Shown in pieces: positions 1 to 64,000 of a stretch of 64,000 bases of DNA. The notes beneath the pieces are model-generated. The model saw nothing but the letters and a program-made list of their open reading frames with translations. It ran no database searches and had not been told where the DNA came from. Both the position numbers and the translations under genes were made by a program. The DNA is from Marsupella aquatica (lineage: Eukaryota > Plantae > Marchantiophyta), in contig OZ316891.1 of the NCBI GenBank assembly GCA_973895155.1, forward strand, positions 27,565,561 through 27,629,560, given 5' to 3'. Within the stretch, counting starts at the first letter, position 1; every line of letters starts with the position of its first letter.

Positions 1-1159
1 CTGGTTTCCATATATATGGTCACTATCGTTCACAGGTGTCACCAGTTGCCAAATCCATCTGTGTCGATATAATCTTTTCAAATGGAATAACAGAATGATT
101 AGTTTCCAGGTTGAATCTTTGTTGAAGTTGTTTCACTAAATTTTCTATTGTGTTAAGTTTATGTACATTTCACCAAACTTTTTAATTGAAGACACTTGGA
201 AATGACTGAGGGGAATGAGAGTCTCAGCACAGGAGCCCCATGAACTGCTCCGGATATACAAAGGACCGGGTGCAGCAAAATTATCAATGATGAATATGCG
301 ACAACGAAAGAGCTAGTATCTTCCATCTGGCAAGCTGAAGACACGCTTCGAGTCTGAGAAAGTGAAGCTCTGCAGTCTCTTTTGATGTGGTCAGCTTTGG
401 TCATTGTCGACATGTGAGGCAGTGCTAAATGATGATCGTCACAACTGAACGAACACCATTCCGTAATTATGAAGAGAAAAGTAAAGTAGGATGTAGCTAC
501 TTAGGAAGATAAGAGGGAGGCATGCGAATTGGAAAAAATTCAATATCGCATACTAGTAGAAACATCTCCGCATGGTCAAACAAGTTTCTCAATACTATTT
601 TATACTAGGTTCCGGAGAATCAAAGAAAACATACACCACTGAAAAAAAAAGTCAAAATCACGGAAAATTTGTCAAAATCGGTCAAAACGAAAGAACGACT
701 CTCAAATTATCAATAAAAGCTGGAATCTCAATTCATTGTGTTGTGACGGAGAAGGTAGACGTTAGTAGGGACTGAATGGCTAAAAGGGCACTAGACACTT
801 GTAAAGCTCAGTCTCAACATTACGAGTGAGTCTCGAACTAACAAAATATACATTTCCCAGTTTCCCCCCTTGAGCGGCTTTTGGAGATACTGGTTGGTGT
901 GCGCATGCGTAATTCGAACTTTTCGTCGCTTTGGAGATCATGCTATATAATGCGTGGCTTTTGACGTCCAGTGAGGCGTGAGCTACTGAGATCCAGGACG
1001 CAGAGTGACCCTTGACCGGCATGTTCACACTTCACAGCCAATCCACGCCCCACATGCTGACAAACATATTGCTGGCATTTGCTGCCCAAGCTATCATCTA
1101 TCACTTACAGATACAATAGGCCATGTCTAAGTATCCACGAAGTTAGTGCATTTGGTGGT

Positions 1160-1330
1160 ATATAAAAGGAGAAGTACATTTCTCACTTTTCCACATTTTT
1201 TTTCTCCTCTAAGGTGAGACTTTGCTTCACAATTTCAGGAAAATGATACTAAAAAATGATACCATCACAATTTCAGGAAAATGATACCTGGTGGATCCAG
1301 GTTTTGTCATGCACAGTGGTGGCTTTAATT
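1160..1330. repeat. Dispersed repeat with TATA-like box, related to 44610-44760 (possible LTR/TE relic)
   Basis: Collinear shared blocks tataaaagg..gaagt, cttttccacatt, ctttgct.cacaa.ttcaggaaa and tggatccaggttt.gtcatg at both loci. Confidence 0.5.
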
Positions 1331-2299
1331 GCAGGCTACTCGTACTTCCCAAGAAAACCAGATATTCTTACAAATAGATGCAGCAAAAAACTGCACCCTT
1401 CCTAACTGTACAAAAACCCAAAACCCTCGGAGGAATAGACAACTACTGAACATGGGAGGTATTGTATAATGTAAGTAAACAAGAATTTTGTAAGCTAGGA
1501 GAGTGTTGTTAGCAACACCACACTGGTTTTCAATTTTTTTGCTTTTTCTCCCTTTTATATTTTTTGGGTTTCTCTATGACTCCAAATGGGTACTAAGTTA
1601 GCTAGCAAAAAGAGGAGTACTAAAAGTGTATCTTAATAACCAGGTTGTTGTAGCAAGGGCAGCTGGATAGAAAAAAAATAGTGTAAAAATTAGGGGTCAT
1701 GGGAAGAAAAATTGACTCGCAAGCTAAAATAACCCTAAACATAGACCAGTTGCCCACCACTTGTAGGAGGGATTAAAATGCCTTTATTGATAGCTAGAGA
1801 CACGTTTCCGTTTGCATTATCTTTGCACTAATAAGTCTAATATACTACTATACCCATCCCATACACTAGAAGATAGAGATTGGGCTAATATTATCATCAA
1901 ACACTTCTACTAAAACTATTTAGAAAATATTTTTTAATGTATTCAATGTATTTAAAATTTTATCAAAATTATACTAATGGGTGTTTATTTAGTTTTTTTC
2001 CAATTTCAAAAATATGGTTATAATTTCCAAAAATCCTTCATGGATTCCACTCAAAACACACTGTAATCTCTTTAGGTCTATGTAAAAGATTACATTGCAG
2101 GCTAATACACACGCTTCTACAACGGGAATGAGCCATACTTTGATGATTATGAGTTCCAATATATTTTTGAGATGTATACAAGTAAATTAGAGAAGGGGGT
2201 GATATGAAAAACACAAGTACAAATATTTTACGAAGGAAGTTTACTCTTTGGCATTATGTTATGCTGAAAAATTCAACCCATATGGTCAAAAATTAGCTG

Positions 2300-2950
2300 C
2301 CACTTCGACCCCCGGTTTGACCTTGCCCGTCAAACTGGCCAAAAATCGTCGGCAAATCGGCAACCCGGCACCCGGGTTCGGGAGCAGTCCGGGCCGGGAC
2401 AAGTTCGGGAGACATTCGGGCCGGGTTCGGGCGAGGTTTGGGGGAGGTCGGGGGAGTTCGGGGGAGTTCAGGCGAGGGGGAGTTCGGGTTCGGGGGAGTC
2501 TGGGCCGGGTTCGGGGGAGTTTGGGCAAGGTTCGGGGGACCGGGAGTTCAGGGTAGGTCGGGGGAGTTCGGGGGAGGGTCGGGGGTGTTTCGGGGGAGTT
2601 TCGGGGGAGTTCGGGGGAGTTCGGGAAGGGTCCGGGTTCGGGTCCGGGGGAGTCCGGGACTCTAAACCCCGCCCTCCTTCCCCCAGCCCCGACCCCAGAC
2701 CCGGCCCCGGCTGGCTGCCACCCCGAACCGGGGTCCGGGGGAGTCCGGGTTCGGGTCTGGGGGAGTCCGGGAAGGGTCCGGGTGAGTTCGGGAGGAGTCC
2801 GGGAAGGGTCCGGGGGAGTCCGGGTGAGTTCGGGAGAATATTGTGGAATATCCGTCAAATTGATCATTTTCGAGCTGTCATTTGACAGTTTGACGTGCTC
2901 GGCAAGCCGTCAACTTGCCCGTCAGGTTAAACCGGGCTTCGACCGAACTG
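2300..2950. repeat. GC-rich element with strand-biased G-rich minisatellite (GGGGAGTTCG-like) and imperfect terminal inverted repeats
   Basis: Many gggggagttc/gggtccgg units 2370-2835; ccggtttgacct (~2312) is inverted against aggttaaaccgg (~2924); flanks are AT-rich. Confidence 0.7.
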
Positions 2951-3907
2951 TAGCTTACCTACAGTAGTACTCTATCATATACTAACACTATAATATGTTT
3001 GAGTATATAAAAATCAAAGTTACTTCGAACTAAACTCAAAATTTGAGAAATGTGTTCCACGGGTTCAAACATGAACCTTGTGGGCGATGGGGGCTTCAAA
3101 TTCGGAGGGCCACACGAGATTCTTAGTTTTTAGATTCGCCAGAAAGAGACACTCCGACGATAGGATACTTGCGCAAATGAATTGTTCTGCGTGTAAGATT
3201 CAGCCTTAATGCAACCGACTCGATGTATATCCCGTATAATGTTTATTCTTTGCTCTTGGAGGTCAGTTCATTCCTGGTTCTAGACTGAGAAACATTTCCG
3301 CTAAACTTAATATGGAAGGCTGCAGACGAGAGGCCACACGTAAGACAATGAGATATTTCTAAACGAATGCTGACTATGCGCGATTGTAGTACGTGCCTCC
3401 ACCTATGCGCGCAACGGATTGGCTCCATTAGACTACCGAGAACTAGCATTCGTCTCGCTACGGTTTGAGTTTTTTTGTTTTGTTTCTGAAAAGTTGGAGG
3501 TCAATGATGAGGTCAATGATGGAGAGAGACAAAACAGCTGCGATTGTTGATTTGGGCCGCCCAAATCACTCTACTCGGATTCTCTATCAATGTTTCCGGA
3601 GAATATGGGGCGCGTGCTGGGACCAACAGGTGATGGTGTGATTCTTGGGAGGACAGCGAGTGACACTATTACAAGCGAATGAGGAGCTAGCATGGGAGGA
3701 GATCTACAGATTGGTTTGCAATTAATCTTCTTAATTAGGAGGTAGATGACCAAGCCACGCATCTTTCTCCAAAAGTTAATTTCTCTCTTAGGGAAGCTGT
3801 TGGAATATTAAATGAGACACTTCTTGGAGTATCTTCCCAAGTCGATCTGTAGAGATTTTAGGTCCTGGACCAGTTATATTGTAGTTTTCTTTCAATCTAA
3901 GTAGTTG

Positions 3908-3992
3908 TGAATAGTGTGGACTGTGAATAGTGTGAACTGTGAATAGTGTGCATCGATCTGTAGAAATCGATTTCTACAGATCTGATCGATGT
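3908..3992. repeat. 16-bp tandem repeat followed by a perfect 28-bp palindrome
   Basis: gtgaatagtgtg(g/a)act x~3, then gatctgtagaaatcgatttctacagatc at 3955-3982 is its own reverse complement. Confidence 0.85.
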
Positions 3993-4197
3993 TGACACTG
4001 TAGTCTTTGAATGTTGAACTATATGCTGTAAACAATGAACTTTAATTGCATGACAATTCTCACAAACGAGGCATCTACAGGACAGTACTATTCAGGATAA
4101 CACTATCTCCAACAAATTAACATGAGTTCAGTTTGGAAACTTTATGAACACCTAATAATAGACAAGTTTCAAGATATCTGCAACTTTGGTTAATTCC

Positions 4198-5330
4198 TTT
4201 TTCTTTTCTTTTTTAAGGGCGCCCGTTTATTCGAGAGGCCACCGCGGCGAAGACCAGCAGGGCACAAAAAAAATAACAAACCCAGAGGGCCAAAGCACAC
4301 AAGAACCACACTGAAATGAGCATATCCACCCAAAGGAAACCACTAACACCCCACACAAAGGATGACATGCAAGAACAAGGGCCGACCACCCAACAGAAGG
4401 CAAGAGCCTTGACACAAAGCACCTCCCAAAAGAGGAGTTGGTTGTCCTCAGACAACAGCAAGTCAGACTCCCCAAAAATGGGACAAAAGGGAGAGCATGG
4501 TCATCGCATATCCCAGTCAATCATAGTAGTGATGTCCCTGAGTGTTCGATTCAACCACCAAGCCTTTTGTACATTGTTAGTACGTTGAAGCTTAGTGTGA
4601 ATAGTTACTGCAGCTCCATGGAAAATGAGATGCAATGGGAACCGAGCAGAGTTAGCTCAAAAAGTCCGTTGGCAACACTCCAACTAGATGCTCTGAATCA
4701 TCGTGTGAATGAGTAGAAGGAAGCCAAGGTTGCGTTTTTGGGACCTCATCGCAGTATCAAACTTGCCAACGAAAGAGCAGCCTGCAGACTTGACCAGACT
4801 AATGCCCACGGCTGTGTACTCAAGTTGCATCCATGGTGGGCAAAGCTAACAGCAATCATAAAACATATGTTCAACCATTTCACTGGCCGCTTTACACACA
4901 GTGCACATGCCATCACTCACGTCCCATATAAGAACACAAGAGTTGGAGAAAAACCCAGTGTGTTCAAAACACCTTCCAAAAATCTAGCTTATTAACAGTA
5001 GGAGAGGATAAACCTTTCCATAGATGGATCCACCCACTCCGCTATAGCACATGAGAATCAAGAGAGACCCAGCGGCGATTGAGTTGTGTAATGGGAGGCA
5101 TAGGCTATTGCAAGATGGTGGCCCAGGTTTTAGTGGGAAGATTCCACCCTTTCTTTACTCCCGTCTGCCATGTCCACATCTAAGCAACTAAGCTAAGCAG
5201 TTACCCCAATGCCTCTGGCTGTTCTAGTGACGGAGGCATTTATGGGGCTTCAATTTGGGTCCTCTCCATTGACGAAGAAGTTAATTAAGTTGCCACAAAA
5301 AATAGACTACCTAACCTATTGTCCCTCATT
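4198..5330 (-). mobile_element. Degenerate 3' end of an L1-type LINE (zf-RVT zinc knuckle, 3' UTR, polyadenylation signal, A-rich tail)
   Basis: Minus strand ~4920-4850 reads VSDGMCTVCKAASEMVEHMFYDC (CxxC..E..H.F..C); AATAAA at 4231-4226 is followed by an A-rich tract 4214-4198; frame broken by stops; 5' boundary approximate. Confidence 0.75.
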
Positions 5331-5562
5331 TCAACTTATATTTGGTGAAAGATAGCAAAAAGAATCTCATTTCATTTCCCAGCTCCATGGGTGGCTAGAG
5401 TCACAACGTAGAAGCTTCACTCTAATCCTTATTCTAACTTCTGGAGATTCTATCAGTACTGTACAACAATGTCAGCCAGATCAGACAAGCTACTGTAGGT
5501 CCTCTAGCTTGTCCTCTTACCTGACAGACAGTGTTAAATCCACGAAGGACCGGACTATGAGA

Positions 5563-6978
5563 TTACGCAACAATGGTGGGCAGCAGCCCCTCTGTGAACT
5601 GCCATAGCAACGAAGATTGCTGCGTCAAAAATGCGGCACCAGTGTAATACGTGTGCCTCTGCCCTTGGAGCCCATAGAGCTCCCGATAGAACCCACCAGC
5701 AATGGCGCTCGCAGGCACATACATCTCAAATGGGATATGGCTCGAGAATGTCGCAAACGATGGCGTCGTGGTGGTGGTCGTCATGTTTACTCGTTGTAGA
5801 CGCAGAAGTGCGGAGATGATGTTCGCTTCCACTTGATCCGCGGAAAGATAATAGGAGCTCCCGTAAAACACATGCGTCAAGTCCGGGACTCCTGATGGGT
5901 AGATTGCATAAGGACCCGGGAGAACGGGCAGATGATAAGGCGTATTCTCGCCAGCGTTGAACACACTGCCATCAATGCCTGCATTGCGGACCAGACTTGT
6001 GTAGTAAAAAGCATTCTGGAATTGGGCGAAGAGGGCAGCCTCCTGCGCGGAGAGATCGAAACCGACGAGGTTGCTGAGCTTGGGAGGGATGCTGACGACG
6101 ATTTTCTTGGCTCGGATGAGCTTGGTGAGTTTGCCGTTCGAGGTCTTGACCAGGACCTTCACATACCCATCTTCGTCAACGCTGCTTCGGTTTATCGCCA
6201 CAACGTGGCTGCTGAGGAGAACGTCGTCTGGGCCCAATACGTCATATGCTTTCTGGTAGACCTCACTGTTGTCTCTGCTGGTCGTAGTGAGGAAGCCGGC
6301 TTGCAAAGAGGTCACGACATCAAGACCGGTCAGCATCATAACATAGAGGGTTGGCTTGGCAAGAAGGTCACCGATCCCCTGAGCATATGTGGACAATAGA
6401 TATACAACGTCTTGGAGAGCGTATTTGGTCACGAATTGGCCAAATGGAAGGAGTAGATCCTCGGGTACTGGTGATGGTAGATCGAAGCCACCGGAGAGGT
6501 ATGGATACTTGGCGAGCTGGGCAGCGTATGCGCCAAGAGCTGCTGTTGGATCTGGAGGTGAAAACGTGGGGAGGATTTTGCCGGTGCTCAAGTCCGCATA
6601 CGTCGTGACTCCTGAAGCCGAAGCGTTTGATATAACGAACGAGACATTCAATCGCGTCAAATAGTTTTTTACAATATCGTTGACGGTCCAGTATAACACA
6701 CCAATATCGATTGGTGCTTTCGTGGCTGGATCAATGTACGTTTCTGTATGTCCGCCCAGGCGGTCCTTTCTCTCCACCACCACAACGCTCTTGCCCATGT
6801 CGTGCAACCGGATTGCAGCGTACGTGCCACTGGACCCGCCTCCGATGACACAAATGTCACGGGTGATGACATCCTGGGCTGGATACTGGCTGCAGTCGAA
6901 GCTGTAGTGCGCAGAAGTGAGGCTCAGCCAAGACACAACGATGAGCACCACAGTATCTCTAGAAAACTGAATGTTCAT
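5563..6978 (-). CDS. Secreted FAD-dependent oxidoreductase / flavin amine oxidase family, fungal-like, intronless (471 aa from ATG 6978)
   Basis: Intact ORF; hydrophobic signal-like N-terminus (VVLIVVSWLSLTSA); Rossmann motif RDICVIGGGSSGTYAA..VVVVERKDRLGGHTET; C-terminal LQGQRHTYYTGAAF..SSLLWQFTE. Confidence 0.9.
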   Translation of the reverse strand: MNIQFSRDTVVLIVVSWLSLTSAHYSFDCSQYPAQDVITRDICVIGGGSSGTYAAIRLHDMGKSVVVVERKDRLGGHTETYIDPATKAPIDIGVLYWTVNDIVKNYLTRLNVSFVISNASASGVTTYADLSTGKILPTFSPPDPTAALGAYAAQLAKYPYLSGGFDLPSPVPEDLLLPFGQFVTKYALQDVVYLLSTYAQGIGDLLAKPTLYVMMLTGLDVVTSLQAGFLTTTSRDNSEVYQKAYDVLGPDDVLLSSHVVAINRSSVDEDGYVKVLVKTSNGKLTKLIRAKKIVVSIPPKLSNLVGFDLSAQEAALFAQFQNAFYYTSLVRNAGIDGSVFNAGENTPYHLPVLPGPYAIYPSGVPDLTHVFYGSSYYLSADQVEANIISALLRLQRVNMTTTTTTPSFATFSSHIPFEMYVPASAIAGGFYRELYGLQGQRHTYYTGAAFLTQQSSLLWQFTEGLLPTIVA

Positions 6979-7897
6979 GATTAATGACGGCGTACCGATA
7001 AACTGATTTCTGCAAATCGATTTCTTCCGACAGATCACTAATGGAGACCCGAGGGCATCAATTGTAGGCTATTGCCAAAGTCAATTTACTCAAAACACAA
7101 TCTAGTCCGAGGTCTACCAAATGAGTGGTACTGGCTAAAATTGCCAATACGTAGGAACCTGCCTCCCTGTTTCCCGAAGTCTCGCTAGAAGTATGCCCTG
7201 AGAGAACCAGCACAACTTTGTGCTGCTCCAGTCAGCCAGTCTATAACAGTCGCGTGAGCTCGCGGAAGGACAGGATGACCTTTTGCTCTCGATATCAAAA
7301 TCCTCAGTGGAGTTAATCAAAATGCACATCACATGGGCAGAAGTGCCACCATTCAGTTACGCGAAACAACTATTCAGCACTACGAGAGTCTCTCAGTGCC
7401 CTATGTGAAAGCGATGGCCACTTGCAAACGAGGTCATCCATCGACTGATGCAAACGAATCCCAAGTCATCTTCTCTTACCCAACTACCGTCTAGAGAACG
7501 CATCGCTTTGAAATTCTCCGGAATGTCCCGAGCAATTGCTCTTCATGATTAGAAGCCTGAAGATGTTGGGCAGCACCAAATCTCTCGTCTGTCACGTACC
7601 CCAGAATCGGAAGAAATCGATCTCATGAAGCGGTACTCTCCTTCGAAATCGGCGAACACTACCACCAAAACTTTTCGATCTTTTCCCTCTTACTCCCTGT
7701 CTGTGCTTACTCAGCACTTCCTCACTCTATCATTCTCAGCAGAATGGCTGGTCTATCTCCTGAGGACGATACACGACTGCAGCAGAAAAGAAATGAGAGC
7801 TGAACGAGCCTGTACTCAAAATTCTACGAACTCTGGATCCTCATGTAGTACATTAATAATCTGCTGCTACATGGTGGACCCCTAGTAACAAAAATTC

Positions 7898-9629
7898 CTA
7901 GCTCCATATACTTGCCTTGCACAAAACATATGGTGAAGAAAAAAGATATCACGTGTTTGCACAAAAGATATTGCGTGAAGAAAAAAGATATCACGTGTTT
8001 GCACAAAAGATATTGCGTGCAGAAAAAAGAATGACACATTGTGACCCTCAAGATATTGTTGTTAAATAAAAGATGTACTCAAGTAAAATGGGTGGTTGCT
8101 CAAAAGATGTCATTGTTCAAAAGATGTCAGTATGCAAGATGTGAGTATGCAAAAGATGTAGTTTACTAAAAATATTGTTCAGCAAAAAAAGTCAATGTGT
8201 AATAAATGAAACAAAAAAAGTCAATGTGTAATAAATGAAGTTGTGCTAAAGATGTAGTTGGAAAAATATAATTGTGCAAAAGATATCTTTGTTAAAAAGA
8301 TTTCATTGTGTAAAATACAGAAAGAGAGCAACAACCACCACCAAAGTTCACTGATTTCTTTTTTTTGTTTTTGTCATGTATATCTTTTTAAACCTTAATA
8401 CCCTCACAGACAAAGAGTAATACACATACTTTTTACAGAAAAGGGCCAAATAGAGTAAAAAAAATAAACAAGAGAGGTCCCAAGTGGACAAAACCAAACG
8501 CAAAAGAAGTGAGCTAAAGAAAACCCCTAAAAACCAAGAAAGAGAAACTAAAAGAAGTGAGCAAAAGGAAACCCCTAAAAACCAAGAAAGAGGAACTAAA
8601 ACTACCGCAAATAGACCAAGGTCCTCATCATACCTACAAATGTGACAAAAAACTAATGGTCTACATCAAGTGTCGAAACTAAATCGGCAAGTGGGACTAG
8701 AATGTCCTCTAGGGGGGCTAGCCGCTGCGGAGTCACACTAGCACCCATTGTCAAAGATTGACGATAAATGGCCCGAGCTTGAGCACGCTATAAGGTGACT
8801 GAATTGCGTTGGCAAAAGTGCGTGGTCAAAATAGATAGCGGGGGTCCGGTGGGACCCATCCAGCCATGAACATACCGAGCAGCTTGGCGAAGAAGCCCGT
8901 CGAACTGATGATGGAGACGCCCAAATATCTCAAGAGCAAGGGACAGGAAGCTATCAGATGAAGCTCGTGCAGCATATTTGGCCTCCTTCGTTGTTGCTGC
9001 TCGTGATGTTGCTGCCCCTGCCGATGTTACGGCTGTCCCAATGATGTCTTGGCGCAATGGGTTTGCCACCACTACATCTGTCAAAGTACGTTGACCCTCA
9101 CTGACCATGGTAAGATCCACCTATAACCGCTGTGATGGAGGACCAGGTAACTCGAGCACCACCTCCCGCCGCGTGCAGACCAAAGAGCCAAAGAGAACCT
9201 GAGCAATCGCATCTCTCACAGCATTGTGAACAAAATGGTTTTGTCGCCCAAACTGCACCGCCGTCCCAGACCCTTTTCTTTTTCCTTCTTTTTCAATACT
9301 TTTTCTTGTCTTGTCTTTTGTCTCATTGATTAGATTGTGCACTATTTTTTATTGATTATGTAATATTTATAATTAAACTACTCTCCTGATGTAGCATTTC
9401 CTATGCATGAATGGTATGGCATGGAGCATAGTATGGCATGGATGGTAGACTAGGAGCATGGTGTAGGATGGAAGGCTTTTTTTGCTTGGAGAAGCGTGTT
9501 CACATCAAACATAATTATTATTTTTCTTATTCCTCTTTTTTTTCCAGTTCCTTTTTCTTTCACTCAAAAGATCTAGTCAAATTTGAATGATGAGCACTTT
9601 AAAAAAAGAGACGCAACCCCTATTATAGT
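7898..9629 (-). mobile_element. Non-autonomous Helitron-like element (AAAGATGT-ladder family) containing a CRE retroelement relic
   Basis: Minus-strand 3' end ttttgtgcaaggcaagtatatggagCTAG (to 7898); 5' end ctataataggggttgcg (from ~9628) matches the heads at 31425, 32773 and 33614; aaagat ladder 7930-8310. Confidence 0.55.
8654..9270 (-). pseudogene. Restriction-like endonuclease C-terminus of a CRE/R2-type non-LTR retrotransposon, with in-frame stops
   Basis: One frame reads HNAVRD..RL*VDL..DVVVANP..KEAKY..FLSLALEIFGRL..SVTL*RAQARAI; stops at 9121-9123 and 8788-8790. Confidence 0.75.
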
Positions 9630-11834
9630 TTCTAATAATTTTTATTTTTTTGGTTGCTTTTTTGGTATATTATATTGCATATCAGTGAGATAAGCCTTGG
9701 ACAAGTAACATGTGTAAGAGCCTTTGAAGCGTGTTCGGATAAGCCCTTCCAGATTTAATATGGATTTTTTAATATTTCTGTGATCTCCATACCTTAGGAG
9801 GCACTCTATGGGTCAAAGCTTGGCAATTGTTTAAAATGTCATATTTTAAGGGTAAAAGGGTCCTATGATAGAAGTTACTGGGAGTGATTGTCAAGTCAAG
9901 GCAAAGATGTTGAGGCAAAGCAAGTCCCAAGGTGCTATTGTGAAAGCAATGTTGTGGGGGACAGCAAGGGGCATGGGAGGGAACGCAAGATGTGGGGCGT
10001 TGGCTGGGGTGTTACGGGGTGTGTGGTTGCCCTTTGCTATGTGGAAGGAGAGGAATTCCCTTTTCTCCTTTTTTTTTTCCTTCTTCTCTTTGTGCCCTCC
10101 CTTTCTCTCCTTCAAGTCTCCCTCCCTGGCTCTTTGGCTCCCTCCCTCCCCCTTCCAACATGATTATTAAGAAATATCGAGAAGAAGGAAAAGGTGGAGC
10201 AAAAGCTAAATGATCTCTCCAAAAAAAGGAAAATTCCTCTCTTCCCTAGAGAAAAAACAAAAAAAAACTTATACCAATGTCACACACTTGTCAGTCTTGA
10301 AAGTATTTAATCAGCTCATGTATTTCGTAAATACCTACTTTAGAAGAAAATATATCCATGGTATTCACTTCAACTGGTTATCCCTTTCACTCAATCCAAG
10401 GGTATCAAAATCATTGAAATATATATGATGGTACTGGGCTGTTCCTTCCTTTCCAACTTTTGTAAATTGCACAAAATCTTTGAGATGGGATACTTTTTTA
10501 TAACGTGATTTGACATGTATACAAACCCATTGCTCATCCATTGCACAATTGTGATTACATTCATTTCATTGTTACAATCAATTATCACTCTGGCCATTTG
10601 GTTGTTGGGTCCATTTTATTCTTGAGGCCGTTGTGTCTTTGGTCAATAAGGTTATTGCACAAAAAAAAATTAGGATTGAGTGTTAAGATCCCGGTTAAGA
10701 TAACTTGGAAAAAATACTTCGTAGAGAGAATAGAGAAAAATTAATGATTTTTAATATATTACCAATGGACTTTTTAAAAAATCACTTTCCTCTAAATAAT
10801 CCGTTTTGAACTCACAACTTAAATTATATTATTCTCTTTCTGTACTTTTACTTTATGTGAATGGGGCAATTTACTTTACGTGAATGGGGCAATCCAAATG
10901 TAATGGGGGCTCTACTTAGATTTCTTGTCATACCCACCTACCTATGATAGCCACATGTCAACTCACACTCAATGAGTCAATTCCCAATGACTTTTTTTGG
11001 ATTTCAGGATGTTAGTGTATACGTCTTGCTTTTTCTTGGGGCCCTTTCCCCTCTTTTCATCCCCTTCATATTAATAGCATGTTCATCCGGGAACATGTCT
11101 TTTTTTCTTTTTCTTTTTTAAGCGGAAATATGTGAAACCCCACATAAAGGGAAGCGTGAACCGCAATAGTTGAACCCAAAACCTATCAGTCTTTTCAAGT
11201 GAGCTACCACAAAGTCATGCCTATCTGGGCAACATACCTCTTTTTTTTAGTGATATATAATTCATTTAATTTGTTTTATGATAAAAGACTATTCCATTAA
11301 GTTAGAGGCAAACATATTCAATTAAGTTAGGTCTCTAGAAAGTCCTGGCTCACAAAATCCAGAACTCTGTGCCGCCGATATGTTGGACCGACGGTCAGTA
11401 ATTTGCTCAGAGTTGAATTTAGACGCATATCGTGTATTTATTCGGGTATGTCTAGTCACCATGGTTAGGTGTCCACTGATGGAGCAAGGAAGACTAAAAC
11501 CCTACTGAGCAGAGAACTGAAAAGCCTGGTAGAGCACCGGAGTAAACTGCATAGGAGGGTCATGAATTAGAATCTGCCCTAAAACCAACCGCCTCGGCCC
11601 TACGAAGGATCAGCCAACCCAGGCGGCCAAGCTGCACAAAGGGCCGCCACCAACACAACAGGCGATCACGGGAAGCCGAATCCCAAAGGCCAGGAATGCA
11701 CCAGGCCACAGGAGCAGGCAAGCCCTCGGGCAGGGCAATCCCCCAACGGACACAGCACCAACCCCACCAACCGGGCCACCCAAGGCACAGGCAGCAGGGT
11801 GCTAACCAGGCCTTGGGCAGGGCAAGCACCCCCG

Positions 11835-11881
11835 CCCCCCCCCCCCCCCCCAACACACACACACACACACACACACACACC
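11835..11881. repeat. Poly-C tract plus (AC)n microsatellite
   Basis: C-run followed by about 14 AC units. Confidence 0.9.
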
Positions 11882-13049
11882 AATTACCACTCACAGGTTC
11901 CCAAGGAGCCAACAACAGAGCGAGATTGGCAGAAACGGAAGGCCGAGCCTGCACGCCCCCCAAGCAAAGAGAGTATGAGCAGGGCTTGCCGCATGCACAG
12001 CCACTCCACGAAGGGCCAAAGGGGGGTTCATCAGCCAAGGGCGACGACCTCCCCCCCACCACCTGGTGCAGCCGGGCGCAAGGCGCGCACCCGGGCCCTA
12101 ACGAGGCTGAAGCCTCACTGCCCCCCGAAACCCCCACAGCCCCTGCAAGCCTGAGTACTGCCTTAAGTACTGAATTAAGGTACAATTTGAAGCTTTGAGA
12201 TGGATTGCTCTATTAGAAGGAGAACTTTTGAGGAGGGCTTTACATTTGGGGCCAGCATTTAGTAAAGGCCATGACGAGTGAGGGGCAGGCACGGTTACTA
12301 AGTCACTCCAAAACCAATTTATTGTTGGTTTAAGGTGCTTCACATAAATCATCCCCAATTTAAAAATTATTCATTAATTGTTCTTCTTGATATCAGAATC
12401 TTTTATGGGGCAGCAGTACAAGAGAGAGAACACGACAAGCTACTTTATGTTCTTTGTTGGGATCCTCACACAGACCTTTAGTTATAATAAAAACGTATAT
12501 TACTTTTTTTTATCTGGATACAATTGTAATCCTAGAAGCATTTACTACCATTTGGGGAAAATTGTTTAAATTACATTGGAGCAACCTTATAATGGCAATT
12601 ATTTTGATGTTGACTTCAACCTTTTCAATAGAGAAACTTGTCATATAGAAATTATATAGGGATCCCAAAGGGAGGCTCCTTTAAAAATCCCTGGTGGCAA
12701 GGACAACCACATTAACACTATTGATCACAAAGTAACAAGAAAGGCTAGCTGTGCATGAAGAACCAAACCCATTCAATGATTTGTATTTAAGGCAAGAGCG
12801 AGAGAAGCAAGTTAGTAGACCCCATGACAGCAAAAAAAAATGGAAATAAAAAACTAACACCTTAATTTGTAATGTTTTTTGGGGGGAAAACAACTGGGTT
12901 TAGGTTGGCCAGACAAGTACAACAACCACAGTGAGAGACTCATTGGGGGAAAAGGTTTTTGAGGGGTATGATTGTGGAGTTTGAGCTTTCGAGGTCTTGT
13001 TTTCCAATTAGGTGATTAGCTTTCAAATTAACTTCAGAGAAATGTGGTT

Positions 13050-13148
13050 CGTCTGATGATGTGTTGTCAGATGAATTGGATTAACAAGTGTACACAATCC
13101 GTCTGATGATGTGTCATCAGATGAATTGGGTTAACAAGTGTACACAAT
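13050..13148. repeat. 50-bp tandem duplication with internal hairpin
   Basis: cgtctgatgatgtg.tcagatgaattgg.ttaacaagtgtacacaat x2; tctgatga..tcatcaga stem. Confidence 0.85.
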
Positions 13149-13651
13149 GTTAGGCATGTAGTCTTGGGTCTAGAGTTCTATGTAATTGCAACTAGTCTAA
13201 GTATAATCAGTTGCTTGATTATACTAGATAGATACTAATATATTCACTATTCGTTTCATGGTTAGGTCAATTCAGACCTAATAGTCCCAATCATAGGCCA
13301 CTGCTACTGACTAATCTTTTGCCCGGAACATTCTTATTACTTTCTTTACTTTAGAAATCTGCATGATTTGCTTTTGAGGTCTCCTTGCCGTGGGCACAGA
13401 GTTTGAGATTTATGAGCCTCCATTCTCCCCCTTTCACGTCCAAAACTTTGGAATAAATTCAGAGTTGTTTCCCCTTACTTTATACTAGATGATTATTTTA
13501 AGGGTTTAATCATCCACGGTAGAAAGTTCGGCAGCTGTAGCTGAGGTAGGCTTGCTGAAGACCCTTGGTCCAGAGTCAGAAGGCCCTGACAAAAACTAGT
13601 GTGTCAGCATGCTGAACCAGAAATTAATCCAGTTTGCACCCATGCAATCAA

Positions 13652-13759
13652 TAATCTATTCTGACCAGAAATGGGTGCTGTCTAGAATGGATCAGCTGGC
13701 ACCACTCTAATAATCCATTCTGACCAGAGATGGGTGCTGTCTAGATGGGATCAGCTGGT
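13652..13759. repeat. ~59-bp tandem duplication
   Basis: taatc.attctgaccaga.atgggtgctgtctaga..ggatcagctgg x2. Confidence 0.8.
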
Positions 13760-15573
13760 CAGGATTCACTACCACGAGTCTCGTGTGTCCAGATTCCTGT
13801 CAGGGCCTCATACTGGGATATTAAGTTCACACATAACACTACACCTTAAATCTACAATTAATGCATTAATGCTCCCCCATTTTCTTACTGCCCATCCCAA
13901 TCTTTGATGTTGTTACCTGCTCAGGCTCAAGTTTGTCAAAACATAAACCAAGATTATCATTTTGACTCTCGTTCCGGCCCGATCAACTTTGGGTTTATGT
14001 TTTGGCACCCTTCACTTGTTAATTGTCACTTGCTCCAACCCAAGTCCCCATTGTTGCTGCAAGCTCCAGGTTAAGTTTGTCATAACATCAACCAAGATTC
14101 TATCATTAATCATGACTCTAATCAAAATTACTAAGCTTTGCATGAACACTTAGACTCTATTACTAAAGAGGGGACTAAATAGGCATGACTCCATTGGAAA
14201 GAAGTCTTGCCAAAACATAAACCACAACTCCATAGAGAAGAAGTTTTGCCATATTATAAACCACTAGTCCATAGAGAAGAAATATTTGGCAGAACATTAA
14301 ACAAAAATTTATCAATCACGACTCTTAACCAAAACACTAGACTCTGCAACACTTGACTCTTTTACAAAACAAACATGATTCCATTGGACGAAGTGTTGGT
14401 AGAGCATAAACCATGATTCCACAAAGGAAGAAATCAATGGCAGAAAGTTAATTTGGCCAACACCAAGTGAAAGGTGTCAAACAATAATTCTAAGTCTATG
14501 GGACAAGGTTGATGGGGCCGGCGAAGTAACAAAATGGTACAGTTTTGGTTCATGTTTGGGCGAACTCAAGCCAGAGCGAGCAACAGCATCAGGGACTCGG
14601 AAGGCAGTGTACGAGGCTCCAAGAAAATGTGGGATCATTATCACATTGTGACAGTGTGGCCCCATTGAGGTGAGTGCACCTTTGAATCTAAAAATTCAGT
14701 CCATTGGTTGGTCCTTTATGGCTTAGTCTCCTAAAAGAAGCTTTGGAGTTATATCCTCACTTCGGGCAGTAGCTATGCAACATTGTAAGCCGAGACATTT
14801 GACATACCAAGCCAACACGACACAGATCAATCAGTCACACTTGTTCATGCCATGAGTCCAATGCTTTGAAAGCATGCAAGAAACAAATGAGCACTACGAA
14901 CACCAGGGGAAATTCTAATCTGCCCCACAGTTGTGGCACGAATATGAAGGTGCCATGGTTCCAATCCGTAGACATTTATCAATTAGCTGGTCCACTTTCT
15001 TGCTCTACTGGACCTACCTCACATTACTTTTCGCCACTCTACTCGGTAGTACTCAGCTGAAAGAATGAGCTAAGGAGCACACTACAAACCTCCTCTGCAT
15101 CAGCGTTGGCTATTCCAGAGGCCCAAGCTAGTCGGAGCCATTAAATTTGTTTGGACTGTCAAGAGAAAGTAGTGAACAGAGATTTTTGAGAATGAATCTC
15201 CAGAAAGGGGTTTAGAAGGAATAGAAACAGTCACTTGGCTCTACACATAACATGTCCCACGTTCATGTGTTCTAGAATATCGGCAGCAACTTGCTAAACC
15301 CCTATAAAGTTTCGAGTTGGAAGAGTCCTTCCCCTTTTCTTGACAATTATTGAGCACCTAGAAAGTTTGGTAAAAAGAGAAGACACAGAAGAATGCGTAG
15401 AGCAGAGGATTTGAGATAATTCTACACAGCTCGAACACCAGAAAAATGCCATGGCCAGTGAAATGCGTTGCAAGAGTCCTACAGACACGGGATGAAATAG
15501 GGGAAGGTGCAGGCGCGGGAAAGACTGGAATTCCATGATGCACATCAGATAGCACTAGGTGACCAGATGTCCC

Positions 15574-15610
15574 GGAGAGGAGAGGAGAGGAGAGGAGAGG
15601 AGAGGAGAGG
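15574..15610. repeat. (GGAGA)n microsatellite
   Basis: About 7 direct units. Confidence 0.9.
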
Positions 15611-16154
15611 GTATCGAACTTCGACAATGGGGCAAGCTGGCTACTGGAGTTCGATTGGCCACGTATCTGGGGAGAGAAGCACTGGTACTAGAAAAAATAA
15701 GACCTGTAGTTTACACAAACCTACCCAACCAGCTAAAATGTCTAACGTTTCTGAATACAAGATATAAATCCAAAAGACGGTCTACGGCATAGACACAATC
15801 TTTTCAAGATAACAAACTACCTACTAGATCTATCGAGATCTTGGGAGTGCATACTATGTCCTTCGAAGATGGGAGGAGAAAGGTTATGCATCCGTAGGTC
15901 AACTCCTGCAAGCGAACCTGGAAACGAGTCACAACTACAAGCTACCTTGTTCTATATGACAGAACCTTGACCCCAGTATGTACCAAGTTCGGCATGTTCA
16001 ATATGCCGAGTTGCCGGCCCAACGTGCTCACGCTTTGAGATCTTTCAACTACCAGTTTTCCAGTAGTCAAAATTGCCGGGTGCAGCAAATTTTCTCCCTC
16101 CCGTCTGGACAGAGGTCCATTTTGGACAAATTATACTGTACAGACCTTGTTAGT

Positions 16155-18276
16155 TCAGCATTCGGCACTGACAGTGGAAGCAACGGAATGTGCCCAAAAC
16201 TTCAGATGTGCTTTCATATCCACGTCACTACTAATATTTAATGGAATCTGTCCGTTTTGCAGAGGGGAGTCTGGATGTCTGGTTAATTTCTTTGGAGAGT
16301 GGAACTTCGATCGATGAGGCGGCTTGTTGGGAGATTGTTGTCGCGAGTCCTCTCTACCCATGTAGAATATCAGACCAGGAAACTCCTTGGTAGCCGGAGG
16401 GGTGTAATGATTTTTGGTGGAATTCAAATCCAAACTCGTGAACTCATCATACTCGCATTCCGTTAGACATATTGAAAGGTGTTTTCGGTCCTTTCTCCTC
16501 CTTCTTGCAGGAGCTCCTGGCATCGAGCTGCAATCATGTTTTTGGACCCTCCTCCGCTCCTTGTCTGAAGACCCAACTTCCAGCTTGCCCGCATGCTTTT
16601 CCAGCTTTGTAAAATTGCGGATCTATTGATCAAAATTCACAAGCCAAATTTCTTGTCAGTTCATTTGCCCACACCCCAGGAGAGTGGAGGATGAGTTCAC
16701 CATTGCAATCCATAATTCAGTCCCATATACCAAGTTGTAAAACAAGTTCAAAAGCTACTTGCTGCTAAAGACCTTTCCTAAACTCAAAACATTCTTCAAA
16801 AGCAGATCGGTTCGCGTACAGTGTGCAGATGAGGTAGACTGGACGGTAGAGTGGTGCGATAGAACAGGAAGAGCAATTAGCGAATGATAGGATTTCATGT
16901 CCTTGCGCTATGAATCTGAAATCCCGTGCCCACAAAAGATTATTCTCTACGTGTTTCTTCGATTAAAATACCAAATTCCCCTCCACTGACGCGTCACCTG
17001 ATCATTTCTATTGCCTAGATTATATGTCAAATTCTGTCCTTCCAACCCACGTCACCGATCGAACTTGATATCTCACTACTATAACAGGGGCAAATGAGTA
17101 ACAACATGAATGGTATAGTGTTTTGACTACGGGTCATAAAACAGGCTAATTGGCAGAAATATCCCTGACCTACCTCAGTCAGGCTCATATAAGTCATTAG
17201 TTTCTGTGTTCAGAAGTGCTGGAACCCAGTTGACTATGTCGTGGAAAGTAGTGCAGAACGAATATAGAGTGAGCTCTAAACGGTTCTTGTCAATGAGCTC
17301 CAAATGATTCAAGGGAAGGGCAAGTGACCCAAACGGCGAGTGTTTCGACTTCATATAAAGGAAATGGAGCAGCAACGCATGGAAGATATACAGGGGATTC
17401 CTATAGTTTCAGAAAAGAGGAGAGCCACTTTGGGGATAACGGGGTGTTTTGGTATGTCTCACTCGAATCTATGGATGAGAACATAGCTGCTTCTCGCTAA
17501 GTGTACCTCTGTGAGATTCTGGACCAACCCACCTTAGATTGCTTGTCGCTGAATTGCTGAAGAGCTTCCGGGGGATCATTTGACTGAGTGCGGAAGTGGG
17601 GACGGTGCCTCTGCTCCCCATCAGAGAGAGAGGTTTTGTTGGCCAAAAAGACTCGGGTCAGCTTCCGCAATGTAGACCCGGGAAGGCCTGCTGGATCTCT
17701 ATTGGTAGAGAAGGAATTGCCCGAAGTGCTGGCCATTTCAATAGTGGGGAACAGATGCTGTTGGCTGCTGGACCCCAAGATTGAAGTCCGAATTCCCACA
17801 GGTGGTCCCAAAACGAGCTCGGAATCAGGGAGATTTGTGGGGACCCACGCCGTCAAATCACTGGCTGTCGGTTGCCCTTGCCGACCTTTGTCTCCTCCTC
17901 CACCTCCGGACCACGAAAGGGTGCTGCAGACGCCCCACCATCCCGAAATGGCCACCACGTTCTCCTCAAACCATCCTTTCTCCAGCCTTTCAATCAAAAA
18001 CGAACCGGGATCAATTAGGCATGACGTCGTCTCCTTCACCACTGAAGCAGTGAATGGAGAGACGGGAGGAGACACAACAAACAGCCGCTGTTGCTGCTTC
18101 CGCTGGTGTTCCACTGGAGCCGCCGCCGACGTGGAAGAATCCTCTTGTCCCTCTCTACAAATTGGGGACTTGGGCGAGGCAGGGTTGTCGCTATTCTCTG
18201 CAGTCGATGGTGAAGCTGCTCTAAAAGGTTTGAGGAACGAGAAAACACAGGAGAAGGCCGATGACTTTACTGCCAT
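16155..18276 (-). CDS. DUF1685-like plant protein; proposed exons 18276-17533 and 16622-16155 (~403 aa)
   Basis: C-terminal DMKAHLKFWAHSVASTV and CLTECEYDEF..LD..FPGL motifs; donor AAG|GTGGGT and acceptor ATAG|ATC join in phase 0; exon 1 assignment is less certain than exon 2. Confidence 0.7.
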
Positions 18277-20222
18277 GTCTTCCAATGTCACTTCTTCTCC
18301 TTCTCTTCTTCTGACCTCTCTTCTCGGGCAGCTTGTTGGATTCTTAGATCACAGATTCCAATCTTGGACATCCTGTTTCACTTAGAAGCCCTGATGGCTC
18401 TGAATTACCTTACGAGCTTTAGAGTCCCCTCCCAACACCCTCTTGCACCTCCTCTCTATTGTTTCCCACCACCGCCGTACCCACCCATCACTTCTCCTTC
18501 CCGCCTGCTGCTGCAACAGCTGCTCTTCTCCTCAATCCACATCCAGCACCACCTGCTGCTCTCTTCCTGATGATCTTCTTTGTTGCCTGCCTTCATTACC
18601 ACCATCCTCATCGTCCTCCATCGCTTCTCTCGGCCCTTCCTCGTCCTCATCTCTCCTCCTGCCGCTCCTCCTCCTGCACGAATCCCTTCTTCCGCAGCAT
18701 TGGCTCCTCTCTAGCTCTCTCGTGCAACTAATTTCTCGTCTCTCCCCTTCAAGCTCACTCACCCACCCATATACGAACAAGAATCCACATCCCACCTTTG
18801 ACCTTTCCTTCTTTGGGGCTACAAACTTTCAAGCGGCTGCCAATTGCAACACCACTGCTCATGGGCGGGTCCAGATCCCCTTTCTCTGTTACTTCCATCC
18901 ATTTCCATCCATCTCCGCCATAGCCTCCCCTCCCGTCCCCGTCACGTGTGCCCCCTTCTTTACCGTTGGCTTCTACTTTTACTTTACTGATAGAGTCGGG
19001 TTACAGTAGTGTATTGTAATGTAATGTCGGAGAGTATCGTGGTCAGCCTGCTCCTAAACATTACCGTAGTGATATTTGAATCCGCTCAATAAATCATCTA
19101 AAAAATTGTCAAACAAATTGAACCTTTTAGTCCCTGCAAAGGTGCAAATACCTTGGAGAAAAAATTCAATACCTGTGTGTGCAGGAGGGCAATTTGGAGA
19201 TGAGCTTGTATCATAAACTGGGAAGGCTTCTTTCCTTGAACAAATCTCAGCACACTGCTCAGGCCTGCGATTGCGATGCATTTCATGACTTGCCTGATGC
19301 TCAAGAGGGGAGGTCTCAAAAAGTGAATCATTGCAGAATGGACCTGAATCACTACCGATTCTTTTACGGACGCCTCGTGCTCGACTTTTTCAGTTAGTGC
19401 CACCTCGTCCGTGAGTAGCAATGCAGAGCTGTGTGGGGCATTCATCCTAGATCCTTGCTTGCATGCAGAGAGGTACAGATTGGACACGAGGAAAGCAATC
19501 TCTAGCAGCCAGACGCTGCACAGGCGCACTTTTCAATGGAAGGGGCGTGCACAAACGCATTGCGTCATGTAAAAAGACTTGCGAAGTACTTGAACTGAAC
19601 ATCTATCCGAAAGCAGCGAGTTCCACATCACTTTCTAGCGTGAGGTCACGAGTCCCTTCCAAAGTTTTGTTCGTTGGGTGGCTGATGGGACTCTTCGTGT
19701 TGTGGTGCAGCTCTGGCATCCGGGTACCCTCTGCTTACGGAATATCCTCAGAGCATAGCATCAGACTTCCACTATGGGGTGAACTTAATTAAGCTCAAGC
19801 CCATTCTGTGCCCTTCCCTCTGCATTTTCCAAGTGCCACAGTTCTCGAGATTGCAAAGCAGGACCCTGTTGAGAACATCGTTGCTCCCGCTCTTTGATCA
19901 GACTTTCTCCAATTCAGTCTAGTTTCCCGAACATCGTGCGAAGCACAGGGTTGAGGAGCCCGAATTGTTCAAGAAGCAGGAAAAATCATTTCCGTTTTGC
20001 CTCTTCCTAACAGGAACTGAATGTCCATAAATAAACCTGTCTCTGGACAAATTGAAAGAATCATACCAGTAGGAATGTCCATATGGGCGGTGGATATCAT
20101 CCGTTCCTCTGACTTTTATGAATGTTCACTTTTTTTACTTTTTTACTTTCGGGTTCAGACAGACTAGTCAACAATGTGGACTGTGACCAAGCCTCTAGTA
20201 CGAATGACATTCCATTATTCCA

Positions 20223-20460
20223 GGGAATAGTCTTGCTAAATAGCCCACAAAGATGTGCAGCAGGCTCTTGGTGGAGTGGTAGCACAGTTGGGTGGGGAGG
20301 GGGAATAGTCTTGCTAAATAGCCCACAAAGATGTGTAGCAGGCTCTTGGTGGAGTGGTAGTACCACAGTTGGGTGGGGAGGGGGAATAGTCTTGCTAAAT
20401 AGCCCACAAAGATGTGTAGCAGGCTCTTGGTGGAGTGGTAGTACCACAGTTGGGTGGGGT
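20223..20460. repeat. Three near-identical 78-81 bp tandem units
   Basis: gggaatagtcttgctaaatagcccacaaagatgtg..gttgggtgggg at 20223, 20301 and 20382. Confidence 0.95.
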
Positions 20461-23400
20461 GGCACAGGTTGAGGGTTCAAATTTTGCGGGTAATCGCTGT
20501 CACCAACCCCACCCAAAAGTGGGGTTCAGACGCGCTTTTGTGACTCGTCAAAAAATGTTGATTTTTTAGTTTTTGTGGGCAGCGTAAAGGTGCGAGCGGG
20601 CAGTGGCCGTTACAAATGTCAATAATGACATTCCAGGGAGTAGTCTCGCTGAATAAACCCTTTGGGAGTGCATAACAACAGCAATCAATAATGTCATGCG
20701 TGAGTTACCAAGCGCACATTTTGTGGTACTACCGGTAGCATGAATGCTGAGCTTTGCTCATAAATAAATGGTGACGGCGATGGTGCCCCAAGACTCAAAA
20801 GTAGATGGGGAGTGGTGCTGGTGCTTTGCTCATCAATTAGTTAGTGGACCCTTAGCTATATTGTTTAGGGTTTATGTGAGTAAAAACAATGTGTGTAAAC
20901 TTAGTTTTATCTCAAGTTGTGAGAATACCACTTTCCCAGGATCAGTTGAGAAGACTACTTTTCTCAACACGATCACTTTTGTTCAAGATGAAAGTCAACA
21001 ACGGTGTTTGCATGCTCTGATGCACCGCAAACTCGTTCATTTGTAGTTTGAATACAAAAGCCACATCGTATTCAAAGAAACTACATATAGTAACGCTTGG
21101 GACATATATTGACTCTTGGAAAATTCCTCTTGGTTCTAAAAATGAGACAAGCACCAGATAATTGTAGAAATTTTTGGCACATGGGTAAATTTCAAGGATT
21201 CCCTAACTCTATACTCCACTTCAAAAGTCACACCTTGGTGAGTTGAGAGATATACTTAATGGACCTCCAAAAGTAACTTTTTTACTTAACAGACCAAAAG
21301 ATGTAGATTCTCTCCCAGTGGGCCTAAAGTTTCAGATTCACTCTCAATAGATCTCAGGGCCCACTCCATACAACAATGTTCTTGTGAAATGCTTTACCAC
21401 ACAGTTCAGGTTCAGTGAGAATTCTTGCATATAGTAATGCCCCGGTAACAGAGAATTGTGGGACATAGTGCCCCCCAGAATGCCCTCAGGACACGACTTT
21501 AATGCACTTAACAGCCTGGCTTTTTGTTTTTACTTATTAGTGAAAGGAGGGGAAAAGTTTTATAATGACTCAGTCCAAATTTGATGCAAATCTGGACTGT
21601 GCATTCTTCTATGCAAAGCACCAAAAAATCAGAAAGAGAAAATCACAAAGGGTGTTAAGTTTATAGAATGGTATTTGAAAAGAGAAGGGTTGCGGGTATG
21701 AGAACCTAACAATCCTGAAACAGACAATCCTTGGAAAAGAGGTACATTGACTCTTTGTAAGAGATTCTATTTCTTTTACACTGAGGTTGAGACTGCCTTG
21801 TTGGTTGATGTGATCGGGAACCATCCTCCCTAAACAAACATCACTTTCAAACTTTAAGGTTCAAACTTGCTTGGATGTATATATAACACACTGAAACAAA
21901 ATGTGCCTAACTGGGTGACAGGATCCCAAAGGCAAGAGACTCAATAAAGGGGAACAACCCCAATACCAACAAGCCAAAAACCCAAGTGCCCCCCCCTACA
22001 AGAGTTCCAACAGAAAAAGCCTATAAAACTCTGGGGTGAATTACAGTTAGTTTTGCTCTCCTTGTATCCGTACTTTTTCTCAAAATTCATTAATTTTCCC
22101 TTTTTAATTTTATGCTCAATCTTGCTAGCTTTAATTTTCAAATGATGTGCACTGCAACACAGACTTTATTTTTCCAGGCACTTCAGACTAGTATGCAAAT
22201 AAAACCCTCCTCCCATGTGCAAAGTTTTTGGGCTGTACTACCATGAGTTTGCCCTGAAATATTCAGGGCAACATTTAGTATGTCCTAGACGGCAATTAGT
22301 CACTAAGTTTGCCAGTGTTTACAAAGTCATTTTTGTTGTTGAGAAACAAGAATGGATGTAACATAGTAAAATTCTCCTAACTAAGGCAATTTCAGAATTA
22401 GTAGAAAAAAATTGTTTTATGCTTAAGTGTACAAAGGTGAGGAGAACCTCTATTCAGGGAATTTTGCTATGTGTGGGGATATTCAAGTATCATTTTTCCA
22501 ATCTTGGGTACTGTCAACTCCAATATTGGTTGGAGAAGTCCGAAGTAGTAGGAAAAGATTGTGTCACGCTTAAGTGCATGAGGGTGGAGGAGAACCTCTG
22601 TTCAGGGAATTTTGCACCTCTGTTCAGGGAACTTTGCTTTGGATTTGAGGTTTTGTGACTTGCTCTATCTCTTCTGGCTATTGGTAGAGTTCCTACTTTA
22701 GTGGCTCATTGATGTAAGTTTTAATTTGAAATACTTTGGGATTTTCCTCTACTAAACTCCAGGTTTGCTGCGGTTGGGTTTGCCTTATGCTATGAAAGTG
22801 ATTCACTTGAGTTAAATAAAGAATAAGTAAATAATTTAAGAATTGAATAAAATTATAAAATGACAAAATTGAATAGAAATAATCAACAAATAAATTGAAT
22901 AAATGGAAACAATAAATAAACTGAATGAAATTGAACAATGAATAAATTGAATAGAAGTAATAAGAGTGTGATCAACAACATACGTACTTAGACCAAAAAA
23001 TATTGTGAGTCTAATATCTATTCTAGAGTCTAATATTTACAACACCCACATTGCTTCAGTAATTTTTTGAGAGAGAATCTTTTATAGCCTGTTCTACCTC
23101 TACCCAATTTGCCTTCAGTTGGCATTTGCAAGGCCTAACAATACAAGGTTCCAAAACTGATTGTTGAAAGCATATGCCAAAACAAGCTTCAAATATTGCA
23201 CTATAATTTTTTGCTCCTGGAAGGAGCCTGCCATGTGTTGAACTATGACATCTTCCTTCATGACAATCCAATCATTACTCATTCCATGCACACATAGTCG
23301 ACACAATCTCTACATGGTTCATCTCTTTTCTAAGGCTACGTCCACATGAACACTCAAGCTTTACTTCAAGAGTAGACGAACACACATGCTCTCCCTCTTC

Positions 23401-23678
23401 CTCAAGTTGCTCCGTTACAATGACCTTTGCAACGTTACATTGCAAGACCGCCATAAACTTTGGTTCAATAGTCATGTACGCCTCACTGCAAATCTTGTTT
23501 TTTGATCTTAAGTTCTGGTATTCATACTCTATGTAGCTGAGGAGAGTCGGGTGAAGTGTTAAATAATCCACTCCTTTAATTTCATGAGCCTTAAATCAAA
23601 CCTACTAGTGGGGTGTTTCCGGGGGTGTTTCAAAGTCTGCCATTAACAAGATAAGACCCTGCCAAAACTCAGTGTTAC

Positions 23679-24105
23679 GGGAACTCCCGTAAAAGTTATG
23701 GGAGTCGATCTTCAGCTACTGTAAGGAAAGCCCGCGAACTCAACACTTAACCTGAAACTTTCTTGCAACTTTAGGCACAAATACAAAAATACAAATATCC
23801 AAGATTCCGGAACTCCGGAAAGCAGCAACTGAAGGCACATGGGCTTTGCGCCTGACATGATGATGGCTGTCGCATTTGAGGTGGTGGCTGATCAAGAATG
23901 GAAGGAAAAAAGAACATTGCCTATGAAACAGGTGAGCCTATAACTATTCTCTTATGGGGTGGGTCAATGCTACCTCCCCCCATTTTCAAAATTCTATAAC
24001 TAGATCCTATAATTGGAGTCAATATGGGATATACCACAAATAGATATACTTTCACTAATGGCACTTTCACTAATGACTCACTTTCACTAATGACCCAGAT
24101 TTGAG
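23679..24105. repeat. Dispersed ~350-430 bp repeat, copy 1 (copy 2 at 45728-46078)
   Basis: Collinear gggaactcccgtaaaa.ttatg, caactgaaggcaca, ggctgatcaagaatgga, gggtcaatgctacctcccc, actttcactaatgacc. Confidence 0.85.
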
Positions 24106-25312
24106 ACCTTCTAATGGAATCTAAGTCCTATCGACAAAGCAATATTCTGTACAGAGCCGTAATGATGGGCATTTCAACACCTGATGCCAATCCCAATAAA
24201 TTCTTTGTCTTTGCTTTACAACCTGGCTAAATCCCAACTCTGCTGACGTGGATGCTGGTTTTCCTGCAAATATCGTAGAGTCATGACCATTTATGTTGTT
24301 GTCACTGAAGATTTCCGAAAATTATTTACGGACCCCAGTAGAGGTCCCTTCCAAAATTCCTGGCACCACAGCGTGCCACGTCAATAACAACCGCAACAAA
24401 CGAGACTTGTCGGTTTTGTGAATTAAACTTATAGTTTTCATTAGTGTTTGTGTCAATTTGGGTGTAAATTTTGGGATGTCGTGCCGTAAAAAGAAAAGTA
24501 AAAACATTGGAAATGCAACTTAGAGCAAGACGGTTAAAACTGTCACTATGTAACTATTTTAGTTACATTTCCAATTTTAAACTAAAATTCAAAGATTTAT
24601 AAAAAGTATTTTTCATATAATAAATAATGACTAATAACTAATTTGATAACTTCCTTGTTAAACCGCAACTCCCGGTATGTAAGAACCTCTCGTATTGTAT
24701 GGCCATTAATGCTGGGAAGAGCACATAGAAACCCAGGATCGGGGAGGAGGAATGACTAGAATCTTGAAAGTTCATCGAATTTTATACCCAGTCGTAGATC
24801 TCATTGAGATCTTTCTTTTGCACCCTAGATCGCCTTCTAACATGCATGAATAAGATTTCTAGAGGCATTACAAAATGGACGGCAAAGATCGTAAAATCAA
24901 CAAAATCGACGGCTAGGAAGGCTTGGATTTGTTTAATTTTTCATTTGAAAAATATTAACCCATTTGCAAAACGGACAGAACCCATCCATAGATCTATTTG
25001 AGATGTTTCTTTTGAGCCATAGATTGGTCACTATGATGGACGGACGAGATTCTCGAAGATAAGAAATGGAGACGGCTCAGATCGACTCTTCCCCCTGATT
25101 TTATTAGCCAAGGGGTCCACAAACTAATTCCTCTTTGAAGTATAAGATAGAGAAAGCATGCAAGCTACAGTAGCCAACAATCTCAGTTGACACTTCTCTA
25201 CAACAAGGTATAGTGCATGGGATTCAAGTCACCCCGAATCTTTTGCCGCTACATCTATTGCTTCTTCGTCCATGACCTTGGAATTGTTACACCCGTGTTG
25301 GAACAGTGTGGG

Positions 25313-25450
25313 GAACAGTGCTTGCATGAGATGCGCGATGTTATTGAACTGTATGAAGAAGCTTCTGGGGCGTCCTTAAATCTAAAGAAAACATGAGTCA
25401 TCCCAGTAGCTCCGAATTCAATCCCTGACTGGCTTTCCAATAAAGGCTAG
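25313..25450 (+). pseudogene. Short L1-type reverse transcriptase fragment
   Basis: Reads EQCLHEMRDVIELYEEASGASLNLKKT*VIPV..IPDWL, resembling the YE.ASG..LN..KS motif of plant L1 RT. Confidence 0.65.
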
Positions 25451-27811
25451 TTTTCAGGGATCAAATAAGCCTTGATTGGGAAATAAACACGTAATATGCA
25501 GGTTCAAATTGCAATAACTTATTAGGCCCGAAACCTTGAAACTTCCTCAACAAGCTCTCATACACTGACAGTGACAGGTCTAGTGTCTCAGGAGCTATTG
25601 GAAATCACATTAGTCTGTCAAAGATAGCTTAATATACACCAAACATATCACAACATTCCTAAATTTAAGAGTCTGTTGTCCGGATTTACTAACGCGAAGA
25701 ATGGTACCAGAGAGATGCACACGATTAGAGGCTTCCTTGAATGCTAAGCAGTCAGAAGAAACGCCTTCATCTTCCACAAGTACGTCCAATGCCTTATGAC
25801 TCTCACATTACGAAAGGAAATGAAGTGAAATTCAGTCATTTGCGTTGCGCCATCGCTGGTTGGCTCACAAGATTTTGATCCTGACCTGAATCTTCATGAC
25901 CTTCAAGACTATGTAGATTTTGATCCTGAGAACTGACTGCATTTCGATGATTGTTGAGATGACCAACTACCCTGCCAATCTAAGAATCTCGACTTCAATA
26001 TACGGTCTTCATCTCCAAGCACAAAACGTACACATGGACCTACCAACCCTTGTCCCAAATTACACTTAAATAGAAGGAGTCTACGGAGACCACGGGTCAG
26101 TTGTGGTCCACCACGGTTTGAATTGTTAAATGTGTAGCTGTTTGCTTTCTATCCCAAATCGAGATTGACGGCCCAGAATATTCCACGTCAGTTGAGCTGC
26201 CCATCGCGAGCTTCAACAACCGCTCAATAACCCAAAAAGTTGAGTAGGGGATGATGACATTTGTATGATTCTCCGTACTGATTATTTAATTTTGGTACCG
26301 ACAGCTCAGGATCGTAGGCGGTGCAATCGAGCTCCCGAATAGCGTATTGGGCCGCTAAAAGCATGAGGCGATTAAAGCGCGCATATAATGATTTGAACTG
26401 AGCGTGGAGACTGGAGAGTGGTGAACCCAGCAGCTGCCACTACTCCCGTACCGACGTTGCGAATTTCAATGGCTGCCACATGCCCGCACCGTTGTGACTT
26501 GTGAGTTGTCCAATTCCTTCCGGTGATTTGCTTTGTGTCCCTGTCTCAGTGTCTTGTCTCGTCGTCGTGATTTCGGCCCTCTACATTTATATCTTCCCGT
26601 ACTATCCTTGGGATTCGGTCATTGAGCTTCTGACCGATTGTAATTACCAGTAATTCCCCCATCTGCCTCTCTGGTATTGATTGGGGGCGTTGTGTGGGGG
26701 CAGGGAAAGTCGGATCTCTGGCGTAGTGGAAGTCCCTGTGATGATGGGAGACTGGGCTGGAGGTGGGAGAAGAAATTGCATGTTGGGCACTTATCTATCT
26801 TGAAGGGACGAAGGTTGATAGCTGAGAGGTGGGAGGCTGGCAGATGGCAAGAAGCTGCTGATTCAGTAGTGGAGAGCGTGAGACTACAGGAGAATTGCAG
26901 GAAACTAGTACCACGGACGCGTGGGTCTCCCTAGCTTCCTTCGGAAATTCACACTTAGAACACGTACGTCAACAATGATCTAATTACTTTGAAGCGGAAC
27001 CCAAGTGTGGCTCTGTCCAGGGATCAACGCTTCTCACATCTCGCTCTTGTCCCAATAATAATTACTAGCTGGGCTGAATGATACTCCAGGTCTCAAGCGT
27101 TGATGTGAATTGAATTGTCTTTCGTCTCCTGTTATTGTTTAGCGTCGATCAACTTTCAAATCTGTCGATTCAGCTTCGGCAACAACCAGCCTGCAGTTTG
27201 CCTCGAAGGATTGATTCCTGGTTTTGGTCTCGTCTAGTGCACTGTATCGCACATAACTTAACCGATTCCTTGTTACAATTCGTTCCTCCTTGCGGATGAC
27301 CGGGTGGATGTCGGCAGATTGGATGACAGCTAGAGGAAGTCTTCCTGGATCAGTTATCACCCGAGTTTTTCCTGACCAAAGCTCCAGCTTAAAATTAAGA
27401 TGTTGCTAGTTTCTCTCATCTCTTCCAGCCCCCCCCTCCCCTTCCCTTCTATCTTCACTCTCACTTCAAACGTTAATTATTTGGCTTTAGAGTTTTGAAT
27501 CAGCAGTGATATTGCTTGAGTAGTTGTTTATTCCCGGCTTCTGATGAGCAATCTGAGTAATTATAGAGTTGTCTTCAACGGAGCCTGAGGACAGGCATCG
27601 TACGTTACTACAGTACTGTACTGCAAAATGCTGTTGTAGTGTAGGGCATTCCTGCTGGGTGTACTTTGCTCAATTTTTCTGCTGGGTGTACTCGACTACA
27701 TTTCTGCCCCAGCTCGTGAACTGACGCGCAAATTTCTCATCTAGGTTTTCAACAGAGTTGAGGATCGCTAACAGATTCTTGAAATCAATTCTCTTCAGGT
27801 GCGGCATCGCG

Positions 27812-30516
27812 ATGGGTGCACTGGCTGACTCCTCTGCCTCGTCCACCAGCCCCAAAGTGTATGATGGCGTTCCAATTTCGCCACAATCGCCAATCATCAT
27901 CACTCCACCTTTCGCACTTGATAGACACGGAATGTACCACGGCGTAGAGGCCAAGCAGAAGGGCTTAGTATTTCAAGTGCTCGATATCTTGAAAAACACA
28001 AGGCCAGGTAACCTAGCATCATTTCAGGTACCGGTCCAGATGAATTTGCCGAAGTCCCAGTTGCAGTGCTATGGAGAGCAAGTGTTTTGCTCTACGCAGG
28101 ACCTGCTGGGTCCTTGTGCAGATGGGGCGACGCCCCTGGATAGATTTCTGGCTGTCGTAAGATGGCATATCTCTCTCGTTCGGCCGGTTCCTTTCTCCAA
28201 GGCTCCTTATAATCCGATTCTTGGAGAAACACATCATGTGACAGCCGGCGACTTGAATCTAATCACTGAACAGGTGCCCCGCCTCTTCGTTCTATTTGCC
28301 GTATTGATTCTCTTGTCCCCAGGAAAGTAGATGCAATTGCATAGGCAGCAATCGCTCTTTCACTGTTGAGTCCACGAAATATGGACACTCTCGCAGAATT
28401 TAGTTTGATTAGGATTACACAGAGATGTGGTCACCCAGGCCCTGAGTTTTCAAACCTGTACAGTGACGGATAGGGTTTTCTTGAATTTCCTGCTCAGGAA
28501 GTTGTGATTGATACAATAGAAACCTCCTTTACCAGCTAGCAGGTCGAACTCTTCCGCTCTGGTCAAATCTCAACTACAGTAATTGCACCAGACAACAGAG
28601 CCAAGTTCACTGCTGATGACGTTTTAACAAATGTTTGCAGGTGTCCCACCATCCACCTGTGAGTGCACTGTATGCAACGAATTCGAAAAAGAAGATGGAA
28701 ATTTTTCAATGGAACTTCTCTCAACCAAAATTCTATGGTAACAGCATTCTGTCACATCTTGAGACCCTAATCTGCAGGCCCGCCTCTTGGGTAACTTAGC
28801 ATAACTGGCAACTTTCCTCACACTTCGGATGCTTGCTTTGCCTGACATTCTTGTCGAAGAAGTTGCAGTAGGGGAAGCTCCAAGTTAATCACCGTCTGAT
28901 GATTAAAATTAAAAAATTAAAAATTAAAAAATTAAAATTAAAAAATCCTTCGTCTGATTATTGTCAGCAAGCATGTGTCACTGTTGAGTAAATCACGATT
29001 GAGATCTGCGTTCAATCAGTTTTCGGCTGACGCGGGGCTAGTTATATCCTTAATCCACATTTGGCTTTCCTCTCGCATGCGAAGACTTGTAGGACATTCA
29101 CGTTCTAAATATTAACTCTTCAAATTTCACTGTTCAGTTGATACAAAGCATAAGATCCACGCACAGGGTTTGTCGAGTTGGTGGAGAACCTTTTAATATA
29201 ACCATGTTGTTTACGAACGGTTGTTGGCCCTGCATGTGGAAGTTCTTATTGAAGATTTCATCTGAGATCAACATTTCTGATTTACGTTTCAGGGAACTCG
29301 GTGGCAGTGGGAGTGGGAGGTCGGAGAACATTAAAGCTATTAGAGCATGGTGAAACATATGAAACAACTTCCCCGGCTCTCACCTTCCAATTTTGGCCGG
29401 GCTTCTTATCTGAATGGACAGGAGACACAGTTGTGAAGTGTGCCCAAACGGGTCTAGAGGCGGTTGTTACCTTCAAGTCGAAATATTTTTTCTCGAAGAA
29501 AGGCAATCAAGTATCTGGAAAGATTTTTAGAACATCGTCTCGACAAAATCTCTACACTTTGAGTGGCAGCTGGGATGAGTGAGTTCTCTTTCCATTTATG
29601 ACCCTATCCTGGCTTTCCCTCATGACTTTCGTTGAGACTTGCTCGCGCAATACTTTCTGCCGCTAGTAGTCGGAAAGTTATTGCTTCATTGCATTTGGCT
29701 CCTACAAATACGGCCAAGCACTTGACGATATCCAACATAAATTTCAATCATCAAGATTTGGTGAGGATCAAACTGTTCATCTGTTAAGATGTTGCTCCTT
29801 TGTTCTGAGTTGTTGCTCATTCGTTGACAGGCGTGTAATGCTCGACGGCAAAGGAGGGAAGAGTTCAGTGCTATACAATGGCAAAGTAGTTTTGAGTAAC
29901 TTGAAAACGTCAGTGGTGGAGAATCCACAGGTGCTGGTCCTAAATATTCATCCGTGTAACGAAATTCTGTGACTTTTTGTATTATTGAGCCTGAGAAGGC
30001 TGATATGACGTGATCGGACGCCAGTGATAGTGACGTTGTTCTGATTTGGATGGACAGAGAAATCCTAAAATTTATTGATGAACCCAGTCCCCTTCTTTTA
30101 GTGCTGAATCACCAGTGGTAGCAAATTAACAGGTCGTGAACCTTAATAATTCAAAGTTGGGTCAGGAAAGCTCTCCTGAGCTCTACTATCTGCGATTGTG
30201 AGGTTTATATTTTGACGTTTACAAACTCATTGTTTCTGAAATGCTAACCATGTTTGAGTATGAGCAGGCACTATCTCCAACGGAGTCCGTAGTAGTCTGG
30301 AGTAAAGTAACGAAAGGAGTTTGGAATCAGGATTGGGAATCATCTCGGGCAGCAAAGACCAGTGTTGAAGAGGAGCAGAGAGCTTTGAGAAAACAGAGAA
30401 CAAAAGGTGGTGAAACTTGGAAACCCAAGTACTTCAATAAGACAGCAGATAACGGATGGGAGTGGACTCTCAAGGGCCAACCAGTTCCTAGAGGGCCCAT
30501 CTTATGGCAAAAGTGA
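27812..30516 (+). CDS. ORP4: Oxysterol-binding protein-related protein, ORP4-type; exons 27812-28273, 28641-28737, 29293-29578, 29831-29930, 30268-30516
   Basis: KAPYNPILGETH, OSBP signature EQ|VSHHPPVSA across intron 1, L.GSWD, ES..VW..V, K..VEEEQRALR..WKPKYF; all introns GT-AG and phase-consistent. Confidence 0.93.
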
Positions 30517-31149
30517 GAAGGCAGCCCATTCAATCACAGCAGAGGCTTCTTTTGAGGCTTTCCAAACAATTCCACTACAGATTTCTGCCACAACTGTGCT
30601 TCTTATCCAAGGATTTGCTCCGCTCAGTCAGTGTGGATAGAAGAAATCGATATTTAATATAAATTTAGAATATTAAGCTGTTTTGCTTGTGGCTCTCCAA
30701 GAAGCAACAGATTGCATACTTGTGACAAATCTGTATGGGTCCTTTCTCCAACAGACTTGTAACGCAGGTTGCCATCTCTGTGCTGGCAGCGTAAATACTA
30801 GATCTCGCCACCTGAGTAGGTCACCAAACTTCGATGACAATCCTGTAGCAATTCCCGCTCTCCCCTTTTGCCCTGACTCTCCCTCCTCATGCTCCCCCAC
30901 TCAACCCTAAAACCCTGCCTCGATGACCTACCCGATCCCCGCCCTTGCCTGGACTTGGTCTTGCCCTTGCCTGGACTCAGTCTCGCCCTTGGACTCTGTC
31001 TTGCGTTTTGGACTCGGACTCATGCCAAGACCAAGAACCGGGTTCCTACTGGGTTTTTTTTTGTCCTCGTGCATGGAGGCCGGCCTGACAAAATACAACA
31101 ATCCTCTGCCCTAACTGATCTCCATAATTATTGGAGTTTTTCTTATTTT

Positions 31150-34100
31150 ATTTGACAACACCTTTTACTAAGAATGTCTCATTACTTATCTACATATTTC
31201 AATTGGCGTAACCACATCTTTGACATAATGTCATAATGTCATCTTTTTAATACTTAACAACATCTTTTATGTCACCGTATTTTACCTATTAACAACATCT
31301 TTTACATCATGATATCTTTTACATAATGATATTTTTTTGAAAGACATCTCTGATGCTACTACATATGTTTACTTAACAACATCTTTTATGGAAAAGTATA
31401 CACACAGGCATTGAGCTATTAACTTCTATAATATAAGGTTGCGCCTTTTTTGCCATCTTTTTTGTTGTGGTTGTCATTCAAATTTGCAGGGCACAAAAAA
31501 TAAGAAAATTTGGTAGAAGGAAGAAATATAAATAAATAAATTTTAGTTTAGTATGAATAAAAAAGAGTCACGCCAATGTCCAAGTAGGAGAAATCAAATG
31601 GGGTGTCATTAACACAATGCACAACATGAAAGATAAGGAGAAAATATTGTACATACTCAATAAGATGAAGATACTCAATAGAGTGAGATAGTGCATAATT
31701 TAGTGTAATATTGATACGAGTTCCTTGGAATTATATTGGTAGGAGTTAAATTTCAGATACTATTTTAGTCAATAAGGAATTGCATACACTAATTAAATAA
31801 AACAATAATTCTCCCAATATTTAGGATGATGTTTTACATTCATTTTTTGTGCCATTTTCATTACCAAAAAATAAACAATTATAAGGTCTAAAGATATAGT
31901 AAAGATCATGGCACTGGTGTTGATGGCAAGGTGTCTGGTGAGGGGCACACTTTTACTTAACAACATCTTTTTACTTCACAATATCTTTCACATAACAAAC
32001 CATTTGGCACCACATCATCTTTTTATTCATGACATCTTTCACATAACAACATCTTTGACAAAACGACTTCTTTTTTGTTAGTTATGCCAAATGATTTTTT
32101 ACTTGATGACAACTATTTACTTGATGACAACTTTTTACTTGACGACATGTTTGGCAAAATAACTTTCTTTTTTTTAACTGCGTCTTTTACTTGACAACGG
32201 GCTTGACAACATAACTACATCTTTGAACTGGCAAAACAACTTCATTGTTCTTAACAACATGGTTTTACTCCACGATATCTTGGGTGACACAATATTTTTT
32301 GTGCAACGTACAGGTATTGAGCTATTTTGTACTTAACAACATTGTTATACTTAACAAAACCTTTGGCATAACGCGTTACGACATCATTGGCAACACTATC
32401 TCTATTTTTTCCACAACCTCTTGGCCGAGATGAAATCTTTCTTTTCAACAATCTCTTGGCCGACACGACATCTTTTGTTCTCATCGATCAACTTCTTGGC
32501 CAACACGACATCTTTTGTTCTCACCGACATCTTTTGTTTTCAACAACATCTTGGGCAACACGACATCTTTCTTCTCAATGACCTCTTGGCTGACACGTCA
32601 TCTTTCTTCTCAACAACCTCTTCGCCGACACAACATCTTTTGTTCTCAAAAATATTTTGGCCGTCACAACATCTTTTGTGCAACGCACGGGTATTGAGCT
32701 AGTTGAGAATACTTTCATAACAACACTACCAACCAGGATACTTTCATATTAACAACATTGACCAGCATCAAGAACTATAATACAAGGTTGTACCTTTTTA
32801 TGCAGTGGTAGTCATTTGAATTTGAAGGGCACACAAATCAAAGAATCTGACAAACAGAAAGAATAAACCAAAATTGAATAATGTTTAGTGTGAAGTAAAG
32901 AGTGCACCTTTTCCAATCAAGAAATAAGGGGGAATGCCAGGAATACCAATGCACAATAATCAAGTACTTTCTGGACATATAAGTAAGTATAGTACTATCA
33001 ATGCATAGGAAACCATCCATGCATAGACATAGTACTTTCCATACCTAGACATTCATATCAAGTACCCACATGATAATCTATGTCAATTACAAATTAACTC
33101 CTATAATACACACTTGCGCCACTTTTTGAAGTGGTCTCTCATTCAAAATTTACATTTCCAAGCCAAGTGAAAGAAATCAAATATGCAAAGCAAAGCTAAG
33201 AGAACAAATAAAAATAAACCCACAGCAAAATATGAAGGGAACAGAATACTTCTTGATATTCCTCATCACTTTAGCAGGTAAAGTACTTCCTTTTGATGTC
33301 ATCATAGTATTCAAAACTACACTCTTTTATCTAATCCCTCCCAGGCCATTGTCTTATTTGTATTGACCCTGCCTCAATGTACACCTGATGTACATGCAAT
33401 GCAAGGAAAGTGTATACACCCATTCACCTTGGTACTCATATGAATGAAATCATTTTATAAAAACAAATATACTTGGCAAAATTCAATATATATATATATA
33501 TATATATATTTGGATGAGATAACAAGGAGTTGGGGGCCAAACCACTCTTGGCTGGGGTGACAGGGTTTTGGGACACATATATAAAGGGACAACCACATTT
33601 GACAACATCAAAAACTATAATAAGATATTGTGCCTTTTTTTGGCCATGGTTGTCATTTGAATTTACAGGGCCAATTGGGTGTAGGAAATTCAGTATGGAA
33701 AAAAACCAAAGCAATAGAGACCAAAAATGGCCCTCACACCAGCTCCTGAGGTCAACTTCCATCTGATTGCGGCGACAGCACCGAGCGAAGGCAAGTAAAA
33801 TGTTGTGCAGCCAGCCTCTACTATGAGTGGGGCGACCACCCTACCGCCTTGCTCCGCACGCCGACCGTAGACTGCCGCATTCTTGCGGTCAACCTCCCAC
33901 CACCCTCCTTCCCCAACCCGATTACCCGGGATGGCCCTGCCTCGCCCCACTCTCCCCCTCTTCCCTTCTCCCCTGCCCGACTCTTTTTAACTACATATTT
34001 TTACTTGACATCCTCTTAACGATATCTGTCACATTACAACTTCTTTGTTTTAATGACATCTTCTTACTTGATGACATCGTTTACATAAAGACTTCTTTGG

Positions 34101-34274
34101 TGACACAACTTCTTTTTTTAATGACATCTTTTACATAACAACATCATTGGCAACACAACCCTGGGCACGACCTCTATTTTCTTAACGACATCTTGGGCCG
34201 ACACGACATCTTTTGTCTTAAGGACATCTTGGTCGACATGACATCTTTTGTGCAACGCACGAATATTGAGCTAG
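31150..34274 (+). mobile_element. Cluster of Helitron-like non-autonomous units, partly head-to-tail
   Basis: 3' ends GTGCAACGCAC hairpin..gagCTAG|T at 32678-32702 and 34250-34274, degenerate ends near 31418 and 32325; 5' heads ctataata..aggttg at ~31425, ~32773, ~33614; internal acatctttt ladder. Confidence 0.75.
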
Positions 34275-35799
34275 TGCGTTATAATTACTTATTAGAGTGT
34301 TTATACTTCACTACTGTGTATATCATAAAGCCTTGTTAATAGGGCATTCTGTATCATATGCCCTAATCAATGAAAGTTTTGGAGTGGGTTTGGAGGCCAT
34401 TATTGGCCATAATGGTTTTGCTAATAGGACTTTAGTACACTTCAAGGTAAAAGTGATTTAACATTTTATTAATCTACTATTATAATATCATCTTCCCCCA
34501 AAAATGTCCATCATCTATTTTCACAAAATGAGAAAAAAAGTGGGAACTAGTCCTTAGCCCTTTATCAAAGAATTGTTTTTTTTTCCCTGGCACAGGTAGA
34601 TCCATGCATACCCTCTTTAGTCTCAATTGCCTATGCCCGAGCTACCCTTACCCTGTCCAAGATGAAGACATTATTTTTAAAATTGAATATTTAATTTGAA
34701 AATTTTGAATAAACTTTGAGTACAAAGAAAATTTTCAAATATTTAATTCTTCACAAATTTAGAATTAAGACAAAGGAGAAAAAATGAAACAGAAAATATT
34801 TCCTCTTGCTGTGTTTGCACTTTGCGACATGGTGCTTCCCTTCCTCACTTATATTTTCCTTACCTCTCCTTAAGCATATTTTCCTCTACTCGACATCTTT
34901 GACTCGCCTGGACATCTTTGCCTCATCTTGACCTCGAAATTTTCCTTGACATTTTTCTTTACCTTGACATTTTTGTTTCACCTTGACAGCTTTGCCTCCC
35001 GTTGACATAATCTTTGCAATATGTAGGCATTGGGCTCGTTTTAAGATAATCAGAGGAGAATTTTGGAGCTGATCCAAATCTTGAGTGTAAATTATTCTTT
35101 AACAATGCCTCCCAAGAGCCCAGAGGGGCCCGGTGTGGTAAGTCACTTGAATGGAGACTAATATGTCTTGGATTCAAACATTCTGACTGACTATTTTTTT
35201 TGTGAGGTTTCACAAATTTCCCCTTAATATTATTTTTATTTAAACAATGCCTCAACAAAGAGCCACAAAGGAAATTGAAAGACAATTAGTCTACATAACT
35301 GAACTCCAAACCCCTCCCGACTCCCGTCGATAGGCCCCATAATCATAAGCCCTGGCAACCATAATTATCATGTCACCTGGCCGCCAAATAATTATAAGGA
35401 AAAGCTTTTATACGGTAGAGAATTAGAGATTCCCCTGAAATCATCACACCACATAAAACAGCCAGATCAAAGTGCCCCAAAAGAGGAATTGCAGGATGTA
35501 GCAAGTTTGAATCCTCTCCATATGGCAGTATTGTCACACGCTCTAATCAGACATTGCATCAAGGCCACCAGAAACTCTTACCCAGACTAGTTTCCTACTT
35601 TCTCTTCTCTTCTCTTCTCTTCTCAACCAACCACTTTTCTCTTTTTATTCCTCATTTTTTAGGTGTACACTTGCTTTCATTTTTCTGGGTTAGGTGTTTG
35701 TTCCCTTTGCAACTCTTTTTCCTTCCTTTCATTGAACTTTGTTTTTCCCTGATTTATAAATTCTGATGCGCCTTTTTCCTTTTTCTCAACCTATTGTAT

Positions 35800-37000
35800 T
35801 AACTTATTGGCAGGGTCATTTTTAAAGTTAGTTTCTATTTTGTCAGGGTAGAGAATATCATATTGTGTAAAGGGGAACGTGCATATACTTTCGTCATGTT
35901 TTACCATTAGATTTTCCTAGATTTAGAGATATTGATAAGATTCTGGCTAATGATATGAGTGGCAGGTGGCAAAGTGAGTAATTATAGAAGGCAAAAAACC
36001 TAGCCAGATTTTCCAAAAGCTACCAAGACGTTCCTTTCCCAGATAATGATGAAGTTTAGCTAATATTGCCACTAAAGAGCATGTTGACTCTTATCCATAC
36101 TGTTTTCCAACTTTCCGGTATCTTCTCAACCAACCGAACTAACTTGTTGGGATGATCATTTTAAAGGTTTTTCCTTTTGTGCCAAGCCAGGTGGCTAATG
36201 TCACCTTGTGTGGTGGAGATAGTGGGTGAAATGCTCCTCATATACTTTTCATAGATTAACGTAGACTGTTTAGATCTCCTAGCGTTAAGGATATTGGCAG
36301 AATTCTGGCTAGTGGGGTCTGTGGCCAGGTGGGAAACAGAGTATAGAAGACAACAAAACTAGCCAGTTTTTGCCCAAATTGGCCAAGACTTTTATAGAGA
36401 TATGATCTAACTAATTTCCCATAAGAAAACACGCCCACTCTTACCCAGAATGTTTTCAACTTTATGCTCCCTGAAAAATGACTTATTGGTAGGCCATTTT
36501 TGAGGTTTTTGTTTTGTTTTGCCAAGGTTGCTAATGCCATCTTGTGTAAAGTAGATGGTAAGCAGACTATTCCTTGTATAATTTTCCTAGATCAATTTTG
36601 ACCTTTACATGTTCTCATATATCAAGCTATCTCTCAGTGGGTGGGTAGTGGGGTCTTTGAGTGGGTAAGAAACTCGCAAGAAGACACAACTTAGTGAGTT
36701 TTTCCCACAACTTTTTAGAGTGCTGTAATGCAGCTAATTTTCGCCACTTAAAAAAAAATTGACTCTCTACCCAGACTATTCTCCTACTTTCTGTCCACTT
36801 ATGAACCAGCTATAACTAACTTATTGGCAAGACACTCTCAAAGGTTTTTTCTTCCCTTTATCGCAGGGTGGCCAATGTCACCTTGTAAAGGAGAAGATGT
36901 GCAGAATCTACTTAGATAATCTTCCTAGGTTAAATTTGACCTCTAGACATTCCTGGATTTAAGAATAACCGTCAAATTCTAGTTGATGGGGTATATGGCT
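35800..37000. repeat. Old degenerate tandem array, ~340-bp period, about 4 units
   Basis: aactt(a/g)ttgg..aggttttt..aat(g/a)(t/c)ca..ttgt recurs at ~35801, 36141, 36480 and 36818. Confidence 0.7.
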
Positions 37001-38865
37001 AACTGAATACAAACATGCCAAAAGTTTAGCCAAAAGGTTTCAACCAGGTGGAATTTGGCCAACCCTGTCAGTACAAAAGGTTGCTTATTGGTCATAAAGG
37101 AAAGTTTTCAAATGAAACCAGCGCCCCACATAGAATGATTGTTGTGTATTGATTGAATGCTCCAATTCTGAGTGGTTTCCATTCTTTATTGGGTTTTTTG
37201 TTAAGCAATGACAAAGTCAAACTGAGAATGAAAACCCCCATGGACCTCAATCGTTGACACGATACCTGTATGGATCACCGTCACCTGGATAGAAAACCAA
37301 GAAAAAACCCTTTTACACCTAGATTGATATTTTCCTTTCTCAAACGAACCCACATTTTTAGGGTAGAATAGGGACACTCTGAAGAGCCTCCCCTCCAGTC
37401 GTAAGCTTGGATGTATCTCAGTCCAAACCTTTGAGTTGGGATGAGGCCCCCAAATGCTCTCCGTGGCAAGAAAGGTTTTTTTTACTTTAGATGTATGCTA
37501 TCCTAGTCGAAATATATGTTTCAGTGGTTCTCATGCGAGCTCACAAATCCTACCAACAAGACGTTCGAGCTTACGGTATTAGTGTCACATGTTCAGATCC
37601 ATCCGGGCATGTACAGTATTCACAAGAAACTAGAATAATATCCATTTTTTCAATTAAACAATATGACTGAATTCTGACAACAAATGCTGGAAACAGCAAT
37701 TGTCTTGGGATCTGAACCAAAACGGGTCAAGAGTTCTGTACAGTCTAGATAGAGTACACTAATAATGGTGTAAAGTTCAAACTTCCCAACGTACAAAGTA
37801 CAAACCTGGGGAACAACAAAGCGATAAAACAAAGCAAAACAAAGCAGAGGCAGTCAGGCAGAGGCAGAGCAATTAATTTTAAATCAGTCATGCCACAGAC
37901 CAGAAAAAAGAGCCAAACTTGGAGACTACAGTAGATCCGAAAAGCAGGAGACCCCAATATAAGCAAAGCAATGAGAATGGACATGAGAGCGCCGTCTATG
38001 GACGCCGTGACTACAAATTGGGAGAGTAGTAGTATTGTAGTAGGATTCAGGAGTTCAGAGGACTGACAGTACTTGAGTGATGAATGTGTTTGGGTACTGT
38101 CTGTACTGTAAGTCTGCTGCTATAGCCTGCTACTGCTGCCTGTAGTCTGTAGATGATTGTACAAGTATGTCACTTGCCTATGGTTGAAACTTGAAAGCTC
38201 TACTGTAGGCCAAGTGTGTCGTCTGTTGAGACTTGAGAGCGGCTGTTCTTTCAAAGGAAGTGAACTGAATGGAAATGAATGCCGTGAACGTCCATTGTTT
38301 ATTTGTTTGAGTTCTTTATTCGGTGGTGCTGCTGCTGCTGCTGCTGGGGTGGTCGGTCAGTGGGTCGGTTGGTTGGTGGGCCGGTAAGTACTCGATCTAC
38401 CTCTCTCACTCGCCCCGCGTTGCACAGCAGGAGCTACAATCTCGAGATCTGGCCGGTTGATTTGAAGTTCTGTGGGTGCATCAGCAACTGTTGATGCTGA
38501 TGCTTGGATTTCAATTTCTGTCTCTTGAAATGTTGTGGAATTCGTCTTGGATTTCGTTGATGGGAGGATAGATCGGTGGATCGATTGTTGAGCAAGCAAA
38601 CTGGCTTGGGTGAGTTTGTTTTGGGGTCGGTTGACTCGTTCAGTTTGGGTAGGCCTCTCACTGTCAAATCATTCCTTGCATTTGTCCCCTCCCTATCGGC
38701 TGGCAATCGTTGCAGAATCCCGGTCCGACTTGCAGATTGGATCGAAGAGGTGACTGTAGCTTTCGATCTCTGTTTTGCAATCTTACGAGCGAATTCGCCC
38801 TATTTACCAAATCTATCCCCTCGTTCGCTCCGCCCTGTCTCCTACCTCCCTTGCATTCAATGCCT

Positions 38866-38946
38866 TGCTCGTTTTCCTCGTGTTCTTGCAATGTCTAGCT
38901 GAGCATGCTCGTTTCCCTCGTGTTCTTGCAATGTCTAGCTAAGCAT
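38866..38946. repeat. ~40-bp tandem duplication upstream of the transporter CDS
   Basis: tgctcgttt.cctcgtgttcttgcaatgtctagct.agca x2. Confidence 0.9.
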
Positions 38947-39645
38947 ACTGTTTTAGTTTGTGATGCCCTTCTCCTTCGCTCCTTGTGCTGCCGTCAGAAG
39001 GGCTTCACCTTCTAATCCACACACCCACCCAACCATTCATTTATCCATCTCTCTGTGTGAACGTGTTGATGCCATTGGAAGACTCCTAAAAAAAGGTGTG
39101 AATGTCGGGGCGACAGGGAAAGCCGATTGAGCAAGAAGGGTCTTTCTTTCGTGTCCGGTTTTAGCAGACTGTTCAGGTCCATGTCTGCCTCAAATTTTAA
39201 GGTGGTGTACGTTTGTGATGCGGCAGCAGGTACAAAGTAGAATGATGTGACACGGGGAAATGGACAACAAGATGCAGAACAAACAGCAGGGAGGTCGTCA
39301 CGATATGAGATTGGCAAGCTGGATCGGATTGCCCTAATCATAAGCTGGACTGGATTTCTTCATACAAGGCAGGGGCAGCTAGGCAATAACAGTAGGGTGA
39401 GGCGGCTGGCAGCAGAGGTTCTTTCACGTTGGCTGGTGATGAAAGGAGTACGTTAGAGGTGTGGGATGATGGGATTCAGAAGGGGATGGAGCTGTCCAAA
39501 CCCCGATCTGACGAGCGGAGCAGGGCAGAGCAGAGCAGGGCAAACCACAACAAAGCTATGGAGAGAGAGAGAGTAGTTTGCGATTCTGGGACGCAACGAA
39601 AGTAGGAAAGAAAGAAGATGCAAGCAGGAGGGGACGTCTGCGATA

Positions 39646-41094
39646 ATGAAGAAGAATCATCACCATCACCTCCACAGAGTAGGGAGCAGCACTTCCATCT
39701 CAACAGGTTCCAAAACCATGGCCATGCCACAGCGCTATGTCACGGTCCTGCTAACCTTTGTCTGCACGGCCGTCTGCTACGTTGAGCGCATTGGCTTCTC
39801 CATAGCATACACAGCCGCAGCCAGCGCTGTGGGTGTGGGAGATAGCACCAAGGGCATGCTCCTCTCTGCCTTTTACTACGGCTATGCGAGCTCACAAGTG
39901 CCAGGGGGGTGGGCTGCGCAGCGATTCGGAGGAAGGAGGGTTCTGTTGTGGTCGTTCGTCTTGTGGTCTGTCACTTCAGCCCTGACGCCCACCAATGCGG
40001 CGGATGTCACTGGCTTGATTGTTGCTCGCCTCCTCGTGGGTGTAGCTCAGGGATTCATCTTCCCTTCCATTCACACGGTGCTGGCTCAGTGGGTACCACC
40101 CCATGAGCGCTCTCGATCCGTTTCCCTCACCACTTCTGGGATGTACTTTGGAGCCGCAGCGGGCATGCTCTACCTTCCCAATTTGGTCACCAAGAGCGGA
40201 CCTCGGTCCGTCTTCCTGGCTGAAGCTGTCATGGGTGCTCTTTGGGCGTTGCTGTGGTTACGGTACTCTCAAGACCCTCCTGGCTCAGGGGAGCCTTCCA
40301 AAGTGTCCCCATCTGTAGCGTTTGAGCGAGCAAAGCTGTTGCTTCCAATGCAGGCCGTTACCGTGGATGAGAACGGTGAGGGTCGACGAGATGTCATCAT
40401 CACCGAGAAAAAGAAAGATTTGGACATCATTTCAGACAGGGCAGGCAAGAACAGAGGAGGGATTCCATGGAAGAAGATCATGCTAAGCTGGGCTGTATGG
40501 GCAATTGTGGTCAACAATTTCACCTTTCACTACACTCTTTACGTGTTAATGAACTGGCTGCCCACTTACTTCGACCAAGGTTTGAGAGTGAGCCTGGCCA
40601 AATTGGGAATGGTGAAAGGGCTTCCTTACATTCTCATGTTTGTGTTCTCCAATGTGGGAGGGGTGGTGGCAGATTATCTGATCACCAGGAGAATATACTC
40701 GGTGACGATGACAAGAAAGCTTCTCAACTCATTGGGATTTTTTGTGGCGGCATTCGGATTGGTGCTGATGTCCAGCATGGAGTCTGCAGCAGGAGCTGTG
40801 CTCTGCTCATCGGTTGTCTTGGGAGCTTGCTCGTTTGCCAGAGCCGGTTTTGCAGTCAATCATATGGACATTGCACCAAGATATGCAGGGATTGTGATGG
40901 GAGTGTCGAACACAGCTGGGACAGTGGCAGGCGTCATTGGTGTGGCTGCCACAGGCTGGATCCTGGAGTTTTCTGATGGGGGTTCCTCAGATCTTAACAC
41001 CTGGTCCGTGGTGTTTGCCATTCCTGGGATATTGTCCATCCTAAGTGCCGTGATATTTTGCGTTTTCGCAACCGGGGACAGGATTTTTGATTAA
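39646..41094 (+). CDS. PHT4;6: MFS anion:cation symporter (SLC17-like), PHT4;6/ANTR5-type, intronless; start may be the downstream ATG 39718 or 39724
   Basis: PQRYV..CYVERIGFSIAYT, SQVPGGWAAQ, GVAQGFIFPSIHTVLAQWVPPHERSR, FAVNHMDIAPRYAGIVMGVSNTAGT; multiple TM segments. Confidence 0.93.
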   Translation: MKKNHHHHLHRVGSSTSISTGSKTMAMPQRYVTVLLTFVCTAVCYVERIGFSIAYTAAASAVGVGDSTKGMLLSAFYYGYASSQVPGGWAAQRFGGRRVLLWSFVLWSVTSALTPTNAADVTGLIVARLLVGVAQGFIFPSIHTVLAQWVPPHERSRSVSLTTSGMYFGAAAGMLYLPNLVTKSGPRSVFLAEAVMGALWALLWLRYSQDPPGSGEPSKVSPSVAFERAKLLLPMQAVTVDENGEGRRDVIITEKKKDLDIISDRAGKNRGGIPWKKIMLSWAVWAIVVNNFTFHYTLYVLMNWLPTYFDQGLRVSLAKLGMVKGLPYILMFVFSNVGGVVADYLITRRIYSVTMTRKLLNSLGFFVAAFGLVLMSSMESAAGAVLCSSVVLGACSFARAGFAVNHMDIAPRYAGIVMGVSNTAGTVAGVIGVAATGWILEFSDGGSSDLNTWSVVFAIPGILSILSAVIFCVFATGDRIFD

Positions 41095-42349
41095 TTAGAT
41101 TAGAAGAATTACAGTAGAAACGGTAGGTGGGAGAAGATTCAATACAACGCTAAGAAGGAAGAGCATCTTCGTCATCCAAATTGATTTTGATTTGATTTGA
41201 CTCCCCACAATCAGGGGATTCCTATGTTTATAATGGAATGAACATGCATTTTGGGAGCTGGTGACGTTTTTGCGAGGAAGGCCTTGCTCACTCTCCCCAA
41301 ACCAGGATCAACTTTCTTGCTCGTGCCAGTTCCTCTGTTTTTGGCTGACCCTGTTGCACGAAATGTTCACTCTGCCCTGACATTCAATCTCACCCTTGGA
41401 CATTGTCTACAGTGGAATCATTGGATATGCTATGCTGGATGTGAAGGGGTCGATTTGAAGTTTGGGAAGATTTGATACCGGATAGTCATTCAGAAAGTTA
41501 TTTAATGAGCATGGTTGAATTCGTTGATGCGTCAGAAAGGGTCAGATAATGTTTTGAAAAAGCCATCAATGTATATTTCACGGGACTGTTGGTCCTAAAC
41601 TTGTACTATTACTCTCCTTACCTGGATTTTGAAAACTTTTGTAAGCTCTATCATAATCAAGGAGAATGTAATGTCCTGTAGCAGGAACATTAAAAGTGGC
41701 ACAAAAAGCACATCCATTTTTTGACAGCGAGACGTATCTACAACCCTGACTGGAGTCCCTGAGGAGTTCACTCGCCCTACTGTTGCTGGGATGCCAACAT
41801 TCATCATTGTAGTCTGGCAAACAACATATTTTGGATAGAGTTGTGTTCTACTAAACCGGTATCCGACACTCGTGCTGCACCCTGGATTTCTGTATAGTCC
41901 TTTATATGTATCTGGAACCATGTATTTCAGCGCCTTCATCAGATCACTTTATTCAAAGACCTTTGACTAGGTCTTCATCACGGAAGGGTCATCAGGAAAT
42001 GAGTTTGTGTATGCCTTTTCAGGATCTGGAAATCATCGTTAACCGCAGGAAATTTATGTGAGCCCATTAAAATACCTCCAATACAGTTTATTTATGAGGA
42101 AATGGGGACAATCTTGGTCCACCAGTTGTGTAAGACTGTTCGGATGTTGGAAATGTCAGTAAGGGAGATGGCGGACCCGCGAGACATCTGACGAAATTGA
42201 ATAATCTCAGCCCAAAGATTGTCTCGTTGAGAAGCTTACTCACTTCTGTAATTTACACAAACGTCGTTTAGAAAATCCCCATCGTTCAGTGAAGAGACAA
42301 TTTCTGGATGACTGAAGAAATGTAGATGACTCTTTGGCAGCATTAATAC

Positions 42350-42683
42350 GAGCATCTCCACCGGTATACTAAATATTTGCTAAGAGACTTCGAGGCCAGG
42401 GAAATCCCCGGCCTTCCATGATAACCACCTGTACCCCCCTATCTACACCTCCATGCTACAATTCTTGCACCCATGCTCGGTCATTTTTTGCTTGCAGCCC
42501 ATCGGGAGTGTTGTACGGCCATTTAGCCGTAGATCCATATGGGGAGGGCCGACTGCGAAAAGTGGAGGTCGGCACTCGGGAGGTGGTATTTAGGTACTTG
42601 ACCTCCAACTTTTAGCGATATGGGCGTCCACTGGGGTGCTTGTGGTGGTTATTGACCTTTTTGTGATACCGCTGTAGATTCTC
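42350..42683. mobile_element. Tourist/PIF-Harbinger-like MITE (~334 bp)
   Basis: Left end gagcatctccaccggtat matches the reverse complement of the right end gagaatctacagcggtat at 15/18; no clean TSD. Confidence 0.55.
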
Positions 42684-42795
42684 TGACAGAAGTTCATTTT
42701 AAAAATTATGTTGAAGCCTGAGAGGTTTGATTGCTGTCAGATGACTTCACTTATTGAGCGTCATGTGAAGACATGATTTGGTGTGTGAACAAATA

Positions 42796-43430
42796 AGCCA
42801 TCCCAACCTGCAACTTAATGCGCAACGAACATAGTACACAGTAATGAGAAGCTGTCAAAAAGCAGCCATCTCAATCTGGAACTTAATCTGCCACCAACAT
42901 AGTGCACAGTAACTAGAAGCTTCCCCATAAAAAAGCCATCTCAATCTGAAACTTAATCGGCAACGAACACAGTACACATTAACAAGAAACTTTCAAAAAG
43001 AATCCATCTCATTCTGCAACTTAATCTGCATTGAACACAGGGCACAATGACAAAAAGCTTTCGAGAAGAAGCCATCTCAATCTGCAACCTCATTTGCCAC
43101 GAACATAGTACAGAGTGACAAGAAGCTTTAAAAAAGAAGCCATCTCATTCTGCAACTTAATCTGCAACGAACAAAGGACACAGTAACAAGACGCTTTCAA
43201 AGTGAAGCGATCTCAATCTGCAACCTAGTCTGCTACGAACATATTACGCACTAATAAGAAGCTTTTAAAAAGAAGCCATCTCAATCTGCAACGAACAAAG
43301 GACACAGTAACAAGACGTTTTCAAAGTGAAGCCATCTCAATCTGCAACTTAATCTGCTACTAACACAGTACACATTAATAAGAAGCTTCCAAAAAGAAGC
43401 CATCTCAATAACAAGATGTTTTCAAAGCGA
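42796..43430. repeat. ~68-bp tandem satellite, about 9.5 units
   Basis: agccatctcaatctgcaacttaatctgcaacgaaca..acagtaacaagaagctttcaaaaaga repeated, one unit shortened. Confidence 0.95.
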
Positions 43431-45727
43431 AGTTATGGAAACTGGTATAGTTTCAAAGTAAAGTTGTGTAAACTGGTACTGTGGAAGGACCTAGAGTGCA
43501 GGGAAGTCCTTAGTGAAGTCCTTTTGTGTTCTGGTGGACATAGTCTCATCCGAAGTGAACCATGTGTTTGTTGATTATTTGTTCCTTGCAGTGTCACACG
43601 TGCATGCATGCATTGTGTTGTTGCTCAACAAGCCTGTTCTGACAAAGGGGCCACCTACAAGTAAGTGCACTGTCGCTCTAGTGGTAACATCCTGTGAGTG
43701 TCACGTCCCATTTGCCACAAGGGGGTAGGGGTGAATGGAAAAAGAGTCAAAGGCACACAAAATTGGGGCATATACATTCTAAGTTATGTCCAAAAAGTCG
43801 TTATCTACTGTACCAAAATCTTGGCTAATGTGGCCAGAGGCTTTGCTTGAAGGGAGAGGACACTTTCTTGGATTAGTTGGAAAGAAGTATATTGAATTTC
43901 ATATTTAGTCACATGGGTCATTTTCTGATCTTTAGCCTTGCCTTGAAGTTTGGTTTTTAGGTAGACCTCTTTCATCTTGCATAGCCTGATAGGAACGAAG
44001 TGTAAGAAATTTAATTGCAATAAAGAATTATGCCTTCTGAAACAATGAGTGAAGAATATTCCACCTTTGACTCAAACTCTGTATTGAATTTTTGTATTAG
44101 ACTTTAAGCATTTTAAGTTCCTGTGGATTAGGAATTTACTCAAATGAAAGGCCAAGAGCAAGTCGAGGTTCTTTGACTACTTTGTCTTGAACTTTATTAT
44201 GTTAGGACTCTCAAAGCATTGTAAGGGCACTTTACAAGACCACAGGAAGCAATTTGAGGCAACATCTCTGGACCTGACTTTCATTATCAAATTCCGATTC
44301 CAAAATGTATAAACCAGACCAAAAACCAATTTGATTTTGGGTTGGACCCATGTGAACCAGACATCCCTACATGGCTGAGAAGACAAAGCTTTGGACCTCC
44401 TGTTGAGGTGAGTTCCCACCTTTTATGCTTACAACTGGGTTTCACCTTATGGTGGGATTGGGATTCCCGGCTTGACAGTGCCTTGGTCCAGGGTTTTGTA
44501 AAAGAAATGCTGCCACTTGTTGCTTTGGACGGCTCCAATTTTAACAATTTTCCTAAGCTGCTACTGCCCATGTCTTGTGCCCCTAAGTCACTTAAACCAC
44601 CACTAGCCATATAAAAGGGGGAAGTCTCCAACACTACTCCCTTTTCCACATTCCTCTCCTCTCCTGTGCCCCTTTGCTCCACAACTTCAGGAAATAGGCA
44701 CTATGAATGGTGAAACCTGATGGATCCAGGTTTGGTCATGGCTTTTGGCGGTTTGAGTGAAAATCCCTAGGCCTTTGGATATTCATTCAAACTAGCACCC
44801 TCCAAGACCTCCATCCTTGAACAGAACTCCATCGTACCATTTGTGGGGCCCGCCTTATTTGGAAATTAATATTTAATTATGTTAAAGGGAAGGATATATG
44901 TTTGTTTGAAGAGGACAATTGGAAAAGGTCTCCAAAGAGGACCAAACAAATAAAGACCATAAATAAAGGATTATATGGAAATAAAGATACTAACTGGAAA
45001 ACAAACTAAATTTACAAGGGGTACATCCAAAGGATTTTTCTAGGCAAAAACAAATTATGCAAAACAAACCTTTTAAGTTGGACGCCCACCCTTTCTTTTC
45101 AAAAGCAGAAACTGTCTTTTGTGGTTTTGCAAAGCTGTAAGGCATAACACATTACACCTGCACATTTTGTCTCTCTGGGGACTCTTGGGGATCCCTGGCT
45201 TGTTGGGCCCCTTTGGTCTTATCAGGATCTTTCCCTTTTCCTTCCCTTGATTGGGTTTTTCTGCCTGTGGGATCTTCCCTTTTGGTGTCTTGTCTCTGGT
45301 GTTTTTGTCCTTTTGGCACTGTGATATGTGCACACATGGTAATGCACAGATACAGGCATTTATTGTTTACTGCAATGCATACATGAGAGACATTTGTTGA
45401 TAAATGCAACAGACAATTACAAAAAGTAGTTCCATGCACTTGTTGGGCAGTGCAACCATGCCTATACAGAGACTCTATTATTTTATATATTCTTAGTCAC
45501 TCATTCCACCAAAGTGTTCCAATCTAAAGCACACTCTGCATGCAGTGGATAAGTGTAGGCTTGGAGTGTCTTCCCGAGAGCCATGGATAAGTGCAGGCTT
45601 GCAGCGTCTTCCCTGGACCCTGCACTTAGACCAGTCTTCTCGGGATCCTCCACTTAGACACTGTGGAGTATATTAGGGCATCTCAAAGGCTGGATTAGAT
45701 AAGGTCTTCCCATAACTCCAGTATAAT

Positions 45728-46078
45728 GGGAACTCCCGTAAAAATTATGAGAGCCAATCTTCAGCTCCCATAAAGAAAGCCCATGGGCTCAACAATTAAC
45801 CCGTTACTTTCTCACAAACCTGGAAATCCAGGACTTTGGGACTCCAGAGAAACCACAACTGAAGGCACAATCATGGGATTTGCGCTTGACGTGGTGGTGG
45901 CTGTTGCATTTGAGATAATGGCTGATCAAGAATGGAGGAAAAGCAAATATAGGCTATGAGACAGGTGAGACCCTAACTCTTGCCTCATGAGGCGGGTCAA
46001 TGCTACCTCCCCTCATTTTTAAACTTGGGGTGATATATCACAAATTAGTGAACTTTCACTAATGACCTTTTCGAGACC
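45728..46078. repeat. Dispersed repeat copy 2, lying between ~50-bp direct repeats
   Basis: Homologous to 23679-24105; agtcactcattccaccaaagt.ttccaatct at ~45495 and ~46105. Confidence 0.8.
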
Positions 46079-46804
46079 CCCTATTATTTTATATATACTT
46101 TCTCAGTCACTCATTCCACCAAAGTTTTCCAATCTCGTGAACTGGGGTCTCCTCAACAAGCACAACAGAAAGATGCATTCGTGAATATCGTTTTATTTCA
46201 AAACACCAAACGCTTATCTCCTCTCGTAGCTACTGTAGGTGACATTCATCATCGCATGCATCACACCCAGCTCACGGAATCTTGCTGAGGGTGCGCATTT
46301 CAATGAATCAGCTCCGGATTGAAGACTCACGGACTCCTCGATCTGAATTTCTGAACAATGGCATCATTATTATTAGATTGTGTGGAAACTTTTTACATTG
46401 TGTGGAAAGTGTGGAGTGTACAGTAGTGGGCGCTGCAAAGGTGAGGAAGGCAGGAAGTTCGTTGCTGTGACTGTTGGGTCACTCAACTGAAGTGGACCGC
46501 TGTCCAATCTGTTCGTTTCCAAGCCGAACGAATGGGCTTCTCACTCGGAACAATCGTCGATTCCGTACCCCTCCCAGTTCACGTGATTGTGCTGAGGTTT
46601 GACTGACTCCTCTAGAACGTCGGCTCATTGGTTTGTCTGGGTCTGTAAAGGATTGGAAGGGAGATTGGTAGGGAGAAAGGAAGGAAGTTGGTCTCTGGAT
46701 GCGTCTTGACTGAAGAAGACGAAGACGAGTACGATGAGAAAGTGGAGCTTCGTACTGGATCCCCAAGGTGGCAACACACAATAACGAGCAAGCGAGGGAG
46801 AAAC

Positions 46805-46810
<6 letters not shown>

Positions 46811-46857
<47 letters not shown>
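46811..46857. repeat. (AG)n microsatellite upstream of the reticulon gene
   Basis: About 23 AG units. Confidence 0.95.
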
Positions 46858-47346
46858 AGGAAGACGAAACATCGCTTCTGCTCCATAATATAATATCGTC
46901 AGATCTGGGCGGTGTGGAGGAGAGAATCGAGAGAAGGAAAGTGATTGAACTGTGGGATTATCTGGTCGGGATGGTGAAAGAGGAGACAGGGAGCGATGAG
47001 ACTTTCCGAATTGACACAGTGCAGTAATGGAGCGTATGAAGTGCACGGTTGGTTGGTTGACGAGTTGATGCCCTCGTTAGAGTCGGACCCCGTTAAGGAA
47101 AAGTACCTTTTGTTAGGGGATTGGTTTATGAGAGCTGTGGAGAATGAGAGGGATGATTGAACGGCAGTGAATTACACTTGAAGAGGTGTCTGGTAAGGCT
47201 TGGGATGTCAGCAGGAATGGGCAGTAGATGAATGGATAGGGCTGACAGAATTGAAGCTGCAGCAGGATCGGATCTGGGACAGACATACAGCGGAAAGTCT
47301 TCACAGGCTTGGACCAGGAGCTGATTGATTTGGTAACGAGGGCTCA

Positions 47347-50300
47347 ATGACAGAAAACAGCGGCCCGGCCCCGTGTGAAGTGGTGATGTGGAAGAGACCA
47401 GTGCTTGCGCTGCTGTTGCTGGGGTGCGGGACCCTGGTGTGGTACTACTGCGGTCCGCTGCAGCGTAATGCCCTCTCTCTCGTCTCCGATGTGCTCTTGA
47501 CGTTTGTCTGCTCACTCGGCCTTCTTGGCGTCATTTGTCGGCATCTCCGCCTCAGGTATGCCCCTGCCATGCGCTGCCTTCCTCCTACCCTGCTTTCCCT
47601 GCCCAGACCTGCCCTGCCAACCCATCGTCATCCCCACCTCTTCTTTACGAACTATTTCATAGTTTCCTCTCGTGCCAGCCCAATTCAACCTGTCACCGAA
47701 CTGGTCAAAGTGTACAACTTCAGGAGACTAGAGATGGATCTGGGAAAGACGGCAAGACCTGGAGTACGTGATTTGAAGTGAGCTCTTGGAGCTGATTTCT
47801 ATGTCAGACATTCTCGAGGGGTTGAGTAGATTAGAGTAAAGAAACGATCCTGCAGTCTTTTGTATACTACAGCAGTAGGTGATTCTTGGTCAGCTTTTCG
47901 CACTCATCTGCCATCTGATATGAAGCACTGGAGCAACCAAGTGTTGCTACACCCTTGGACAATGTGGAGACGACGCAGAACTGGAACCAACCAGTTCTAC
48001 AATGAATTTGTACCCGCTACGCTTTACGAAAATGACAAGATTTGGTCACTACATGTAATATCTCAATAATGTTTTCTGCCGTGCCAATGATCGTCGATTC
48101 GTTATGTATCCCTGTCACCAAGCTGTTGGATTTCAAAACCCTAGTTTAGGCTCTATCACGACACCTCATTTAGGCTAGGTCAATATGAAATTCTTAGCTG
48201 GACAACCACTCATGCGGACCTTAGAAGAATGTCCTGACTATTTCTATCAGGTCACCTATCCAAAGATCTTGAACCATGTTCCACCATTTGTCCCAATATG
48301 AACGCTCTCGAAATAGCGTCGAAGTTTCATCACCTCCTTTGAGCACCTTCATGACACTTCACTTAGTTTGGTAGCGATCCTTTATATAGGACTATGGAAG
48401 CATGTAATTCAGTGCCTTTATGAGATCACTCTATTGGAAGATCTTCTCTCAGCTTCACTCAGATCCTTGTTTTTCAACCAAGTGGATATATGGGAACTCT
48501 TGGGTCAATGTGGGGGTAGGATCCCCTTAGTGCTCAATTTCGCCAGTCAGTTGCCCGCTAGCTTCTTCTCTTCTGTTTGGGCTTCGGAAATAATGGGTTC
48601 TCCTCTACGAGGTTTGGAATAGTTTGGAGTGAACACCTCTAGTTAAAATAAAATCTTCTCTAGGGTAAACCTAGCCAAGGATGCCTTTTCAAAGGTGGGT
48701 AGCAGCACTGTGTTAAAACTCCATGGGTTCTGGCAGCGAGCAAGGAGCTGTCGAAGCGAAAGTTTATGTAGAAAGTCGTTGTCCAGCGAGCTCATTCCAA
48801 GTAGCGGGCTGTTTCAGCCTATTCCATCCTGTTCACTATTGGCTACGGTTGTAAATGGAAGTAGGAGCGCAAATGTAATTCACAGTGGGCACTGACGTAA
48901 CAAGGACAAAAAGAGGTCGTAAGGAAGTCAGCCATTCGTTAAGTGTATATGTTTTTCACTGTTCCTTCACTATAGCCAATCCAATTCGACATTCAGTTTG
49001 GGGTAGTGTGGCGAATGGCCCCGTGTCCCCCTCTCGAACCTTTCCTCCAAGCCTAGAGTCCAAAGGTTCCCCACTTGTGGACGAGGAAGCGAATAGCCCT
49101 AAATTAGAATTTAACAAACTTTGCCCGTTCTTCTTTGATTGAATTCCTATCACAAGTTCATACCGAACTTGTTCTGGACAATCCGAATCCTTTTGTCGGT
49201 GTGCTTGTTTTATTTGTTATCTGATAGTTTTTTGAACGGACTGAGTTGAATGGATCTCGGCATCCTGATCTCAATTTGTCACTAAGGGTACCGTAGCGGG
49301 TGCAAGATAATGTTTCTGACCCGAGCCGCTCATAATCTTTTAATATAAACGGGTTGAAACAAAATGGGATGCTTTTGTTCTAGTCTGGATTCCTGCTTTG
49401 ACTATATCATTTTAAATTTCCATGAAAGTATATTTCAAACTGGCTTAAAAAAAACTTTGAAGGGATTTTTCTTCCATTTTGTGTTCTCGTCTTGCGTTTA
49501 GTCGAGACAATACCTCTCTGCATAAACTAGATAAGTTTCTCGCAATGTACGAGACTGGCTAATGTCATCTACGAATGGTTTGCAGCATCCCAGTCGATCC
49601 GTTGGAGTGGCAAATTTCACCAGAAGTAGCAAATGACATTGCAGCATGTCTCGCAAACACGATTGGAGCTGCTGAAGGAGTGTTGCGAGTAGCTGCCAGT
49701 GGAAGGGACAGCAAGCTATTTAGCAAGGTCTGAGATTGGTTTTGGCCTTACTCCTCTCACTATTCCTTTTAGATATAACCGTTTAAGATCTGCAGGCATT
49801 ACTGTTTTCCTTGTATTATGATTGCATTGGAGTTTGGGGTTCCTTACAAATGATTGATTATCAGCCATGTCTTATTATCTGTATAGAAATCTTTCTCTCT
49901 CACCAAACTAATGGCCACAACAGTCGTTAAAGTAGTCTACCTTGTTATTTAGAACAGTTCTTCTCCCAAGAAACCCGTCTGGACTTCCTTCAAAGGTATA
50001 TGCGACTGGTCTTGCATCATACATAATTACCTATGTTGAAGGCCATTAGTCTGGTGAGAGAGGAATACTCATTTTGTGGAGTAGCAATGTCATGGATTAT
50101 CTTACCGATGACATTGCTACGCCACCAAATTTAAGGCTGTGTCTTGACCTTGGTCTGTTTTGTGCATGGAAGACGGCAAGTCCAACTTTATGTTTTTCCC
50201 TGCACTTCTATTAGAAGAGGGTTACAGAGTCCACGGCTTCATCCACTGGCCTACATAGTAGCTGGGGGCACAAGTTCTTGTCGCACAGTGCTGAGGATTG

Positions 50301-50948
50301 ATTGTTGGATTTTCAGGTGGTAGCAGTGTTGTATATTGTATCTGCAGTTGGAAGGGCAGCATCAGGTGCAACTGTTGCCTATATGGGTAAGGAACCTTGT
50401 CTTAGTTCTGCACTTCCAAGACGTTTCTCCTCTGATTGTTTATCTCCTTAAGTAATAGGTAGTATGCTTGATACGAACACTATCTGAATTTCACTAGGCA
50501 AATGGTCTGAGTCCTTGTCATATCCCGTCACTGAAATATGTTCTGATGGATCCTACCATTCTCCGTCAAGAATCCTCTGGATGCCTATAAGTTCTTTCCT
50601 GAAAATTTGTTTAGATTGCAGATGTGCCAACAGAGTTGATGTCTTGGATTCCTCCATGTGAAACGTTTTCCTTCGAAAAATAATGTTCTTGGCTCGTCTT
50701 GCTTTTTGTTTCACTCAGGGCCTGTCAGCCTGATCATGGTCTTTGTGGGTGGTTCCTTGGCAGTCCTGTGGTTCATGTTCATCGTTCCACTCGGTATGGC
50801 AAAGCTTGCACCTGAAGGTTCATGCAACACCCCAACTTTTCTGCAGAAAAGATCCAATGTTGTAGGAAGCTATACCCCAGGGAACTCGCCAAAGTCGACC
50901 TTCAGTAGTCCTCAGCGGATGAACTTTTTCTCTTTGACTCAGCAGTAG
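47347..50948 (+). CDS. Reticulon-like protein, RTNLB22/23-type; exons 47347-47555, 49586-49727, 50317-50386 and probably 50719-50948
   Basis: EVVMWKRP..GTLVWYYCG, IPVDPLEWQISPEVANDIAACLANTIGAAEGVLRVAASGRD.KLF.K, VV.VLYIVSAVGRAASGATVAY; GT-AG and phase-consistent; last exon less certain. Confidence 0.85.
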
Positions 50949-52094
50949 AAGGCATGATTTAGCAGCAGGACTCATATTCTTAGAGCTTAGGGCATTGTCC
51001 TCACGAGGGACGCTCTATTAACAAAATATTGCAGGGCATGGATGTAAGAGCGGGCGCTCAGTTTTGTATTATAGCCTCCAGCACCTGTCATAGTAGCGAA
51101 CCTGCTACTCTCAAGATTAGGTAGACTCGTGCTTGAATTTTGTAGATGTGAAACTGCATTCATCTGTAATGAAGGCGTTTTTCCAGCCAGTCTGGCTCTT
51201 GGAGAGGTAGGACTAAAAAGTCTTGATTGGAAGTGTTACAAAATAACTCCATCGCGGTATTTAGAGCGCAAGTTTTCTCTGTTTTGTAAAAACTCCACAG
51301 GCGCAAGTATTTTTTCAAATGGAAAATCGGTTCGGGATGGACGTGATAACAATGGATCAAATACTCTTTGACCTTTACTTTCTCTTTGAATAACTTTCGT
51401 GATTGTATCAAGATGTTCATCATGATACGCCCTTGATTATGCAAGAAACAACGATTTCGTTCGATATGAATTTTCAGTGTGTTGAAATTGATCATCTACA
51501 CATTGATGAAAATTCTATTACCTGTTGCAAAGTGCCTGACATCGTAAACTAGGGGAAATTAATAACATAAGACATGTCCTAAGACATGTCTACTGTCATG
51601 TTTGGAAAATCTTAGGACATGGGAGGCCTGTACATATGCCTGTTTGCAAGTGAAACGTGGGTTTTGTACTGGAGTGGTTCTACCGATGTCCTTTGGAATC
51701 CTCTGTGATATATTTTGGGGTGTTGGACTAGAAGCACATCATGACAACAGTAGAAGACAAGTACTTCAGTCTTGGGCTGAAACTCTCACTCCTACAGGAA
51801 TACAATATTGAGCAACAATTATGAGACTGCTGCGTACCCCACAGCAACTTATGGGGCCAAAATGTGGGGCACCATGTGCGCATGTAGAAGATTGTCAGAG
51901 TTTTTGTCAGAGTCCCTGCAAACCCAACTTGTCATATAATATTATGCTTCCAGAAATTCAGAAAATGTGGATGGAAAGTAAAGCCCTTGGGATGAATCAT
52001 CTTTGTCCCATGCTTCCCAGTCTAAGACATTGAGTTGAATGAACTAGTCTCCAGAATCTAGTAAGATTGAGGCATTTCAAGAAGAAACCACAAG

Positions 52095-53090
52095 TCACAG
52101 GACAGAAAAAATGTCAAGGTGAGCAAAGATGTTCCCTGGGGTATAGCTTCCTACAACATTGGAAAAGATCGAGGTGAATGAGATGTTAAGGACAGAAAAA
52201 TGTTGAGAGAAAATGATTTCGAGAAGAGAAAAGATGTCATGGAAGAAAAGATGTTGAGGAGAGAAGAAGTTGTTGAGATTAAAAAAAGATTCCAATGAGA
52301 GAAAATATGTCAAGGAGAGAAAGGGTGTTGAGGAGAGAAGAAGTTGTTGAGATTAAAAAAAGATTCCAATGAGAGAAAATATGTCAAGGAGAGAAAGGGT
52401 GTTGAGGAGAGAAAAACAAGTTGAAATGAGAAACATATTTCAAGGAGAGAAAAGATGTCAAGGAGAGAGAAGGTGTTATGGAGAGAAAAATATGTTGAGA
52501 TGAGAAAAACATTTCAAAGAGACATAAGATGCTGAGGTGAGCAAAAAGATGTCGAGGAGAGAAAAAATATAGAGAGAAAGATTTTGAGATAAGAAAAGGG
52601 TGTTTAGGCTGGTAAAGATGTCAAGGCGAGAGAAGATGCCATGGGAGGGGACAAAGATGAAAATGTATGCTTCTTATATAATACAAATATGAGGACATGT
52701 CAAAGACATTAATATTACACACATGCACAAACTAACCTCATCATAAAGAACATTTTTGGTCAACCTTACAAGACCCTTCTTGAAATCCGGAAGCAAGACC
52801 TTAATGCTTGTAGAATATGTCGAGGTGAGGAAAAAATGTTGAAGGGAGCAAAAGGTATCAAGGAGAAGGAAAGATGTCAAGGCAACACAAAGATTTTGAA
52901 GTGATGCAAAGAAATGTAGGCAGTGTTGCATAAAAGATGTTGAGACAAGGAAAAAATGTCAAGGCAAAGTCGAGGTGAGGAAAGTATGTTGAGTAAGGGA
53001 AAAACTTTGAGGCAAGGCATAGATGTAAGGCAAGACACTGATGTCAAGGCAAGGGAAAAATGTCAAGGGAAGACAAAGATATCAACAATG
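52095..53090. repeat. Purine-rich AAAGATGT ladder (~19-20 bp period) with an internal ~77-bp exact duplication
   Basis: Recurrent aaaa(g/t)atgt(c/t)(a/g)agg; tgttgaggagagaagaagttgttgagatt block at ~52252 and ~52326. Confidence 0.8.
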
Positions 53091-55049
53091 CAATAAATAA
53101 AAGCGAGCTCATTTGCCCCACACTGCAAAAAAAAAAAGCTTCTTACGCAAAAGCTCACATTGGTTTTGTAAATACTAAATGGTTACCATCTCACATCCCA
53201 AGCATGGTCGCACAAAGTGAGCAGTTTTAAATTTATATTTATATTTTTTCTGTGCACTAAAACATTCAACTATCCCATGTTGTTTTCCTTCTCTTTTCCC
53301 CACTTCTTCTTACTTTTCTCCATGATTGTATTAAACTCTGCATGTGCCAATTTCTCTCTATCCCTCTGCGTCTTGTATTCGGTATTGTATTGTAGTATCT
53401 TTTGGGGAGAGTACTAATTATACTCTAATATAGCCTCCATGAGAAACCAAAAAGTATTATTGGGGTGGGGGGAGTCTAATTGTATTTCCTCTCCATTTCC
53501 TTTCAGGACAAAAATGAAATTAAAAAGTACACTCTATTTAGCTCCATAATTATTGTACCTTCAAGTACAATTGTCACCAAGTGTAATTAGAGCATGTAAA
53601 GTGGTCAAATACTCAGATGTGCCTTGGTTCTAGCTATGGCGGTCACATGTACCTTGCCCTTACTTACCTTTGCATGTGAGATAGAAATGAGGGGAGACCC
53701 TTGGATGATTTTGGTGTCATCTAATGGTCATTAAAAATCTTCTTTTCAATGGACGATCTGGATTTGTTCCGGCCTTTTTAGATATTTGTAAGCAGACTAA
53801 GTCCAGAAATGGGCGGGATTGCATCTTGTAGAAGCAGATGGTCTAGTCTATGCTTACATTTTGTATTAATTTGAATTTAGCTATTTCTCCTATTCCTGTA
53901 ATTTTTCAATTCCTTAGGAAGTATTACATATATGGTAGAAATATATATATTCATATACTAAATATTCTTATGTTTTTCATTATTAGGTGACATGGACACA
54001 ACTGAGAGATGCACTTTAACATATATATATCCATTGGTCAAAATTTCTCTAATATTTATGGATTATACATTAATATGTGTCACCTAATAGAGAGCCTCTC
54101 AAACTAGAGTCTTAAAGTAGACTAGAAAATTAGTGCATTTCTCTGTCAATCACAAATATTATACCCCTAAGATAATTGACTTATATATTCAATTGAATGT
54201 ACTTTTCTGTCTCCCAAAGGTACTGTACCTCTCTTTCCTTTAAAGTTGTGTATTTTTATTTATTTTATTTTTTTAGAATCTCTTTTAATACATTTGAATA
54301 AGATGGGATATATTTTATTTCAGAAACCGGTTAAACTTATAGTACTCTAAAAGGTGTACAATTGAATTTATTATCAATAAGTTAAAATAGCATGGTCTTA
54401 GAACTAGCCAGCTATATCCAGTTAAAGTCTAATGAGGCTGCTATATGGTGAATCCACCTTTTAGATTTTGTCTCATTCAAATTTTGTGTCAAGTATTTTG
54501 ATTTTAATGTGCCTTAACAAGGTAAATAGTTTGTATTAATTTGATTTTGAACTAACTTTAGGACCCCTCTTAATTATAGTGAACTTAGAGTATTTTGAAT
54601 GTATATGGCTCCCCTCATCAAGGTTTAATCTTCCTTTTCAATCACTCCTTAGTGGATTCTCTTTTTTCTCATGAGAGTGTACGAAATGAGTTTGAACAAT
54701 GTGCATATCTGGTATACTAAGTTCCCCTCATGGTTTACTTTGCAAAATTTATGGTTTTAATGGAGTTGAATGTCATTACCTAGAAGCAAGTGAAAATATG
54801 TATTGTATGTGCACAACTCAACTCCTTAGTACCTTTGTACTTTCTTGGTCATAATGTGATTTTATGTGCATATATTTTACATGTACCTACTTAACTGAAT
54901 TACATATCACTACAAGACAAAAAAAAGAGACATGTTCCATTCAAGATGAACATGCTATATCCTCAAACATGTGTCTAAGTTTGCTCCATTTTCAGATAGT
55001 TTCCCTGCCCAAAAATCTGAAAGGTTGTCATGCATTTACACCAGAAGGT

Positions 55050-56005
55050 AGTTTGTATGCTACAATGGCTCACTTTGTCAGAAATTGAATATTATAGTGG
55101 TTGATTCGCATATAGCACCTTTTTTTTCCTGATAATATGTCCCACAATGCAAACAGGGCCTCACTATACACCAATCACATCCCGGGAGAAAATACACCCG
55201 AAACACGCGTTATTATATTCATTCAAATGGGTCATACAACAGCTCACAATTGGCTCACTTTGTCGGAATTGAATATTGTACTGGTTGACTTATACACAAT
55301 ACCTTTTTCCTGATATTATAGCCCACAATGCAAACAGCACAATATACCAATCACATCCCAGGACCGAATTCAGTACAAACCGGTGTTATGACATTCCATT
55401 CAAATTCAAATTGGTTATATTATAGCTCACAATTTCTCTGGAGAAATAAATTTTCCAGGATTTTTAAGTGTATTAGGGTGTGTCAAAGCACATCTATAAT
55501 TCTGTTACAACTCAGAAGTAAAACATTGTTACCACTAGGACAAAATTATTATGGGCTACCCAAATATGTACCTCATAACAGTAACATTGTTATGGCCAGG
55601 ATAAAATCATTATGGGCTACTAAAATACCTAAGTAACTCAAAGGGTAACACTGTTAGGACCCGGACAAAATCACTATGGTCTACTAAAATAGATACCCCA
55701 TAAAAGTAACCCCGTTAGGGTCAGGACACCAAAATAGGTACCCCATAAAAGTAACCCCGTTAGGGTCAGGACACCAAAATAGGTACCCCATAAAAGTAAC
55801 CTCATTAGGGTCAAGACAAAATCACTCTCGACTACCAAAATAAATACCCCATTTTGGTGATAGGTCCAAAATAGATACCAAAATAAATACCCCATTTTGG
55901 TGATAGGTCCAAAATAGATAACAAAATAAATACCCCATTTTGGTGATAGGTCCAAAAAAACAAAATAGATACCAAAATAAATACCCCATTTTGGTGATAG
56001 GTACA
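55050..56005. repeat. Compound minisatellite with successive ~185, ~60, 44 and 43 bp tandem units
   Basis: tggctcactttgtc..gcccacaatgcaaacag x2; ggacaaaat.attatgggctac x3; cccataaaagtaaccccgttagggtcaggacaccaaaataggta x3; ccaaaataaataccccattttggtgataggt x4. Confidence 0.9.
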
Positions 56006-56728
56006 AAAAAAAACAAAGCGCTAACACTTTGGTTAGGGGAGAACTTGACACGCGCTATTGTCTCCATGTAGCCCGGACATTTCAAGCAGTAGTAGGCCCT
56101 CAGAACGTGCACTAGAGCACTCGTTTTTGGTGATATGATTATAGTGCACAGTGCCTTTTTCCGTGGTAACGCACTCGTGGTTCGTGACAGACAATGTACT
56201 GTAGTACACAGTGCCTCAGTTTTCGTGATATTATTCCCCCACAATTCAACACAGGGCGTTACTACATACAAATCACATCCAGGGACGGAGGGGACTGATT
56301 TTGGCGGCCGAGTGCTCATGACTCTTGCGGACTCGATTGTGCAATTTTGAACATCTGGGGCTCGTGCTTACCCACATTTCCCCAAGCAGCCAGCACAGCA
56401 AGGCAAGGGACAATCTCCATCCTACGCGAGCGAGCGAGCCGAGCTCTATGGAGGATCGAGGAGTTAGCAACTGGGCAGGTTTCTTTGCACGTCAGCAATC
56501 GTCTTCGACCTGTCAGCGATTTCAGATAAAACACCATCGTTATGTCACGAGTCCACCACCTCGCAGCTGGAGCCTGGAGGTGGAGCTGGAAAAGATGTCC
56601 TTAGGTTGCGTCTATTGCCTCAAGATGAGTGGCACAGCTGGAGGAGATTCAGGAGGACTCCTCTTGCATGATACAGCAACGGAAGCTGTGAAAGCTCTCG
56701 ATCACCAACTGAGGCACTGTTGCTAGTT

Positions 56729-56997
56729 GGACTTCTTCGTATCTTGAACGAGGGCAAATCAGGTTCGATTCAACCCTTTCTTGTCCGACTGTGAAGAATT
56801 CCGTTCAGGTTGCATGCGCAGGCGGAGTCGGGTGGTAATGGGTGCTCTTGATCACGATCTGAGTTATTGTCGCTATTAGGACTTCTTCATATCTTGATCA
56901 AGGCGAATCGGGTCCGATTTAGCCCCTTCCCTTCTCCGACTGTGATGAATTCCCGTTCAGGTTGCATGCGAAGGCGGAGTCTTGTGGTAATTGGTGA
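56729..56997. repeat. ~150-bp-period diverged tandem duplication
   Basis: ggacttcttc.tatcttga..tccgactgtga.gaattcc.ttcaggttgcatgcg.aggcggagtc x2. Confidence 0.85.
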
Positions 56998-57773
56998 CTA
57001 TTGATTGACTGGGTGCATCGCGATCTGCGCAGCTCCGAGTACTCTTCTGGGCAACGGAGGAATTGAAGGAAGGAAGAGAATTCGCCCCTAGCTCGTCTTT
57101 CCATCCCTTTCCCGAGGTTGTTTCTCGTTCTGAAATCTGCATTTCACCAGCTGCTACGTGCCGATCCGCCGACGACTGCCTTTACGAAGGGGAAAGGTTA
57201 ATGGCAGCCAGTTACGACAGCAGGACTTGACCAGTGAATAAGTACAGTAGCCTGTTAAGCCCAATTGGTTCCCGAAGAGGTTAAGGGCGGAAGAAATCTG
57301 CACAAATTTTACCACTGTGTAAGCGCATATAAAGAAGGCAGGAGATGAAGGAAAGCTCGATCAAGGAACGCAAGAGCCAGGGAACCGTTGGGGCATATAT
57401 AACACACGGGTTTTCGTCCTGCTTCAACGCTGCTAACAACCACTAATGGGTGGAGGAGGAGGAGGCGAAATAACGCTCACCATGTGCCGTTAGGGTCTGA
57501 GTTCGCCAAAAATTGCATGAGTGAATGATTTCACCTGGAGTGGGGAAGTGGGGGAGTGGGCATGGTTTCTTGTGGGGAGAGCTGGAGGGAACGACGTTAG
57601 CACGCTTGGGTCTGAGTTCGCAGATTTTGCACGAATGGTCTGAAGCTGGAGTGGGGGAGTCGGCATAGATTGCATCGGGGAGAGCGAGACTGAGATGAAG
57701 GAGATGAAGGGGTGAACATTGATACGGGAAGATTGTACTCAGCTACTTCGTGGGGATCTGTGCAAGAGAGATC

Positions 57774-60700
57774 ATGTGGGGGTCAAAGAAAGATGCGGTG
57801 GATGCGTGGTGTGTGTTTCTCGTCTCAGCTGTTTTGCTTATGATATTTTACTGGGCATCCCCGACTGACAAATTGCAAGTGCTACGGTCTGGCATTGTGG
57901 CACCACAATACAGTTGGAAATCTGAGTCCGGGAGTTCGATGCCGATTGGCAACCCCCTTAAACCACTGGTGCGTTACTCTGGACCTTTCGCGCGTGCCGA
58001 ATTTCCGTGGTTATTTTCTCTTTTCGTGGCAGATTTTTCACAGCCTTGTAAACATCTCAGAAACCGTGCGAGGTGCAGCTGAGGACATGATTGTGAATGG
58101 TCATCCTCCCTGCATGTCTCCAATTTAATGGTGGTCAGTAAGCAATCCAGAACAGTTTAGTCCGGACCATTTCTGGTACATCGGGATGGATTTCTTTAGC
58201 TCAGCTATTGACGCAATCGCCTCCTACACACGCTCTGAACGCTCTGAAGGGCTGTCGCCTGATGTTTGGGGCATATGGGGTGTGGATTCTGTCCTCTTTG
58301 GGAAAAAATGGCGAGCATGGAGATATTTAACCATATTTTTTACGATTGAATTCCAAATTTCATATGGTTGAATACAATACTGTTGTTCTTTTCAACTAGT
58401 ACTCCACTGTCTGTAGTGCTTCACCGCTTATCCACTTTGCGGTCGGTCTTTGCGTTCGGTCCGCAGGTCGGAGAATCGTTGTGGTTGGATAGATTGTCTT
58501 CTGATCACGTTTTAATTGAACAAGATGGAGTAGTTATCATTCGGTTCTGGAAATTTGTCTACGCGAGGCAGGCAGAAGGGGAGATTGTTTCGCCTAGCTA
58601 GCTTTGAATTACTGTCGGGACTCCGCGTGCCCTATTTTTCATCTTTCTAGAGGACGTTAAGGTCCAAGCATGCAGAGCTCATTAAATCATTGAGCTATAG
58701 GTGAAATTGGCCCATGAGTAGGTGATCGACAGTTAACTTTAGCAGATATCGACACTTAAGTTTAGCAGATGAACGACATTTAAGTTTGGCATGAACGTGC
58801 TGTTTTTTTCAGAAAGAGCAGCGCCAGGACCCAGTTGAGGAGCAGAACCAGAAGCACAGAAGAGTGGCCATCTGCTTGGTTGGAGGCCTGCGAGCGTTTG
58901 AGTTGACGGGTCCCAGTATTAGGAAGTACCTGTTGGACGTGTACCCGGAGGCGGACCTGTTCGTCCATGCGCCAGTGGACAAAGACGTTCACAAGCTCAC
59001 TCTTCTGGATGGCAGACCTCATCTGGCATCCGTCAGGCTCTTCACTCCCACTGTGCTGAACGAGACTTACCTTGCCACGCAATTATTGACTAGCTCCGGT
59101 TCCCCAAACGGAATTCAGGTACTGAATTGCCCGCTTGCCAGCTCTTTGATCTCTTGCTTTTTAGAGTTACATGAGCTCCGCCGGCTAGATGGAAGCGTTT
59201 GAAAGGTGTAGTAACTGTAGATCATTTTAACAGTTCAATTTGGAAACACCCTAAACGCTGCAGTCGACGAATTCAAAAGCCTCGGAATGTGAGGGGGCTA
59301 CGGGGCGTTAATACTTCATCTTTTCAAACGGAATTCGGGTCCCTTTGGAGTTTGGAATTGTTAACTCCACCCAAGCGGTATTCTAGGCGCCAGGTGCTCG
59401 TCGACGATTACGGACCATTACGTGATTCAACTTTCTCGACTAATGTGAAACGGTCGTTTTGGGAAGAATTTATCGTGAATTTCTTCTATTTTTATATGTA
59501 GCAGAAAGAAGCTGAGCACTAACACACCTTCTTACGATGCAGGTAGGCTGTGATGTGAATTGTTTAGCTTCCTAGACAATAGACTTGTGTAATGAATCGG
59601 AGTAGGGCTGGGGGTAAGCGTTGTGACCTCGAGAACAGAGAGCAGAGCCCTAGAACACTAGCACCAACGTGGCTATGTCGACCAGACCTGTGGTGCGTTT
59701 CCAATTGCTAATCAGGGCAGATCTGCTCGAATAGGTCGTTATGCCTTACCTGCAATGCGCCATTCAAAGAAGTAGCTTAGATTTCACTGTTGATTGTAGA
59801 ACAGTGTTTACAATTGGAGGAGAGGCAGCTTTCATGTTGCTTTGGAGAACAGGAAACTATCACCCTAAATCACTCAAATTGTCATCACAGATGTTTAATG
59901 GATGTCAAGTCAATGGGAAATCAAAATCATGAAATGAGATCGATACGAGCTGGGAAGATTTGCTTTATCTGCTTCTTGGTGGTTCAGCATGCCATTTGGG
60001 GTTTTTCATAATCCACCCAGAACCTCTTCCATGCCCGACGATTGATCTATTTTCAAGGCATTCCAACGATTGATGGAACTTTTATGTGTGTTGCCATAAT
60101 TATGATTGGCTATTCAGCTGAGGCTCACACAAATACGTTACTACTGGAACTCGTTTTGGATTTGCGTTGGGCTGCGGCTCTTTATCGCTTGCCTTTCAAC
60201 AAATAAGTCTGTCCTCTGAATTCAGATGTTGGAAATTGGATTATGCATAATTTTGCTATACCATCTTGTGCAGGGTCTTCTGCAGTATTTTCGTCTAGTG
60301 GAAGGATGCTGGAATATGATTCAGGATTACGAAGTCCACCACAATTTCACGTACGACTGGGTGATCAGATCCAGGGTAGACGGTTACTGGAATGGACCCA
60401 TGCCTCCCATCGAAGCCTTCAATGCTTCAAAGTATTATGTTCCTTACGGTTCTAGTTTTGGTGGCCACAACGATAGGCTGGGTGTAGGAACACGTGAAAC
60501 AAGCAGGGTGGCATTGCAGAGGATTAGTTTACTTCCTGAAATATATAAACTTGGCTACAGAAAAATCAACTCAGAAATGTCGTTCAAAGCCCAGTTCGCC
60601 ACCAATCATGTGGAGGTCGAGTTGAGCAGGTTTCCTTTCTGTGTCCTCAGCACGAGGAGGTACGGGTTCCCAGTTGGGCCAAGGAGTACTCTAGTGGCTT

Positions 60701-61044
60701 CAATTGGGAGTAGAGGACCTTTAAATGGAGCCAAATGTCGTCCTTGTAGACCTAAGCTGGTAGGGGATCTGGCCTGGAAAGCACTCAATGTAAGTAAGGA
60801 ATCCAAAGGATCTATTGGACCGACAGACGAGGCTGAGCTGTGTGATGCACATCTGGCTTGGGAGCTCAACTGGGAGGAAATATACGACGCGGTGGCCGGA
60901 CCCGATATGGCTGAGGTGCGCCAACGGATTGCGAGCAGGTCTCTAGACGAATGCATCCGAGAAATGCAACTATTCCAAAAACATTGGGAGTTCTGGAATG
61001 CTACATCAACTGAGGATCTGTGTAGGGCTGAAGCGACAAAATAA
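57774..61044 (+). CDS. Uncharacterised conserved plant type II membrane protein (tentatively DUF7796-like); exons 57774-57968, 58813-59118, 60274-61044
   Basis: N-terminal TM helix; RVAICLVGG.RAFELTGPSI, GSPNGIQ|GLLQYF.LVEGC, YDWVIRSRVDGYW.GP, FGG.NDRLG, GPLNGAKCRPC; phase-0 GT-AG introns. Confidence 0.85.
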
Positions 61045-64000
61045 TTAGTCTGTGTCGGGCTGAGGGCACTCCCTACATGCAGCTAGTCCAGTGCCAAGGG
61101 AATCTCTGCAGTGTGCCACGAAACAGTCTCTTAGATGGATTGAACGCTGTTGTATTTGGGTAGTGAACTAGTGGGCACTTTCCGATGTAGCACATTGGCC
61201 ATTTTCTCACTCCCTTGTCACCCACAAATTTTGCCTCTTACTATAGACATTGTACTAAAACACCTCTTCACCTTATCATTCCGAACCCTTTGATTTCCGA
61301 TGAATCTGAAGAAGGTTGGCAGCGGCAGGAGCTGGTGTCACTAAAGATGTGGGCGCTGTTTCATCAGGCCTGGCAACTCTCAAAGAGCTTGGTTTCCTAA
61401 TAGCCTACAAAATGGAAGGTATGGGAAAGTGGAGATAATTGGAAACCATTTATTGACCTAGAAGCTGTAAAGTAGAAAATGATGCAAATCCTAGATCTCT
61501 GTCAAAAGATCTGTGATTACAATAAGAGCCTTCTTAGTAGGCCGAGTAGCACCTGTTAGTGATCAAGAAGAGGAGAATCATGGGTAAATAATTGTTTTGT
61601 AGCACAAGTCTTTCTCTTGCAGAGGGTAGAATCCATGCAATGATTTTGCCTATTGCAAAATCTTTGCCACATCCACTCGTCACGGCAAAGTGATGTGCTA
61701 CCTTGTTCTCTCACAATTTAGGCTTCCCCTCATTCCTCTTGATAATTGAATAAGAAGAGTAGTCATCCGCTGCTACTTGTCTCTCCATTTAAGCCTTCCA
61801 GGTGGAAAAAATAACCTTTGGGCATTTATATGTTCATGAATCGAATTGTTATTGTTCTATTTCTATTAGGGAACTTGAGCACAGAAGAAGGTGAGACTCT
61901 TTGTGTTCAATCAGACTTGTCTTTTGCTGTGCCTGTCAACAGTCTTGCTGCGAGAAAAATTGGACTACTTTTAATGGATTGAATTGTTTGTGTTGTGCTA
62001 GTACCTACGCTGCGCAAGAAAATCTGTTTCTAGCTTAGCCTGTGAAGTATACCCATAGAAGTAGATATCTTACTGCTATAATATCTCATTTGCTACTAGC
62101 TCGTGCAAAAGGATGCAAGAAAACCATTCAGCTAAGCTACTTTTAACTCAGCATGTTCTTTTTTTCTTAGTCTTACACATATGGAAGGGAATTTGGGTCC
62201 AAACTATCCTCTCACACAGTCAAATCTTCAGTTTAGTGGATTGTGATACTGAAAGAGGGCAAACTCTCAACATTTCGAGGATGCGAAACTTTTTACAGTA
62301 CACTAACTCGGACTGTTCCTTATCAATACATATCTATGTAATATTTAGTCTTAAGCTATTCTGTAGACAGACCACATTGAGGATACTGAAATAATTTTCA
62401 TGTCTGCGATTCGCCATCCTTATTTCTGTGCCCAAAGATTTGACCGGAAAAATGAAAAAGCTCACCACTGATCAGGAAAGAGTTCAGTTTCACTTGTTCA
62501 GGCTGAGATTTCACCAGACAAACTAAATTAAACGCAGTACTTATCCCCGAACATGTCACTGCAGCTCAACGGACAACATCACAATTCAATCTCCAATGGA
62601 ATTTGGACTGTCAGCCTTCCCCTCTACCTGCCTACTCAGGCTTGTAATCCTCACCACGCATAGTTCAACATTCCCTCGCTGCAACGGTTGAGCTATGCAA
62701 AACATAGAAGCTATAGTAATAATTCTCACATAAATATAACTAGAGGTTATAGCATTGTTTCTCACAAAAAGAACCGTGATCTATCACAGAGACACGAGGG
62801 CAAGAAGCAAAAAGCAAAAGCAAGCTGAAACTCTCATTATATATATCAAACTGCAAAAGAACAATTCCAGATGGGGGCTACCAAGCACTTGCCACCAAGC
62901 ACTTATCCTCGGAGCGAAAGATACGAAGCGAACACACAACAAAGATAAACGCCGAGAGATTCTCGCAGCCCACACGTCTGAGCCCGTAGACTCAAGATGG
63001 ACAGACTTATGAGCGTCAAGTAAGCCAGCAAGTACCCTTCCTAACCACCCCCGTTCATGCCACCAAAATTATTATCAAGAGTGCCCTCGACGACAATCAC
63101 AAACTAAGATCACAGCGAGAGACAAAGGCGAGCCTGCAAGGTCGACCATCGGAGGGCAGAAAGAGCTCACAGGACAAATGAATATGAGAGCATCGGACAA
63201 GAATTAACAGGAGAGCCGATGTAATGCAGGAACTACGATGAGAGAGTAAACCAATGAAAGTCGACACCATGAACCAAGTATTGAGCATACCGCTGAATTG
63301 GCCAAGCAGAATACACAGCAGGATTGCAAAGTAAGGAATAGCAGCAAGATAGACAAAAGCAACTGTAGTATAGCACCAAACGAATGACAATGAGAGAAAA
63401 AACCAACAATGCCAAAGAGTGCACGTAGCAGGAGACACGGTTTGAGCACGCAGCAATAGAACGAACTGTCGGAACGAACACATAGCCAACGATGTTCATC
63501 TACAGCCTCTGCACTCGTGGTCTAGAGGGACCGTGAAAGAGAGTTCATGGCAACAAACACACACACAGCCCAGCCCAGCCCAGCCCAGCTAACGAATGAG
63601 CTCACATCTGAATCTGATGGAGTTAAGAAAGGTGGCCTCCACGTACCCAGACTCCAGAACCTTCACCGACCTTCGACCATCCGTCTAAAGTTAGTTATTA
63701 TTCCTCCCTCAGCGACGTGGTTGCTGTAGTCATCAATAAAGTGCCAAAAGAGTCATCCGTGCTTCAAATCCTGTCAATTGGGCCCTCTCCTAATGGGATC
63801 AGTCTGTCAATAAGAGACCGTTCCATTGTCCGCTGTCCTCTAAATCCGGGCAGGCCGGCAGACGGACAGACAAGGAAGGCTGCAGCAGCTTTGGTTGCAG
63901 GCTGGTGGCTGTACGGGAGAGGACTGTGTGCACGGTTTTCTGCTCATCTACAAAAACAGTCATACAGTGAGTAGTAGGTTTTCCCCAGCTGGTGCTAGAC

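What the first reader, a model, noticed from the sequence alone, without database searches (positions are those of the whole stretch)
5563..6978. Intact fungal-type secreted flavin oxidase in a plant chromosome: horizontal transfer candidate
Seen: an intronless, uninterrupted 471-aa ORF with signal peptide and FAD-binding motifs, contiguous with intron-containing plant genes and plant-type TE relics. Knowledge, recalled rather than searched: the RDxCxIGGGSSGTYAAIRL..RLGGHTETY start and LQGQRxTYYTGAAF..SSLLWQFTE end resemble filamentous-ascomycete secondary-metabolism oxidases (CpaO beta-cyclopiazonate dehydrogenase / DbaF-like), not plant polyamine oxidases. Inference: a fungus-to-plant transfer kept intact while surrounding DNA decays, possibly acting in apoplastic defence, detoxification or specialised metabolism. 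This is the best candidate for novel biology in the window.
Basis: partly seen in the sequence, partly recalled or inferred. Interest (0 to 1): 0.85.

Follow-up and report, generated by a model that had tools for sequence, protein, structure and literature searches.

The report
Fungal-derived flavin oxidase in a liverwort
A plant genome, likely a leafy liverwort's, carries an intact gene for a predicted secreted flavin enzyme that it shares with another liverwort and with peat mosses and that likely came from a sac fungus long ago; such transfers are already known in these plants, and what this enzyme acts on is untested.

Summary
The ORF is real (5563-6978, minus strand, 471 aa). It belongs to the CpaO/OblC flavin-oxidase subfamily: PDB CpaO E 7e-75, model TM 0.85-0.92, and the covalent-FAD histidine is kept (His414). 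Most CpaO substrate anchors differ, so it is not CpaO itself. The host is likely a leafy liverwort (neighbour gene 89% to Calypogeia). It is not a contaminant: contigs sit at flank depth, and a second organism label carries the gene open, about 97% identical. The transfer is old. Calypogeia fissa (64%) and Sphagnum (55-59%, several copies) have it too. AU tests reject a plant-plus-actinobacteria grouping (p 0.001-0.02). One bryophyte clade is the best tree, but two transfers are not rejected (p 0.27-0.41). dN/dS is about 0.85 (CI 0.4-1.9), yet changes avoid conserved columns and are conservative. This scan found the family before in Sphagnum, and fungal transfers into bryophytes are published in bulk. 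Verdict: a new member of a known kind; substrate untested.

The parts
5563..6978 (-). Uninterrupted ORF, 471 aa, CpaO/OblC-subfamily flavin oxidase
6910..6978 (-). Predicted Sec signal peptide, residues 1-23 (cleavage after T-S-A)
   Evidence: hydropathy; same SWLSLTSA motif in Calypogeia P0003; heuristic only
6772..6843 (-). FAD-binding GxGxxG(x)17E motif, G46-E69
   Evidence: aligned to CpaO G13-E36; Gly invariant in 120 of 120 homologues
5737..5739 (-). His414, counterpart of CpaO His373 that carries the covalent FAD
   Evidence: alignment; His in 120 of 120 homologues; role from PMC13003489
5614..5628 (-). Pocket segment L451-T-Q453-Q454-S455. The family consensus is H-T-H-D-S; it aligns to CpaO D412/Y413/S414 and differs in each of the three liverwort-clade copies
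5126..7962 (.). Single-copy island holding the gene and its upstream region, bounded by host repeats
   Evidence: X1 contig 5126-7962, 0 differences, depth 15.7; X4 contig 5529-7881
4204..5137 (.). Moderately repeated host sequence 3' of the gene
   Evidence: summed depth 146-170 against 15.7 in X1
7940..9340 (.). High-copy host repeat 5' of the gene
   Evidence: summed depth up to about 16,000 against 15.7 in X1

Best explanation
This is an intact liverwort-clade nuclear gene, likely acquired long ago from an ascomycete fungus, for a predicted secreted CpaO/OblC-type oxidase that would bind FAD covalently at His414, take a hydride from a hydrophobic small molecule and pass the electrons to O2, releasing H2O2. 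Shown here: the open frame, the fold, the conserved FAD residues, presence at host depth in two organism labels, and relatives in Calypogeia and Sphagnum. Inferred from the family: the covalent flavin, hydride transfer and H2O2 (CpaO, PMC13003489), and C-H dehydrogenation of an isoprenoid side chain (OblC, PMC8836403). Inferred from anatomy: entry into the secretory pathway, so the apoplast or, in liverworts, the oil body, which forms by redirected secretion (PMC7708844). Most likely substrate class (my estimate about 45%): a terpenoid or prenylated aromatic, the plant's own or a microbe's, in chemical defence. It is not beta-cyclopiazonate. One acquisition shared by liverworts and Sphagnum is slightly favoured over two separate ones (about 55:45).
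For: Family: best solved relative is CpaO, E 7e-75, against 3e-9 for the next family; the model (pLDDT 82.8) matches 9kp8 at TM 0.85/0.92. G46/G48/G51/E69, Y325 and H414 are kept. Host linkage: the X1 contig over the gene has depth 15.7, against 14.3-18.6 for five other exact contigs within 1-8447. X4 (other organism label, other study) has 58.7 over the gene, against 54.4 and 58.1 for unique flanks; X3 has 104-138 against 85-102. Homologues lie on Calypogeia scaffolds of 3.1 and 10.7 Mb and Sphagnum chromosomes of 17-25 Mb. Donor: AU rejects liverwort+actinobacteria (p 0.004; mixture model 0.0008), bryophytes+actinobacteria (0.023; 0.008) and bryophytes+all bacterial-type rows (0.010; 0.009). 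Liverwort-invariant residues side with fungal-type rows against actinobacteria in 10 columns, and the reverse in 1. Constraint: no stop or indel listed in the CDS in organism B. 3 of 27 changed codons fall in the 170 of 471 columns that are at least 90% conserved (p 0.004; mature protein only p 0.009). 17 of 27 changes are conservative against 29% expected (p 0.0003).
Against: dN/dS between the window and organism B is 0.85 (0.97-1.10 with transition weighting; 95% CI about 0.4-1.9), from 40 of 45 listed differences, so overall purifying selection is not shown. The window departs from 24 positions that are at least 85% conserved in the family, including the D at 454 (98%). No contig bridges the gene to an ordinary plant gene, and X1 may be the assembly's source. 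The tree backbone is weak: the bryophyte clade has SH-aLRT 83 / UFBoot 76, and two other trees separated liverworts from Sphagnum. The trees are unrooted. All-bacteria monophyly is not rejected (p 0.21-0.33), so a bacterial origin of the whole subfamily stays open. The substrate is an inference from two fungal enzymes; CpaO is only 35% identical and OblC was not aligned.
Confidence: 0.72

Rival explanations
1. The gene is an old horizontal acquisition but is now under relaxed selection in this lineage, on its way to becoming a pseudogene.
For: dN/dS about 0.85-1.1. Loss of near-invariant residues such as K215M, D454Q and F107L. The absence of stops among 40 changes is weak evidence, since only about 3% of changes would give a stop. 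Derived changes split evenly between the two lineages, 8 and 8, with 11 unresolved.
Against: Changes avoid conserved columns (p 0.004-0.009) and are conservative (p 0.0003). No indel is listed in 1416 bp of CDS, against 24 gap letters in the 821 bp upstream and a 2-bp gap just past the stop. All FAD-binding residues checked by motif are intact.
Confidence: 0.13
2. The donor was an actinobacterium (Micromonosporaceae/Promicromonospora type), not a fungus.
For: Actinobacterial homologues are 57-59% identical, as close as the named fungi at 53-57%. 12 of 12 GTDB loci found are actinobacterial, although the patterns came from an actinobacterial alignment. The gene has no intron in its CDS.
Against: AU rejects all three plant+bacteria groupings under both models. 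Diagnostic columns are 10 to 1 for fungal-type rows. The plant signal peptides are short Sec-type ones and lack the TRKD-type leader of the actinobacterial proteins.
Confidence: 0.08
3. The gene was inherited vertically from an early eukaryote and lost in most plants.
For: The trees are unrooted. A chytrid (Zopfochytrium) has a distant member, so the family is old in fungi. Only the best 120 of 985 and of 959 hits were visible.
Against: The plant proteins are 53-57% identical to named Pezizomycotina but 35% to the Aspergillus paralogue CpaO, so they diverged inside the fungal paralogue radiation. No other named plant or alga appears in the rows shown, though Marchantia, Riccia, Physcomitrium and vascular plants are in the database.
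Confidence: 0.04
4. The stretch is DNA of a fungal endophyte, misjoined into the plant assembly.
For: No single contig spans from the gene to a plant gene; repeats break the contigs on both sides.
Against: Depth equals the flanks in runs of two organism labels. The second label carries the homologous upstream region and downstream end. The closest relatives are a liverwort protein and an unnamed 82% protein, joined at 100/100, not a fungus.
Confidence: 0.03

Closest known systems
CpaO, beta-cyclopiazonate dehydrogenase of Aspergillus oryzae (PDB 9kp8, 9vex; PMC13003489, text parts 1-3 of 5 read)
   Same: Fold (TM 0.85/0.92), 35% identity, GxGxxG(x)17E motif, covalent-FAD His (373 = 414), gate Tyr (283 = 325), Ser414 = Ser455, N-glycosylation sequons.
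   Different: Substrate contacts H165, Y181, Y194, W317, D412 and Y413 are Y198, L216, F229, Y357, Q453 and Q454. The three CpaO glycosylation Asn are not at the same positions (own sequons at 111, 118, 263, 398). No cpaS/cpaD-like gene was seen among the ORFs scanned. It lies in a plant.
OblC, ophiobolin C16-C17 dehydrogenase (PMC8836403, passages read; clusters with CpaO in the network of PMC13003489)
   Same: Same subfamily according to that paper; shows that members can dehydrogenate a terpenoid side chain and can lie outside a gene cluster.
   Different: Not aligned here; identity to the window protein is unknown; fungal.
Sphagnum multi-copy family (e.g. KAH8954829.1, KAH9537522.1) and Calypogeia fissa CAM6128149.1, all annotated as hypothetical or unnamed
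   Same: 55-59% (Sphagnum) and 64% (Calypogeia) identical, full length, predicted signal peptide, His414 kept. The liverwort rows share 6 rare columns with Sphagnum.
   Different: Sphagnum keeps the family HTHDSS pocket motif and has several copies. The window copy reads LTQQSS, and no second copy at 80% or more DNA identity was laid in X1 or X4.
Published fungus-to-bryophyte transfers (YANB, EUPF, RDS1, FB lectin, MTPSL; PMC12513842 section 8 and passages; PMC12890914 passages)
   Same: Same kind of event: fungal secondary-metabolism genes kept in liverworts and mosses, with few introns, often in regions rich in LTR elements.
   Different: This family is not named in the main text seen ('oxidase', 'oxidoreductase' and 'FAD': 0 occurrences in PMC12513842). 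Its HGT spreadsheet could not be read and may list it.

Membership tests
CpaO subfamily of flavin-dependent amine oxidases | GxGxxG(x)17E FAD-binding motif | tested here: met
   G46-x-G48-x-x-G51, E69
CpaO subfamily of flavin-dependent amine oxidases | His at the position of His373 (absent from other FAO subfamilies) | tested here: met
   His414 in FSSHIP; His in 120 of 120 homologues
CpaO subfamily of flavin-dependent amine oxidases | FAD actually bound covalently (8-alpha-N1-histidyl) | not testable with these tools
   needs purified protein
CpaO subfamily of flavin-dependent amine oxidases | CpaO fold over all three domains, closer than to MAO/PAO/LAAO | tested here: met
   Foldseek 9kp8 TM 0.85/0.92, E 1e-41; next PAI 2b9w 0.74/0.81; monoamine oxidases about 0.6
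CpaO subfamily of flavin-dependent amine oxidases | Secretory, N-glycosylated protein | tested here: inconclusive
   hydrophobic leader and four sequons; no SignalP run, no localisation data
CpaO proper (beta-cyclopiazonate cyclase) | Substrate anchors His165, Trp317, Asp412, Tyr413, Tyr194 | tested here: not met
   Y198, Y357, Q453, Q454, F229
CpaO proper (beta-cyclopiazonate cyclase) | Clustered with PKS-NRPS cpaS and prenyltransferase cpaD | tested here: not met
   none among the 28 ORFs of at least 100 aa listed or the 21 frames scanned with Pfam; genes split into short exons could be missed
Fungus-to-bryophyte horizontal transfer | Part of the host genome, not a contaminant | tested here: met
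   host-level depth in two organism labels; homologues on Mb-scale plant scaffolds; no long-read bridge available
Fungus-to-bryophyte horizontal transfer | Nested in the donor group with strong support | tested here: inconclusive
   bacterial groupings rejected, but the backbone is weak and unrooted, and no fungal sister is identified
Fungus-to-bryophyte horizontal transfer | Patchy in plants | tested here: met
   only Calypogeia and Sphagnum are named among plants in the 120 rows shown of each search; lower-ranked hits were not visible
Plant polyamine/amine oxidases (vertical FAO) | Full-length similarity to PAO/MAO-type oxidases | tested here: not met
   amine oxidases match only the first about 60 residues of the FAD motif, E 3e-9 or weaker

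The most novel reading that the evidence does not exclude
A covalent-flavin oxidase of fungal secondary metabolism entered the common ancestor of mosses and liverworts once, or passed between them, and survives in leafy liverworts and Sphagnum. In leafy liverworts its pocket has been retooled, under diversifying selection, to desaturate or oxidatively cyclise oil-body terpenoids or prenylated aromatics. It would be the first plant enzyme of the CpaO class and a tailoring partner for the fungal-derived terpene synthases.
Probability: 0.15. Interest if true: 0.7.

Novelty: new member of a known kind. Interest (0 to 1): 0.4.

Why it matters
It extends a newly defined enzyme subfamily (CpaO, described in 2026) to leafy liverworts. 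It also links the Sphagnum family that this scan had already noted to a second bryophyte lineage, which raises the question of one ancient transfer or repeated capture of the same fungal gene. Liverworts make many terpenoids whose tailoring enzymes are largely unassigned (own knowledge), so a secreted hydride-abstracting oxidase with a shifting pocket is a cheap candidate to assay. As a type of event it is ordinary: bryophyte species average 229 transferred gene families (PMC12513842).

Tried and rejected
Expression: no RNA holder listed, which is no evidence either way. No whole genome is held for this window, so copy number and synteny could not be searched. The protein atlas gave no answer. 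A GTDB scan with the single protein found 0 relatives among 29 pattern matches; the actinobacterial alignment found 12 of 39. No second copy or relic of the oxidase lies in the window (tblastn). No co-transferred fungal gene was found in 14 flank frames. No informative repeat structure such as terminal repeats borders the gene. GC3 (0.60, the same as the host MFS gene) does not discriminate. The CDS (2.8%) differs less than the upstream flank (6.6%, p 4e-5), but synonymous sites are also at about 3%, so the flank is not a clean neutral yardstick. Clustering of changes near pocket residues is borderline and post hoc (p 0.04-0.11) and is not relied on. Of 20 mostly unnamed tree neighbours looked up, 4 got an organism name: three Leotiomycetes and one chytrid. 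Literature searches showed no paper on this family in plants by title or abstract start. 'beta-cyclopiazonate dehydrogenase' occurs in 4 papers, all on fungi. Sphagnum locus tags gave 29 papers, of which the 15 listed were on soybean or other legumes. Supplements of PMC12513842 (HGT tables) were too large to read, and Ma et al. 2022 was not read; either may already list the family. DbaF: one paper listed, not read, link untested. No complex prediction was run, since CpaO is a monomer and no partner is claimed.

Full report
Observation. Pfam gives Amino_oxidase (E 2e-9) and NAD_binding_8. Residues about 8-20 are hydrophobic and end in T-S-A|H, a likely signal peptide by heuristic, and there are four N-glycosylation sequons.

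Family. The best solved relative is Aspergillus CpaO (9kp8/9vex, E 7e-75); ordinary amine oxidases match only the FAD motif. An AlphaFold2 model (17-row alignment, pLDDT 82.8) matches 9kp8 at TM 0.85/0.92 and 35% identity. The CpaO paper (PMC13003489; parts 1-3 of 5 read) defines a new subfamily with OblC, marked by FAD covalently bound to His373, and shows hydride abstraction with 1:1 H2O2 release. Mapped through the alignment, the window keeps the GxGxxG(x)17E motif, His414 (= His373; His in 120 of 120 homologues), Tyr325 (= Tyr283) and Ser455. It replaces H165, Y181, Y194, W317, D412 and Y413. So it works like CpaO chemically, by inference, but is not the cyclopiazonate cyclase. OblC dehydrogenates C16-C17 of the sesterterpenoid ophiobolin (PMC8836403, passages); I did not align it.

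Host. The MFS gene at 39646-41094 is 89% identical to Calypogeia fissa, 76% to Marchantia paleacea and 68% to Physcomitrium, so the host is likely a leafy liverwort. The nearest plant gene recognised is about 21 kb from the oxidase.

Contamination test. Five public runs from three studies hold the stretch, under two organism labels; all are contigs. In X1, which may be the assembly's source, one exact contig spans 5126-7962 at depth 15.7, while five other exact contigs within 1-8447 have 14.3-18.6. In X4 (organism B, another study), one contig spans 5529-7881 at 58.7, with unique flanks at 54.4 and 58.1; X3 has 104-138 against 85-102. X5, a third study, covers 22 of 30 bins at low depth. Contigs break at host repeats on both sides, so no piece bridges to a plant gene. 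Together with homologues on Mb-scale Calypogeia scaffolds and Sphagnum chromosomes, this makes an endophyte chimera very unlikely.

Distribution. One search found 985 homologues and showed 120, of which 10 carry an organism name: Calypogeia fissa 64%; Sphagnum fallax and S. magellanicum 56-57%; five Pezizomycotina (Glutinoglossum, Geoglossum, Chaenotheca, Venustampulla, Schaereria) 53-57%; two actinobacteria 57%. The top hit is an unnamed 82% protein. Cluster look-ups show several Sphagnum loci on different chromosomes in five species. A liverwort profile (959 hits, 120 shown) added a second, partial Calypogeia copy (95% to the first), Talaromyces and Chlorociboria, and ranked Sphagnum clusters directly after the liverwort rows. 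No other named plant or alga appeared in the rows shown; lower ranks were not visible. GTDB gave 12 loci, all actinobacterial, with actinobacteria-derived patterns. At 50% clustering, 657 representatives score E below 1e-30, so the family is large and mostly unnamed.

Phylogeny. The window, the 82% protein and Calypogeia form a clade at 100/100. The backbone is weak. FastTree (191 rows) and one IQ-TREE search with signal peptides included (50 rows) separated liverworts from Sphagnum. Forcing them together, however, gave a likelihood 6.3 units higher, and a 40-row alignment trimmed to the mature domain joined them freely (SH-aLRT 83, UFBoot 76). The 40 rows were chosen by me to span the clades: 13 with names from the protein searches, plus GTDB loci and unnamed rows. 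AU tests on six topologies under LG+F+G4 and LG+C20 PMSF gave: one bryophyte clade best; Sphagnum apart p 0.27/0.41; all bacteria together p 0.21/0.33; liverwort+actinobacteria p 0.004/0.0008; bryophytes+actinobacteria p 0.023/0.008; bryophytes+all bacterial-type rows p 0.010/0.009. Constrained searches were shorter than the free one, which can exaggerate rejection. Two long plant stems could also attract each other. Liverwort-invariant residues match Sphagnum alone in 6 columns, fungal-type rows against actinobacteria in 10, and the reverse in 1. I conclude a fungal donor is likely, no fungal sister is identified, and the number of transfers is open.

Selection. Organism B differs at 40 listed CDS positions (45 in the laid stretch, 5 not shown), with no stop and no listed CDS indel. 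Counting gives 29 nonsynonymous and 11 synonymous changes, dN/dS 0.85 (0.97-1.10 with transition weighting; CI about 0.4-1.9). This is against a plain purifying-selection reading. Yet only 3 of 27 changed codons fall in columns at least 90% conserved (170 of 471; p 0.004), and 17 of 27 are conservative against 29% expected (p 0.0003). The best reading is a constrained core with fast-changing variable sites. The three liverwort-clade copies each read differently at the pocket motif (LTQQSS, QTHSSA, HTQDSA against the family's HTHDSS), which suggests a shift of substrate or relaxed constraint.

Mechanism. Likely route: secretion, N-glycosylation, covalent FAD at His414, hydride abstraction from a hydrophobic substrate, and reoxidation by O2 to give H2O2. 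The liverwort oil body forms by redirected secretion and limits herbivory (PMC7708844, abstract), and liverwort terpene synthases of fungal origin are tied to defence (PMC12890914, passages). A terpenoid or prenyl-aromatic substrate in defence is therefore my preferred guess. Sphagnum lacks oil bodies (own knowledge) yet expanded the family, which argues for a more general apoplastic role.

Novelty. Fungus-to-bryophyte transfer is well documented: 1,809 transferred families across 49 streptophytes, including fungal secondary-metabolism genes in liverworts (PMC12513842, section 8 and passages; its data tables could not be read). A review's passages (PMC12448838) do not mention this family. Two earlier notes of this scan describe the same family in Sphagnum; they are AI notes and not independent support. 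What this window adds is the leafy-liverwort branch, the possible shared origin with Sphagnum, the actinobacterial members and the fast-changing pocket. Verdict: a real, old, likely fungal acquisition; new member of a known kind; interest 0.4.

Noticed in passing
L001-L012; P0055, P0025, P0016: A tight actinobacterial clade (Micromonosporaceae, Kineosporiaceae, Promicromonospora) sits among fungal-type rows, with a TRKD leader resembling a Tat signal that also resembles some fungal signal peptides (MGLNWRDVLKL). It may be a fungus-to-bacterium transfer or the source of the fungal subfamily; bacterial monophyly is not rejected.
   Followed up: partly
L003 1162-13136: In Mangrovihabitans the oxidase lies among ORFs that look by eye like surface-polysaccharide and sialic/pseudaminic-acid genes and a LuxE/LuxC-like pair (labels recalled, not searched).
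   Followed up: no
window 5456-5556: Organism B appears to lack about 75 bp just 3' of the gene (its loose end matches window 5430-5455) and has a 2-bp gap at 5556.
   Followed up: partly
window 2286-2900: G-rich degenerate tandem array of 10-11-bp units (GGGGGAGTTC-like), repeated elsewhere in the genome by depth; it gives a spurious Pro-rich ORF.
   Followed up: no
window 39646-41094: Uninterrupted PHT4/anion transporter 5-like MFS gene, 89% identical to Calypogeia fissa; used to place the host.
   Followed up: yes
window 8407-9340: Very high-copy repeat (about 1000-fold single-copy depth in X1) with no Pfam match at cut-off in two frames tested; possibly a non-autonomous element or LTR.
   Followed up: partly
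P0390: A chytrid (Zopfochytrium polystomum) has a distant member of the family, so it is not confined to Pezizomycotina.
   Followed up: no
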